From: Tetramitus jugosus
Taxonomy: Eukaryota; Protista; Heterolobosea
Assembly (NCBI GenBank): GCA_937625935.1
Contig: OW569373.1
Coordinates: 1 to 64,000, forward strand
Direction of reading: 5' to 3'
Length of the DNA: 64,000 nucleotides
The position numbers and the translations under genes are program-made. Position 1 is the stretch's first letter. Each line of letters starts with the position of its first letter. The notes under the pieces were generated by a model. It did not search any database and was not told where the DNA came from. It saw only the letters and a list, made by a program, of their open reading frames with translations. Positions 1-64,000 of the stretch are shown piece by piece.

Positions 1-843
1 CCAAACCCAAACCCCCAAACCCAAAACCCAAAACCCAAACCCAAAACCCAAAACCCAAACCCACCCAAAACCCAAACCAAACCCAAACCCAAACCCAAAC
101 CACAAACCAAACCCAAACCCAAACCCAAACCCAAACCCAAACCCAAACCCAAACCCAAACCCAAACCCAAACCCAAACCCAAACCCAAACCCAAACCCAA
201 ACCCAAACCCAAACCCAAACCCAAACCCAAACCCAAACCCAAACCCAAACCCAAACCCAAACCCAAACCCAAACCCAAACCCAAACCCAAACCCAAACCC
301 AAACCCAAACCCAAACCCAAACCCAAACCCAAACCCAAACCCAAACCCAAACCCAAACCCAAACCCAAACCCAAACCCAAACCCAAACCCAAACCCAAAC
401 CCAAACCCAAACCCAAACCCAAACCCAAACCCAAACCCAAACCCAAACCCAAACCCAAACCCAAACCCAAACCCAAACCCAAACCCAAACCCAAACCCAA
501 ACCCAAACCCAAACCCAAACCCAAACCCAAACCCAAACCCAAACCCAAACCCAAACCCAAACCCAAACCCAAACCCAAACCCAAACCCAAACCCAAACCC
601 AAACCCAAACCCAAACCCAAACCCAAACCCAAACCCAAACCCAAACCCAAACCCAAACCCAAACCCAAACCCAAACCCAAACCCAAACCCAAACCCAAAC
701 CCAAACCCAAACCCAAACCCAAACCCAAACCCAAACCCAAACCCAAACCCAAACCCAAACCCAAACCCAAACCCAAACCCAAACCCAAACCCAAACCCAA
801 ACCCAAACCCAAACCCAAACCCAAACCCAAACCCAAACCCAAA
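1..843 (-). repeat. Telomeric repeat array (CCCAAA)n / (TTTGGG)n, chromosome end
   Basis: About 140 hexamer units at the window start, C-rich strand on +. The first ~110 nt are slightly irregular. Confidence 0.97.
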
Positions 844-3169
844 TCAACTTCAATTTTTTTTTTTTCTACCTAAAAACTCAAAAAGTTTACCAACACATTT
901 CTCTGTCTATTTTTCACCCAGATTTCAAAAATTAACCTTTTTTGTCTATGTTTAATGAGTATGTTGGTTCATTTCGATCAGTGCATCAGACATTCAGTTT
1001 TATGTTGTTTTGTAAATCAAAATATTTTTGGGAGTTGCACCCTCCATCGTTTTATTATGTTTTTTGATTCTTTACGATAGAATACGTAGATAACATGTTG
1101 TTCTACAGTGTTACGCTTTTTTATCCTTCTTAACTATTGTTGTTTGCGCTGAATATCTCCCAAGCACAACTTCGAAATATCACTGAGTTGAGAATGACTG
1201 CTATTACAATTCTAATGGTTATATACTTTGCCTCTCGGTTAACTAATACTTCTGTGGTGACTTGAACTCATTTCAGTTATTTTTTATTCCTGGGTGCTGT
1301 GCACTCAATATCTTCATCTGATAAAAACCATCCTAAACACTTTACTATGAACAATATAATATTATCCATGTACTCTTTTCTTGAAAAAATGTCATTTCCT
1401 CCTTTTTGAATCACCTAACTTGAATTAATACCTGACTTGCTTGTTTGAAAAAGAATGAGCTCAAAAAAATCATTGCTATTTTGTCTTCCATTGGCCTCTT
1501 CTCGAAAAAGCTTCCGAGCCTCACTCTTCCTTAGAAAAAAATCGACTTCCTCATTTTGTGTATTTTTACAATGACTAAATAGGATTCACTTATCTTGGTA
1601 TTTAGAGCTCTTTCCTATGTTTGATCAGTCATTTATCATCCACTCTTTTAAAGATAATTACAGTTGAAAATTTCCATTTGTGCACGAGTTTGCTGAATAA
1701 TCGGAATACAATTTTCCAAAAATAATGGAATTTTTGTAATCTACGTCCTTATATTGACTTAGAATAGCCTTATTCATAGTCAGTGACAAATTTTGATGTA
1801 TCTGGTATGCATGTCCTCTACTCTATATCTCCGATAGGATAGCATGAAGTCAAAAAAAAGAGTCGGACAAAAAGAATCAAGGAATATGTGAAAGAGTAAT
1901 AGAGAAACCTAATACAGTTGTTAGATCTGAAATATCATATAAATCAACTGATCTGTTAACTCGTAGTTCTGAAAAACGATTTTACTGAGCAAATGGTTTT
2001 TTTTTGACCAAAGCCCAAAAAAAAAGCTTTTTTTTTACATGAAGCAGTTTTTATACTCGAAAAAATGACTTGTTTTTATGATTGAGACAAGAGGGGATGT
2101 CGTTACGTGCTCAAACCAACCTACATCTTCCGCATTTTTTGTGCTCTTTCTAACAACACCAGCATCATGGCTCGAAACCGCCTGGAAGCCTGGTTTGGGT
2201 CGTAGTATAATTACCACCCCTGGGATTTCAACTTTAAGCTAGATTCAGATTTGAAAGTTTACTATTTCACGGGCTTACAGAATTTTAAAGCGAAAAGTCT
2301 CAATAATAGGTAAAATATCTGATTCTACCGTGATTATATGATATAAAATGTCTATTCTATCCAGAAAACCCTAAATTAAGTCATCCGAATTTCTGAAAAA
2401 TCAAGTGCTAAAACACTGAGTCAAAAAAGATAGTTAGTAGGAAATCATGTCTAAAATTATCAAATAATGTCCCAATACTCTGATCTAAAACAAAGAAATC
2501 ATTTGTCACTAGTACGTCTTATCTCCAGTACAGAATCAAAATCGTCTAAAATCTGTTGCAGTTTTAACACTGTTGCCGATAAAAATCTGTTAAATACAGC
2601 ACAGATATATCGGCTCTACGAGCCGATAAAGCTCAAATCGAGTTGAAAACCTCGCCAATCTCTTCACCTCAACCAGCTGAAGCTCCTAGAGTAATAAAAA
2701 ATCTCAAAAAAAAATTACCATATAAGGAAATCGTTTCCTTAGGTTGAGGAATCCAGGATGTATCCGTATTATCTCTAAAACTGGTGAAAGTCTCCAGGTC
2801 AAGACAATTTCAAGTCAATTAAAAGTCATAAGACTGGAATGTAACTCAATCCGCCAAAAAACAATAAAAAATGACAGAAATAACAGATTTAATGCTTCAA
2901 ATGATTACAAGAGGTCCAAAATTCCAGTCTAAAACCTGAAAAAACTGTTCTCTTATCATACAGTCCAGTGCTAATCTCATGGTTTGATGAACAAAATTTG
3001 TCATAAAAGTCTGTTGCAGTTTCAATCCTGTTGCAGAGAAAATCTGTTAATTACAGTAGAAATAGATCGTCTCTTCGAGATGATAATTCTCAAATACCGC
3101 CACACTGTTCCATACTGTCATCTGAAGCCGCCAGTTCTCTCAAAACGCAAAAATAACAATCGGAATAAT

Positions 3170-3235
3170 TTTAGGGTTGGGTATGGGTTTACCAAAACGC
3201 GGATGTAATACCAAACCCAAACCCAACCCCAACCC
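3170..3235. repeat. Interstitial degenerate telomere-like repeats in inverted arrangement
   Basis: TTAGGGTTGGGTATGGGTTT, a ~20-nt spacer, then CCAAACCCAAACCCAACCCCAACCC. Confidence 0.7.
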
Positions 3236-3449
3236 TGAACAGGTAGATCTCAGACAAGAGGACTCAATCTGATGCAATAACCGAGATGATCAATCATTTA
3301 GCTGTGTCTTATCGCGAAAAATTTCAAGAGAAGGTGGATCATGAGGACCAGTACTCAATAAAATGCGCACATGACTGAAGACTCAGAATATTCCCCTTAT
3401 TTGTGGACAGACTTAGGGAGAGAGTTCTGCCCGCTGGAAACAAAGCAAA

Positions 3450-4050
3450 GATGGACAATTGGGCAGAGGTCTATCACTCTTGCTTGAATCAGTTCCTTAA
3501 GAAGTGAACGAACAGAAGCAAACAGATGATTTCACACTTAATCAAATTCGGAGAAGATGTGTATAAAAGCGAAGTTGAGCTCTCTTCAGGGAAGAACTGC
3601 ATAAATGTACTTCTTGTTAACATAGCCTCAATAAAGCTAATTACAATGCCTTGGGATGTTGTTGGAAAGCCACTTTTGCTGCCTTTGTACAGCTTTGAAA
3701 AAGGGTTGCAAGATACTTCAAACCTCGTTTCGATGGTTTACTTGGATTAAACGAGAAAGACTGTAGGAGTGTGATCAGTGTTTCGTCGATTGAAATTCGT
3801 TGCGAGGGTATGAACAGTGCAGTCCAGCGTTCATTCACTTTATCTTCAAAATGTAGTTCTTCTTCGTACATTTCACAAATTCATCTCTTGACATAATCTT
3901 AGAAATGACCAAGTTATTGAACAGTTTATCTTTGCTCCAGTAGGTGTAGTATCCTCCTGAACAACATTCATTCCCATTGCACATAATACTTGTATGTATC
4001 TGTCAAAGACATCCCCACGAAATGGGCCTTTTCCTTCTGTTGTTTTACCT
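3450..4050 (-). mobile_element. Degenerate piggyBac-like transposase (DDE_Tnp_1_7) relic; boundaries approximate
   Basis: Minus-strand fragments YWSKDKLFNNLVISKIMSR and ISIDETLI...NPSKPSKRGLKY match the piggyBac YWS...MSR and SIDE...PxKPxKxGxK motifs; broken by stops and frameshifts. Confidence 0.75.
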
Positions 4051-4725
4051 GATTAGCATCTTTATACATGTACATCGTTTGAATAGTGATCTCCATTACT
4101 GAATCCAAAAAACACAGGTCACTACACCATACAATTTCGAACGTTATCGAATACTCAGTGTTCGTCAATCTATCAAATACTGTAGTATATTTCGCATCAA
4201 CTGGAGAGCTCTCAAGCTATTGGTTGTCTTCTCGATCAAAGATTTTTGTTGGTGCTCTTCTGTTCGCTCGTGTTACATAGTCTCCTCCACATGTACTACA
4301 AACGAATGCTAGGTCGCCATAGCCTTGGTGAGGCTGAATGCGCGCGTTTGGAATAAGATGATAGTCGGAGTTTTATTTGACCAAGATAGATCAACAACAA
4401 CGAATAATTGATCAACAGTTGAATCTCATTCGTCACTATGAGTATTTGTTGTCAGTGAATAATATACCAATCATATCACCCTTGGTTTTTGCAGCACAAT
4501 CATCCACCACATCTCTATCAGAAACAATGTTCTGAAGTTTTACGCCACTCACATCAAGCAATGGCCGGTTTCATGTCCTGTTATTTGTAAAAGTGCGAAT
4601 CCTGCAAGTGCAATTTTGATCACCAACTCCTCCTCTGTGTTTTATGATTCTGTTGAAAATTTACACTGGTTTTATTTAATGATGTCTCAATGTACTCACT
4701 GTGAATGTCCGAAAAAATCAAGTGT

Positions 4726-5103
4726 GGGAGCGTCCAGATATTATTTTTTACGGCCCCTAGGCAGGGGTCTGAGAAATTTATTCAAATATTTATTCATAGG
4801 GGGTCTTTTGATCTGCTATTGCTGCTGTATTTGTTGTTGTACTTGTTTTCTTCGTTGTTCACTCATCCAAATCTCAGCATCATCACGCGATAAAAGGGAG
4901 CGTCCAGATATTATTTCTTACGCACCCCCTAGGGAGGGGGTCTGAGAAATTTATTCAATATTTTATTCATAGGGGGTCTCTTGATCCCAATCCTAGTAGG
5001 AGAATTAATGTAACGTTCGAATTTACAGGAAAATGTTTTATTCAAATTTATTCAAAACAGGCAGGGAGGGGGTCAGAGGTGAATATAATATCTGGACGCT
5101 CCC
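4726..5103. repeat. Subtelomeric ~88-bp direct repeat pair plus an inverted 19-bp core
   Basis: GGGAGCGTCCAGATATTAT...GGGGTCTGAGAAATTTATTCAA...GGGGGTC..TTGATC at 4726-4813 and 4896-4986; reverse complement of the core at 5085-5103. Confidence 0.85.
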
Positions 5104-5765
5104 AAATTTGATTAATGACTTCATCGGATGACAACGGTCGATCCATCCATGAAAATAACCTTGGTTCAGTATAGGGTACATTGATGTTCGATAAGGCCTC
5201 TTTTAATAAATCTTTAATTGACTTTTGTTTAATGAGCCATTGATAACTTTTGCGTGATAAATAGGATGATGATAAAGGTGGTGGTAGTTGTTGTTCTTGT
5301 TCATTATTCTTCTTATTCACCAAGTGTTGTTATTATGTGGTTCGAAATGATTTTTCATCATTCCCAGTGTTATCATCTGATATTCACTTCCTTTTGAGGT
5401 TGTTTTTCTTCTTCTGTTGTTGTTGTTGCATCATGTTCATAAGAATTCTGTAATAGTTGTTGTTGTTGGACAGAGAGTGGTACCGATGCATCAACAATGG
5501 ATCTGCATTTCCTCCTCCTAGTGCTAATGTTGATGACGATGGATTGGTTTGTTGGTTTGTGTAGTTGTAGGGAACTTTTTTGTTGATGTTGAACAATCGA
5601 TCAACGAATCTATTTTGAATGGGGTGAAAAACCACCGCCCTAAGTTTTCTCGTGATCTTAGATCTTAGATCTCTACCCGCAGCTGTTTTTCGAATTTTTC
5701 ACACACACACAAATTTAAAAAGAAGTGCGTGGACCACAGAGTCTTCATAATATAAACCCATAGAA

Positions 5766-6113
5766 ATGAAAGTGTTTGTTGTTGCTGTGTTTCTTGTGTT
5801 GCTGGTAGTTGAAGCAGTGTGTGATGATTGCCCAAGTGGAATACTTCCACAACCATGTTTGGTACCATGTGGAGGTGGATGTTGTGGCACTGGTTACAAA
5901 TGTTGTGGTACTTATTGTTGTCAGTCTGGGTATAAGTGTAGTGGTACAGGACATTACTCACAGGGATGTGTAAAAGAATTTTCTCAAAAAGTCTGTGAAG
6001 TTGACTACAGTGGTGCTAAATGCTGTTACACAAGTCAAGAATGTTGTGGTAGCTTGTGTTGTGGAGCATTCCAGAAGTGTAACAAAGAACGTCAAATATG
6101 TGAAATGAAGTGA
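5766..6113 (+). CDS. Small secreted cysteine-rich protein with repeated CC motifs
   Basis: Signal peptide MKVFVVAVFLVLLVVEA; repeated CCG/CC motifs; TATAAA just upstream. Confidence 0.8.
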   Translation: MKVFVVAVFLVLLVVEAVCDDCPSGILPQPCLVPCGGGCCGTGYKCCGTYCCQSGYKCSGTGHYSQGCVKEFSQKVCEVDYSGAKCCYTSQECCGSLCCGAFQKCNKERQICEMK

Positions 6114-6639
6114 TAGGTAAACTTTCGATCGAAAACAGGTGGTCGCATTGTGATGAAAACGATGTGCCATTATTGTTGTTTTTGCAGGAGATTGTTTGGA
6201 ATGGTGTTTATGGCAAGCCAACAAACACAGCAAAAACGAAGACTAAAAATCCACATTGCCATATTTCACAATTTACCAGGTTAGACCTCTTCCTACCCTG
6301 AATTGCAAAACAAACAAATAGCATTACATGAAGGTTATTAAAAGTATAGTGCTCGGATACTTACAGGTCCACTTACCAGTGGCGTTAGGAGGAATGGCCT
6401 TTTGTGTCGGGAATACTTGTGCCTTGGAGAGTTCAAGAATCATAATCGCTTCAATCTATGGACTTTGGCTAAGCTTCTATCCTTATCCAGCTCTAGAGAG
6501 TATAGTTCGAGCAGCATTGTTAGAAGCAGGCAACCCAAAATGAGCAGCGTTACTATCTTTAATTAAATAAAACCTTTATAAATATTTCCTAGCTCTAAAG
6601 GTACAAAATGCACAATAAACAAGAAACGATTGACAGTTA

Positions 6640-8760
6640 GCCAACATCACGCCAATCTCAGGAAAGTACTATTAAAGAGACGAAAGATGGCGAGCCAATA
6701 ATCACGACAACGCCACTCGTTCTTCTTCGAGCAAACATGTACAGATCATCAATCATTGGGTCAAAAGTAACGAATCGGTTATCGTTTTCTTCCACTAGAG
6801 GATAATACTCAGTAATAGCATGTACTCTATCACCATCCTTGCTTGTTAAACTTAGGTAACTAATTCTAATTGTTTTGAGTATTCACTGTATAGGGTGTGG
6901 GACATGAAGCTGTACACTGATTTACCACAGTTCATATCAACCAGAGATATATTCATAGCGACCAGCAAAAATTCCCCACTCGATTCACATTGGCTTCTCA
7001 CTATCTCACAATCAGATCCAGAAAAGCGTGGTTGACATATGCATCTATCTGGAGCAACACACTCCCCTCGACCACTACAAACATTGGTTTGGTTTCCTAA
7101 CTTACCATAGCACACTGGAATATTACATTCATCAGCCACATAACCTTTCAGGCAGTTACAATAGTTGGGCTTTTCACATAAACCATGTCCAGAACAAACA
7201 TTGGATTCATTTGAGAGAGATCCATAGCACCGAATAACATGACACTCATCACCCACATAACCTGAAGAACAATCACAAATATTTGGTTCTATACAAGAAC
7301 CAGCTCCACTGCAAACTGAAGGATTAGAAGCAGGGATATCAAAACAGATTGGAACAGAACAATTACTTCATGCTGGTTCGTACAAGTGCATACATCGGGA
7401 GCAGTACAATTTCCATTACCGGAACATACTTCCTGAGCATCTGGTAATACGCAAGCCCCGTTACCTGAACAAACTATTGGGTTGGTTTCATTCAACCCAA
7501 AGCACACACTAATTTCACATTGCACACCAATGCGACCCGATCGACAGTCACATGAATCAGGTGAAACACAAGTACCATACATTGAACAAACTGATTCACA
7601 TCAGTTGCGAATCCACTCTCTTCTCTACAAACGCACTTGTTTGGAGCTACACACTTTCCATGACTACCACACACCAACGGATCAGATTCATTACGCGAAT
7701 AACAAATATTAAGTTCACATCGATCACCAGTTCGGCCTTCTATACAACTGAATGTGTCCACATCAATACATGTTCCATTTGAGGAGCAAACATTCGGATC
7801 GGTTTCGTTAATTCCAAAACACATCGATAGTTGACACTCATATCCGGCCGTTGACACATTTCTCGTCCATGACAAACAAAAGTTTGATTCTTCTCAAGGA
7901 TTCCATTTCAAACATTTTGTTCACATTCCAAACCACCATAACCGCGAGTACAAACACAAAAGTCAACGTTAATATGGTTGCCTTGACAAGTCAATGGAAC
8001 ACAATCACCTTTGGCATCAAACTTTGTCAAGAAAGTGCAATTATTGTGTGCACCACACGTTCCATTTTTACCAAAGTTGCATGATGCAGGGTTAGTGGCA
8101 TTCAATCCGAAACATATTGGAGTGCTGCAATACACATCGGTATATCCAACTGAGCAATTGCATTTGTTGGGTGATATGCAAGAACCGTGGCCAGAGCAAT
8201 CCAAGCTTGTTGATAGAACAAGATCAATAGACGTACCAGGTGCTTGATAAATCGTTTCAATACCAGTGATTCGATCAAAGTATCTACTGTAAAACACGGG
8301 ATAACTGCAGTTTTCTCCAGTGTAGCCAGGGATGAGTTGAGAACTACATACACAATTCTCTGGTTCAACACAATAACCTTTACCACTACACACTAATGAT
8401 CATTGGTATTTCTACCATGACATATTGTGTATTGACATCTATCGCCATTGTATCCTGTTGTACAATTACAATTTCCTGGACCTATATATTCTCCAGGAGC
8501 AGAGCAAGCAAGTGGATTATTAGACAAGTATCAGGATCACAAATACATGTGTTCAGGTATTTGCTTTCTGTACAACAAACCCGGAACTTGGACTGGTAAG
8601 AACTTGTTGTTGTTTGTGCTATCTCCAAGCTGGCCTCTGTCATTCATTCCCCAACTATAAACTGTTCCATCCTAATAGGCCAAAGAATGATATTTTCCGG
8701 CTGTAATTTGGACAATTTTTCCCACACCTTTTTCACTCTTGTCAACACGATAATGACAAT
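6640..8760 (-). pseudogene. Fragmented EGF-repeat (tenascin-like) surface protein; boundaries approximate
   Basis: Repeated CSGxGxCxxPxxCxC units spread over ORFs 7908-8393, 7492-7875, 7289-7582 and 6852-7256 in different frames. Confidence 0.8.
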
Positions 8761-9049
8761 ATTAATTGGTCGTCTCAGAGGATTACCTTTCATCAGATCT
8801 GATAGTGTTTGACATCACACATTGTTGGTCGGAAAAAGCTTGCGAGATCAGTGTGATGTGTAGTTGGTGATAAAGTCATCATAGGAATGTGCTTTCATCA
8901 TCATAACTCTCTTACCCTCGTCCACAAATGCGATTTGGATTGTGACGTAATCGACAATTCTAAAACGAAATTACCGCGAGAGTTAGACAAATGACAAATG
9001 ACGCGTGAGTTTGATTTTGCATTTTTGTTCAACAAGAAAACCAAACATC

Positions 9050-9976
9050 ATGTTATCATCATCACATTTTCAAAAATTGGCTCTCTCATCCTCGCGAGCG
9101 CGAGTCAAACTGGCACTTACTATCTTCATTGTTCTCGTTGTTGTGAGTGTTGTTTGGATCATAAATTATCGTGACTTTATCGACACAACATCCACAAATG
9201 AATATGTCACCATCACCACTCTTGATCAACAACAACAGCAGCAATCACCAGATTCAAAAGAAGCAAAAACGGAACCAGCATATATTTATCATATAAACTT
9301 TGCTGATCGAGGTTTCAAAAATGCTCAGAAACGAAACTGTGAGTGCGCACTTTCCAAGGGAAAAGTCGATGAGTGTCTCATGTTCAATATGAACTCGTTG
9401 GACAATGAATTTAGAGAGAAGAACAAGGATATCTTATCAAGGAAGAGAGGTTCTGGTTACTGGTTGTGGAAGCCTTATATTATACTTCACACAATGCTCA
9501 ATATTGCAAAACCAGATGACTACATTATATATGTGGATTCTGGCAAGGAGAACAAGAGTCCATTTATTGTACCAGGAAATGGTGTCGAGAAATTGTTAAA
9601 CACACAGAATATTGTGATATTCCCAATGGGGTATCCGGAGGGACATTATACGAAGAGAGATTCATTTGTGTTGATGGGAATGGATTCTGATCCGGAAATC
9701 AAGTTATCAGGGCAAATGAACGCTGCATCAATCGTTGTCAAGAACACATTCAAAGCTCGGAGATTCATTGGTGAATGGTTAACGTATATGCAGGATACGA
9801 GAGCAAGTACTGATGACGAAAACACGTTCGGATTGCCAAATGATCCAGGTTTCAAAGATCACAGACATGATCAGAGTGTGTTGAGCCTATTGGCCAAGAA
9901 GTGGAAATTGGATTTGCATGGATCGAGAAGTTATTGGGGTGATTTTTTGACTGGCAACAAATATGGACGCAATTAA
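9050..9976 (+). CDS. Type II membrane glycosyltransferase-like protein
   Basis: N-terminal TM helix; motifs GYWLWKPYII, IYVDSG, DHRHDQSVLSLL. Confidence 0.7.
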   Translation: MLSSSHFQKLALSSSRARVKLALTIFIVLVVVSVVWIINYRDFIDTTSTNEYVTITTLDQQQQQQSPDSKEAKTEPAYIYHINFADRGFKNAQKRNCECALSKGKVDECLMFNMNSLDNEFREKNKDILSRKRGSGYWLWKPYIILHTMLNIAKPDDYIIYVDSGKENKSPFIVPGNGVEKLLNTQNIVIFPMGYPEGHYTKRDSFVLMGMDSDPEIKLSGQMNAASIVVKNTFKARRFIGEWLTYMQDTRASTDDENTFGLPNDPGFKDHRHDQSVLSLLAKKWKLDLHGSRSYWGDFLTGNKYGRN

Positions 9977-10222
9977 GTCAATCTATTGGCGAATTCTGTG
10001 TATATAGTTGAGTATGGCTCCCTTCTTCATACGTACATATGTGATGCCTCACCAAACGAAGCAACTGAGTTAAAACTTAAAGTCTCAGTGGTTTAAGTGA
10101 GTGGATCAAACAAAAGACATTAACAAGAATATTGACTTGTGTTCGGAACTGTTCCCAAGGAATCGTTCGAAATACTTAAGCTCTTGTCATATATTTACAT
10201 GTACTTGCGATAGAAATGAGAA

Positions 10223-11305
10223 TTAAGAATTTGCACCACCACATTTTAATTGTGGAGACTTGGATGTGGTGAGAGTGTCGGTTTGTCTATCAATGGTTCC
10301 ATCTTCTTGTCTCACCCATGTGTCGATATTGAAGGGAGATTCAGTGATTTCAATGACTCTGGCACCTCTCTTGAAATGCTTACCAAAGTAACCACCAAAG
10401 CCAGTCTTTCTTCCATAATTGAGTGTTACACCATTGTAATCTACAATGTAGTCATTGTTGTGATCATGACCAACATAGGTTGCTTTCACATCCTGCATCT
10501 CCTTGAATGCTCCCAATATTCCAGTGTTGACCGATGAACAGCACACTGTTTCCTTCTTTGTTCCTCTTCCTTGCAAATTGTTGAGTGAAGTCATATACTC
10601 CTGAGAAGCAATGTGGAAAAAGGCCAAAGAAGGAAGAATAGCACCATGTTTTCTTCTCAAATCCATCGAAGTTTTTCGATACCACTCTACTTGATCAGGC
10701 ATCATACAACTCCATCCAGGAACACCCATACATTCTCTGTTTCCAGTATCCATAAAGTACAGATGACTGACAGCTTTGTCACTATTGGATCCAAGAACTT
10801 GGAGAACATAATTCGAGTGACCACTAATGGAATTTGGTCCCATTTGACTCATACTCAATGGATATCCCAAATCAAGCTTCATAACTTGCTCACGAGACAA
10901 GTTTCCTTCTCCGTCATGATTCCCTAGAATGTATGCCCAAGTAATGTTGGCATCCATCATTGCTCGGACAGTCAATGGATAGCAACCAGCGACTCCATCC
11001 TTCATGCAACCAACTTTTTGGGAATAGTGATGACCACTGATGGAGTCTCCAGATATGACCACGAAATCTGGTTGTTCCCACTTAAGAATCTGAGCTTGTT
11101 GTTTCATTGTTTTTTCATCATTTTGCCCATTCTCACCAAAGTGCATATCCGTGAATTGAACAATCTTAAATTTACCATTCGATTGGAAACGAAGTGTTCG
11201 ACTGCATGACACTGCTGTTGCATGATACATTAAGAAAATAGAAACAACAGCAAATGACGCTACAAAGAGCACAATTGTTGTTGGTTTTGACCACCAGCTC
11301 ACCAT
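10223..11305 (-). CDS. Calcineurin-like metallophosphoesterase (Dcr2 / PAP14-28-29 type)
   Basis: FKIVQFTDMH, SGD, GNHD, FFHI, GHDHNND motifs; N-terminal TM; first ATG of the ORF at 11305. Confidence 0.9.
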   Translation of the reverse strand: MVSWWSKPTTIVLFVASFAVVSIFLMYHATAVSCSRTLRFQSNGKFKIVQFTDMHFGENGQNDEKTMKQQAQILKWEQPDFVVISGDSISGHHYSQKVGCMKDGVAGCYPLTVRAMMDANITWAYILGNHDGEGNLSREQVMKLDLGYPLSMSQMGPNSISGHSNYVLQVLGSNSDKAVSHLYFMDTGNRECMGVPGWSCMMPDQVEWYRKTSMDLRRKHGAILPSLAFFHIASQEYMTSLNNLQGRGTKKETVCCSSVNTGILGAFKEMQDVKATYVGHDHNNDYIVDYNGVTLNYGRKTGFGGYFGKHFKRGARVIEITESPFNIDTWVRQEDGTIDRQTDTLTTSKSPQLKCGGANS

Positions 11306-11953
11306 TATTGAGGTTACGGTGTTGTTGATTCTTTTTGTTGGTACTTTCCTTTCTCTTCTTGCCAACCAACCGATGCCTTGATTTGATTTTCCAATCACCG
11401 TAGGTTTTTTTTGAACGAACAAAATTACGACAGGTGTCGTGGGAGAGATTGTAAAGATGGTTTGAGAAATTTCATGGCTGTGATGAGGTTTGAAGGAGGA
11501 TTTTTTGAAACAAAAGAAGTACCACAAGAATCCGAACAGCAAAAACATTTCTGGCTCGAATTCCTTCGGTACAGTCATGTAATCTCGGAATAAAGGAGGT
11601 ACTTAATGGTTTTTGTTCAAAACAAATAGTAGCAGAGCTCTGGTAGAGAACGCAGGATACGATATCATTGGAAGCCGATCTTTGCTCTAAAAAGGCATAG
11701 CAAGCTTCATAAAGATTATATGAATCACAACGCCGACGGTGGAACCAACTTTCTGTCACCTATGAAATCCATCGAATCTATTTTATCAAGATCCTCATCC
11801 ACTCCACAACATGAGGACCTTGTTTTCAACAGTTAAGAAAAGGTCATAATATGTTTTTGGAAGAACAAAAATAGATGGGTAGGATCACAAGCCTGCTGCC
11901 CTTCACACCTGTCACGGGGTCACAGAACACTTGACCTCCAATCAGCAGATATC

Positions 11954-12541
11954 CTAAGCTTTATAAATGATTGGAGAAATGTTCCATGGGTTGTTCTTGT
12001 ATATCCCAAGATAAGTGTACACATCAGGTTTGTACTGGAGGGCAGAAGTGAACCCTAATCTCTTCAATTCATTTCGAACACGCAAGACATCGTTCTGATC
12101 AGTAAAATCAATGGTATAAATACAAATCACATGAGTAGGATCTTGGTGGTTGGAAGGTGATACTTTTGCGTAATGCCCCAAGTTGCCTTCTAACACAGCA
12201 TTCACAATGATCTCCCAGGCCGCATCAACTGTGTCCTTTCCTGGAAAGACAACCCACTTTCCAACAAGACAATTGTACTTGACGCCCAGCCCTAAAGCAG
12301 TTTTAGTCGTGGTTTCAGTGATACATTTCCATTCCTCACACATGGCAGCGATTTGAGTCATGGAACAGACTGTTCCAGATACCTTCTCAGGATTGGACAC
12401 AGCAATCCAATTGCATTGATTACGGCTTGTTTGACTTGGACGAAAGCTCGAGAGAAAAGCGTCCAGATTGTTGTTCCCCTTGTTGAAAGTGATCCTGTCT
12501 TGCATCCGTTTTTGAAACTCGTTCGTAGGATAGTTCCCCAA
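11954..12541 (-). CDS. DUF1917 / UPF0696 (C11orf68/BLES03-like) protein; start uncertain
   Basis: GKWVVF, AKVSP, VICIYTxDF, YKPDVYTYLGIY motifs. Confidence 0.8.
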   Translation of the reverse strand: MGNYPTNEFQKRMQDRITFNKGNNNLDAFLSSFRPSQTSRNQCNWIAVSNPEKVSGTVCSMTQIAAMCEEWKCITETTTKTALGLGVKYNCLVGKWVVFPGKDTVDAAWEIIVNAVLEGNLGHYAKVSPSNHQDPTHVICIYTIDFTDQNDVLRVRNELKRLGFTSALQYKPDVYTYLGIYKNNPWNISPIIYKA

Positions 12542-12744
12542 TTTTTGTGCTTCAACAAGATTCGAATTTCCACGAATTATCAGTGGCGAGTTTTTTGAGT
12601 CTACAATTCTTGATGGTTGTCATTTCCCTTGAAATCCGAGGTGGAACCATGCAATTCCAGAAAAGGACTTCTGTCTCGAGTGGAATTCCAAGACATAAAA
12701 GATCCAAACAGTGGTACCTAAGATGACAACACAAAACCAAAATA

Positions 12745-13617
12745 ATGAATTATTACCAAGTACTCTTGTTCTTGATTATTACCACTGCATTTTGCCTAAC
12801 TACAGTTTCATGTGCGTCATCATGTGTCTCAACTTCTGCAGCTACAGCAGGGCCGTACTACGTAAGCGGGATGATCTTCCGTAAGAATATTACTGAAGGT
12901 AAACCTGGACTGCCTCTCGTACTAGAGTTAACAATAGTGGATAAAACAACTTGTGAGGCTGCATCTGGAGCTACCGTTGAGATTTGGCACTGTGATGCCC
13001 TTGGAATATACAGTCACTACGAGGATGCAAGTAACAATGTGAATAATCCAACTACAGATGATACGACATATCTTCGAGGTAAGCAATATGTCAATTCAAG
13101 CGGAATAGCAACTTTTGAAACCATTTACTCTGGGTGGTATGTGAGCCGTGACACTCACATCCATATGAAGATTTTCAATGGGGAAAAGGAAGTTCTCACT
13201 AGTCAACTCTTCTTCGCTGATACACTCTCTGATCAAGTTGGACTCATATCTCCATACAGCTCCCATAATGTGGAAAGAACAAGATTGGATGAAGATACAG
13301 TGTACTCCTCTGATGATATAATGTTGATTGTCTCTTACTTGAAAAGTTCTTTGGAAGAAGGATTAATTGCACAAGGTACAGTTGTCGTGAATTATGGATC
13401 ATCCTATAACTCGAGTACCAACGGGACGACCGAGAGCGGTGCTGATTCATCCAACTCGTCGACTGTGAATGGAGATTCTACGTCAGCTGACAACATTAAC
13501 CAAAGTACAACAACCTCAGCTGTCGTCAATAATGAGACAAGTGGAGCACAAACACTCAGATGGTCTAAAATTGGTCTTTTCTCAACTGTTATTATTGGCG
13601 CAACTCTTTTGTTGTGA
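12745..13617 (+). CDS. Secreted, probably GPI-anchored intradiol ring-cleavage dioxygenase-like protein
   Basis: Signal peptide; GPYY, VEIWHCDALGIYS, LRGKQ, GWYxxRxxHIH; S/T-rich linker; hydrophobic C-terminus. Confidence 0.85.
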   Translation: MNYYQVLLFLIITTAFCLTTVSCASSCVSTSAATAGPYYVSGMIFRKNITEGKPGLPLVLELTIVDKTTCEAASGATVEIWHCDALGIYSHYEDASNNVNNPTTDDTTYLRGKQYVNSSGIATFETIYSGWYVSRDTHIHMKIFNGEKEVLTSQLFFADTLSDQVGLISPYSSHNVERTRLDEDTVYSSDDIMLIVSYLKSSLEEGLIAQGTVVVNYGSSYNSSTNGTTESGADSSNSSTVNGDSTSADNINQSTTTSAVVNNETSGAQTLRWSKIGLFSTVIIGATLLL

Positions 13618-13716
13618 GTGAAGTGATTTCAAATACCATTATCATGTAAATATCAATGTTTAACGTTTAAGAGCACTTTATCAACTATTGTACTTCTTCA
13701 TTCTAGTTCCACAACT

Positions 13717-16017
13717 TTAGTTGCTAAACTCTGTCCTCAAGAGTCTAGCTGCTTCGACCATGGCAACCAATGCTTCTTTAGCTTCGACAGGACCTCTGGT
13801 TTTCAATCCACAATCAGGATTCACCCATATTTGCTCCTTTGGCAAGAAGGAAGTCGCTCTCTTGATCAATTGAACCATCCAATCAACAGTTGGAACATTT
13901 GGAGAATGGATATCATAGACGCCAGGTGAGAACTTTTCAAACACTTTGAGCAATTCCATGTTGGATCTTGATGTTTCAATGGTGATCACATCAGCATCCA
14001 TTGCCGCAATTGATTCAATAATGTCATTGAACTCAGAATAGCACATATGAGTGTGAATTTGAGTCTCTTCCTGAACTCCGGATGTTGTCACCTTGAAACA
14101 ATCAACTGCCCATTGTAAGTAGTGTTCCCAATCTGATTTTCGCAATGGGAGTCCTTCTCTTATCGCTGGTTCATCGATTTGAATAATACTAATTCCAGCC
14201 TTCTCCAGATCCAAAACCTCCTCTCTCAAAACAATTGCGAGTTGTTTGCAAGTGAATTCTCTTGGTTGATCATCTCTCACAAATGACCATTGGAGCATAG
14301 TAACTGGTCCGGTCAACATTCCCTTAACTGGCAAACTTGTGAGAGATTGAGCGTACGATGACCATTCAACAGTCATAGCAGAAGGACGATAGATGTCACC
14401 GAAGATAATTGGTGGCTTCACGCAACGTGATCCATAGCTTTGAACCCAACCATTCTTAGTGAATGCGAATCCATCGAGCAATTCTCCAAAGTATTCAACC
14501 ATATCATTACGTTCAGGTTCACCATGAACCAAAACATCCAATCCAATTTCTTCTTGTAAGCTGATTACTTGTGCAACTTCTTTGCGCAAACAAGCTTCAT
14601 AATCCTTGGTGTTAAGGGAACCATTCTTCCACCGACGACGAAGAGATCGGATATCAGCCGTTTGTGGGAATGAACCAATGGTTGTTGTGGGGAAGAGAGG
14701 AAGATTGTACTTCTTCTGCTGAGCAGAGCGTCTTTGACTGAACTCAACACGATTCAATGAAATCGACTTGATGCTGTCCACCTTTTGTCTCACAACTGGA
14801 TTGTGTGTTCTGCTCGAAGAGCAACGAGAGTTTAACGCATTTCGTTGTGTTAACAACTTTGAAGATACCTCCTCTGAAACATTCAAACCTCCATCCAAGT
14901 ATGAACCCAACAGAGATAATTCCTCTATTTTCTGAATGGCAAAACTCAACCAAGACTTAACTTCTTCGTCCAATTCATTCTCAAAAGAGAGATCGACTGG
15001 TACATGAAGCAAAGAACAAGATGGAGCTATCCACAGACGATCTCCAAGCTTTTCAGCAGCTACGAGCAATGTTGAACGAGCTGAATCCAAATCAGTCCTC
15101 CAAATATTTCTTCCATCGATTATTCCAACAGAGAGAGTCTTATCTGCTCCAATCTTCTCAACAACTTGAGCGAGTTGTTCTCTATCTCTCACTGCATCAA
15201 TATGCAATGCATTAACCTTCAATGATAATGCGAGATCAATATTATCTCTCAGTCCTCCAAAGTAGGTGGCGACAAGTAGTTTAATACCTGACAACTCAGA
15301 GAAACTGTTGTACACTCTCGAGAATGCATCCCTTCATTCCAAAGGAAGATCAAGAATCAAAATTGGCTCATCAATTTGAACCCATTCCACTCCTTGCCCA
15401 GATAAACGCTTCAACACCTCAGAGTAAATTGGTAACAGGTTATCCAACAGGGATAGTTTAGTTGCATCGGAATTACCTTCAAATTCATCACCCTTGGCAA
15501 ACCAAAGCCAAGTAAGAGGTCCTGGTATGACAACCTTGACGTTGTGTCCATCTGCTTGAGCTTCTGAAACATGCTTGAACAGATCATCGCGCGCAAGTCT
15601 ATACTTCTGACCAGACCAGATCTCTGGAGTGATGAAATGATAGTTGGTATCAAACCACTTGGTCATCTCACAAGCAGCTGCTGGTGCACCTGTTGGAGCT
15701 CTTCCACGACCCATTCTGAACAGTGTGTCGATAGAAACTGGTTCTTTTTCATCTTGTCCGAAACGCTTTGGAATAGCACCAATTGTTGTTGACCACTCCA
15801 AGATCTGATCATACCAAGCAAAATCACCAACAGGGATCTTCTGAATTCCTGAGCTTGCTTGTTGTTGCCAATGACGCTTGCGCAATTCAGCTCCAACTGC
15901 CTCCAGTTCAACAGCAGATAATTTACCTGCCCAGTAGGCTTCTACGGCACTCTTGAGCTCGCGTTTAGCTCCAATACGAGGGAATCCAAGGTTGTGAATT
16001 GTTGTTGTTGTTGTCAT
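13717..16017 (-). pseudogene. metE: Cobalamin-independent methionine synthase, interrupted by an in-frame TGA
   Basis: [65 protein letters not shown]. The two ORFs are in frame across a TGA at 15334-15336. A short deletion precedes PGVYDIHSP. Confidence 0.9.
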
Positions 16018-16914
16018 TGTTGATTGATTTGTGTGGTTGTTGATTTTGTTCTAGTGTTATATAGGTGTACTTTGTGTGGTGTTTGTGTTAATCATAAAGC
16101 ACTTAAATACTTACTACAAAGTGTTGCTGGTTGTCCTGTTGACGTGGCAAAAAGAACCACGTGTGCTCTTAGATGACTCTTCCATCCAATGAAACCGGAA
16201 TGATCCGTGTGTGCGGCCCCGCACTAGACCTTAGGAGATTATTGATTATTGTTCTGATCTGTTAAAAAGGTGACCGCACCGGGTATGAACAAAATATCTT
16301 CTGACATCCGCCACTCCACACAGGTATTCCCTCCCGCCACTTGAACTACAGGATTGACAGAGGTATTCATCCATGTGTGAAATTTTCCACGACTAAAAAG
16401 GAAGTAACCCAAAATCTTCCCGATAATTATCTCGCTCCAGATTTCCTTCCGGTTTCTGAAACTCAAAGAAATAATTCATTCCTCAACTACCTACGAACAG
16501 CGTTCTGGTCATAGAATACTGACAAGCTTATTCAGAACAAAGAGAAGTATACAATCTTCGGAAAACAGAAACAAAATCGACTTCCGGACATAGTTGGATC
16601 CTTGCTCAATACATTTGAATCTCAAACAAAGTCCTTCTAAAATACTTCCTTTCGCAGTTCAACTTGTTCAAAAGGTGGCAGTTCTCTTGCCACAAAACAG
16701 TAACCACCCCTTGCGGGAATTTTTCTGAAAATGAATTTGGAAAATTGCTGTAGTGGTTGCTTATCGATTATTTCATCTCAGCCAGTTAAAAAAGGTCTGT
16801 GAGTGGCATTCGAACTTTTTATTGTGGGTTTTGTGCCGTTTGAATTATTTTTTGGCCAACACACATCTCATCTGTGTGAAAAAATCAACAAGAAAACAAT
16901 TGAAGTCATCCAGA

Positions 16915-18972
16915 ATGGCGACTCTAGCAACAGATTTTTCATTCCGTGAAGTGTTGGCTCACAAGAAACTATTTATTCGAAGCTATCAAAGACCATATGC
17001 CTGGGATGAGAAACAGTGGTCCGATCTGTGGAACGATCTCTTTTACATGCACATTATCGATAGTGAAGAAGGTAAAAAACGGTTTCTGGGCAATATTATT
17101 CTCAAGCCATTGGATGAAGAATTTCGATCGTCATTGATCAACAAGTCCCAAGACAATGAAACAATCAATTTTTATGAAATTGTGGATGGTCAACAGAGAA
17201 TTACAACAGTGTTGGTTCTGTTGAGTGTCATTAGCCATCAGTTGAAGGAGAAAAATGAAGCGGTGAGCACAAAGATTCAATCCATGTTTCAACTGCAGTT
17301 GAGAGGCTCTCAAAAGTACTATCCTCTGATTACGACGACAAGAACTGATATTACAAAGTTGCTTCATTTGCTGTTAACAGTTGGAATTACGGGCAAGAAG
17401 AAGAAGGATACGATTGATGAATCGACGGTTCAATTACCGTTGCTTGATGTGAGTGGATCTAGTGTCGTGTCTGATGATGACAATACAGATGTGTATGATA
17501 TGAGTGATGAGTTTGTGCAGCGTTTGAGAGCTGAATCTGAGAATAAGAGAAGTTTAGCTGCAAAGAACAGGTTATGTGCCGCCTATCGCTACTTTACATC
17601 AAAGATTAATGATATGCAAAATGAGTTGACAGATCATACGAACACGCTGTTGGATTTTGACTCGCTCATTAGAGAGGGATTTCGATTCACGTGCTATATT
17701 CAGAGTGAAAAGGTGAATGTGATTGAAACGTTCATGGGAATCAACGACAGAGGCAAGGTTTTAAACGCGCTCGAGAACACAAAAGCTCTCTTTATTGGTT
17801 TCGCGAGACGATTGGTCAATCATGAACTGAGAGAGAAGATTGAAAAAACTTGGGATTTCGTGTATGATTCGCTCGCTGATGCAAGCTTGTTCGATGATAA
17901 AGAAGAAGTTGACTTCTTGTCTTGTGCTTGGACCGCCATGTACATGGGATCCATCAAAACGCAAAACTTGTTTGCTAGCATCAACACTGCCTTCTCGATG
18001 GAACTGGATCATATAGTGAAGAGCAAGCAATCAAAACCGAGCACTCCTTCCACTCCTAATCCTCCCGCTGATGAGGTAACTGTCATAATAGAGAGCGATA
18101 GCGACACAGAAAGCGAGAGTGAGGCAGAGCGGCCGGCCAAACGAAGAAGAATTACAAAAGAAAGTAGTCCAAGAAATTTAGAGTCCTTTGCTGACTCTAT
18201 ACGAGGCTTTCTCAATTTCATGAAGCAAACAGTGCCTGTTTACAGTTGGCTGAAGGGCGAGGTTTCTCGTACAGCGTTGCTGTTTGGAGAAGAACATCCC
18301 GAAAAGCTCGAATACATGTTGGAGTGTTTGAAGATATCTCCGTTCTTCGATAAATCCATTCCGTTGATACTAGCCGCACATTTCAACTGTGTCATGTACG
18401 CTAATTTCAAGTATAGAACGAAGGAGTACGCCAAATATTTTCTTCAATTTCTGGAGCTATTGAAGCTTCATCTGATGGTATGGAGTATTTCCCTGGAAAC
18501 TGATGTTAGTCACTTGGATAACTATGCTACCATGCTTTTCCATGCAAAGAATGAAGAGAACAAGGATATCTATTTAGATTGGGTCTATCTAGATATTGTT
18601 GATCGTATTGAAGTTAAGAATGATAAGATCACACAGTTTGTTACTCAAAAATTTGATAAGCAAGCACAGAGGAGCAAAACAAGTAAGGCTCTAAAGCTAG
18701 TGGCGATCGAGTACAAAATTCAGGAAATGACTTCCGATAATCACGAGAAACTTAAATTAATTAGAGAATTCGAAGCGAAGAAACTTGGTTACATTAACAA
18801 AGCGAGAGCTGGTCCTCATTATCACAGCATAGGCAATCGATACATCATGGGAGAGGGTGTTCCAAAACAAAGTGTGCCAAAACGTGAAAAGGGTATTATT
18901 GAATTTCTCAAAGATCAGTTGAACTCTGTCATTCACGGTGATGACGATGAAGACGTGGTTGAACAACCTTAA
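16915..18972 (+). CDS. DUF262 (GmrSD/ParB-like) domain protein with an inserted NLS-like segment
   Basis: YQRPYAW, FLGNII, IVDGQQRITT, ETFMGINDRGK are the three DUF262 motifs; RPAKRRR in an acidic/Pro-Ser-rich insert; residual SIGN near the C-terminus. Confidence 0.85.
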   Translation: MATLATDFSFREVLAHKKLFIRSYQRPYAWDEKQWSDLWNDLFYMHIIDSEEGKKRFLGNIILKPLDEEFRSSLINKSQDNETINFYEIVDGQQRITTVLVLLSVISHQLKEKNEAVSTKIQSMFQLQLRGSQKYYPLITTTRTDITKLLHLLLTVGITGKKKKDTIDESTVQLPLLDVSGSSVVSDDDNTDVYDMSDEFVQRLRAESENKRSLAAKNRLCAAYRYFTSKINDMQNELTDHTNTLLDFDSLIREGFRFTCYIQSEKVNVIETFMGINDRGKVLNALENTKALFIGFARRLVNHELREKIEKTWDFVYDSLADASLFDDKEEVDFLSCAWTAMYMGSIKTQNLFASINTAFSMELDHIVKSKQSKPSTPSTPNPPADEVTVIIESDSDTESESEAERPAKRRRITKESSPRNLESFADSIRGFLNFMKQTVPVYSWLKGEVSRTALLFGEEHPEKLEYMLECLKISPFFDKSIPLILAAHFNCVMYANFKYRTKEYAKYFLQFLELLKLHLMVWSISLETDVSHLDNYATMLFHAKNEENKDIYLDWVYLDIVDRIEVKNDKITQFVTQKFDKQAQRSKTSKALKLVAIEYKIQEMTSDNHEKLKLIREFEAKKLGYINKARAGPHYHSIGNRYIMGEGVPKQSVPKREKGIIEFLKDQLNSVIHGDDDEDVVEQP

Positions 18973-19702
18973 CTGTACATAAAAAGCATTTACTCAACAT
19001 GTTTTGTGGTCCTGTGTTGCCGGCTGTTGAACATGATTTTGTTGGGCACTTCCATTGAGCAGAGTCTGGCGCCGATTCATACAACTCATCATTGTTGGTT
19101 GTTTGATTATAGATGGGCACTCGTTCTAAGTTGTTGAACTGAATGAACATGAACTTTTTGATTACATCCAAAAGGTAAATCCAATGCCACATGTTCGCTC
19201 TAAAACAAAATTGATGAATGTGTCTCTATTTGAAACATGATGAGTACTTTTTGTTGTTTCTCCTTTCCATAGACTTCAAATTGGCGGGACTGTCAGAGGA
19301 TGATGATACGCAGACACCATCATGTTCAATATCCATTTTTTCGTTGCTGTAGTTCATGTTGTGTTTTGAAAGGATTCCTTCCTTTTGAAGGTCCAGTTTG
19401 CGTAAGGATCATCAGGTCGAACAACTGGTCTTTCCCACAATATCTCACACTTGAAGTTGTATGTAGATTTTGACATTCCAAAAGGTGGACGTAACCAAAA
19501 CCCGAAATTTTGTGTCGGCTTACCATCACAAAACTAGTCGGGAAACTACTACGGTCTTTCTCCTTTTATGTTCGCCGATCGGATACCTTTTCAGGAATTG
19601 TAAACGTTGGCTTGGTGTGTGATGACGATTGTTGAAAACCTCGAAACCTTACTTCAGAAAAACAGAAAAACAAACACCACTCACTCTATAAACCAACAAG
19701 CT

Positions 19703-20737
19703 ATGCCCAAGATCCAAGAACTCAGTAGGCACCAAGCACCTGATGATGACAACATCAACAGACCAACCAAACCGGTGTTCACTTACATTGGTGAGGTGGA
19801 TGAAGATTTGGAATGTTCTATATGCAAGGATCCGTTACTGGACCCACAACATCACAGGGACTGTGGAAACATGTTTTGTTCTCCTTGTATCTCCTTGTGG
19901 AGTGAGTCCAATGGATCATGCCCAATATGCAGGACACAATGCTCTCACTTTGAACCCGTGGCAATCAAGTACATTACAAATCGATTGAATTCCTTAAATG
20001 TGCTTTGTAATAACTGTGGAGGTCAGATGAACAGAAATTTGTACAAGGACCACGTTGAAACATGTCCTGTGGAGTGTGAAAATGGATGTGGAATACAAGT
20101 GGCTCCTAAAAATAGAGAGGAACACCTCAACTCTCATTGTGTATTGAGAAAGGTGTGTTGTCCAGCGATAGATGTATGTTGTGATTGGACTGGTGCATCT
20201 AAAGATTTGAGTGAGCATACAAGTCATTGCCAATTTTTACTGTTGAAACCTGTTCTATCAAAGGTGATTCAGAGTGAGGAGAAGATAAACGTTTTACTTG
20301 AAGGTATCTCTGAAGATTTCGACGCAAGTCATTTCAACAAAGCTTCTGATACTTTGAGGAGTGACAGGGAGTTTATATTGAGACTGACGAAAGGGTGTCC
20401 GCACATAATTGAACATGCTACCGAACAAGTTAGAGCTGACAAGGAATTCTTGTTGAAGGCTGTGAAACAAAATGGCATTTCGTTGCAATTTGTCTCTGAA
20501 GCGCTGAAAAAGGACAGGGAAATTGTTTTGGAGGCTGTGAAACAAAATGGCTATTCGTTGCGATATGCCTCTGAAGAGTTGAAAAATGACAGGGAAATTG
20601 TTTTGGAGGCTGTGACACAAAATGGCGGTTCTTTGCAATATGCTCCCCAATACTGGAACGACTTACAGATTATCCAAGTAGCAGAGCTCACTACTCCTAA
20701 TCTTCAATCTCAGTCGTGGTTTAAACACAGGCGTTAA
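19703..20737 (+). CDS. RING + TRAF-type zinc finger + DUF4116 repeat protein (putative E3 ligase)
   Basis: CSIC...CGNMFCSPC...CPIC; CENGC...H...C zinc fingers; 25-aa DREIVLEAVKQNG repeats. Confidence 0.85.
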   Translation: MPKIQELSRHQAPDDDNINRPTKPVFTYIGEVDEDLECSICKDPLLDPQHHRDCGNMFCSPCISLWSESNGSCPICRTQCSHFEPVAIKYITNRLNSLNVLCNNCGGQMNRNLYKDHVETCPVECENGCGIQVAPKNREEHLNSHCVLRKVCCPAIDVCCDWTGASKDLSEHTSHCQFLLLKPVLSKVIQSEEKINVLLEGISEDFDASHFNKASDTLRSDREFILRLTKGCPHIIEHATEQVRADKEFLLKAVKQNGISLQFVSEALKKDREIVLEAVKQNGYSLRYASEELKNDREIVLEAVTQNGGSLQYAPQYWNDLQIIQVAELTTPNLQSQSWFKHRR

Positions 20738-20826
20738 ACTACTTTCACCCCAATTCCGTTTCTTTCAATCACCGACAGTTCCTTCTGTAGTTTGACAAGA
20801 AACAAAACAACAGAGATAAACAAAAA

Positions 20827-21951
20827 ATGATTGACCTGTTGGACCGGGACACAATTGGAATTGTGCTCAGCTATCTAAGTGTTCATGAAGCTTTACTCAT
20901 TCTTCCATTTTTAAATCGTTCTCTCTTTCAGACAATCACACGGCGCCACTCTTTGCTTGACAGTCATTTACATGACCATGAGGATACCAACAGTGAAAGG
21001 GAAGAGAGCTTGTCATCAGATGATTGTGCATTTCCTATTCATCATTTCGAACAACAATTGCTCATGAGAATTACACATGAACCATTTCGATCCAATCTTT
21101 TATCGAAAATGAAATCGAGCTTGCTCTCTTACTGGGAAATGGTTGACTTGTATGATGATTTGGTTGCTCCATTCAATTATCAATCTCTCATGGATCAGAT
21201 TGAAGATGCACAGCTTGAGAAGGAAAAGATGACCAGTGTTATTCGTCGTCATATTCCGTTTCATTTCAATTGGATTGTTCAATCAGATGGCAGCTCAACT
21301 CGTTTGACGTGGACTTCGATCAAATCACAAGCAGTAGTGATCCAACTTACGAATATGAAGCCGAATACCAAGTTGACTCGTGGTGTCTATCGTATTCGTG
21401 GAGTGCTGCGCTCCATTGTCCTCGAGAAAGACAATACTTTGCGTTTTGTGGTTTCTTTACTCAATATGAGACGATTTGAACCACAGATGGATCACATTGA
21501 TATGCACATCGATGACCAAACTGATCTCTATGCCATGAATATTTGCAAGGGTTGTTCATTGGATGAAATTCAGAGTACAACTCATCGAGTCATAAAATTC
21601 ACCGCGTACATGTTTTATATTGCTTCGGCGTACAAGGACAGAATAGTGTTGCAAGTACATTCGAAGCTTTCTCCTTCTGAGTGGAGATTGATAGATGTAA
21701 TGCTTGACCCTTTGACGAAAAAAGAGATGGATGAAGAGTTGTGGGGCGACTTGGAGATCATTGGTATCATTCAATATAATGAACGAAATTGCAAGTCAAC
21801 AATCTCTCCTCTCTCGATTATTAGACTGTCTCAACCGGAACAAGGATATATATCCCGATTTATTAACACAGTTGCTTCTTTTATGAAGAATGATTGCGAA
21901 CCATACCAAAAGGTTTTGTATGTGCATCCATCCTTTTTTATAAATAAATAG
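20827..21951 (+). CDS. Hypothetical protein with F-box-like N-terminus
   Basis: 374-aa ORF; LLDRDTIGIVLSYLSVHEALLILPFLNR; paralog at 23271-23799. Confidence 0.65.
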   Translation: MIDLLDRDTIGIVLSYLSVHEALLILPFLNRSLFQTITRRHSLLDSHLHDHEDTNSEREESLSSDDCAFPIHHFEQQLLMRITHEPFRSNLLSKMKSSLLSYWEMVDLYDDLVAPFNYQSLMDQIEDAQLEKEKMTSVIRRHIPFHFNWIVQSDGSSTRLTWTSIKSQAVVIQLTNMKPNTKLTRGVYRIRGVLRSIVLEKDNTLRFVVSLLNMRRFEPQMDHIDMHIDDQTDLYAMNICKGCSLDEIQSTTHRVIKFTAYMFYIASAYKDRIVLQVHSKLSPSEWRLIDVMLDPLTKKEMDEELWGDLEIIGIIQYNERNCKSTISPLSIIRLSQPEQGYISRFINTVASFMKNDCEPYQKVLYVHPSFFINK

Positions 21952-21958
21952 AGGCACA

Positions 21959-23113
21959 TTACACAAAGAACAATTCAGGATTCAATTCCAAATCATATGC
22001 AATTACATCATCTAACAGGGTGTCCAATCTCTCATATGTTGGGGCAAGTGACAATAAAACACTATACAAATCATTCAACTCAGATCTGGTTGCACTATCA
22101 GTAGGCATTCCTTTCAACATTTGTGCTAACGCAAAGCCATCTTCAAAATTTCCATAAAGAGATGCTGTCATTGCTGAATCAAGTAGGGATGAAGAGTTAT
22201 CACCGTTGTTAATACTTTGATACACTTGAACAATAAGAACTCTTGATTTCTTTGCTTCACTCCCTAATGGCTTAAAAACCACAATATGTTCGTCGTTGTT
22301 GCTCAAAAGGACAGAACAATATTTGTGCAGAGACTTGATACCCCACCTCAAACTGTTCTGAATATCCTGAATAGTAATTTCTCTCTCGCTCATCCTCTGT
22401 TTGGCTGTTGCTGATAGCTCAAAATCAATTCTATGTGTTCTCTCTGTAGACATAACGCTGGTAGATACACTCAATTCATCATCTCCACGATTTCTTTTGG
22501 ATTCGTAACTTCCCAGCTCTTTGAGAGACTGTTTAGTCAATCGTACCTTGTTCTTATTATTTGATTGGTGAGGGTTTCGTGGAATATTCATCACACTCTT
22601 CATCACCTTCAAGGATAGAGGATAGAGCTTCTTTGCTTCTTGGAAGAGTTTTTCTGGAACATCAGGGTTACCATCTTTTCTGACAATGTGGTTGAACATC
22701 AAACATGTGTACGCATAGTGACTCATGAGATCAGCGAACTCCGACTTCATCATATCAAAGTAGAGTTGAGACTCTTTGGCACTATTTGCATATCGGATCA
22801 TAGCGGTGAACGAGTTGCGCATCGCTTCAAAGTCTTGCTGTCCCAAGCTTTCCCTCTCTTTCAAAACCTTGAATTCTTGCAACATCTTCTCAAATAAAGT
22901 TCTTGCATTGGCAAATGACTTAAACTTTGCCTCACCGATCACTGCTTCTTTAAACAATTGAATTGACACTGGTTTGTGTTCTGCCAAGAGGAGATTTACT
23001 TTTCTTGCATCCGTGTATTCTGAGATCAATAGCTTAGCTTTGCTTCGAGATTTATCATTTCCAATTTTATCAATCTTGCGATTGATAGTATTGATCAAGG
23101 AAGATGTCTCCAT
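21959..23113 (-). CDS. PPR-like helical repeat protein with a DUF4258-like segment
   Basis: ARTLFEKML, SFTAMIR...QLYFDMMK, AYTCLM...EKLFQEAK helical repeats; ATAKQRMSEREITIQDIQNSLRWG. Confidence 0.55.
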   Translation of the reverse strand: METSSLINTINRKIDKIGNDKSRSKAKLLISEYTDARKVNLLLAEHKPVSIQLFKEAVIGEAKFKSFANARTLFEKMLQEFKVLKERESLGQQDFEAMRNSFTAMIRYANSAKESQLYFDMMKSEFADLMSHYAYTCLMFNHIVRKDGNPDVPEKLFQEAKKLYPLSLKVMKSVMNIPRNPHQSNNKNKVRLTKQSLKELGSYESKRNRGDDELSVSTSVMSTERTHRIDFELSATAKQRMSEREITIQDIQNSLRWGIKSLHKYCSVLLSNNDEHIVVFKPLGSEAKKSRVLIVQVYQSINNGDNSSSLLDSAMTASLYGNFEDGFALAQMLKGMPTDSATRSELNDLYSVLLSLAPTYERLDTLLDDVIAYDLELNPELFFV

Positions 23114-23270
23114 GATTCTTTTTGTGTGTTTTTGAAGAAACCCTTCAAATGAATGTTGAATCGGAGATTACTTTACAAGGAATGTCGTACTTCAAAAACG
23201 AACGAACTCTAATTTCACGAACCACTCCGATTACAGGATTACTGCGACATAACCGAAGAGAGGAACAACT

Positions 23271-23799
23271 ATGATTGACCGATTGATCCAAGACACAATT
23301 GGAATCGTTGTCAGTTACTTGAGTATTCACGAAGCTCTGTTCGTTCTGCCATTTGTAAATCGTGCTCTCTTCCGGACGATAACATGTTGTCACTCTTTGC
23401 TTGACGGTCATGAAGAGAAAAACAACTTGTTGTCTGATTGTACATTTTTGGCTCCTCATTTCGAGCCTTGACGGAATCATTTTACAAATACCTTCCAAGA
23501 CATGTCCTTCTGAGTGGAGATTGATAGAGGTAGAGCTTGATCCAGGGCAAAAACATCGATTAGGTGGCGAATTATGGGGAGACTTGGAAATTGTTGGTGT
23601 AATTCAATTCGTTTCTCTACGTAATTGCAAAGCCACAATCGCCCCTCTATCCATAACAAGATTGTCTCAACCGAAAAAGAGATTATCTCGACTGATTCAC
23701 ACAGCTTTCTCTTTCGGGACTACTTATCGAAAGGTATTATATGTGCATCCATCGTACTCAAAGATCACAGCTGCAATCATAACAATGGAAATTGGATAA
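23271..23799 (+). pseudogene. Internally deleted paralog of the 20827-21951 gene
   Basis: MIDRLIQDTIGIVVSYLS... joined out of frame to PSEWRLIEV...ELWGDLEI...KVLYVHPS. Confidence 0.8.
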
Positions 23800-23851
23800 T
23801 TCCGATATGGGTGATGTCTATAGAACTATTTTAGTATACTTTACAATATTG

Positions 23852-24859
23852 TTAAGCTGAAGAAACATTGGATATGTCCAATCGTTTCTCCAATTCTTGA
23901 TCAGACGGTTTGGTCTCTGGTTCTGCAGTACTTGCCTCAGGTGCTTGCACCATTTTTTGGGAAATAGCCACCAATTGATTACTCAAGAATGAGCTCGTAC
24001 AACTCAACGTACCTACCAAGAACACTACGCTGCAAGTGAGAAATGCGCAAAACATGGCAACAGGTCCCACTCTTCGAATATTTACCCTATTGATAGGATA
24101 CTTCCACGACACATCCAGCACCACAGTAATGAATCGCATCCAAGAGTATGTCTGATACACTACGATGAATAGACTCAAGTTCAATAGTCTGGCAAATGTC
24201 TCTGGCTTCTTGTCCTTTGGTAACAATCCAATGGTCAGTGATGTCCCGGCAACAACTCCCACAAATAGAGCATTGACCAACAACACTACCTCCCAATAGT
24301 TCCACATACCCAAGTATGCCCTGTACAAGTGATTATTGGATGGCTTGGTGTAGTACGCAAGCGTTACACAGACTGCAGGAATAAATGACACTGTACAACT
24401 GATGACCCCGAATCCCAACACTCCCAACATTGATATTGCTTTGCTTGTGATTGATCGATTGGCAATGAATCCGGGGACTCTATGCTTCGACTCTGACTCG
24501 TCTACTAACTTGTATCCAGTGTCCATGAACTGCAACAATATCAAATAGGCAAATGATAAAATCACGAGAGGTATTAAGTAGTGAGAGGAAAAGGAGCGAA
24601 TGAAGCCCCATCCTTTGGCTGTGGGAGTGAATCTGTGATCAGCTGTGAAAACCATTTGTTGAGATATGAGTGCCACAATCTCCAATACACAAACTGTGAC
24701 GCACACAACAACCGTGGGGATAATCTCTTTGGGCTTCAGAAGCAAGTTCTTTTTCTTGGTGGAACGGAGGTAGCAGAAAATGCTTGCGGCAATAAACAGG
24801 ATGTACAAGCATCCATACGCAACAGCCCCTACAATACTCAGAATAAAAGCGTGTCTCAT
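23852..24859 (-). CDS. Multi-pass (about 7-TM) membrane protein
   Basis: 335-aa ORF with about 7 hydrophobic segments. Confidence 0.7.
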   Translation of the reverse strand: MRHAFILSIVGAVAYGCLYILFIAASIFCYLRSTKKKNLLLKPKEIIPTVVVCVTVCVLEIVALISQQMVFTADHRFTPTAKGWGFIRSFSSHYLIPLVILSFAYLILLQFMDTGYKLVDESESKHRVPGFIANRSITSKAISMLGVLGFGVISCTVSFIPAVCVTLAYYTKPSNNHLYRAYLGMWNYWEVVLLVNALFVGVVAGTSLTIGLLPKDKKPETFARLLNLSLFIVVYQTYSWMRFITVVLDVSWKYPINRVNIRRVGPVAMFCAFLTCSVVFLVGTLSCTSSFLSNQLVAISQKMVQAPEASTAEPETKPSDQELEKRLDISNVSSA

Positions 24860-25229
24860 CTCTCTTGTGATATACTGGTGTTGATTTCTTTGTTCCCATC
24901 AAGAATCACTTGGGTTGAAGCATCATCAACACTGTGAGCTAGTCACGATGCGATGCACATATTTTAAGATGGTATTTTTTATAGAAAGTTTTGGTTGACC
25001 ATCGTAAATATTTTCTCACAATCGGCCGATCGAAACTCCGCTTCCAGTGAGCAATTGCCAAGGGACATCCAACCTCGTCGTAGATACCCCAACAACAACG
25101 CGGAGTAGCGGAAATCCAGACTCTGCCTTGGAGAGACATTCATTTTTGTTGACATCACACAACACCAACCAACAACCACAACAACAACCAACAAGCACAA
25201 CAACATTATCCACAACAATAACAATAATC

Positions 25230-25703
25230 ATGTCTCACCTAGAGTACAACCCAAATGCTTCCTATCAACCACAAACAAACTATCAACCCCTGTACCCTTC
25301 TCAGCCACAACCACAACCACAATACTATCAACAACCACAACATCCATACCAACACTCACATCAACAACAAATAGGTATCATCATTAGAGAGAGAACAGAT
25401 GAATGGGATGGAGGACTATTTGACTGTTGTAGTGACGTAGAGACATGTGTCAAGGCCATGATCTGTATGCCCATTTTCCTAGCAATCGAAAAGGCAGAGT
25501 GGGATGGAACTCATTGTTGCATCAATTTTTGTTGCACGACAATGTTACCTCTGAGGCATCAGGTGAGAACCGTTTATGGAATTGAGGGAAATTGTTGTGC
25601 CGATGTGTGTATTTCCTTTTTTTGTACGTGTTGTGCGGCAGCTCAATTGATGAGAACAATGAGAGCCAATGGTCCACTTTTCAAACCTGCGCGAATGATC
25701 TGA
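25230..25703 (+). CDS. PLAC8 family cysteine-rich protein
   Basis: WDGGLFDCC, LRHQVRTVYGIEGNCCAD, CTCCAAAQ; Q/P/Y-rich N-terminus. Confidence 0.9.
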   Translation: MSHLEYNPNASYQPQTNYQPLYPSQPQPQPQYYQQPQHPYQHSHQQQIGIIIRERTDEWDGGLFDCCSDVETCVKAMICMPIFLAIEKAEWDGTHCCINFCCTTMLPLRHQVRTVYGIEGNCCADVCISFFCTCCAAAQLMRTMRANGPLFKPARMI

Positions 25704-25860
25704 GAGAGAGACGCAAAAAAAGCTGTTTCAAGCTGTAAATGATTCATTTTTGACAACGCTTCTTTGATCAAAGCACGCAGCATGATTTTTTTTTTCGTTC
25801 ATGCGCACGCAACAAACGCAACAAACAACACACGTGAACCTGAAAACACAGACACATACG

Positions 25861-26175
25861 ATGGAACTGTTGGAATTGCCACACAAGGTAGCAAAGCTCA
25901 AGATGCTGGATCAAGAGATGTTTGCCCTCCAAACACTTGTGTCATTCGAGTTGTCAAAGGAAGCCACCCCGCCTGATGCCAAATGTTTTGTTCAATCGGG
26001 ACAAGTATTTCTCCGAGTGAAAACGGATCAGGTCCGAAATGACAAGCAAGAACAGCTCAACCAATTGAACAAGGAGCGAACATTGCTCCGAAAGCAAGTC
26101 GAAGATTTACAAAAATTGTTGGAGCGAGAAAAGAGGACAGCCGCTTCCACAACGTCGCAGAAAGCAAACAGGTAG
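25861..26175 (+). CDS. Prefoldin beta-like / PDRG1-like coiled-coil protein
   Basis: Helix, then KCFVQSGQVFLR hairpin, then coiled coil. Confidence 0.55.
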   Translation: MELLELPHKVAKLKMLDQEMFALQTLVSFELSKEATPPDAKCFVQSGQVFLRVKTDQVRNDKQEQLNQLNKERTLLRKQVEDLQKLLEREKRTAASTTSQKANR

Positions 26176-26219
26176 TTGTTTTTGCAGGCCAAATAAATTT
26201 CTATCGATGCAGATCGAGA

Positions 26220-26760
26220 GACCCTTTACACTTGATCAAAGTACAACAATGGTAATGAAAAGATTAATTCCTTCCTTAATAAATGCTGCATTCATTGATC
26301 TTGCAAAAACCTTTTGGATTTAGAAGAATTTCATACAATTCCTCGTTTTCACACAGGCGACAGCGAGTGTTTTGATAACTTCTCCAGCAGGTTTAGTGGG
26401 AATAAACTACTTCTGCAATACCTACTGGTAAATTTAATCAATCATTCATCAACGGAGAGATAACCCACTGGACTGAAAAAAGGTGGTAGAAAAAATTCAG
26501 ATCCCACATCAGTGAGCTCCAGAAATTCTTTCGATATCAGATAGACATTTCATTGAGTTTGATGTTGTTATCAAAGTGGAGTTTGATGGATGTAGTCTCA
26601 CAATCAGAGACATTAGAAGATCAAAAAGTACTTTCTTTTAATTTTTATCACATGCTCCTCCATATAATTGAGTGCAAGAGAACCACTATATCGAAGGAAA
26701 TCTCAAATATTTCACTCAATACAGGCATAGTTGTTTATCAGGTGGTACAAATAGGTGAAA
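26220..26760 (-). mobile_element. Second degenerate piggyBac-like transposase relic; boundaries approximate
   Basis: Minus-strand translation near 26350-26480: PVGYLSVDE*LIKFTSR...PTKPAGEVIKTLAV. Confidence 0.6.
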
Positions 26761-28010
26761 TCAAGGCAATATAGACGAACAACATTTTTGCATGACAAGA
26801 GTTGAATGGATTGATGCAACAAATGATTGAATGGATCGATAGTACAACAATGATTGAGAGTTGGACTGCTGGTGATTTGTGCTCTTTTGAATTCTGAGAG
26901 GCCTAGACTGGAAACATTCAATTCCATTGGAAAGGATAATAGTTACCAACCTACCACTAAGGTGCGTGGGGAAAATAATTAGGCTCATATTAAAATGAGC
27001 CTAATGTTGCATGTTTTCACTATTTCTTCTTGAGCATCAGCACTTCTACCATGCACTACACTGATGAATTTCGCCTTGAAATCCATGTTATTTGAGGTCA
27101 ATGATTGTTTGAGAACAGTTTGGCAATGCTATTCTCTATTGACACATAGCTTTCCTTGATACTAGGACGTTTTGTGAATGTCGACTCTCCTAATTTATCA
27201 CCTGAACAAATGCATAGCACTTCTGGTCTATGACACACATTATACTCATTTGGGTTGTTGGCAGTGAATTTGGTGACTGCAATCTCCCATCACAATCATT
27301 CTTTTTGGAGTCATTTATCTTGGGATCAGACAGGGGTTGGAAACACTAAATCGGGGGCATCACCGGACTTGCTGCGGGCGTTGGAAAATGAATTTTTACA
27401 AGTTTTTTCTTACAATTTCCAAAGAAATTAAAAAATTTAAACCTAAAAAATCTTTTATAACCTAAGCACTGTCGCTGGAACAAGAAATTCAGCAACACTC
27501 ACCTTCGAAACAACTTCACAAAAAAGGTGCCTACCCTACCAGAACAAACTTTAGGATATTCCAAAGTGCTGACTAAAATTGTTAATTTGTCTACATCAGA
27601 CTTCCCCTTATCTTCTAATACACATCAAAGGTGTTAAAAAAGTGTCTGAGGAACCCAAAGAATCCCTCAACTCGGTTTGTACAGAGGATTTGGGGATCAA
27701 AACCTTGAGTTCTACCTCCTATCAACGAATCGATGTCAGAGTCTCTAGATTTGTTCAGAGACAAGAATAGTGTCAATTACATTTTGAAGTTCTGTGGAGT
27801 TGATAGTTGCTCCTTGATTCCCTGATTCATGTCATATGATTAATTTACACTTGTTCATCACTCGAATTGATACTGAAATACAATGAGTGTTCAGACACTG
27901 TTCGTAGGACAGAAATTAGTCTCCTCTTTTCATACTTCGGGTCATCCAAATAATTCCAATAATCTACGACCACGAGTGTTCAAAATGCAAAAGTACGTCG
28001 CCCACCGAGG

Positions 28011-30103
28011 TTTATTTAGCCGCCAAATAAAGCGTTAATTGTTTTACAGTTTCCATCTCTCGTTTTTTTTTGTTTTTTAGAAAAAATCTCTAGTACAACT
28101 CCTTCACAGAATTGTAAACTTTCATAATTGTATATCCTCTATCCTCCTATATTTGGAGACAAATCCGACTTGCAACAATCTCGTTGTATACTCATTGTAT
28201 ACTGTCTACCTCAACATCATGGAGTTAAGGAAGTCAACTACCTGAGCCCTCGTTTTATTAATGACCCAACCAGTCAATGTTGTTTACGCAGCCAACTGTG
28301 AATGAATCGTTCCCAAGCAACACAATTATTTACAACAAACACATCCAAGACAACATCCAAAACCAGAACCTTGGTCAACAACTTCCTCAACCTATTGTAC
28401 ATATCTGTATTTTGACCTATTTTTACACCTGCACACTCTGTGGATGAGAGGATATATATGAATTCTTTGACTGATTTGAGAGCTTTTCTTGGTGCAACCT
28501 TCACCATCGATCGTTATCAAGCAATTAACTGCAGACATAAAAAAACAAAAGAACAAAAGTAATTGTGATTGTTTATTGGGCAGTGAAACAACAGTTTATT
28601 TAAATAGGAATGTAGAGGACTTGATGGTTTGATGTTTTGATGTATTGCTTTGATGAGGAACTGTTTTTGTTTGTTTGTTAGTTTGTTTGGTTTTATTTAA
28701 GGAGTTGATGTAAGATAATTGCTTTTGGAACAAAACAACAATAGTAATGGAAAACAATAAGTGGTGTGAAGCAGTAGGATACTTGATTGGAGCACTTAAT
28801 GCCATAGTTGATACCCAGAGACTCTCCTCTATCAAGAAACGATCAACCTCAGGAGCAACAGTGTGTCCCGGATCTAACATCCACCTTCCAGATGTTGCAA
28901 AGAAATGAGCAAGCTGCAAAGAATGATCAGATGAATGTTGTCGAGGACACTACCTATGTGGTTGAGGCAAGAGAAACAAGGAAAGGGGAACAGGACTGGT
29001 ATGGTCAGTCGACCATTCTGGCAATCGGCCGAGGAGATTCTCAAGACTGGGATGACTGTTAGATTCTATCAGCCCGAATCTGTTGTCCATAAGAAGTTTT
29101 CTCGAATGATCATCAACAAGATCAAAGGAGAGATGTGCCAGGTGATGGATTCTCGAGTGAACGAGTATGTAGCTAGCTGTGTGTTGATAGAGATACCAAA
29201 GGAGGAAGCGTATTTCATTGCTCCAACGAGAATCATACCCAGAGAGTCTGATCCTTCTCGACCCAGAGAAATCTTGGACTTCACTGAGCTTAACAAGTAC
29301 ATTCTAGAGGCGGATTGCAAACTACCAACACGCAAAGATCTAGTGTTGTTGGTCGAAAGATACTCCTATGCGGCCTCGATTGATATCAAATCGTGTTACA
29401 CCAACATCAAATTGGATGAGGCATTCCAGCCATATTGCTGTATTGGGTGGAGGAGCAAGGTCTACAAATTTACTCGAGTCCCTTTTGGAATCAAGTGTGC
29501 ACCGGCATGTTGCCAGCTGGTCACAAGCCATCTCTGCGAGGAGACTACAATAGTGTTGTATCTTGATGACTTCCTCTTGTTGGGCAACTCGGAGCAACAA
29601 GTATTATCTCGAGTTCGAGACCAAGTAACCACTCTCGAAGATAGAGGATTGCCTATCAATGTTACCAAGTCCATTCTGGTTCCAGCAAGAGCTAGAGTTT
29701 AGCGGATACAAGCTCTGTTTTGGAGGTCAAGTCAAGGGTGTTTACACTACAGATAAGCACTTGATGGATCTATCGTTGATGATCAAACTGATTTTGACGC
29801 AGGAGAGCGTTGAATTGAAGACCTGGCAAAGGTTCATGGGTAAGTATAACTGGTGTAGGGCTCTAAAGGAGGATGAGAAGGTGCATTCGAAGTTGGTTGC
29901 TCTGATGAATGAGCGAGACACCAACACTGATATGATAGAATTGTCGTTGACCATGTCGCTAGAGCAATGCTCCGCAATGTGGTAGCAAGATGTTCTCTTT
30001 CTTTTGATTTTTGATTGTATTTTATAGTGTGTTTATTGTAAATACATTGTAAAACTCGTTGTAAATAAAAAATCCGTCATAGAGCTCAGGAGACAAAAAG
30101 GCA
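28011..30103. mobile_element. RT/T5orf172 element copy 1 (decayed)
   Basis: Both ends shared with copy 3; frameshifted RT (28750-30013); about 350 bp deleted from the endonuclease gene; bounded by TCGCCCACCGAGG at 27998-28010 and 30104-30116. Confidence 0.9.
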
Positions 30104-30116
30104 TCGCCCACCGAGG

Positions 30117-30735
30117 TTTATTTAGCCGCCAAATAAAGCGTTAATTGTTTTACAGTTTCTATCTTTTTTTTTTTAGAGAAAAAAAATCTCTAGTACAACT
30201 CCTTCACAGAATTGTAAACTTTCATAATTGTTGAATGGTTTTTGTGGTAATTGTATATCCTCTATCCTCCTACATTTTGGAGACAATCCGACAAGCAACA
30301 ATCTCGTTGTATACTCGTTGTATACTGTCTACCTCAACATCATGGAGTTAAGGAAGTCAACTACCTGAGCCCTCGTTTTATTAATGACCCAACCATTTAA
30401 TGTTGTAGCTTTGAGATCCTCCTTCACTGATTCTACTGTTGTATCCTTCAACAGAAGACCCACATTGTATGCGTCGAGTATACAATGAGTGTGAAGACTG
30501 CTGGCGAGGAACTCTTCGAACCATGATCGCGGAGACTCAGTAAAGTACAACAACACTCTCTCAAGACCAGGAACCGAGACAACCATAAGATGAGGATGTT
30601 GTGGCAATGAGACCTGTGGCACTTGATTCACAAAAATGGAGAAGTGTCTTTTATGGTGTGTTTATTGTAAATACATTGTAAAACTCGTTGTAAATAAAAA
30701 GTCCGTCAAAAAGCTCAGACGGAGACAAAAGGACA
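30117..30735. mobile_element. RT/T5orf172 element copy 2 (619-bp internal-deletion derivative, non-autonomous)
   Basis: Left end and endonuclease C-terminus joined near 30645 to the ~90-bp right end; bounded by the 13-bp repeats at 30104 and 30736. Confidence 0.9.
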
Positions 30736-30787
30736 TCGCCCACCGAGGTTTATTTAGCCGCCAAATAAAGCGTTAATTGTTTTACAG

Positions 30788-30818
<31 letters not shown>

Positions 30819-30970
30819 GAAAAAAAAATCTCTAGTACAACTCCTTCACAGAATTGTAAACTTTCATAATTGCTGAATGGTTTTTGTGGTAATTGTATAT
30901 CTTCTATCCTCCTATATTTTGGAGACAATCCGACAAGCAACAATCTCGTTGTATACTCATTGTATACTGT

Positions 30971-31657
30971 CTACCTCAACATCATGGAGTTAAGGAAGTC
31001 AACTACCTGAGCCCTCGTTTTATTAATGACCCAACCATTCAATGTTGTAGCTCCGAGATCCTCCCTCACTGATTCTACTGTTGTATCCTTCAACAGAAGA
31101 CCCACATTGTATGCGTCAAGTATACAATGAGTGTGGAGACTGCTGGCGAGGAACTCTTCGAACCATGATCGCGGAGACTCAGTAAAATACAACAACACTC
31201 TCTCAATACCAGGAACCGAGACAACCATAAGATGAGGATGTTGTGGTAATGAGACCTGCGGTACTTGATTCACAAAAATGGAGAAATACCTCGATCGAAC
31301 AGGTACAAAAGCATTGCTATCCAATTGCATTCCAAAGCAATGTTTCAAGCACCAGATTGCCTCCTCTCTATTGGTGTCAAATACCTCCCCAGCAATAAGC
31401 CTGTTACGCAGCCAACTGTGAATGAATCGTTCCCAAGCAACACAATTATTTACAACAAACACATCCAAGACCACATCCAAAACCAGCACCTTGGTCAACA
31501 ACTTCCTCAATCTATTGTACATATCTGTACTTTGACCTATTTTAGCACCTGCACACTCTGTGGATGAGAGGATATATATGCATTCTTTGATTGATTTGAG
31601 AGTTTTTCTTGGTGCAACCTCACCATTGATCGTTATCAAGCAATTAACTGCAGACAT
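30971..31657 (-). CDS. T5orf172/MUG113-type (GIY-YIG superfamily) putative endonuclease
   Basis: CIYIL...AKIGQSTDMYNRLRKL...WERFIHSWLRNRLIAGEVF fits the YIYI..KIG..RL..E..H..GEWF pattern; an alternative upstream ATG is at 31708. Confidence 0.8.
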   Translation of the reverse strand: MSAVNCLITINGEVAPRKTLKSIKECIYILSSTECAGAKIGQSTDMYNRLRKLLTKVLVLDVVLDVFVVNNCVAWERFIHSWLRNRLIAGEVFDTNREEAIWCLKHCFGMQLDSNAFVPVRSRYFSIFVNQVPQVSLPQHPHLMVVSVPGIERVLLYFTESPRSWFEEFLASSLHTHCILDAYNVGLLLKDTTVESVREDLGATTLNGWVINKTRAQVVDFLNSMMLR

Positions 31658-31870
31658 AAAAAAACAAAAGAACAAGTAATTGTGATTGTTTATTGGACAT
31701 TGAAACAACAGTTTATTTAAATAGGAATGTAGAGGACTTGATGGGTTGATGTTTTGATGTATTACTTTGATGAGGAACTGTTTTTGTTTGTTTGTTAGTT
31801 TGTTTGGTTTTATTTAAGGAGTTGATGTGATGTAAGATAATTGCTTTTGAAAAAAAAAACAACAATAGTA

Positions 31871-33151
31871 ATGGAAAACAATAAGTGGCGTGAAGCAGTA
31901 GGATACTTGATTGGAGCACTTAATGCCATAGTTGATGCCCAGAGACTCTCCTCTATGGAATCAAGAAATGATCAACCTCAGGAGCAACAGTGTGTCCCGG
32001 ATTTAACATCCACCATCCAGATGTTGAAAAGAAATGAGCAAGCTACAAGGAATGATCAGATGAATGTTGTCGAGGACACTACCTATGTGGTTGAGGCAAG
32101 AGAAACAAGGAAAGGCAAGGGAAAGGGGAAGAACAGGGCTGGTATGATCAGTCGACCATTCTGGCAATCGGCCGAGGAGATTCTCAAGACTGGGATGACT
32201 GTTAGATTCTATCAGCCCGAATCTGTTGTCCGTAAGAAGTTGTCTCGAATGATCATCAACAAGATCAAAGGAGAGATGTGCCAGGTGATGGATTCTCGAG
32301 TGAACGAGTATGTAGCTAGCGGTGTGTTGATAGAGATACCAAAGGAGGAAGCGTATTTCATTGCTCCAATGAGAATCATACCCAGAGAGTCTGATCCTTC
32401 TCGACCCAGAGAAATCTTGGATTTCACTGAGCTCAACAAGTACATTCTAGAGGCGGATTGCAAACTACCAACACGCAAAGATCTAGTGTTGTTGGTCGAA
32501 AGATACTCCTATGCGGCCTCGATTGATATCAAATCGTGTTACACCAACATCAAATTGGATGAGGCATTTCAGCCATATTGCTGTATTGGGTGGAGGAGCA
32601 AGGTCTACAAATTTACTCGAGTCCCTTTTGGAATCAAGTGTGCACCGGCATGTTGCCAGCTGGTCACAAGCCATCTCTGCGAGGAAACTACAATAGTATA
32701 TCTTGATGACTTCCTTTTGTTGGGCAACTCGGAGCAACAAGTATTATCTCGAGTTCGAGACCAAGTGACCACTCTCGAAGATAGAGGATTGCCTATCAAT
32801 GTTACCAAGTCCATTCTGGTTCCTCAGCAAGAGTTAGAGTTTAGCGGATACAAACTCTGTTTTGGAGGTGAAGTCAAGGGTGTTTACACTACAGATAAGC
32901 ACTTGATGGATCTATCGTTGATGATCAAACTGATTTTGACGCAGGAGAGCGTTGAATTGAAGACCTGGCAAAGGTTCATGGGTAAGTATAACTGGTGCAG
33001 GGCTCTAAAGGAGGATGAGAAGGTGCATTCGAAGTTGGTTGCGCTGATGAATGAGCGAGACACCAACTCTGATAGAATTGTAGTCGACCACGTCGCTAGA
33101 GCAATGCTCAGCAATATGGTAGCAAGATGTTCTCTTTCTTTTGATTTTTGA
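31871..33151 (+). CDS. DIRS-like reverse transcriptase lacking RNase H (426 aa)
   Basis: REILDFTELN, IDIKSCYTNI, FTRVPFGIKCAP, VYLDDFLL, GLPINVTKSILVPQQELEFSGY, QRFMGKYNW; the ORF ends shortly after the thumb region. Confidence 0.9.
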   Translation: MENNKWREAVGYLIGALNAIVDAQRLSSMESRNDQPQEQQCVPDLTSTIQMLKRNEQATRNDQMNVVEDTTYVVEARETRKGKGKGKNRAGMISRPFWQSAEEILKTGMTVRFYQPESVVRKKLSRMIINKIKGEMCQVMDSRVNEYVASGVLIEIPKEEAYFIAPMRIIPRESDPSRPREILDFTELNKYILEADCKLPTRKDLVLLVERYSYAASIDIKSCYTNIKLDEAFQPYCCIGWRSKVYKFTRVPFGIKCAPACCQLVTSHLCEETTIVYLDDFLLLGNSEQQVLSRVRDQVTTLEDRGLPINVTKSILVPQQELEFSGYKLCFGGEVKGVYTTDKHLMDLSLMIKLILTQESVELKTWQRFMGKYNWCRALKEDEKVHSKLVALMNERDTNSDRIVVDHVARAMLSNMVARCSLSFDF

Positions 33152-33243
33152 TTGTATTTTATGGTGTGTTTATTGTAAATACATTGTAAAACTTGTTGTA
33201 AATAAAAAGTCCGTCAAAAAGGCTCAGGCGGAGACAAAAGGAT

Positions 33244-33316
33244 CGCCCACCGAGGGGCTCGAACCCTCGACCACAAGGTTAAGAGCCTTGCGCTCTACCG
33301 ACTGAGCTAGACGGGC
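33244..33316 (-). tRNA. tRNA-Lys (CTT)
   Basis: GCCCGTCTAGCTCAGTCGGTAGAGCGCAAGGCTCTTAACCTTGTGGTCGAGGGTTCGAGCCCCTCGGTGGGCG folds as a 73-nt cloverleaf. Confidence 0.96.
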
Positions 33317-33489
33317 TTGGATATTGTAAAAAACTAGAAAATCGTGAGGACGCTCACAAACTCGAATCGTTGCTAAAATGACAACTCCTGTTGTTTGTGA
33401 GTATGAGAACCCACACTCTGTTGTCTGGACCACAACCCCAAGAGGACTGCGGCAAGGAGGTCGTCATCGAATGTAGCAACCATCGGAAC

Positions 33490-33710
33490 AAAACCAGAGC
33501 AATAGAGCAACAAAGGTACAAGGCAAGGTGATTCTTTGTCTCCCACGGATTATGTGATAGTTCAGCTACCAAGCCATGAGCCAGAAGATATGGAATGTGG
33601 CTTACGTAGACGACTGTAACCTGTTCAGTGATAAACTAAAGGATATTCAGACGATGGGCAATGATATGTATGACACTCAAGGGATGGGACTAAACATGCA
33701 CCCACATATA
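33490..33710 (+). mobile_element. Degenerate non-LTR retrotransposon RT fragment upstream of tRNA-Lys; boundaries approximate
   Basis: KGTRQGDSLSPT and AMSQKIWNVAYVDDCNLF, homologous to the LINE at 35286-36283 (KGTRQGDSLSPT, AMSQGLWNAAYIDDCNLF). Confidence 0.8.
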
Positions 33711-34183
33711 TTGTGGACGAACCGACATGTGTAGACCTTTCTATGTGCATGCAATATGGGCGGAAGATATGATAAATCTGAGAAACGTGGAAATTTTGTG
33801 ATTCTTGATAGTAAGTTCTACAGGTTACATGCTGCAAATCTTTTGAAAAATGATGTTAATGGAACACAGCATATTCAAGTCGTAAAATGGTCAGATGGTT
33901 CACAAATTGACAAACCCTCATATTAATTATTCACCAATAAAGTTCGAATTTCAAACTTTTAACATTACCATAATCTCGTTATCAAATGTAATTACTGTGA
34001 TGGTGTAGCAAAGGATCTTGATGATGAAGAAATAAATGAGTGATAAGATTATTTCTATATATATAATCAACACTTTTCCCGCATAATTCAACCACAAGAA
34101 TGAAGCTTAATTTTCCTCTTGAACAACAATTCTTATTTTTGAAAACTCACGCCCATCATAAAAGGTAAATAACTAGAATAAAA

Positions 34184-34254
34184 TGCATCTGCCGGGATTC
34201 GAACCCGGGTCGCAGCGATGGCAACGCTGCATGATACCCCTACACTACAGATGC
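34184..34254 (-). tRNA. tRNA-Gly (GCC)
   Basis: GCATCTG acceptor stem, CAGCG-TT-GCC-AT-CGCTG anticodon arm, GGTTCGAATCC; followed by a TTTT terminator. Confidence 0.96.
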
Positions 34255-34299
34255 TTGTGTCGAATGAATATCTCCTTTCAAATTGAGCACAAGCGCAAA

Positions 34300-36900
34300 A
34301 AAGCGCGAACAAAAAACACATGGAAACAAACGCAAACATTCCATCCTCAGCTGAGGCTAGGGAGTACTCCCGTTGAAGGGTATGCGGTATGGACAGTACA
34401 GAAGGTTGGGAGTAGCATCAACAAAAATGAGGTGGTGATCAAAGGTTCACAATGTCATAACACGGCACCAACAATTGCAAGAATGATCGGTACGAGATAC
34501 AAGGGTTGGGTCACCAGAGCCCATGTGAGAAGGTGGGAAAAAGGTCCGTTCATTGCTTGGGTCATGTGAAGGACGACAAACTGTATGAGTTTGTTGAAAC
34601 TTATAATGATTCAAAAAGAATCATGAATGCCTATGCCTCCATCAAGAGGGAAGTTGACGCGGAGAAAAAGTTGGTCATCCACAAGGTATTGGGAAAGTCA
34701 AGGGACTACATAGCCAAACTGGTCGGAGAAGAAAAGGTCAGACATGTTGAGGTCAAGGGCAACACTGCGTTTGTAACCATGACTTCTCAGTCTTATGCTC
34801 AAGCTGTCATAGGAGATAAGCAAATTTCAGCAGAGAAAAGTCCATACATACAAAGAAGCCAAGATCCTGTGAAGCTACTAACGAGAAAGTTTCAGAGAAC
34901 TACTGACACTTTGAAACAACAAATGGAGGAACTAATGAAGAGTCAGACAACTGGAGATGGAAATAAGTCTGATAGAGGAAAAGAACAGTGGGAAAAAGGC
35001 TGCCAAAGCAGTGAAAAGATCTAGTCGCCCAATCCAACCTACTATACTCACTGTCCTTGACTCTGAAGAAAAAGGGGAGGAAGATGCAACAATGGAAGCT
35101 GAAGTTATCACCCTAGTGCCCTGTGAAGGTTCTCGGCATAACCTTGACAGGGACATGACAGCAAACGGAGAGAATAGCGATGTGACCATGTTAGTAGAGA
35201 ACGGTGAGGTAGTTCCACGCTCCACAAAATGTCAGTGAGCCACCCGATGAACAAAATATGGAAGAACGAAAGAAGCTCTTAATTAGTGCTAGACGAGCTA
35301 AGAGGAGAGAGCGTGCTCTCTCGGACAGCCAAGCACTCATTTACAACTACGCCGTACGAAGGGAGGACACCAAGAAAAGAGAATGGCAAGCGTGGAACCA
35401 AGAAGGGTGATGCTACTAACCCGGCTAACTACAGACCAATATGCCTCCTGAGTACTGTGTCGAAACTGTACACCAAGTTGATTAATAGAAGAATCTCTGT
35501 TGCTGCTGAGACAGGAGGGATTTTCTCTAATGTTCAAGGTGGCGGCAGAAAGTTCCGGGACATTCGGGAGAAGCTGTCCATAGTAAGAGGAATCATTGAC
35601 CATGCCAACAGGGAAAACAAGCAACTGTTCCTGCTTTTGACAGACATATCTAAAGCGTTTGATTCGGTACCACCCAACGCAATCAAATTCTTTGAATTCC
35701 CTGACAATGTTGTCAGATTGGTGAGTGGAATGGTGGAGAACAATTTTGCTGGTGTTCTGACGAGAGCTGTCTCAAGAAGGTTTCCTATCGGAAAGGGAAC
35801 AAGGCAAGGTGACTCTTTATCACCTACCACATACATTCTAGTGCACCACGGTGTTGATGTATGTTGACAGGAAGGTACAAGGTTACCCGAGCTATGTCTC
35901 AAGGATTGTGGAACGCGGCCTACATCGACGATTGCAATTTGTTCGCCGAATCCAGGGCAGATATTGAGCGTGCTGCACAGGCGATGTCGGAGGTTCTATC
36001 GTCACTACGGATGTCGATGCACCCTGACAATCTTGAACTGTATGTGCGACAAATGGAGAAGGACACAGGGTATGATATAGAGGTGGATGGAACGGTTGTT
36101 CCCGCGAGAGACAGTTCTCGAGTCTTTCGAGCACTGGGTCTTTTCACCAACCTAAAGGGGAATACAAAACAACAAATCGAGCAGGCATGGAACAAGTCCC
36201 AAAGAGTGGTGACTAGGTTGAAAATGATGAAGCTTACTCCCAGACAGGTGGCAAGAGTAGTGAACACATGTATTCACCCTTGAAACCAAGACGTCTGAGT
36301 TCACTGATTGGACTGATGGATGGATACTCAAGGTGAACAGACTGGGTAGGATGCTGGTCAAGCACGGATCGGTAGCAATGAAACCCATTCCCTCCGAACT
36401 GCTCCCGGTCAGCAGTGATCATGGATCGATCGGTCTGAACGATACAGAAGAAACTATCACGACTCAAACCGCCTGGTTTGTCGGTACCATGGTGTCTGGT
36501 AAGAGAGATACCGAAGAGAAACAGCTGTTGCTTGACACGCTTGAGGAGATCAAGCAAAAACAAACATTCCAATCAGAGAATGTATTTCAGTCAAGCAAAG
36601 GACCGAAAGAATCTCGGGAATGGGGCTCTACTGGCTACAAGCTGATGCAATACGAAGCGGTGATGACTTCAGCTTTCTGAAGTACCCACACAGGATCAAT
36701 AGGCAAGGGGAGTGGTTCTATGCTCAAGTGCGTAGCGGTACTCTTCACACAAAAGAGACAAAGCGCTGTCTATATGGCAAGGATGGCTTCTATCAACCGG
36801 ATTTCCCTCGCGTCCCCGTCTCCGGAGCGAATCTCCGAACTCGAACCTTCGACTCCGTCTACTGTCGATGACTGAGTCACCCTAGAGCTAACCAACAACA
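34300..36900 (+). mobile_element. Degenerate near-full-length non-LTR retrotransposon (ORF1 with RRM-like region, ORF2 RT); boundaries approximate
   Basis: ORF1 pieces from the ATG at 34320 (VEVKGNTAFVTM); RT motifs NYRPICLL, TDISKAFDSV, GTRQGDSLSP, AYIDD; multiple stops and deletions. Confidence 0.88.
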
Positions 36901-37668
36901 CCATTGATGAGGATGCGTAACAGAGCGATCCTCGAGCTAGTATTGAACACCTTAGAGGTGTTCAAGAAAGCCAAGAAGGAGATTGCTGTCCAAGCAATCT
37001 TGGTGGACCGTGCAAGAAGCACAACCACCCATGAAGATCCTGTTGAGTTGGATCTCAGTAACCCGGACTGCGAGTTATAGAGTTGTCAACTTAACATACA
37101 TAAGAAACGATCAGCACGTGTTACCATTGGTGACACAGCTGCCAACAAGATCCCGACCAGGTTGGTCCCTATCAAGTCAGTTGTTCTCACCCAAAAGATA
37201 AATACAAGTTGCGCAACGATACAAACGCAGAAATCAGCGCATACTTCGAAAGGAAGAGTGACCCTGTAATCGACCTTTACGATAGATTTTCCAGGATGAA
37301 AGAACAATTGACAGAGTATATAGACCCCTTGCAAGCCAGAGTAGAACAACGTTGTGTACAATATGAGAATTGCAAGAGGAGAGTCCAGATGTAATTCTTT
37401 TATTTGATGAGGAAAATTTATTCACTCTAGTAGAAACAATGTTGAGAATTAACTGCCCAAATTCGCAGATATTTCCATTGAGGGGCAGTGTTAACTTTCC
37501 AGAAGATATGGGTCATGAGGAAAATTGTTCCGTTCTACGATGGTTTCTGAGGCTCTAATTTAGCAAAGGAGCGAACAAAATAACTCCGTCAGGTTTCTCT
37601 TCAGAGCCAGTGGACAAAATCGAAAACTCAGTGACCAACAACAGCAACGACGGACAGAAAACAAAACG

Positions 37669-39282
37669 ATGAATCAGATTCGTTTCCCATTGCGCTACAA
37701 TTGGCAGAGTCACCACCATGCGATTCTGAACTCATCATCCATGATGATGAGTAGCAGTAGTCACAATGAAGGACATCTCGAACCCGTGACCACTTATCAC
37801 CTACCAGGTCTATCCCTATCATTTGCTCTTCCCTATTTTGGAACGTTGCTCGTAATTGAGTTGATTGTGGCTCTTTGTCAATACTGTAGTCGTCGACGCA
37901 AGAATAGACAAAAGATGATGAACAAGTGCAATGGCAGCAGCAGCAGCAGCAACAGTGCAAATAGTGGAAGTGAGGGGTTCATTGGGGAGAATCAATTGAG
38001 AAATGAGTCGTTGCTATTCAGATGGAATGACAGCTTCTCTAGTCTCTGTTGCGGAATTATGCAACAAATGTTGGACAAGGTGTTTACAAAGTATGTGGAA
38101 TTGATTTTCTACTGTGGTGTGTATCATTATTGGCGATTGTGGACCATTACGGACACGAATCAGATACATGTGTCCTCCGTGTATTGGTGGTTGGCCCTGT
38201 TGATTGGTGATCATCAATACTATTGGTTGCATCGCTTCTTGCACGAGTGTAACATGGGGTGGGCCACTCATGCACCTCATCACTCGAGTGAAGAGTACAA
38301 TCTGGTGACTGCATTGCGTCAAGGTGCACTTCAACATGTGTTTTCAATGGCATTCTTTCTTCCAATGGCACTACTGGGAATCAGTCCAGAATTGTATGCT
38401 ATTCAGGGTGAGATTAGTCTGTTGTATCAATACTGGATCCATACTCGTGTCGTTATTCGATTTCCTCGTATCATTGAGTATGTGTTCAATACTCCGAGTC
38501 ATCATCGTGTGCATCATGGAAGAAACGCAGAGTACATTGACAAGAACTATGGTGGAATATTTATTGTGTTTGATCGCTTGTTCAAAACATTTGAAGCAGA
38601 GGGCAACACTGTCGTCTATGGTCTCGTGCATCCATTGCAAACATTTAATCCAATTCGTTCTCAATTGCACCATTGGATCGATATGATTACACTTGCGAGA
38701 TCGTTACCAACCTGGAAACAGAGTATCCAAGTGTTTGTGCGTGGTCCAGGATTCAACCCCGTTGATGGAACGAATTATCCTATTCCGGATACTCCACCAA
38801 TTGACAAGTTACGAAAATATGACCCAAAGATCCCCAGTCATGCGACAGTGTACGGATTTGTTCATTTCCTGTCACTGTTTGTCTCTGCATTGTTGTTTGT
38901 GACCATTCCGCAAACCAGCTATGTTCACACGCTATGTCAATTTATCATGTTGTCCTTTGGATTCTACAACGTATCCCTACTGTTCGATGGCTACTTTACA
39001 GATTTCTGCTGGTACGAAAGAATACGATTCCTATTGTTGGTGCCAGTATTTCTATTGAACATGTTCACGAGGACAAGAGGTTATGTGTCCCATGTTAGCT
39101 ATCACATCCCTGAACAGTTGCTCCGTGTTCAAAAAGTTTCCAACATGGTGACTGTGTTTTGTTTGTTGAGTGCACTCTATGTCGCTACGAGGATCTCGAA
39201 ATTAAAGGACATACCTCGACCTGAGCCCCAGAATTGGGAGAAAGAAAAATTGAGTGAATTGACCAGCAAGAAGCACGATTAG
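37669..39282 (+). CDS. AGMO: Alkylglycerol monooxygenase-like protein (fatty acid hydroxylase superfamily)
   Basis: YYWLHRFLHE, WATHAPHHSSEEYNL, YQYWIHT, NTPSHHRVHHGRN...DKNYGG. Confidence 0.85.
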   Translation: MNQIRFPLRYNWQSHHHAILNSSSMMMSSSSHNEGHLEPVTTYHLPGLSLSFALPYFGTLLVIELIVALCQYCSRRRKNRQKMMNKCNGSSSSSNSANSGSEGFIGENQLRNESLLFRWNDSFSSLCCGIMQQMLDKVFTKYVELIFYCGVYHYWRLWTITDTNQIHVSSVYWWLALLIGDHQYYWLHRFLHECNMGWATHAPHHSSEEYNLVTALRQGALQHVFSMAFFLPMALLGISPELYAIQGEISLLYQYWIHTRVVIRFPRIIEYVFNTPSHHRVHHGRNAEYIDKNYGGIFIVFDRLFKTFEAEGNTVVYGLVHPLQTFNPIRSQLHHWIDMITLARSLPTWKQSIQVFVRGPGFNPVDGTNYPIPDTPPIDKLRKYDPKIPSHATVYGFVHFLSLFVSALLFVTIPQTSYVHTLCQFIMLSFGFYNVSLLFDGYFTDFCWYERIRFLLLVPVFLLNMFTRTRGYVSHVSYHIPEQLLRVQKVSNMVTVFCLLSALYVATRISKLKDIPRPEPQNWEKEKLSELTSKKHD

Positions 39283-39314
39283 ACATTCAAATCGCATGAA
39301 CATTAAGGTTCGCT

Positions 39315-40022
39315 TTATAGTTCATCATGTGTTGGTTGTTGGATGTGATGCTTCGCTGATCCCACCCAATATTCATCATATAGAACATCTGTAATATCAT
39401 CAATCTTAACATCCTCGCATTCACATTTAAATTGCTTTTGACACTTATCTATGATTTCATGAACCACTTGATGAGCCATCAACTTTGCTTCAATCTCTGT
39501 GTGATCAATCGAGTGCCATTCATGCATCATATTATGTGCATCAGACAACACATCGTGCTGATAAGGTTGGAAGCTGTCTGGAATGTGATCTTTCTCTACG
39601 GCATGGTACTGTCCGTTCGATGTATCAGTCGATGGTACCGTCGAAGGACTTGTCTCCTTTGTTTCAGTCAACAAATGGAGGAATCGTTTGACATTGAGCA
39701 TGCTGCACCTCTCACCTGTGGAACAGATTGGATTTTTCATTGCAACTTGACTGTCATGACACTTGTCATGCAATGGTACACGGACACGAACCTTGAAATC
39801 GTACCTAGAAAGGTTCTTTGGACATTGACAAACAGGAGTTCTAGATTTCTCATGGAACAATTGCAAGCAAAACAGGGTGCACTCTCCAGTGACAGGATCA
39901 GTGGTAGAAGTGCCAGTATGGCGCGGCGGATCTGTATTCACATGGACATAGGACAAGATCGATCTGATCAAACAAAGAAAACACAGTACGATCAACAAAC
40001 AGTGTGCTATTGACTTTACCAT
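39315..40022 (-). CDS. Secreted/ER hypothetical protein
   Basis: Signal peptide MVKSIAHCLLIVLCFLCLI; C-terminal HDEL retention signal. Confidence 0.65.
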   Translation of the reverse strand: MVKSIAHCLLIVLCFLCLIRSILSYVHVNTDPPRHTGTSTTDPVTGECTLFCLQLFHEKSRTPVCQCPKNLSRYDFKVRVRVPLHDKCHDSQVAMKNPICSTGERCSMLNVKRFLHLLTETKETSPSTVPSTDTSNGQYHAVEKDHIPDSFQPYQHDVLSDAHNMMHEWHSIDHTEIEAKLMAHQVVHEIIDKCQKQFKCECEDVKIDDITDVLYDEYWVGSAKHHIQQPTHDEL

Positions 40023-40122
40023 TGCAATTCGTTTTGTTGTGTGTTGTTCTTTGGTTGTTTTGCTTGAAAGGTTACTATTTTTACATTTGACTGGAAATTT
40101 ATTATGTACAGTGCAGCAGCAG

Positions 40123-41259
40123 TTATGCAAAGGATACGATTGGAGGGTTATGATCCTCGGATTTCTCAGAAAACACACAGCTCATCTGGGAGGCAATGGT
40201 CACAACAACCATTGTGTTTGCTCTCAGACTAACATCAAGTTTCTTGTACTCTCTGTGCAACAATTTAGCAATGTTCATGGATGGTGTCCAAATGTGCAAA
40301 ACTTGCTTCTTCCATCTGTGACGTCTCACAACGTTACCGGTCGAAGCAATCACTCCATACATTTTCTTTCTGAGCAACATTTGAGCATCCTCCTCAGTGA
40401 ACAAGGAATCGTGAGCAAAGTGGAAAGCTCTGGTCACAGAGACACCGACTCTCTGACCGTGCATCATCACAGAGAAATCAGTCTTCTTGCTTCCATATGG
40501 GAAATACTCAATTTCCATCTCAGTCAAGTCCAATCTTGCACCAAAACACTTGTTCATCACTTCATAGGACAAGACCTCAGAGTACAATGAAGTACCACCG
40601 GCGTTTGGCTCATTCAAGATGCAGTGACCTCCCATGGAAAGGTTTCTGGTCAATCTACCAAACTGCTCAGCGTTGCTTGTGACAACACCTCGATGATAGT
40701 CAATCATGTGATTGGTGATGAAACATGGCTTGTGCTCATTGTTCAATGAGTCCATGAATCGAAAACCGTTGTCAAGAGTCATTCGAATCATGTAATCCTC
40801 GGTGAATATGTGCTTCATGGTTGACATCATTTGTCTTCTCTCGAATCGACATCTTCTTCTTCTTCTCGATGCCGTAGTAGTAGTCGTTCTCTGCTGAGTG
40901 GCAGCATCAGAATTCTTCTCATTAGACAACGACAATTGAGCGGTGATAGTGCTGCAACCCATAGGGCAGTTCATTGTTGGAACAGAGGTGGCTAAATAAG
41001 CGAGGCTTCCCTGTTGCTCCAGTCTTCTCTGCTTTCTCCTCTGCCTGGTCGTCATGCATGCCGTGGAAGTGCATACTGCATTGGACGACACTAAAACAGC
41101 AGATTTGTTGGCTCGGATCAAAACACGACTGTGATGTGGAGTGTCCTTGTCTTTCAAAACACTGCTCTTGTTGTTCTCCACCGATAATAAAACAGGATGA
41201 GGTGGACGAGGAACGTTGGTGATATGGCTGCTGGAATCTCTTGGAAGACTCGGAAACAC
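40123..41259 (-). CDS. AAC4-like conserved protein; true start uncertain, probably downstream
   Basis: NAGGTSLYSEVLS, LTEMEIEY, KKTDF, VGVSVTRAF, KQVLHIW. Confidence 0.65.
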   Translation of the reverse strand: MFPSLPRDSSSHITNVPRPPHPVLLSVENNKSSVLKDKDTPHHSRVLIRANKSAVLVSSNAVCTSTACMTTRQRRKQRRLEQQGSLAYLATSVPTMNCPMGCSTITAQLSLSNEKNSDAATQQRTTTTTASRRRRRCRFERRQMMSTMKHIFTEDYMIRMTLDNGFRFMDSLNNEHKPCFITNHMIDYHRGVVTSNAEQFGRLTRNLSMGGHCILNEPNAGGTSLYSEVLSYEVMNKCFGARLDLTEMEIEYFPYGSKKTDFSVMMHGQRVGVSVTRAFHFAHDSLFTEEDAQMLLRKKMYGVIASTGNVVRRHRWKKQVLHIWTPSMNIAKLLHREYKKLDVSLRANTMVVVTIASQMSCVFSEKSEDHNPPIVSFA

Positions 41260-41707
41260 AATTCGATCTGTTGAAAGAAGATTGTTGTTGGTGTATGTTT
41301 ATGGTAGTGGTCGTCATTCTTTGGGGTGCGTAGGTAGGGTTATTGGGTAGTTGGGTTGTTTGTTAGGTTTACAGGGTTATGTGTGTAGGTCGTTAAGGGG
41401 TTGTGTGCGTCTTTGGGGGGTTCGCTAATTCAGGGATAGAGCAATCTGATCTTCTAGTAGTAGTGGGCGTGTATCTGTACGTCTGTTAACTCTTGAGTTT
41501 TAATAATATTAAACTATTCTTATTCTATGATAATGTTGTTGTGTTATCTTGAAGTTTCTGTGTGAATTATTGGCTCTGCTTTTAATAAGCCTGCAAGTTC
41601 GGGTGCAACTTGGTGTTCCAAGCAATGCACGAACGAAAACGCACTTGGAACTAGTCGTAGTGAACATTGAACATCGGAGATATCCCAGCGGTTGATTTAT
41701 TTTTACG

Positions 41708-43999
41708 TTAGTTGGAGATGCCGAAAAGTCTGGCCATGTTGGCATGGTAGTCTTCAGCAAAGGCAGAAAAGTCCTTGGTCACGGTAAAGTAACGCTTCAT
41801 GGAGAATCCATACATTGTGGTAACACCTTCAGCAAAGCATTGAAGCAGACCAAAGAGATTCACGCTGAATTGATCGTCTTGAGATGGTTTGAAGTGAGGA
41901 CCGAGCTTTCTGTACGATTTGTATGCCTGTGGGAAGTCGCCAGCACATAGGAATACAAACAAGAATCGCTTGTGTGATGCAAAACCCTTGATGTTCAGTC
42001 TCTCGAACTTGTCATAGAGAGTATGCAAGTACTTTAGCTTTGTTGCAATGTCCTCGTTCATATCCATGATAAATGAGATTAAGAAGGCACAGAACCGATC
42101 ATCCATCAATGGTAAAATCTCCTGTTCTATCTTTTTGTTGAAATATAGGTCCAGAGCCTTCAAGGAGTGTCCACCAATGCTGAGCGTACGGAAAAAGTAT
42201 TGTAAAAAGTTGTTACTGACAGCTCCTTGTCTAACTCTGAGAGATTCAAAGAGAACGAGCATACGATCTGGGTCACCCTTCTCAGCAAGACTTCTTGCCA
42301 TCAAGTTGTTCAAAATTTCATTGTATGGACCATAGTTGCTCACTGATTGCTTATAAGTTTCTTCCACCTTGGCATAATCACCTTGTGCAATATAGTATAG
42401 CATCACAATACCCATCGTGTGGTCATCAGGCTTCACACCATACACCTTTTCCATATTACCATACAGCTCCAACAGTTTTGGATTGTTTGACTTTTGATAG
42501 AGTTTGAGCATGCAGTTGACAGTACTGACCTCAATCAATCTTCCCTGCTTGATAAAGCGATCTTCGAATATGCTCTCAGCAACTTCATATTGTCCCTCCT
42601 CGGCACATGCAACAATCATTGAATTGCATGCCTTGTAATTGAGACTTGGAATCTCACGGTTCATTGATTGAGTAATCTCGTGCATCAAATCAAAGTGCTT
42701 TGCCTTGACAGCAGCAGACAATGAAGAAACATAGGCTTGTTGATCAATCACTGGGAATGACACTCTCATGTCTCTGTACACTTGTTCCACCTTTGATTTC
42801 TGAGGATGCTTTGCCAAAAAGTCCAACAAGGAAGTATAAGTAATCAAATCAATCTTCACACCCAACTTTGACATGAGATACAGCAACTTTGAAATAATGT
42901 CATCACCCTGTGCATCGACATACAGAGCCAACAGAGTATTAAAGGTAACAGTGTCCGGTGTGATCTCATACTTTAACATTTGACTCATCAAGAAGGAAGC
43001 AAGAATGATTTGATAGCCATCGCGAGGCAGAGCAGGATAATCACTTCTTCTCACATGTCTACAACTGTTCAGAACTCTATTGTAATCAATCAACATAAAT
43101 CGACAAACAAATGGCAATTTTTCAATAAACATCATCAACAATAAAACGTGATCCTTGGGTGACAATCGACCACGAACCAACAAATAGTATCGATACGAGT
43201 CTAGCACGTATCGATGAGCAATCCATCTTGCTCTGAGTACAGCCTTTGATGAAGTGTGATCGATTGGGTCATTGAGAGTCATCTCTGACTGTTGAGTCGA
43301 TAAAGAAGCAGAAGCAGAATCGCTTGATGCACTCGTGTTCAGTGGAGGAACAAACCATGGAGCATAGTATTGACTTCCGGCAAATGGTCTATAACCTGCC
43401 ACAATCACTTCACCTCTTGCATTCACTGATAGACCCTTTGGATGCTTCAATCCCTTACCATTCAATAGACTCTGAGCATTTTCAACAGTTTGATCCACAA
43501 ATAGTTGCAATCCCTTTGAGAGTTCACCTCTGTATTGCTTCAACTCTGATTGAATCGATTCAATGTATTCATCAGGCAATGTAAACAAATCTTCAGGTTG
43601 TTGTGGATTGCTGTCTCCTTCTTCTTCTGCCATTGCTGCTTGCTGTTCAGAAGCAGACACTGTTTCTCTTGGTTCCACTCTCACTCCATCACTAAAGTCC
43701 TTGATACTACTGGTGGATGATGATGATGTTGCTGTTGTAGTGGTGGTTGTTGTTGTGTGAATAGGAGGAGCATGATCACTACTCTCTTGATCCATGTTGT
43801 TGTTGTTGTTGTGGAGGTTGGAACGAAGAATGCGATTATTCTCAAACAGTGAACACGTGGTTGATGAGTGATACAGTTGTGAAGAGACATTTTTGTGACG
43901 ATAGTGGTTGGATGAGGAGGAGAGGAGAGAACGAGCAGTTGTTGTTGCTGGAGCTCTAGTCGTCCTTTTCAACAGAGACAATAACAAGTTTGCTTGCAT
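41708..43999 (-). CDS. Pentatricopeptide repeat protein, probably mitochondrial
   Basis: R/S/T-rich presequence; PDTVTFNTLL, DLITYTSLL, ACNSMI, GVKPDDHT repeats. Confidence 0.88.
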   Translation of the reverse strand: MQANLLLSLLKRTTRAPATTTARSLLSSSSNHYRHKNVSSQLYHSSTTCSLFENNRILRSNLHNNNNNMDQESSDHAPPIHTTTTTTTTATSSSSTSSIKDFSDGVRVEPRETVSASEQQAAMAEEEGDSNPQQPEDLFTLPDEYIESIQSELKQYRGELSKGLQLFVDQTVENAQSLLNGKGLKHPKGLSVNARGEVIVAGYRPFAGSQYYAPWFVPPLNTSASSDSASASLSTQQSEMTLNDPIDHTSSKAVLRARWIAHRYVLDSYRYYLLVRGRLSPKDHVLLLMMFIEKLPFVCRFMLIDYNRVLNSCRHVRRSDYPALPRDGYQIILASFLMSQMLKYEITPDTVTFNTLLALYVDAQGDDIISKLLYLMSKLGVKIDLITYTSLLDFLAKHPQKSKVEQVYRDMRVSFPVIDQQAYVSSLSAAVKAKHFDLMHEITQSMNREIPSLNYKACNSMIVACAEEGQYEVAESIFEDRFIKQGRLIEVSTVNCMLKLYQKSNNPKLLELYGNMEKVYGVKPDDHTMGIVMLYYIAQGDYAKVEETYKQSVSNYGPYNEILNNLMARSLAEKGDPDRMLVLFESLRVRQGAVSNNFLQYFFRTLSIGGHSLKALDLYFNKKIEQEILPLMDDRFCAFLISFIMDMNEDIATKLKYLHTLYDKFERLNIKGFASHKRFLFVFLCAGDFPQAYKSYRKLGPHFKPSQDDQFSVNLFGLLQCFAEGVTTMYGFSMKRYFTVTKDFSAFAEDYHANMARLFGISN

Positions 44000-44247
44000 T
44001 TTTTTTTACTTGCACTTGAGTTGTTGTTTTTTGTGTGATTATTTGTTTTTGTGCAAAGTTCAACAATCTCAACACAGCAACAGCAAATGCTTCGCTGTTG
44101 ATAATACTTGTGAAAAAATGTTTGCCGCTTGCACGAGTTACAACGCATCATTGAACATCAATTACCCGCTTTTATCCGCCATTAAAGCCAAAAATTTCTC
44201 GGTATTCACAATCAAACCAGAAAGCTTTCAGATCCTATAGTCCAATC

Positions 44248-44747
44248 ATGTGGAGTGAAGAGACAATATTCAAGTCATGGCTATGGTTCGTTGCAGCCAC
44301 AAGAACTTTTGCAATCTTTAATGGTTACTTGGGTCTCAAGACAATTCGTGACAATGTCTATCCTTTTGCTAAGGCTCAAGTATCTGACTTGTTTGGTCGC
44401 ATGTTCAGCAATTGGACCAGTGTTTCCGTAGCTCTCGTGTCCTGCTTGGCTCTCTATCCTCATAACAAGCAAGTCTATGTTTTGAATTTGATCTCGTTTG
44501 GTGTGGCTTTCACTCACATGATCCTAGAGGTTTTCAAGTACAAGACAATGGCCAAATTGAGTGCTTCTCTGATGGCGCTCTTCTCTGGTATGTGTGAAAC
44601 ATTAATTTTTTGCATTTTCTTGCTGCTTTTGTCTCATGAGATCCTTTTGCTCAACCTGCGTCTTTGCGCTTCTGTCTTTTAGCTGGTACGTCCATTTACA
44701 TGATTGCTAGATATGCAGTCCTGGGCGAAACCATTTTCACAAAGTAA
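44248..44747 (+). CDS. ERG28: Ergosterol biosynthesis protein 28-like, with one intron (44588-44682)
   Basis: WLWFVA, LFGRMFSNWT, SFGVAFTHM; the GT..AG intron restores the C-terminus FSAGTSIYMIARY... Confidence 0.75.
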
Positions 44748-45073
44748 ACTTGAATCAGATTCACAGTTATCTTCAGCTCCTTTCGTCCTCCAATTCATGT
44801 ACAACGTCGTGGATGTCAGTCAACGTTCACATCGCTTTTCGCTTCGCACAAATATCGCCAGAAAGGAATTCTTCCAATTTCTCCCTCCTCCGCTATGACC
44901 CCTTCTCGTCACACACCACTGACTCACCCAGCATCTATTCAAGGTTGGTGAGAAGCTTTCCTCAATCGTTCTGTTTGTTGGTCAGTCTTCTTCCATCTGG
45001 ATCTGTTTTCTCCACACACAAACAAAAGCACATCTTCACTACAACTTCTTTTCCGCGATTGGAACCACACAAG

Positions 45074-47056
45074 ATGACTGCTCAAGTAACCACATCCGCA
45101 TCCGTCACTAACAAGATCACCCAATGGGAACACAAGGTTGCTTCTCTCGGTCCAACTCCTCCCACCACCAAGAATCACCACAATAACTCGTTGACATTTG
45201 GAAAAAAGAGTGCTTCGAGTCCCAATCTTTCTTCATTCAAGCACCGAAGTCTCAACAACAACAATAACCAAACGAGCAATTTTTCCGCGACCAAAGATCG
45301 TTTCCAGCAGCTTGCTTCTGACAGCAATAGCTCAAGTGTCCCAAAAGTGTCAGATGCCAAATCAGTGAATAAGAGAGATCACACTGCTGTGAAACCGATG
45401 ATTGGTCAACCGAACCATCATCATCCTCATCACCACACTCGACACATTAGTCTCTTAGCTAATGACACGAGTAGTAGTAGTAGTAGTAGTCATCAAGTGG
45501 GAGGATTACAGTTCGATTCTCTAGGTAATTTAATTATTGTTGATCGTTCAGACAAGACTCCTACTACTCCTACTACTGTTACTACGATTCCTACTGTGAC
45601 TGCAACGACGACTAGTCTTCCATCGAAAAGAAGCAATACGCCGACTACGAATACGAATCTTAACAAGACAAAGAGTACAAGAGTCACATCGCTCATTCAA
45701 AACTTTAACAGTAGTGATAATGTGAGCAGTGTGAATACCGTTGTAAGTAACAAGAGTAAGAGTAAGATTACCAGTAGTAGTAGTCATCATGTTCACAAGA
45801 GTGCTAGTGTTTCATTAGATCATCAAAAGTTAGTACCACAAACACAAGCACATCATAGCAACAACAACACAACAAAGAAAAAGAAGATTAATTTTGCATC
45901 GTCGGCGGCAGTCATTGAACCACCTCATTTGGTCAATGATGAAACAACAAGCAACGGCACCGAAACACACAAGCAATCTTGGGATCATGAGTTTGAAGCG
46001 TACAAGAAGCAACGAATGAAGGAGTTTGAGTTCCAGATTCAAGAGGAAGAACGAAAAATTAAAGAACGATTCGAAAGAATGGACCGAGAGCAAGAAGAAC
46101 GAATGAACGAACGACAGAGAAAGATGGAAGAGAGAGAGAAGCAAATGGATCTCAAGCTGAAGCAAATGCAACAAGAGTATGAAGCGCAGAGAGAGAAATT
46201 GCGATTGAACGATCAAAGAGGAGAAGAAGAGAAGAGATTGGATGATTGGTTCAGAAAGGAGGAGGCAAAGAGGTTGGATCAATTACAGGAGAAGATCAAT
46301 AGAGAAGAGCAGAGGAGATTGAGTGAGCTAACTGACAGATTGGAGCAGAAGGAAACAGAGGAAATACGAATGATTGAACAGAAGATTAAGGACATTAAGA
46401 AGCAGAAGAGACAAACACAAGCATACAAGAAAATGGTAAACCTACATCGGAAGTCAATGACTCCTCAAGCTTTATCAAAGGTGGAAGAAAACGAGCTAGA
46501 ACATCTCAAAAAGCAAGTGACCAACGAAGAGAAGGCTGAGTTGCAGAAATTGGAGCAGATGTTGCACATTAAGAAAGTGGAGAAGAAGGAAATCCTGGAC
46601 AGAGAGATTGAAGCAATTAATCATGAACAAGAACAGTTCATTAAGCAACAATTAGAGAAAGAGAAGGAGTTGTTAAAGAAGCAAATGCAGTTAAAACATG
46701 AGCAAGAGATCAAGAAGAATCAAGCACTTGGCAAATCGAAGCCTGTTCCTCCACCAAAACCTCCAGCAGATTCTATCATCTATAACATGGCTTCAAATTC
46801 AAGTTCCCAGATCCTTAAGGAACCAACTGTTCAAGCCATTCATCGGATTAATCCTAATGAAACTAAGAAGCAGCACCAGCGATCTGAGAGCAAGAATGGC
46901 ATGGGTTCTTTGGTTCAAAAGGCGTTGCGATGGAAACGAGCTTACTTGGATGTGGATGACGAATACATGGAAAATAGAGTTGCCTCAACCATGCTCAACA
47001 AGCGTATCCAAGAGAGTGACAACTACTGGGACGATGAAGAATACTGGTATCATTAA
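45074..47056 (+). CDS. Low-complexity S/T/N-rich plus long coiled-coil protein
   Basis: Long ORF with an E/K/Q/R-rich heptad region and PVPPPKPP. Confidence 0.75.
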   Translation: MTAQVTTSASVTNKITQWEHKVASLGPTPPTTKNHHNNSLTFGKKSASSPNLSSFKHRSLNNNNNQTSNFSATKDRFQQLASDSNSSSVPKVSDAKSVNKRDHTAVKPMIGQPNHHHPHHHTRHISLLANDTSSSSSSSHQVGGLQFDSLGNLIIVDRSDKTPTTPTTVTTIPTVTATTTSLPSKRSNTPTTNTNLNKTKSTRVTSLIQNFNSSDNVSSVNTVVSNKSKSKITSSSSHHVHKSASVSLDHQKLVPQTQAHHSNNNTTKKKKINFASSAAVIEPPHLVNDETTSNGTETHKQSWDHEFEAYKKQRMKEFEFQIQEEERKIKERFERMDREQEERMNERQRKMEEREKQMDLKLKQMQQEYEAQREKLRLNDQRGEEEKRLDDWFRKEEAKRLDQLQEKINREEQRRLSELTDRLEQKETEEIRMIEQKIKDIKKQKRQTQAYKKMVNLHRKSMTPQALSKVEENELEHLKKQVTNEEKAELQKLEQMLHIKKVEKKEILDREIEAINHEQEQFIKQQLEKEKELLKKQMQLKHEQEIKKNQALGKSKPVPPPKPPADSIIYNMASNSSSQILKEPTVQAIHRINPNETKKQHQRSESKNGMGSLVQKALRWKRAYLDVDDEYMENRVASTMLNKRIQESDNYWDDEEYWYH

Positions 47057-47239
47057 AATTGTAATTTATTATCATTGCTTAAATGAGCTGGAGGAGAAAT
47101 GTCGCGTTGATGCCAGAATGAGTAAAGATCAAAAGGGTTCACAATAAATATGGTCCAAACTTAAAGATATGTGACACGACAACGTGTCCACTGTTTATTG
47201 GAAGGAATCAATTTCTCTGCAATCACAAAACGAGCAAAA

Positions 47240-48386
47240 ATGAATTATTTCTCTTTATTGTTGTTTGTGTTCTTTGCTTTTGTGGCATGCACATGCCATG
47301 TCCAAGCATGCAATAACTTTGTCGATGTACAACCTGGCCTTTACCACACATGTGCCTTGAAGAAAGACAACACTGTAAGTATGTTTTGTTGTTGCTTAAT
47401 CATGACTGAGACCAAGTTCTAACAATGCTCATTACAGGTAGACTGCTTTGGAGGATACGATGAAAATTCCAACAAAATTACTGCCCCAAGCACTAAATTC
47501 AAGCAAATTTCATCTGGCAGAGAGTATACATGTGGTTTGACACTTGATACCTCTGCTGTTCAATGCTGGGGAAACATCAATATTGCTATTGATTACACAT
47601 CTATTTCTGGGATCTTTGAAAAGTTCTTTGCTAGTTACAATAACAGTATGGTGTTTGTTGGAGGCGATTTCAGTTGTGGAGTCTTACAAAGTACTGGAAG
47701 ACACGTTTGTGTTGGATATGATTTATCCTATGCATACTCTACTCTTCCATGGATCCAGTATGATGTGCTATCTGCTGGCTATGATACAATCTGTGGTATC
47801 AGAGCTGACACAAAGAGTCTTGTTTGTTCCGGTAATAATGAAGATGGTCGAGTGACTCTGCCAAGTGGATCATTTATCACGGTGTCTGTGAATGCACGAC
47901 ACGCTTGTGCTATTACAACTAACCATACTGTAGTCTGCTGGGGAAAAAACACCCATCGCCAAACTGAGACGCAGTCTTGTGAATGCCCTGGACTCTGCTA
48001 CTCCCATGGACTCTGTTTGGACAATGGAAGCTGTATTTGTGACAATATCATTTCAATTCTTCAACTGCATGCGGTCAGTGTTACGCTGGTTATTTTGGTG
48101 AATATTGCTCAGGTTTTTCATGCTTTGGCAAGAACAACACCCATCCAGATGTATGTTCCGGCCATGGAGTCTGTACTGACATAGAAACTTGCACGCTGGG
48201 TTTTATGGAGCTACATGTGAACTGCAACGTCAATGTCAATGGGATTCACAGTTTGGAGCACCAACACCAGTAGTTTCTACTCAATGGAACAATATCTATG
48301 AAGTGACAATGATCAATCATCCAGAGAAGGAACACTTCATTACTCTCGTACCTGGTTCTCAACTTGTCCACCAAAAGATAAGCTAA
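47240..48386 (+). pseudogene. Secreted RCC1-like/EGF protein with a 5' intron, frameshifted at the 3' end
   Basis: Signal peptide; GLYHTCAL, SAGYDTICGI, HACAI...VVCWG; EGF fragments in shifted frames. Confidence 0.65.
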
Positions 48387-48408
48387 GTTCTTGGTGGTAA
48401 AAGGTGCT

Positions 48409-48481
48409 CTCCTCCAGTTGGGCTCGAACCAACGACCTGCAGGTTAACAGCCTGACGCTCTACCAACTGAGCCATGGAGGA
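48409..48481 (-). tRNA. tRNA-Asn (GTT)
   Basis: TCCTCCATGGCTCAGTTGGTAGAGCGTCAGGCTGTTAACCTGCAGGTCGTTGGTTCGAGCCCAACTGGAGGAG; TTTT downstream. Confidence 0.95.
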
Positions 48482-48519
48482 ATGGTATTAATAGAATCTT
48501 AATATGGTAATTTATATTC

Positions 48520-49889
48520 TCAGTGGTGGAATTGGACTTTGCGAGTTCAAGGAGTCCCTCACCACTAGAATTGCCGCGTTCATATTCGGTATGCTACAAG
48601 GGAAGAGGGATGCGGAAGCACGTACACTGTTGTTGGACACGCTTGATGATGTCAAGCAAAATCACCTACTCACCCAATTGAGTATTTTCCAATCCTGCAA
48701 CAGGCTGGATCAAGTTAAGAATACATACTTGGTTTGGTGTGCAAAGCTCCTACATGAATCCAACATCACCATCGGAGATGCTTCTCTGCATGAGTGTCAA
48801 GGATGCAATGTGGCTTTTCATCTCCCCTTAAGTGAAGCTAGAGTCCTCAAGGCAAACGGAGTGCACAGGAACGAACAGCTATATTATGAAGATAGCATCA
48901 TGTCTTATGAGAAGGCAAAGATTCTCTACGGACTAAAGGGCTTAGGACCCAAGAAGTACCGACATGTTCAGTTCTACATGGAACTGTCGGGAGCCCCGTG
49001 CACCCGGGTGAATGCCCCAACAACCGAAATCGTTCACGAACTCTTCATTGATGGAGTCCGAACCGTGGATATCCATGCCAGGACCCATCTGACTAATTCC
49101 CATCGACGAAAAAGAGAAAAAGAGATCTTGAGTAACAGTACGTGGTGGCTTGACGCAGAACTCACGAAATGGAATGGGTGGAATGCTTTTCTGAAGTGTC
49201 CTTTTGGTCTAGACAGAAGAGATCTTTGGTTTTATCATCAGGTGAGGAGTGGCACCTTGCATACGCTTTCAGTGATGCAGAGTTTATATGGAGGCATTCA
49301 TGGCGCGAAGTGCCCTTGTTGTGGAGAGGATGATGATACAATCACCCATCTTTTGGTTGAGTGTTCATCTGCACAAAAAGTCAGAAAGAGAATATGTGTG
49401 TCAGTGGTTGATAAACTCAACAGATTAAGGTTGCCAAAAGACACCAAGATAGAACTCTGGTTCGACAGTTACTTGTACTGTAATGGTAGCTTGATCAAAA
49501 GAAATGCTACCATGACCTCACATGATATTCTGGCTGGTCTGATGGGGAAGGAGGGAGAGACAAGGGAGGATATCCTCAATGCTCTCGTAAGGACAGGATG
49601 CAAAAAGAAGGTCGCAGAAAAAAGGGCTGCGAGTTTAATTGACGGCACCAAGAGGGAGTGTATTAAAGAGCTGCACAAGTTGTTCATCACGTCTAAGGAG
49701 AGGTGGAGGGAAACGATGCTCTGCACCGTGCCGGTGCAGAGCTACACAACAACTACTAGTCCTCATGGACTTGACAGGGTAAGGAAGTGAACAAGCGCTC
49801 TGCACCGTACCGGTGCAGAGCAGCATCACTACCAGTAACAAGGTGAAATGAATAAAGAGGCAACTCATGTTGTATGGAAAAAAAAAAAA
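48520..49889 (+). mobile_element. 5'-truncated non-LTR retrotransposon (ORF2 C-terminus with CCHC zinc knuckle, poly-A tail)
   Basis: GGIGL, LLLDTLDDVKQ and WFYHQVRSGTLHT match the LINE at 36333-36871; CPCCGEDDDTITHLLVEC; A-run at about 49878-49889. Confidence 0.85.
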
Positions 49890-49899
49890 TATATTCTCC

Positions 49900-50417
49900 G
49901 TGTTAAGGCTGGTGAATGCAATGAAGAGGTCTTGCATCAAACGGTTACATAAAGTCTGGAGAGACTCAGTAGCGAAGAGAGGTGAACAATAGCTCAGAAC
50001 CTGAGCGACAACACGTCTCACTGTAGTGCATGGGGTAAAGTGGCAACAAATGTTGTATGGAAATTTGTATTCTCCGTGGTGTTGAATGACACAGAAGTGG
50101 CGTAATGGTTGGCTTAAGATGAATAGTGCGAGGAAAACAAGTAAGGAGTACATGCTTGGTATGTTGAGTGTAGAAGCACGAGCTACGAAGCAAATAACGA
50201 GAGGATTAACGAAGAATGGAATGACGAAGGACGTAGCAGAGAGAAAAGCCAAACTATTTGTACACAAGAGGAGATGTCTTGATGCGAGCATTAACAACAA
50301 AAAACAATAGTGACGGCATTCTGCCGTCACGAAGCAAACAAGTACTGCAAGTACAGAGAGCAACAAAGAAAAAAAAGCGCAACCAATTGGTTGTATTTAA
50401 AAAAAAAAAAAAAAAAG
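49900..50417 (+). mobile_element. Second stacked 3' fragment of a related LINE, with a poly-A tail; 5' boundary approximate
   Basis: TKQITRGLTKNGMTKDVAERKAKL resembles TREDILNALVRTGCKKKVAEKRAASL; hairpin at 50310-50330; A-run at 50399-50417. Confidence 0.6.
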
Positions 50418-50499
50418 TGGTGTTGAATGACACATTGTCACATGTTCGATTGAAAAAGGTTGCCATTGGTTGTGTTCATTGCTTGTAGTTGTGCAATAC

Positions 50500-51522
50500 A
50501 GATGGTCAACTGATTTCGTATGATCAGAATCATGCTGTACAAAAACAATGTTTCTTTGCCAACGTTGATTCTGTGGTTTGTTGAGCGAAATATTCGAACC
50601 AGCGTTTACTACAACAGAGTTGTACACGGTTGGTCGTCTAGGATCAAATTATAGCTCAACGATTGAATCGGTGCTCAGACCGACCAATGGATTTGTTTGC
50701 ACCTTTGGAGCAGGCAATGAACACTTGCTGTACCAATGTGCGAGTAATCAGGTGTATTCTATCGGATCCAGCAAGTTTGGTCAGTTGGGAAATGGAACCA
50801 ATACCTATGCAGATAATGCAGTACCAGCATTGGTCAGTGAAATGGATTCGAATAGCACTCCTCGGTCCTTTGACTTTTGTCAATTGGTAAAGATTAATGG
50901 TGGAGACAAGTTTACAGCAGCACTAACATCTCAAGGTGAGATATATGTAACAGGAATTGTCGATGGTTTTGTATCCGAGAACATTCTTCCCACCACCAAC
51001 TATTTTGTGAAGCTAAGTTTGCATCGCCTGGGATATGCACATTAAGGACTTTTCATGCTCGTGGCACGGTATGGTTTTTGTGGACTCGATGAAGCGTGTC
51101 TTCACTTATTCTTACCTCCATTCAAGAAGATAATTGGTGTATCGATGCATCAACACTGGGGAATCCAATAGTCTCTGCAAAAACGAATATTTTTAGTGTG
51201 ATAGATGCAAGTAGTGGCCGCTAGTTTAATCTCGAGATCAGGGGAATTGCTCCAATGAGACTTGTCGAACATGTAGCACTCCAACTCATATCAAATGTTT
51301 GATCATCCTCACTACCAAGTGGCCAGTTGTGCCTCAGGATACTTTGTCACCGTACTGTTGTTGAAATTGACATCTTCAAGAAAGAACTTTGATTCTTTTA
51401 TGCTCAACTTGAAGCAGGCAGCATTCCATTCAATTTTGAGTGATGTTGATTTTGTTGGTCTGCAGCAGATTGAGGTAATAGCTCTGAAATCTCCTTTTTG
51501 GAAATCGATACCGAACACATGA
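50500..51522 (+). pseudogene. RCC1/BLIP-II repeat protein pseudogene; boundaries approximate
   Basis: GAGNEHLL, YSIGSSKFGQLGNG, GGDKFTAALTSQGEIYVTG, CASGYFVT; interrupted by stops. Confidence 0.7.
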
Positions 51523-51567
51523 ACTATTACAAGTGATCCTCTGGAGGAGCAAGGCCTCAAGAGAGGT

Positions 51568-52743
51568 TTATTGAATATCAATTACAATTTTTCCTACAGT
51601 TCTTTGTGATTCCAGGAGCACGTGTGCTTCATTAAGATCTGTGAGTGGAAATAAAACGAGAGGAACCACTTCGTAAGACTTCTTCTCCATAAGAGCATGA
51701 TGAACTATGAAATACATATCCTTGTCATTAGGTTTCAGTACTATAAAATAGTAACAAGGGAATCCAGAAAAGTATGACTTCAGCTTGTTATACATAATGT
51801 ATGATCCCATCTGTACGAGTGTCCTTATACTCACTTCAGTAGGACCTGGTGGAACAATACAAGAGTATACGACTTGATTTGCTCCTTCTTCTGCACACAA
51901 GTTCCTACAAACGTCGTCATAAAAGTAGTATCCTCCAACGCAATCAATTACAATATCAACAGAATTGTCACCATGTTCTTTGATGATTTCGCAAATGCTT
52001 GGAACATTTGATTCATTATCTGTAGGATGTGTCGTATGTGTACCAGAGTTTGCAGATGTTTTGGTATAATCAATGACAACATCTGCACCAAGTGACGAAA
52101 CGACTTGCATATTTCTCTCTGAGCACACTGCATAAATCTTGACGTTAAAGTATCTAGTTAGAAATCCTTTGGCAAACAACACAGCAACACTACCACATCC
52201 TCCAGATGCTCCAATGACAAGAATCTTCAAATTTGAACGATCACTCTCTGCGAGTTCGTCTGACAACTGTCCATGCTGCAACGAATATTCGACTTCTCTA
52301 TCAATCACCTCATTGATTAAAGCATGCTGTCTAAACATTGCTAACACTGTACATCCAACTGTTGGCAGCACACTTGCTTGTTGAAACGACATTTCACTCG
52401 GTTTCAACACTGCTTCCTCCTCTTCAAACACTGCATATTCTGCACAGGTACCAGTCTTATTGTTCTGATAGACTCCAATGATATCGTCACCCGTTTTGAA
52501 CTTTGTTACCTTGGATCCAATCTTCTCTACAGTACCACTGCCTTCCATACCTAATGCACAGGGCATCTTTAACTTGTAAAACATCTTTGCATGTCCCTTT
52601 CGAATAATTGTGTCACCTCTGTTCAGCGAAGCAGCCTTCATCTTTACCAGAATTTGATGTTCACCTAGTTCAGTTGGCTTTTCCACATCTTTGAGAATGA
52701 AACTTGGTGTGGCACAGTAATCTTCAATGATTTGGGCTTTCAT
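51568..52743 (-). CDS. MDR-family NADPH:quinone oxidoreductase-like protein (RTN4IP1-like)
   Basis: AASLNRGD, LGMEGSGTV, LVIGASGGCG, LGADVVIDY, RTVGKIVI. Confidence 0.88.
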   Translation of the reverse strand: MKAQIIEDYCATPSFILKDVEKPTELGEHQILVKMKAASLNRGDTIIRKGHAKMFYKLKMPCALGMEGSGTVEKIGSKVTKFKTGDDIIGVYQNNKTGTCAEYAVFEEEEAVLKPSEMSFQQASVLPTVGCTVLAMFRQHALINEVIDREVEYSLQHGQLSDELAESDRSNLKILVIGASGGCGSVAVLFAKGFLTRYFNVKIYAVCSERNMQVVSSLGADVVIDYTKTSANSGTHTTHPTDNESNVPSICEIIKEHGDNSVDIVIDCVGGYYFYDDVCRNLCAEEGANQVVYSCIVPPGPTEVSIRTLVQMGSYIMYNKLKSYFSGFPCYYFIVLKPNDKDMYFIVHHALMEKKSYEVVPLVLFPLTDLNEAHVLLESQRTVGKIVIDIQ

Positions 52744-53254
52744 TGTTGTAGGTAGTAGTTCAGGTGTCACTTTGCTTTTTTTGTTTGGTTCAGATTGATT
52801 TGGCAAAAAGCTTTCCGCGCTTTCTGATGGAAGTTCGCTCAACCTGAGAAACCGCGTGAAAACTTTTGGTTGCACGTGTTCTCTCTTCCATTTGCCCAGT
52901 TGAATGTTGGATTACTGATCAAGTTACAATATCAACCACAATACAATCACAAGGCTGATATCTCATGGAAGAAACTCCTCGAAGGAGGTGCTCGCTATGG
53001 GATAGGGATCTTGTTTTGCATGGATCATTTCAACTGTACATGGAGTGGTATGTTACAGAGCTACTGACAGCTCCGGAAGGGTACACAAAAATAATACATG
53101 GGCAAAATTTTTTGGTATTTGAGTTACCGAATACCGAAAATAAGTAGCAGGTTGACTCACAAGCACATAAAAGCTTCGGGACACTTCATACAAAAAATTA
53201 GCCAATAACCTACATACCTTAAAAACACTATAACACACTTAATAAATAGTAACA

Positions 53255-53539
53255 ATGGTCGAGAAGAACACTAACGTGAATGAAGCAAAGGATCAAGTCA
53301 ACACCCGTGCAGGTGCCATCAAGGAACACTTGTCCAACCCTGATTGGAAGAGCAACAAGAGCGAGAACGTTGTGGGTGACCTGACTAAGAGTAAGACAGA
53401 CGTCAAGGCTGACAGAGCAGAGGAGAGTTGGAAGAATACTGGTATCGATGCATATGAATCTGCAAAGGAGTCAATTGCTAATGCTGCTCAGAGTGCAAAG
53501 GAATGGGTCACTGGCGAAAACAAAGATACAACCAAGTAA
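53255..53539 (+). CDS. Small hydrophilic LEA-like protein
   Basis: DAYESAKESIANAAQSAKEWVTG amphipathic repeat; ACAATG start context. Confidence 0.6.
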   Translation: MVEKNTNVNEAKDQVNTRAGAIKEHLSNPDWKSNKSENVVGDLTKSKTDVKADRAEESWKNTGIDAYESAKESIANAAQSAKEWVTGENKDTTK

Positions 53540-54781
53540 ATAAAACATCCATGCAATCCTTGTAAAGTTAACATTTTTATGTTTTTATGTCAACAATGCT
53601 CTTTTCCTGGAAAGAAAAACACAACCAGATCAACTTCAGTGGCAGAAGTTCACTGAATCAATTGGCGATTGATGCCTTGAAGAAAAGACAACTCGCGATG
53701 CCACAGGACAATGGACAGGACAACGAGGACGGTATAGATTTCAACATTTTGTAAATGGCTTCCAGACAGCCAAAGATAACTCCAAGCGATTTGAAAAAAT
53801 AAAAAGGATCTTCGGTCCGGTCCTACAATCGAATGCATGGTGATCATAGTCGATCGACAATAGACATGCATGGAATGAGGCCAGTTTTTCCAGTACTCTT
53901 CCATACAGGAACAATGATTTGAATTCTATGTCGGCAGCATTGCTACACTCAAGGAGAGCGGACAAGTGCTAAGCAGGGGACTTCCAAACGCTTGTAAAAG
54001 GTATATTGATTGTTGGTGTTGGTGTTTGGTAAAAAGACACATCTCTAAACGGAAGTTCCTCAAGGATTGTGTCCAAGTGTTTGACATCTTGCCTTTGGAG
54101 TACTTCGAGTTGACCTGCGACAATGCACCAGAAATGGTTGATCGTTTATTGAGACGTTTTTACATCAACTGGTAGCTCTGGAGAATGGAATTCAACAAGA
54201 GTTAATTGTTTGTGTTTCACTCTTAAACTTGGTTTTATTGTAGATTGTCGTAGTTCTTTCTTGTTCTAGTCAAAAATTTAATCCTCAATGTTGAAAAGCA
54301 TTGATGGCAACCATCAATCAGCCATATTATCAAAACACCACATCACATTGTAGTACTGCAGAGTTTCTTTTGGTTCCTCTTCTCCGTTGTTAGTCGTCGA
54401 GTTGCTTGAACTTGGTTGTACATCGATCTTCTCATCTGTATCAACAGAGGTTGTTTTCTCGGGATCTGATTTTGCCATCAGGAGAATCTTGTCAAATAGT
54501 ATCATCTTGTTTTGTTTCAAATACTCTTGTAAATTGTTCTCAACTTTTATCTTCCTTTTTTCTGCTTATTTTTGAACATTTACAGATCACTTGGTTGACT
54601 AAAAGTAATGAGGTGTCGAAGTTTCAACAATAGTTTTTTTCGATGTTACTTCCTCAAAAAGAGACACCTAGGTGGTGTCATCAACCAGATGTCGAGCGCA
54701 GCTCGAAGCTGTTTTTTCCACAACACTTTCGGAATTTCGCATCTTTAAATAAACTATATAATAATCGGAGTATTAACATCA

Positions 54782-54852
54782 TCTCCTATGGTCTAGTGGT
54801 ATGATAGCGGACTCTGAATCCGTTGACGGTGGTTCGATTCCACCTAGGAGAG
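54782..54852 (+). tRNA. tRNA-Gln (CTG)
   Basis: TCTCCTA/TAGGAGA acceptor stem, GCGGA-CT-CTG-AA-TCCGT, GGTTCGATTCC; T6 terminator immediately downstream. Confidence 0.95.
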
Positions 54853-54874
54853 TTTTTTGCTCGACAATATTAGT

Positions 54875-56093
54875 TTATGTAAACCAACGTTTGTTGATAT
54901 CATACCCATTTCGAGTCATCCAAGAATTGACAAAACCGTCGTATTGGGCTCTATAAATTTGCAAGTCAGGCAATCCGGTCAAGAACATCACTACAAATGG
55001 AAGAATACTCAGCGTTAACCAAAAGTTGTGAATCCACCTTAGACCGGTGCTTCTCCTGACCTTTTGAGGGCCAAACAAGAAGAAATAGGAAATGAACCAA
55101 GGAACAAACAATCCTATGACCAGAACCCAGTTGAGCCAAATGTGTGGGTCAGCCGCCACCTGGAATTCGTTACCACTATTCTTGAAAACAATTAATGTCT
55201 CGGCAGCTGCAATTCCAATTGCCAACCATGTATTCGCACCCAATCGATGACAATTGTCATCAGAAATGTACAGATAGTACTCTCTGACAGCAGGCATACC
55301 GATAAAGAACCACAGAATCAATCGATACGTGTTCAATGGATTTCTCGGAGGCACCCAGAACAAATATTTCAAAAAGAAGGAATTGCAATCAACGAGTGTC
55401 ATGGCCACCAACAATCCAAAAAAGTAGAAAAATCGTTTCCATGACTCAAAGATTCCCCATCTGTAACTCGTCCAATAATAAGGCATAAACTGCTGTGCCA
55501 CACGCTTCAATTTCTCTCGTGTCGATGACAGTTTGTCCAATCCAACCCATTCATACTCATTGTAGACACAAAATCGATCACACAACCACAATCCAATCAA
55601 AATACCCAAGTTGTTACACACGAGAATATCAACAATCACATGATCCCACCAACACTCCTTAAAATTCTCCATAATGTGCTGCAAACTAATCTCAACAATC
55701 TCAAAGCTCAATGACAAAATCCAACACAACTTAAAATCGCGAAACATGATGGCTTTGAGAATGTAGCCAATGACGTGCGCCCATATGAACTCATCATTCA
55801 ACGTATCTCTCACATTTCTAAATTTCGAAACCGGGTCATTCGGAGTATAGACATCACACTGATCTGCATAGGATCTCTCTGGTAGTTGCGTTCCCAGTTC
55901 AGGATACAAGTAAGAGAGCAATCGTCTCACATCGTCCAACGATTGAAACAAGAGGAACACCAGGATCATGAGATAGACAATTCCAACACCAGTGACCAGT
56001 CTCCAGAAGGCAGGGTGAGGTCTTCTCATGACACCATCACGCAACTGAGCCACACAGTACATTAAAAATACGAAGACTCCAAAACAGAGACCT

Positions 56094-56143
<50 letters not shown>

Positions 56144-56534
56144 CAATGAAAAAGAAATGAAAAAAAAGTTTTAGCTCAACATGTAAAATCAATGACACAT
56201 CAACAAAAAAAAACGAACCATTCTTGACATTCTGTTCCATGGAATAAGTTCTTCTCAAAAATGCAAAATAAGTCACAGTGCATATCGCTACGACGAGCAT
56301 TGTGGCAGTATGTGGCTTGTAGAACATTGAAATGAATTCTTCTTGAATGAATGGACCATTGATGGTGGATGAATCCTTTGTTGTTAACGTTTCAATTGTT
56401 GGTTCATTGGATGATGATGATTTTAGCTCTTGTTGTTGTTGAGGTTGATGATGATGATTGTTGGCATCATCTCCAATTTTGCTCTTTTTCTTTGAGTGAA
56501 GCTTTGCAATGTCGTTGTTGTCCTTTGAAATCAT
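54875..56534 (-). CDS. PTDSS: Phosphatidylserine synthase (base-exchange, PTDSS family), with one intron (56092-56218)
   Basis: FYKPHT, RPHPAFWR, LPERSYA, NFKECWWDH, NSFFLKYLFW; splicing GT(56218)..AG(56092) joins the two ORFs in frame. Confidence 0.92.
56095..56142. repeat. (ATC)n microsatellite inside the PTDSS intron
   Basis: About 16 ATC units abutting the 3' splice site. Confidence 0.9.
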
Positions 56535-56725
56535 TTTTTGCTTCTTTGATTTTCTCTCTGAGTGCCCAAAAAGCTTTTTGGTTTGCCCACGTGTGTCTTG
56601 GCGCCAAAAAACTCTCGATTTTCATTTTCGATTGTCGGAACAGCGGCATCGGACTCTGAGGGAAAAAGGAAAGTCCTTCGTGTTTTGTGTCAAACATCCA
56701 AACAAAGCAAAAACAACAACAAACA

Positions 56726-59503
56726 ATGACAAAAGGAGCTCATCTCATTGACAACCACAAAAACAACAAAGCTCTGGTCATCACATCCCAAACCACTCCA
56801 ACCACAACAATGACCAAACTGATAACAACTGCCATTCTAGGATCATCATCATCATCATCATCATCAACTACAACTACAACATTGTCATCCATATCATCGT
56901 CATCTACAACAACCTCCAGATCAATTACTCTTCTCCTATGCTTACTCTTTTCCTTTTTTTTACTCTCTCATCAACAACAACAACAACAACAACCTGTAAC
57001 ACTATCAACAATAACAACCACAAGCTCAACATCAATATCATCATTGGCAGCAGCGAACCCTTGTCCATGGGAGGACACATCAGCGTATCGTTTGTCCGAC
57101 AGTAGCACATGGACCAACACTCAACTCGTGATATGGGACCCTCTGTACAAGACTCTCACGGTCAAGGGTTCGATTCTCGTCGACACCAATCTAGATCTCA
57201 ATCATATTATTGTGTCCAGTTCGGGTCGATTGATTTTTGATAATATGGATCTTACTGTGTCTCTCTCGTCGCTTGTCGTCTATGGCAATGTTTGGATTGG
57301 TGGAGACAGTGATGAGTGTGCCATTTCAGCTCATCATCGCATCTCCATTACGATCAAGGACTCGATTATTGATGGAATTTCAGGTAATAAGGTGATTGAA
57401 GTGGCAGGTGGAGGTAGAATGACCATTAGAGGTACGAAGAGAGATCCAGCGTGGACTACACTAAGTGCCAGTGCTACGGCAGGCAGTACTCTTCTTCGTC
57501 TCAGTCAGAGTGTCGATTGGAGAGTAGGAGAGGAGATTTTGATTACGCCGACTGATTTTGCACCGAGTCAGGCAGAACAGAGAAGGATTGTTCAAGTGTC
57601 TGCTGACAGTCAAGAGATTCAATTGGATCGACCATTGACTTACTTTCATTTTGGTGAATCTCCAGATGATAATTTTGGTGTGGACGAGCGAGCAGAAGTT
57701 GCCTTGTTGTCGAGAAATATTACCATTGTGGGTGATTTGTTTAGTGATACGGTGAGGCAGGGTGGAGTGATACGATTGATGGAATCCAGTGCCATGAACC
57801 TCATTTCAGTACAGTTTTTGAGAACGGGTGATACTCAATCGGTAAATCCTGCTATCCAACTCGTTGGATCTCTATCGTCTGAGATTACGCAATGTACGAT
57901 TAGTTCCTATGAAGGATGTATCTCACTCATGTCTGCATCATTGAAAACCATTCGTGAAAACGTGTGTTATAGATCGGTTGACTATGCAATTTCGATTGAA
58001 GTGTCGTCGAACAATATTTTTCAACGAAATTTGATCACCAATGTTGTAGGAGCAGGTGACGCCGAAAATGACGCGAGTGGATTTATGATTGAAGATATGA
58101 GAAATTTGGTGACTGATAATCGAGTGTCAGGAAGTCTGGGATCGGGTTATATGATCATGACAGATAGTTCTACAGTGTATGAGATTGCAGGCAGTTCTAC
58201 GTTTACTCGTAATCTCGCGAGAAGCATTGGATTGAACTGTTTTGAGTTTGAAAAGTATATTCCGAATCGAGCAGTATATTTTGATCGTTTGATGGCGAGC
58301 AAGTGTGGCTTGTATGGTATATTCAGCAGTGACGGCCTTCATTATTTCTCGAACAGCATGTTGTCCAATTCTTGGGCAGGTACACGATTCGAAGGTTCTG
58401 GTCAACGACTAGGAGATAGCACCATTATCGCAATCACTAACAATCAACCACAAACAGTCCCTCCCGTTCCAGCAGCCGGTCTTTTTGTACAGACAGAACC
58501 TCGAAGAGGCATTCATCTCATTGAAGGACCACACATTTATGACAATATTACTCTGCTTCACTTTGATGAGAACAAACGAGCTTGCATCGGTCCTTTTGGT
58601 AACAAAATAGCTTCAATATTAACTTCTTTGAACAATATTGAATGCCAGAATCAAACTTTACTCTATGTGAATACCAATGAAAAGACTGCCAGCGACTCAG
58701 AGCGGTTCTTTGCAGTCATGTTAACGAATCCAGATGGTCAGTTTGCACTGATTAAGAACAGCCCGTTCATGATACTCAATGACAATTTTTGCTCCATTTC
58801 ATCCATCTATAGTGCAATTTGTGATCAAAGCTTGTACACTTCTATTTCAATCTCTGATATATACAAAAGTACGACCCAATATGAACCGAATGTTAATCCC
58901 AATGACCCGAAGGCTGCTATTCTTAGAGTCAAACCCAATGGTACTATCAAAGCAGTAGAGCACATGGTTGGAATTTCGGAAACCATGAGTAATAAGATTG
59001 ATCAATATCAAACACGTGTGCCACACGGTGATAGAGTATCCGATATTTATGGTATTGTGTTTGAATCGCACTCCACACCTTCCAATATGCTTATTCAAGT
59101 AGGTCCAGTGCAGGACTCAAGGTTAACCATCGCACTGTGCTATTATCCTTCGAAAACAAAGATTAAATCACTCAAACAAAATGGTGTGTTGCTCACTCGA
59201 GCAGAGAATCAAGCTGAATTCGAAAAGATAGACAGCAAGACCTACTTTTATAATTCAAGAAGTGGAACTCTTTTACTGAAGATTGTTCCGACGAGTACTT
59301 CGGTCCAATTTGACATTGCAGCCGATATTTCCTACAAGCAACCATTTAACTGTTTTGGAAATGAGACAATTGATATCACACCAGATCAATCTGTTGTCAC
59401 CTCGAGTGCACGATCCAACTACAATCACCTTCACTCTACTTGTATTTATTTTGTGTTGTGGTCGATCGTTGCATGGTTGGCTTTTGTTGTGACGGTGTCA
59501 TGA
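56726..59503 (+). CDS. G8-domain / beta-helix cell-surface protein (TMEM2/fibrocystin-like); start uncertain
   Basis: G8-like glycine-rich region, WTTLSASA, VDWRVGEEILI, RAEVALLSRNITI, PbH1-like repeats, C-terminal hydrophobic anchor. Confidence 0.82.
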   Translation: MTKGAHLIDNHKNNKALVITSQTTPTTTMTKLITTAILGSSSSSSSSTTTTTLSSISSSSTTTSRSITLLLCLLFSFFLLSHQQQQQQQPVTLSTITTTSSTSISSLAAANPCPWEDTSAYRLSDSSTWTNTQLVIWDPLYKTLTVKGSILVDTNLDLNHIIVSSSGRLIFDNMDLTVSLSSLVVYGNVWIGGDSDECAISAHHRISITIKDSIIDGISGNKVIEVAGGGRMTIRGTKRDPAWTTLSASATAGSTLLRLSQSVDWRVGEEILITPTDFAPSQAEQRRIVQVSADSQEIQLDRPLTYFHFGESPDDNFGVDERAEVALLSRNITIVGDLFSDTVRQGGVIRLMESSAMNLISVQFLRTGDTQSVNPAIQLVGSLSSEITQCTISSYEGCISLMSASLKTIRENVCYRSVDYAISIEVSSNNIFQRNLITNVVGAGDAENDASGFMIEDMRNLVTDNRVSGSLGSGYMIMTDSSTVYEIAGSSTFTRNLARSIGLNCFEFEKYIPNRAVYFDRLMASKCGLYGIFSSDGLHYFSNSMLSNSWAGTRFEGSGQRLGDSTIIAITNNQPQTVPPVPAAGLFVQTEPRRGIHLIEGPHIYDNITLLHFDENKRACIGPFGNKIASILTSLNNIECQNQTLLYVNTNEKTASDSERFFAVMLTNPDGQFALIKNSPFMILNDNFCSISSIYSAICDQSLYTSISISDIYKSTTQYEPNVNPNDPKAAILRVKPNGTIKAVEHMVGISETMSNKIDQYQTRVPHGDRVSDIYGIVFESHSTPSNMLIQVGPVQDSRLTIALCYYPSKTKIKSLKQNGVLLTRAENQAEFEKIDSKTYFYNSRSGTLLLKIVPTSTSVQFDIAADISYKQPFNCFGNETIDITPDQSVVTSSARSNYNHLHSTCIYFVLWSIVAWLAFVVTVS

Positions 59504-59682
59504 GATGAGTTTTCAATTTGGACCCGGTTTTAGTTGATAAAGTACTGAAATGTGCTATTTTCGTTCCTAGCAATTCTGCCAGCTTTTTCGTGTTACATAA
59601 ACTTGCGAACACTTAACAACAACCATTCGAGAAGAAAAACTTCGTTACAGTGTGAGTCTTGAAACCATCATAAACAAAAAAG

Positions 59683-60387
59683 ATGATATCTAACAGAACA
59701 AACCTGGCCACAGTCAATCATAACGAAGGCCCATTTATTGCTGTGGAATTTGAAGGCAGAAAGCACGAATGGAAGGGGACTGCCCACACTTACGATCAAT
59801 TATTGCTTGTTGTAGTGACGAAACTCGAGTTAGATGAGGATGGTCTCACTGACTTCGGATACTTAATGGACAGAAACAGGTGGAAACAAACTAGAAATGG
59901 TACAATTACTGTTGGTTTTTGGGATGGCGATGAGAAGAAGTATATAAGAATAACTCTCCAAGGAGCTGCCCGTGCTTCACCGCCTTTTAGAGAGGAGGAG
60001 TGCCAATCACGTCAAGTAGATGTTTTAAGTGTTAGACCTCGACTGGGTGATACATGGTATAGTCCCCATGATAGATCCCAGCTATTTCTGTCGAGGATAG
60101 AAGCAGTGAGACATCATTGTGTCCTGAGAGCCCATCATGCTGTTAGATACTTAGGACGAGAAGAATGGAGGAAGTTGTTGCGAATGCTGCCGGAAGAGTC
60201 CATAGGTTACATTCACTCCAAATCAGAACCAGATGATTCCACAGTATTGATGGAGAACAGGAGCTTGAAAAACATTCTCTCTCTTGTTGGTGGTGTGCTT
60301 CAGGAAGCTGCAACAGACACTCCACATGAGACTGAGAATTTATTGAAAAAGCTCTCAGCTTTACATGTGAATGACGACAATCATTGA
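59683..60387 (+). CDS. Hypothetical protein
   Basis: 234-aa ORF with A-rich start context; no motif recognised. Confidence 0.5.
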   Translation: MISNRTNLATVNHNEGPFIAVEFEGRKHEWKGTAHTYDQLLLVVVTKLELDEDGLTDFGYLMDRNRWKQTRNGTITVGFWDGDEKKYIRITLQGAARASPPFREEECQSRQVDVLSVRPRLGDTWYSPHDRSQLFLSRIEAVRHHCVLRAHHAVRYLGREEWRKLLRMLPEESIGYIHSKSEPDDSTVLMENRSLKNILSLVGGVLQEAATDTPHETENLLKKLSALHVNDDNH

Positions 60388-60721
60388 GCTGTAGTTATGA
60401 ATTCTTGCGCATAGGCAGAGAGCTTCGATAGGAATGCGGAGCCGCATATATAGCAGATGGAATTAATACTCTCCAATGTTATTCGTCTTGCGCTTCGTCA
60501 TAGGGTCCTCCAGTAGATCGGACTGGATAATTTCCATTGGAGATTCCTATAACCAAAGCACCTCCTCACAAAAAGTTACAATGGCTGCGGAACAATGACA
60601 TACCGCGTACTAATTAGTCGATAATTTTATCCCTGACAATAAAAACGAGCAGATCTGAGAGATCCATCGAAACAAACACACAAAAAACACAACCAAACAT
60701 ACCAAGAAACCAACAACAAAT

Positions 60722-62188
60722 ATGACTACAACCATCAAATTGTTCTTACTGGGAGCAACAGGCTACATTGGAGGATCCGTTCTCTCTCTTCTGGTCAAAG
60801 ATCCAAGATTTGAAATTACTGCACTGGTGCGTAAAGCAGAAGATGCCAAGGTACTCGAGGATCACAAGGTCAAAGCAGTCATTGGTTCCATGAGTGACTC
60901 CAATCTACTCACAAAATTGACTGAACAAGCAGATGTTGTCTTGAACTTTGCCAATGCAGATGATTTGGAAGCTACAAAGGCCATTTTCAAAGGACTGAGC
61001 TACCACAAGTCGACCAACTCGAGAAAAAAGCTGTTGATCCATACGTCTGGCACTGGTGTTCTGATTGACAATGTGAAGGGTGAACGCAAGTCTGATCTCA
61101 TCTATAGTGATGTCACAGATCTGCATGATAAGATTCAAAAACTGCCCATGGATCAACCACACAGACACGTTGATGCTTTCATCTTTGACAATAGCAAGGA
61201 TGATTTTGATTACGTTATTGTGTGTCCACCAATGATCTATGGTGAAGGTACTGGTTATTTCAATCGTCATTCGATTCAATTACCAGCCATTATTCAATAT
61301 GCACTTCAAGTGAACAAGGCTACGGTTGTTGGAGCGGGAGCAAACGTTTGGAACAATGTTCATATTGAAGACTTGGTCGATGCCTATATTCTCATTCTTG
61401 ATGCTGCACTGGAAGGGAAAGCAGACGTCAATAGAGAAGGTGGATTTTACTTTGTGGAGAGCGGAGAGACTGATTTGGCTACGCTTGTCAAGAAGGTGGG
61501 AGAGGTGTTGTATGAGAAGAAGGTCATTCCAGATCCAACATTCTCTCATATCAGCATGGAAGAAGCACTGAAATCAGGATGGGTCGAACAGGGTCATTCT
61601 TCAAACTCTCGTTGCAAGGCAGATCGAATTCAAAAATTAGGATGGAAACCAAAGAGATCCATGGACATTTTTGCGTCTGTCGAGCCAGAAGTGACTTACT
61701 TTTTGGAGAGACAGCATCAAGTTCAAGTGTATCAATCTGTTATCATCGAAGGAGCCAACAGAGAAAAAATCTGGAGTTTAATTGGTAACTTTTTCGATTT
61801 GAGTTGGACAGGTGCAGTGAACAGAGTGGAAAAGCAGGCTGACAAGGAAAGATTGGTCTTTGGTTCACAGACAAACTTTGTAACAGAGAACTTGGTTCAA
61901 TATCGCAATGATCCTACCAAGGGTCAATCACTGTACACTTATACGATTCAGATGGCCACAGATTTGAGCACTCATTTGTTCCCATGTCAGGTGCATGACT
62001 ATGTTGCAGAACTAAAGGTTTTGGACTTGACTGTGGGAGATGATAATGACAACAAATGTGTTGTTGTATGGACTGCTCAATGCAAGGTTGCGTCTGACAA
62101 GGATAAACAAGTTGTTCAGGGTGCAGTCACTGGTCTGTTCCAGACATCTCTAGTCAACTTGAAGGGCAAACTTCAATCTAATCATTAA
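60722..62188 (+). CDS. Atypical SDR / NAD-dependent epimerase fused to an SRPBCC (polyketide cyclase-like) domain
   Basis: LLGATGYIGGSVL, IHTSGTG, PPMIYG, WNNVHIEDL; C-terminal SVIIEGANREKIWSLIGNFFDLSW...CVVVW. Confidence 0.85.
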   Translation: MTTTIKLFLLGATGYIGGSVLSLLVKDPRFEITALVRKAEDAKVLEDHKVKAVIGSMSDSNLLTKLTEQADVVLNFANADDLEATKAIFKGLSYHKSTNSRKKLLIHTSGTGVLIDNVKGERKSDLIYSDVTDLHDKIQKLPMDQPHRHVDAFIFDNSKDDFDYVIVCPPMIYGEGTGYFNRHSIQLPAIIQYALQVNKATVVGAGANVWNNVHIEDLVDAYILILDAALEGKADVNREGGFYFVESGETDLATLVKKVGEVLYEKKVIPDPTFSHISMEEALKSGWVEQGHSSNSRCKADRIQKLGWKPKRSMDIFASVEPEVTYFLERQHQVQVYQSVIIEGANREKIWSLIGNFFDLSWTGAVNRVEKQADKERLVFGSQTNFVTENLVQYRNDPTKGQSLYTYTIQMATDLSTHLFPCQVHDYVAELKVLDLTVGDDNDNKCVVVWTAQCKVASDKDKQVVQGAVTGLFQTSLVNLKGKLQSNH

Positions 62189-64000
62189 ATGGGAAATCTT
62201 CTTCTTCTCGAAGCTCGATTTTATTCTAGTTCAATGTTGAACTCTCAAATTCGAAAACACTGTGACAGTAAGTGTTGTGTTTGAATGGTGAGTTCTTGCT
62301 TCAAGAATGCTAGTCCATGTCCGTAGTGTAGGAGGATGCTGTTAGGTTAGAAGTGTTGTTGTTACCAAAGAAGGAGTTGGAGTATTGAAGTTCCCCAAGA
62401 TAAAATTGGTCTCTTGGCCAGAAATGATTGCTGTGCCGAACAAGTAATGATTGCCTCAATAGCGATCGTCACTCGCTATCCTCCAACGGATGGAAAAGGC
62501 AATGGTCGATCAAACATGACAACAAGCAAAGGAAAATCATCCAAGAATGAATACATTTTTATTGTTTCAATAATTTTTGCCAAGAGATGGTCACTTCACA
62601 TACTTTCTTCTCCACGCACTATGCAGCCTGAGAGCTATTGACTTTGTAAGCTAGGAAAACAATTGTTTTCGTTCATTTCTTGAGAAGCTTGTTAAACAAA
62701 TTCAATTGTCATGACATCTCAGCGAATCCTTCAACTTCCGCGACTTTTGCAAGCCGGTAACTGACAAAAATACAACCACATGAGCATGCACGAACGAATA
62801 ACCTCCATTCACTTGGCCGTCAATTTCTTTTCTTTCACTCTCATGGATGAATTTTCTGCCCTGGAACACTTCAGCGATCTTTCATGACAATTGGCGTTGT
62901 GTTGTGTACAAGCTGGGGTGATTGACGACATCAATAAACGTCAACTGCCTGCATTTTCGTTGGTTGTTTCGAAAGGAAAACAATTGGACTCTTCGCCCAA
63001 AAGTCTATCCATCGTTCTGGATGTGTAGAGTGCTAACATCATCGCCAACGCGTGTATCGAAATGGTCAAGATCCATCAATGTTGGATAGCACCCTTCATC
63101 ATCCCTGTCAGAACAAACAGGGACTTCATTGCCCTGTTTAGTTGAGAGAAACCCGACTGGTTTGAAACAGTTAGAAATGGTTCTTTATTGAGAATTACGC
63201 CGGCAAACATTTCCACATCTTTGGGCAACCTCACCGAATTTGGAAAATTATTCTTGATATTCGCCATTGATGGATGTTCGGAGAAGATGTACGGTATAAG
63301 GAGCATTATGTATCATCAGAGTACATACTCTATCCGTTACGACATCGACAAAGTACTCACGACTTGTCAGGAGGGTAACCGGGGAATATTTTGTGACACA
63401 ACAGAGAGAGAGAAGAAGATTCTAGAGAAACACCCAAGCTACAAACACTACTTGTCTCATCACCATGGTCTCAAGTCGAAGAAAAAGTGTTGTTGAAGGT
63501 GATGATCACAATGTCAAAGGAAGGAACAAGAACAACAAGAGCAACAAGAACAACAATTCGTCCTCCATTACGCGTAAACCATTCATCCAAGTTGTACAGG
63601 AATGGACAGCCTCCATGGATCAGAAATTGGAGTCAAGTAGGACTCAACAGTTTCAGAACAATTCTACTGCGGCACCCAAGATGAATTCAGTTGTGGATGA
63701 ACGATCCTTTGAAGAAGTATTGGATCTATTGAACAAGCAAGACACACTGAATGCGAAACTGTTGTTTGCTTGTAGAAACGGCAGTGATGCTGTGTCTCTT
63801 CAGTTACTGAGTCACGTCATTGAGACGTCGAGTAGCGAAAACAGTTTGTTTTCCATATCTTCAGTAGGTAAGATTAAGGATAAGGACAACTCCAATTGCT
63901 CCCTCTTGCACATTTGTGCACAGAGAAACAAGACACTGTGCATGGAGTTTTTATTGTCGCTCAAAATGTCGGTCGATGAGCTCGATTCACTGTCTTCCAC

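Follow-up and report, generated by a model that had tools for sequence, protein, structure and literature searches.

A two-gene element with a DIRS-like reverse transcriptase and a T5orf172-type nuclease occupies tRNA genes of Tetramitus jugosus and may be a retroelement

Introduction

In compact genomes, Ty1, Ty3, TRE5-A and DGLT-A use tRNA genes as harmless landing sites (PMC5006619). These elements bind Pol III factors and thereby insert outside the gene, at set distances from it. The integrative elements found at tRNA 3' ends in bacteria and archaea are DNA elements using tyrosine or serine integrases. R2 (28S rDNA), SLACS/CRE (spliced-leader genes) and Utopia/Keno (U2) each have a fixed safe site within a multicopy RNA gene. 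Penelope-like elements combine a reverse transcriptase (RT) and a GIY-YIG endonuclease in one fusion. T5orf172 proteins, known from phages, act as homing-type nucleases, in which a catalytic domain is combined with a separate, presumably DNA-binding part and by which conserved essential genes are targeted (PMC10448857). For their spread the free-standing phage genes rely on DNA repair alone; their binding domains are of the zinc-finger CapR type.

Here we describe a locus in a stretch of 64,000 nucleotides from Tetramitus jugosus (the window). A sequence-only reading had proposed that a tRNA-Lys gene carries a minimal two-gene retroelement here. We somewhat favor the view that the locus belongs to an autonomous, tRNA-gene-specific retroelement family with a divergent DIRS-clade RT lacking RNase H and a separate T5orf172 nuclease.

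Results

Three units lie head to tail at the 3' end of a tRNA-Lys(CTT) gene (33244..33316, minus strand), one of them intact (2494 bp) and two decayed. The tRNA gene itself is intact and identical to the other 24 full genomic copies. A 13-mer had been claimed to occur at all four junctions, and TCGCCCACCGAGG is indeed present exactly four times, at 27998, 30104, 30736 and 33243. By chance 0.02 copies are expected, and four were reached in 0 of 100 shuffles. The 13-mer consists of the reverse complement of tRNA-Lys positions 62-73 (12 nt) and 1 further nt. The distal copy (27998..28010) adjoins the original tRNA-Lys gene's natural 3' flank (27975..27997, minus strand), which reads ACGTACTTTTGCATTTTG in tRNA orientation and contains the T-runs of a Pol III terminator. 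This flank fits the pattern A(T/C)GTNNTTTTG, found at most of 17 empty tRNA-Lys genes. Unit 1 (28011..30103, plus strand) is old and decayed: its nuclease gene has lost an internal part and its RT frame is disrupted. It shares 87-95% identity with unit 3. After the second 13-mer (30104..30116) follows unit 2 (30117..30735, plus strand), a 619-bp internal-deletion derivative that kept both termini and joins element positions 1-550 to 2418-2507. The third 13-mer (30736..30748) precedes unit 3 (30749..33242, plus strand), the intact element, and the fourth (33243-33255) comprises the last 12 nt of tRNA-Lys. Hence, the array is polar, with the intact young copy next to the tRNA. A second full copy, on contig 15 (384826-387317), is 99.2% identical to unit 3.

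As described before, unit 3 contains two divergent genes, for the RT and the T5orf172-type protein, with start codons 213 bp apart. The spacer between them (31658..31870) is presumed, from its geometry, to act as a bidirectional promoter. The left terminal region (30749..30970) starts with a conserved TTTATT, equivalent to AATAAA on the nuclease-sense strand and placed at the boundary; in lineages A, B and Asn this motif is separated from the repeat by 0-5 nt. The same region has a T-run that differs in length among copies, and a small A/T hairpin. The right terminal region (33152..33242) has AATAAA some 40 nt before the end and a variable joint to the repeat; its final ~11 nt mimic the 3' flank that naturally follows tRNA-Lys and provide the tRNA with a TTTT terminator. 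Neither LTRs nor split direct repeats were found in the element, in line with the earlier claim, and the same holds for terminal inverted repeats and ribozymes. Likewise, RNase H, integrase and protease gave no match at E <= 1 in the profile search.

The RT gene (31871-33151, plus strand) encodes 426 aa without RNase H, matches Pfam RVT_1 (E = 5e-19) and contains the motifs VPFGIKCAP, YLDD and INVTKSILVPQQELEF. The proposed DIRS-like nature of this RT was borne out by phylogeny: the family forms a clade (support 99) nested in a 115-row clade (support 99), which unites all RTs linked to Dam or a recombinase and stands apart from integrase-bearing Ty3/gypsy rows. Distant RT matches have a Phage_integrase gene or a Dam gene as neighbor. 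The RT falls inside the Dam-methylase/tyrosine-recombinase-linked (DIRS-like) RTs.

The partner gene (30971-31657, minus strand) encodes 228 aa, with a nuclease domain at about residues 26-105 followed by a conserved orphan C-terminal half, for which no recognizable fold or family was found. Its assignment to the T5orf172 subfamily of GIY-YIG nucleases agrees with the invariant motif residues Y28, K39-I-G41, R49, E76, H80 and E91. Of the two Pfam families expected for this protein, PF10544 scored above its cut-off (E = 3e-5), whereas PF13455 (2.7e-4) remained just under it, with 21.9 bits against 22.3. T5orf172/MUG113 clusters reached an Atlas feature score of 0.91 to the 228-aa protein; its structure model is poor (pLDDT 49). 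Both genes are under purifying selection (dN/dS 0.08-0.3), with values of 0.08-0.29 for the nuclease gene and ~0.1 for the RT in comparison with lineage B.

Site specificity for the tRNA gene, as put forward in the sequence-only reading, extends to the whole genome. Wherever a genomic copy kept its tRNA-side end, this end borders directly on a tRNA-Lys gene or on a junction between units. Lys-lineage copies are spread over at least nine contigs, each time at the same tRNA position, and occupy 8 of 26 CTT genes (7 full and 1 partial) and 2 of 6 TTT genes; the 17 empty tRNA-Lys genes that were checked are free of the element. Many copies are fragmentary. A non-autonomous derivative of ~600 bp with identical breakpoints is present at two tRNA-Lys loci, and mosaic copies combine a lineage-A nuclease gene with a divergent RT gene. 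Every genomic RT match co-locates with a nuclease match. The left joint, CCGAGG directly followed by TTTATTT, is invariant, and the right joint varies (GGACAT, GGAT, GGATTAT, GGCAT, GTACAT, GGACA). Copy depth in DNA contigs is ~4-6x the single-copy level and thus gives no sign of abundant free DNA. The element might have been a deleted DIRS element, yet the genome contains no longer copy with RNase H or recombinase, and no Pfam match to the tyrosine recombinase PF00589.

The two-gene layout is conserved in at least four lineages: A, the recombinant C, B and an Asn lineage. Lineage B has the same two genes as the Lys element (62% and about 65-70% aa identity), occupies 3 of 7 tRNA-Trp genes in T. 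jugosus and sits at tRNA-Trp position 14/15, with a 14-mer, the first 14 nt of the gene, on both sides. On contig 16, a TRE5-like LINE is located ~45 nt upstream of tRNA-Trp within an older B copy, and a newer B copy was inserted at tRNA-Trp after the LINE; this sequence of events happened twice, in keeping with a live tRNA gene. Three separate metagenome assemblies contributed contigs with the Asn lineage (RT 48%, nuclease 54-57% identity). In L046 a 24-nt repeat of the tRNA-Asn 3' end flanks the element, L067 shows a head-to-tail joint, and L078 and L079 have a complete tRNA-Asn beside the element. Consequently, the proposed preference for tRNA 3' ends stands for the Lys and Asn lineages and fails for the Trp lineage, which uses the 5' end.

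Unequal exchange can produce tandem repeats, and with so many fragmentary copies one could imagine that a dead, deleted DIRS-type element, by chance beside a tRNA, was multiplied by local duplication or unequal crossing-over and that no distinct mobile family exists. We consider this extremely improbable. It is already contradicted by dispersed, position-specific and conserved copies: they occur at one and the same tRNA position on at least nine contigs, the two full copies on different contigs are nearly the same, and both genes are intact and constrained. Moreover, the layout recurs at a different tRNA in DNA of other organisms, and the genome holds no longer parent copy.

The 13-mer had been read as a target duplication. 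It is present at all four junctions as claimed, but our findings argue that the element itself brings at least part of it. In the Lys lineage the right end reads ATGTCCTTTTG... in tRNA orientation, compared to ATGTC(C/G)TTTTG in natural flanks. In lineage B the last ~45 nt resemble one natural tRNA-Trp 5' flank, and this resemblance is absent from the other three empty tRNA-Trp genes. The repeat measures 13 (Lys), 14 (Trp) and 24 bp (Asn), and its boundary coincides with the mature tRNA end in every lineage. Since the tRNA-side end of the element mimics the natural flank, the repeat is probably element-borne homology and more than just a staggered-cut duplication.

Discussion

Beyond the anatomy, site specificity, conservation of both genes, RT clade, flank mimicry and array polarity observed here, we infer an RNA intermediate, cleavage by the nuclease and pairing-guided joining. 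In the retroelement model that we favor, one end of the element would bear, in each lineage, a short copy of the terminus of its target tRNA gene (12-13 nt from the 3' end for tRNA-Lys, 14 nt from the 5' end for tRNA-Trp and 24 nt from the 3' end for tRNA-Asn) and, beside it, an imitation of the natural flank of that gene. The nuclease would cut an intact tRNA gene in or next to the terminal segment, and a DNA copy of element RNA, made by the RT, would be joined via pairing of the element-borne segment with the cut gene. In the simplest form of priming, an RNA with the repeat at its end would be reverse-transcribed from the cut DNA end. The outcome would be one complete, still transcribable tRNA gene together with the element and a residual, partial copy of the tRNA end. 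Head-to-tail arrays would grow beside the tRNA because the target is regenerated at each insertion. Priming or pairing at one end, with less exact completion of the other, would be expected to give a precise left and a variable right joint.

Several observations complicate this scheme. Relative to the tRNA, the element is oriented differently in different lineages, and one strand-specific priming scheme therefore cannot account for all three. The missing RNase H counts against an RNA-based mechanism. Truncated copies flanked by the repeat, usual for target-primed elements, are absent among the copies, and the internal-deletion derivatives that keep both ends suit DNA-level or circle-based insertion equally well. 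Since the two genes point outward, with AATAAA near their own ends, no ordinary mRNA should span the whole unit; a full-length template would have to come from a circle, from a promoter outside the element or from read-through across a tandem joint.

The need of outward-facing genes for a circle or tandem joint to give unit-length RNA also fits a DIRS-style cycle with a replaced recombinase, which we regard as possible. Here, an RT-made closed DNA circle, with one att-like tRNA core placed between the right and left ends, would insert into the identical core of the tRNA gene, either through cleavage of both cores by the nuclease and ligation or through host recombination, so that the element ends up between two cores. 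Known members of the DIRS-like RT clade use circular intermediates (PMC5006619). There is exactly one repeat per head-to-tail joint, in the window and in metagenome contig L067, although a contig joint cannot distinguish a circle from a tandem array. As in bacterial islands, selection acting on a tRNA piece carried by the element would account for repeats of 13, 14 and 24 that end at the mature tRNA end. Flank mimicry sits beside the core, and deletion derivatives retain both ends with no repeat-bearing terminal truncations seen. On the contrary, the element has no recombinase, PF00589 is without a match in the genome, and there is no internal complementary region or split repeat for building a circle. 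DNA contig depth is not above the chromosomal copy number. The heterogeneous right joint is unlike conservative recombination, but sloppy circle closure could produce it.

We think it unlikely that the element spreads by homing at the DNA level, with the T5orf172 protein breaking empty tRNA genes, repair copying an occupied paralogous locus and the RT serving another purpose. Phage T5orf172 proteins act as homing-type nucleases (PMC10448857), and 25 identical tRNA-Lys genes with mostly similar short 3' flanks would offer homology on both sides of a break, namely the tRNA body on one side and the short repeat plus conserved flank on the other. The shared deletion derivative at two loci and the mosaics of lineage-A nuclease gene and divergent RT gene are compatible with such copying. 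However, the RT is intact, under purifying selection in every lineage and always paired with the nuclease gene, and the homology on the distal side amounts to only 12-24 bp. Furthermore, unrelated tRNA families (Lys, Trp, Asn) and both gene ends were reached, so new segments had to be captured, which is easier to picture via read-through RNA.

In the searchable literature we found no described family with this layout, in agreement with the earlier suggestion. The observation is real, and the two-gene, tRNA-rebuilding element is apparently undescribed; to call it a new class is a fair hypothesis that depends on mobility through RNA, as proposed above. The tyrosine-recombinase retroelements (DIRS-1 and other DIRS, Ngaro, PAT, VIPER) resemble it in RT clade, head-to-tail arrangements and the lack of LTRs. 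Compared to this group, the element is devoid of RNase H, methylase, tyrosine recombinase and a gag-like ORF, as well as of inverted terminal repeats with an internal complementary region and of split direct repeats, and it adds a target-derived flanking repeat, strict tRNA-gene specificity and an opposite-strand T5orf172 gene. Penelope-like elements also pair an RT with a GIY-YIG superfamily nuclease, frequently form partial tandem copies, have variable-length target repeats and lack RNase H. In contrast to them, the RT described here is not Penelope/telomerase-like and has DIRS-like nearest relatives, the nuclease is a separate opposite-strand gene of the T5orf172 subfamily with its own C-terminal domain, a hammerhead ribozyme is missing and insertion occurs inside tRNA genes.

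Phage T5orf172 genes share the two-part architecture of the nuclease and the choice of conserved essential genes, whereas the protein described here has an orphan C-terminal half and its gene is always paired with an RT. With Ty1, Ty3, TRE5-A and DGLT-A the element shares the tRNA gene as a harmless site in a compact genome, yet it lies inside the gene at a fixed nucleotide, and each lineage uses a single tRNA species. Bacterial and archaeal integrative elements likewise carry a tRNA end that restores the gene, with a flanking repeat that stops at the tRNA end; here, the host is eukaryotic, an RT is present, an integrase is not, and one lineage uses the tRNA 5' end. R2, SLACS/CRE and Utopia/Keno are similar in their fixed site within a multicopy RNA gene and in one precise and one variable junction, and both they and the present element may prime with target-homologous RNA ends. 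The element differs from them in RT clade, in the lack of a restriction-like or AP endonuclease and of a single sense-strand ORF, and in that the host gene is rebuilt instead of interrupted: the element supplies its own copy of the tRNA-end bases, and thus the tRNA gene stays whole.

The two genes and their products

The unit in the window carries two genes in divergent orientation, with a 213-bp spacer between the RT start and the nuclease start and an AATAAA near each gene's own element end. The RT gene (31871-33151, plus strand, 426 aa) matches RVT_1 at 5e-19. At E <= 1, its product matched neither RNase H nor integrase nor protease families, and the ORF contains no restriction-like or AP endonuclease domain. 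The RT ORF stops ~90 residues past the YLDD motif, and the RTs of the recombinant lineage C and of the Asn lineage, a sister at tRNA-Asn recovered from metagenome contigs, likewise lack RNase H. A third ORF is absent from the 2.5-kb unit.

The nuclease gene (30971-31657, minus strand) encodes a 228-aa protein, which the sequence-only reading had described as T5orf172-like. The Pfam search bore this out. PF10544 (T5orf172) was matched near full length (profile positions 2-98 of 101) with E = 3e-5 and 24.8 bits, above the curated cut-off of 20, and MUG113 was matched as well. T5orf172 is a subfamily within the GIY-YIG nucleases. In the protein atlas, T5orf172/MUG113 accounts for 26 of the 30 nearest clusters, with a feature score of 0.91. 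The motif residues are kept, since IY..(10)..KIG..R, E..H and GEVF are invariant in six nuclease sequences that share as little as 54% identity. The same holds for much of the C-terminal half, which resembles nothing known, with a blank PDB sequence search and no lead from the Atlas. The AlphaFold model shows a beta-beta-alpha-beta-alpha order in the N-terminal part; its confidence is low (mean pLDDT of 49), given that there are no more than six homologues, and does not permit a fold search.

Purifying selection acts on both genes: dN/dS lies at 0.08-0.29 in those comparisons whose synonymous changes are not saturated. Spread by DNA-only homing from occupied paralogues would leave the conserved RT without a role, and we regard this route as improbable.

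An array of units at the 3' end of tRNA-Lys

The 13-mer TCGCCCACCGAGG occurs four times in the window, at 27998, 30104, 30736 and 33243, compared to a mean of 0.02 in the shuffled window. ARAGORN and Rfam both place tRNA-Lys(CTT) at 33244-33316 on the minus strand, and the rightmost 13-mer copy is the reverse complement of tRNA-Lys positions 62-73 plus one base. The earlier claim that the repeat marks the unit junctions and the tRNA-Lys 3' end is thereby confirmed. The 13-mers delimit an intact unit (30749-33242), a 619-bp derivative (30117-30735) in which element positions 1-550 are fused to 2418-2507, and an older unit (28011-30103) whose two genes are damaged, one by a deletion and the other by a disrupted frame. 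Left of 27998, read in tRNA orientation, lies ACGTACTTTTGCATTTTG, which is the 3' flank type of most empty tRNA-Lys genes in the genome. Therefore, the array sits within a formerly ordinary tRNA-Lys gene. A complete tRNA-Lys now stands at the right end of the array, and a 12-nt stub of it is left at each joint.

A T-run near the left, nuclease-side end of the element varies from ~9 to 29 T between the units (30787-30815, 30164-30175 and 28063-28078). Read on the nuclease-sense strand, this tract is an internal stretch of A residues that precedes the element end by ~45 nt. LINE-like ORFs are located 5' of the window tRNA-Lys (33317 to ~38000), namely an ORF1-like protein (34506-35024) and an RVT_1 fragment (35286-35867). 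Unrelated retroelements therefore flank this tRNA-Lys on both sides.

Copies and occupancy in the genome

We searched the whole assembly (26.35 Mb, 56 contigs, ~40% GC, eukaryote-like), in which the window is contig 30, for further copies; all sequence comparisons were made on natural copies. A second full copy, 99.2% identical to the window element, is located on contig 15, and partial or rearranged copies were found on contigs 7, 8 (two), 18, 23, 35, 37 and 40. All copies with a preserved right end adjoin a tRNA-Lys 3' end or another unit, as expected from the proposed site-specific insertion. The partial copies on contigs 7, 18 and 37 lack the distal repeat. A ~600-bp derivative with identical breakpoints is present at two separate tRNA-Lys genes on contig 8.

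The genome contains 25 identical tRNA-Lys(CTT) genes and one partial gene, and seven full genes plus the partial one are occupied. A further 17 tRNA-Lys(CTT) genes were checked and are empty. For tRNA-Lys(TTT), old and truncated copies were found at two of six genes. Many of the dispersed tRNA-Lys(CTT) genes (loci L050-L066, the 17 empty ones) share the short 3' flank A(T/C)GTNNTTTTG, and many have an ACTCCGA(A/T)TCG-like motif ~30-40 nt upstream, which probably represents the ends of a tRNA-targeting LINE.

The copy on contig 40 (274900-277560; locus L033, 3900-6560) also lies at a tRNA-Lys gene. Its nuclease gene is 90% identical to that of the window, while its intact RT (410 aa) is just 61% identical. 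This mosaic copy indicates that the lineages recombine. The first ~230 bp of its left end are inverted, together with 9 nt of the repeat.

Sister lineages at tRNA-Trp and tRNA-Asn

Lineage B, the sister at tRNA-Trp, has a layout identical to that of the window element (nuclease 62%, RT about 65-70% identity) and is present at three of the seven tRNA-Trp genes. This lineage uses the 5' end of the tRNA: its right end is followed by GGGGGGTTAGCTCA, which equals tRNA-Trp positions 1-14, and after this 14-mer comes either the remainder of tRNA-Trp or the left end of the next unit. The Asn lineage is more distant (RT 48%, nuclease 54-57% identity to the window proteins). On one of its metagenome contigs, L046, a 24-nt direct repeat identical to the 3' end of tRNA-Asn(GTT) stands on both sides of the element; another, L067, reads right end, single 24-mer, left end; on L078 and L079 the nuclease gene adjoins a complete tRNA-Asn. 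The intact tRNA is found on the nuclease side in the Asn lineage and on the RT side in the Lys and Trp lineages. In all three alike, the repeat has one edge that matches the mature tRNA end to the nucleotide. This exact stop would be explained by a DIRS-like circle that carries one core and is inserted by cut-and-join, and so would the differing lengths of the repeat, the derivatives with internal deletions and the outward orientation of the genes; we judge this route less likely, and prefer a pairing-guided, RT-dependent insertion initiated by the nuclease.

A region upstream of one tRNA-Trp gene (contig 16, 352001-370000; L040 and L041) contains, in this order, an old B copy, a LINE, a B copy, a LINE, a B copy and tRNA-Trp. 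The TRE5-like LINE lies ~45 nt upstream of the tRNA-Trp start, within the right end of the older B copy. A younger B copy stands between this LINE-bearing remnant and tRNA-Trp, and the pattern is seen two times in succession. This LINE family targets active Pol III genes at a distance of about ~45 nt (PMC5006619). Its insertion within an older B copy at the usual distance indicates that the tRNA-Trp gene stayed active after B had inserted. New B copies entered at the intact tRNA-Trp and not at the 14-nt stubs, and recognition therefore needs more than the repeat alone. In its layers, the stack records the competition of two unrelated elements for a single tRNA gene.

Members of the two-gene family are rare: four RT and two nuclease matches were obtained from 5.8 billion proteins, and an exhaustive search of 1.84 billion representatives yielded eight RT matches below 1e-30, mostly fragments. 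The element was also found in soil, freshwater, groundwater and hot-spring metagenomes. One metagenome contig (L068, 1498-1558) carries a nuclease gene 96% identical to that of the window, ends in Illumina adapter sequence and has a left-end region unlike that of the window; it is probably a chimeric assembly. In other samples we observed RT relatives of 36-44% identity (L069, 250-1845; L072, 890-2119) with a GRF zinc finger in an upstream ORF or at the N-terminus. Neither a T5orf172 partner nor a nearby tRNA was found for these relatives, which may form a sister group with a different DNA-binding module.

Element ends, junctions and flank mimicry

The element end beside tRNA-Lys reads ATGTCCTTTTGTCTCC in tRNA orientation, and most empty tRNA-Lys genes continue with ATGTC(C/G)TTTTG or close variants. 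At the inner joints of the window array we found the flank version of the element and not the ACGTAC version of the locus. Therefore, this flank stretch travels with the element and is not a target duplication. In lineage B, the last ~45 nt resemble the 5' flank of one empty tRNA-Trp gene and are unlike that of the other three. By this mimicry of flanks, the element thus equips the gene it enters, with a Pol III terminator in the case of Lys and Asn and with a 5' flank in the case of Trp.

The two joints of the element differ in precision. The left joint, CCGAGG followed directly by TTTATTT, is identical in all copies, whereas the right joint shows small insertions and deletions that vary even between two 99%-identical copies. 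A TTTATT located 0-5 nt from the repeat is common to the Lys, Trp and Asn lineages and reads AATAAA on the nuclease-sense strand. With this signal at the left terminus, a nuclease-sense transcript would be expected to end in or just past the repeat.

We found no ribozyme, LTR or terminal inverted repeat in the element. Folds of the terminal ~105 nt at each end, on both strands and in three lineages, were not significant (z of -1.4 to +1.5). In the window (33200-33255, minus strand), the tRNA 3' 12-mer can pair with CTCCGCCTGAG of the element on the tRNA-sense strand. This stem has 12 bp including two G-U pairs, and where other copies have a C-to-T variant, the pairing is kept solely on the tRNA-sense strand. 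Taken as a whole, the fold falls short of significance (z = -1.15), and the hairpin of the tRNA 3' segment with the right end, which depends on G-U pairs on this strand, is a candidate structure. A minority head-to-tail joint from 33205 to 30750 was present in two runs (X1 and X4), one from the organism itself and one from a soil metagenome. This joint has GAAAAAGCCCG in place of the 13-mer and of the final ~37 nt of the right end, and may represent a variant lineage or a variant junction.

None of the public RNA runs carried the element. Four DNA runs, searched as assembled Logan contigs that can reveal neither transcripts nor ends nor circles, contained the element and variants of it at roughly 4-6-fold copy depth.

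A model for insertion

Taken together, the observations are compatible with a mobile element whose nuclease would open a specific tRNA gene, and in which a copy made by the RT would be joined to this gene via the short tRNA sequence that the element carries. In the form that we prefer, synthesis would be target-primed on an RNA ending in the repeat, which would explain why one joint is exact and the other ragged. We hold nuclease-initiated, RT-dependent and pairing-guided insertion in general, with target priming as its preferred form, to be somewhat better than an even bet.

Other roles for the repeat and the tRNA were rejected. The repeat is not a tRNA primer-binding site, as the complement of CCA is missing, and in the Trp and Asn lineages its sense is wrong. 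A template supplied by Pol III transcription running on from the tRNA was dismissed because T-runs directly follow the tRNA in every lineage. Element ends defined by ribozymes were discarded as well, since the Rfam scan found none.

A further-reaching version of pairing-guided insertion is tentative and rather doubtful at present. Here the carried tRNA segment, and not the protein, would set the address: the cut tRNA gene would pair with the 12-24-nt copy on the RNA or cDNA, and retargeting would occur by capture of a new tRNA end through read-through into a neighbour. The family would then be a naturally reprogrammable, homology-addressed and gene-repairing retroelement, and a new order among those of eukaryotes, in which a DIRS-type RT is combined with a T5orf172 nuclease. 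Should the carried segment prove to be the address, the element would attract interest as a compact system for site-specific insertion. Its size makes it amenable to dissection: no more than two genes are contained in 2.5 kb, two copies appear to be intact, and non-autonomous derivatives occur naturally.

Affinity of the RT and relation to known elements

The nearest RTs outside the family are 24-35% identical. The best 150 RT relatives among the 1.84 billion representatives are DIRS-like or Ty3/gypsy-linked: 42 have a Dam-like methylase region like that beside the protein hit P0003, 18 have a retroviral-type integrase and two match the recombinase beside the hit P0004. In a maximum-likelihood tree of 131 RT domains, which holds no named Penelope reference, the family forms one clade (support 99). 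It is nested in a 115-row clade (support 99) with all 41 Dam-linked and both recombinase-linked rows, and 14 integrase-bearing Ty3/gypsy rows fall outside. The nearest nine rows (P0024, P0076 and others) have neighbouring ORFs without recognisable domains, and two family-level RT relatives have the GRF zinc finger in place of the nuclease partner. The tree supports the DIRS-type assignment of the sequence-only reading, with labels taken from linked domains and not from curated DIRS, Ngaro or PAT references.

According to that reading, longer copies with RNase H and a tyrosine recombinase would refute it and make this a deleted DIRS. All RT matches in the genome are accompanied by an adjoining nuclease match, and none is longer than the 426-aa form. 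The tyrosine recombinase profile PF00589 matched nothing in the 26-Mb genome and matched in 14 of 14 control genomes, although this model could miss a very divergent eukaryotic recombinase. From these genome-wide searches we conclude that a deleted DIRS does not account for the family. Within the unit there are neither split direct repeats nor terminal repeats in inverted orientation with an internal complementary region. DIRS-type elements make no target duplication, and the unit has a 13-bp direct repeat of target sequence on either side.

Retroelement orders are defined by RT lineage and integration enzyme (integrase, tyrosine recombinase, AP or restriction-like endonuclease, fused GIY-YIG). 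With its DIRS-type RT and free-standing T5orf172 nuclease, the family would extend these combinations by a new one and would demonstrate that recombinase-type elements can exchange their integration module. Entering a tRNA gene and rebuilding it is a strategy known from bacterial islands, of which the family is a rare example in eukaryotes; its sister lineages target three different tRNAs and both gene ends. If RNA-mediated movement is shown, the family could rank as a new order. The full-text literature searched, which did not include Repbase and Dfam, holds no description of the two-gene layout.

R2-like non-LTR elements encode an endonuclease in the RT protein and leave 5'-truncated copies with target duplication, neither of which is seen here. 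Genomic islands of the att type that integrate at tRNA genes have an integrase gene and bring along a tRNA-end copy that restores the gene; in the window family, a restoring copy and a flank mimic are present and the integrase is absent (no PF00589 match). DIRS-type elements have the RT clade in common with the family, which lacks their other defining features, namely RNase H, tyrosine recombinase and DIRS-type repeats. Penelope-like elements likewise combine an RT with a GIY-YIG nuclease. However, their RT probably belongs to a different lineage, their nuclease is fused in one ORF, and they have ribozymes and no tRNA specificity. In the window family the nuclease has a gene of its own, which is encoded on the other strand and separated by 213 bp from the RT start, and an Rfam scan for hammerhead ribozymes at E <= 1 gave just the tRNA and sub-threshold chance matches. 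DIRS-type and Penelope-like elements are the closest known kinds, and we place the family among the nuclease-assisted retroelements.
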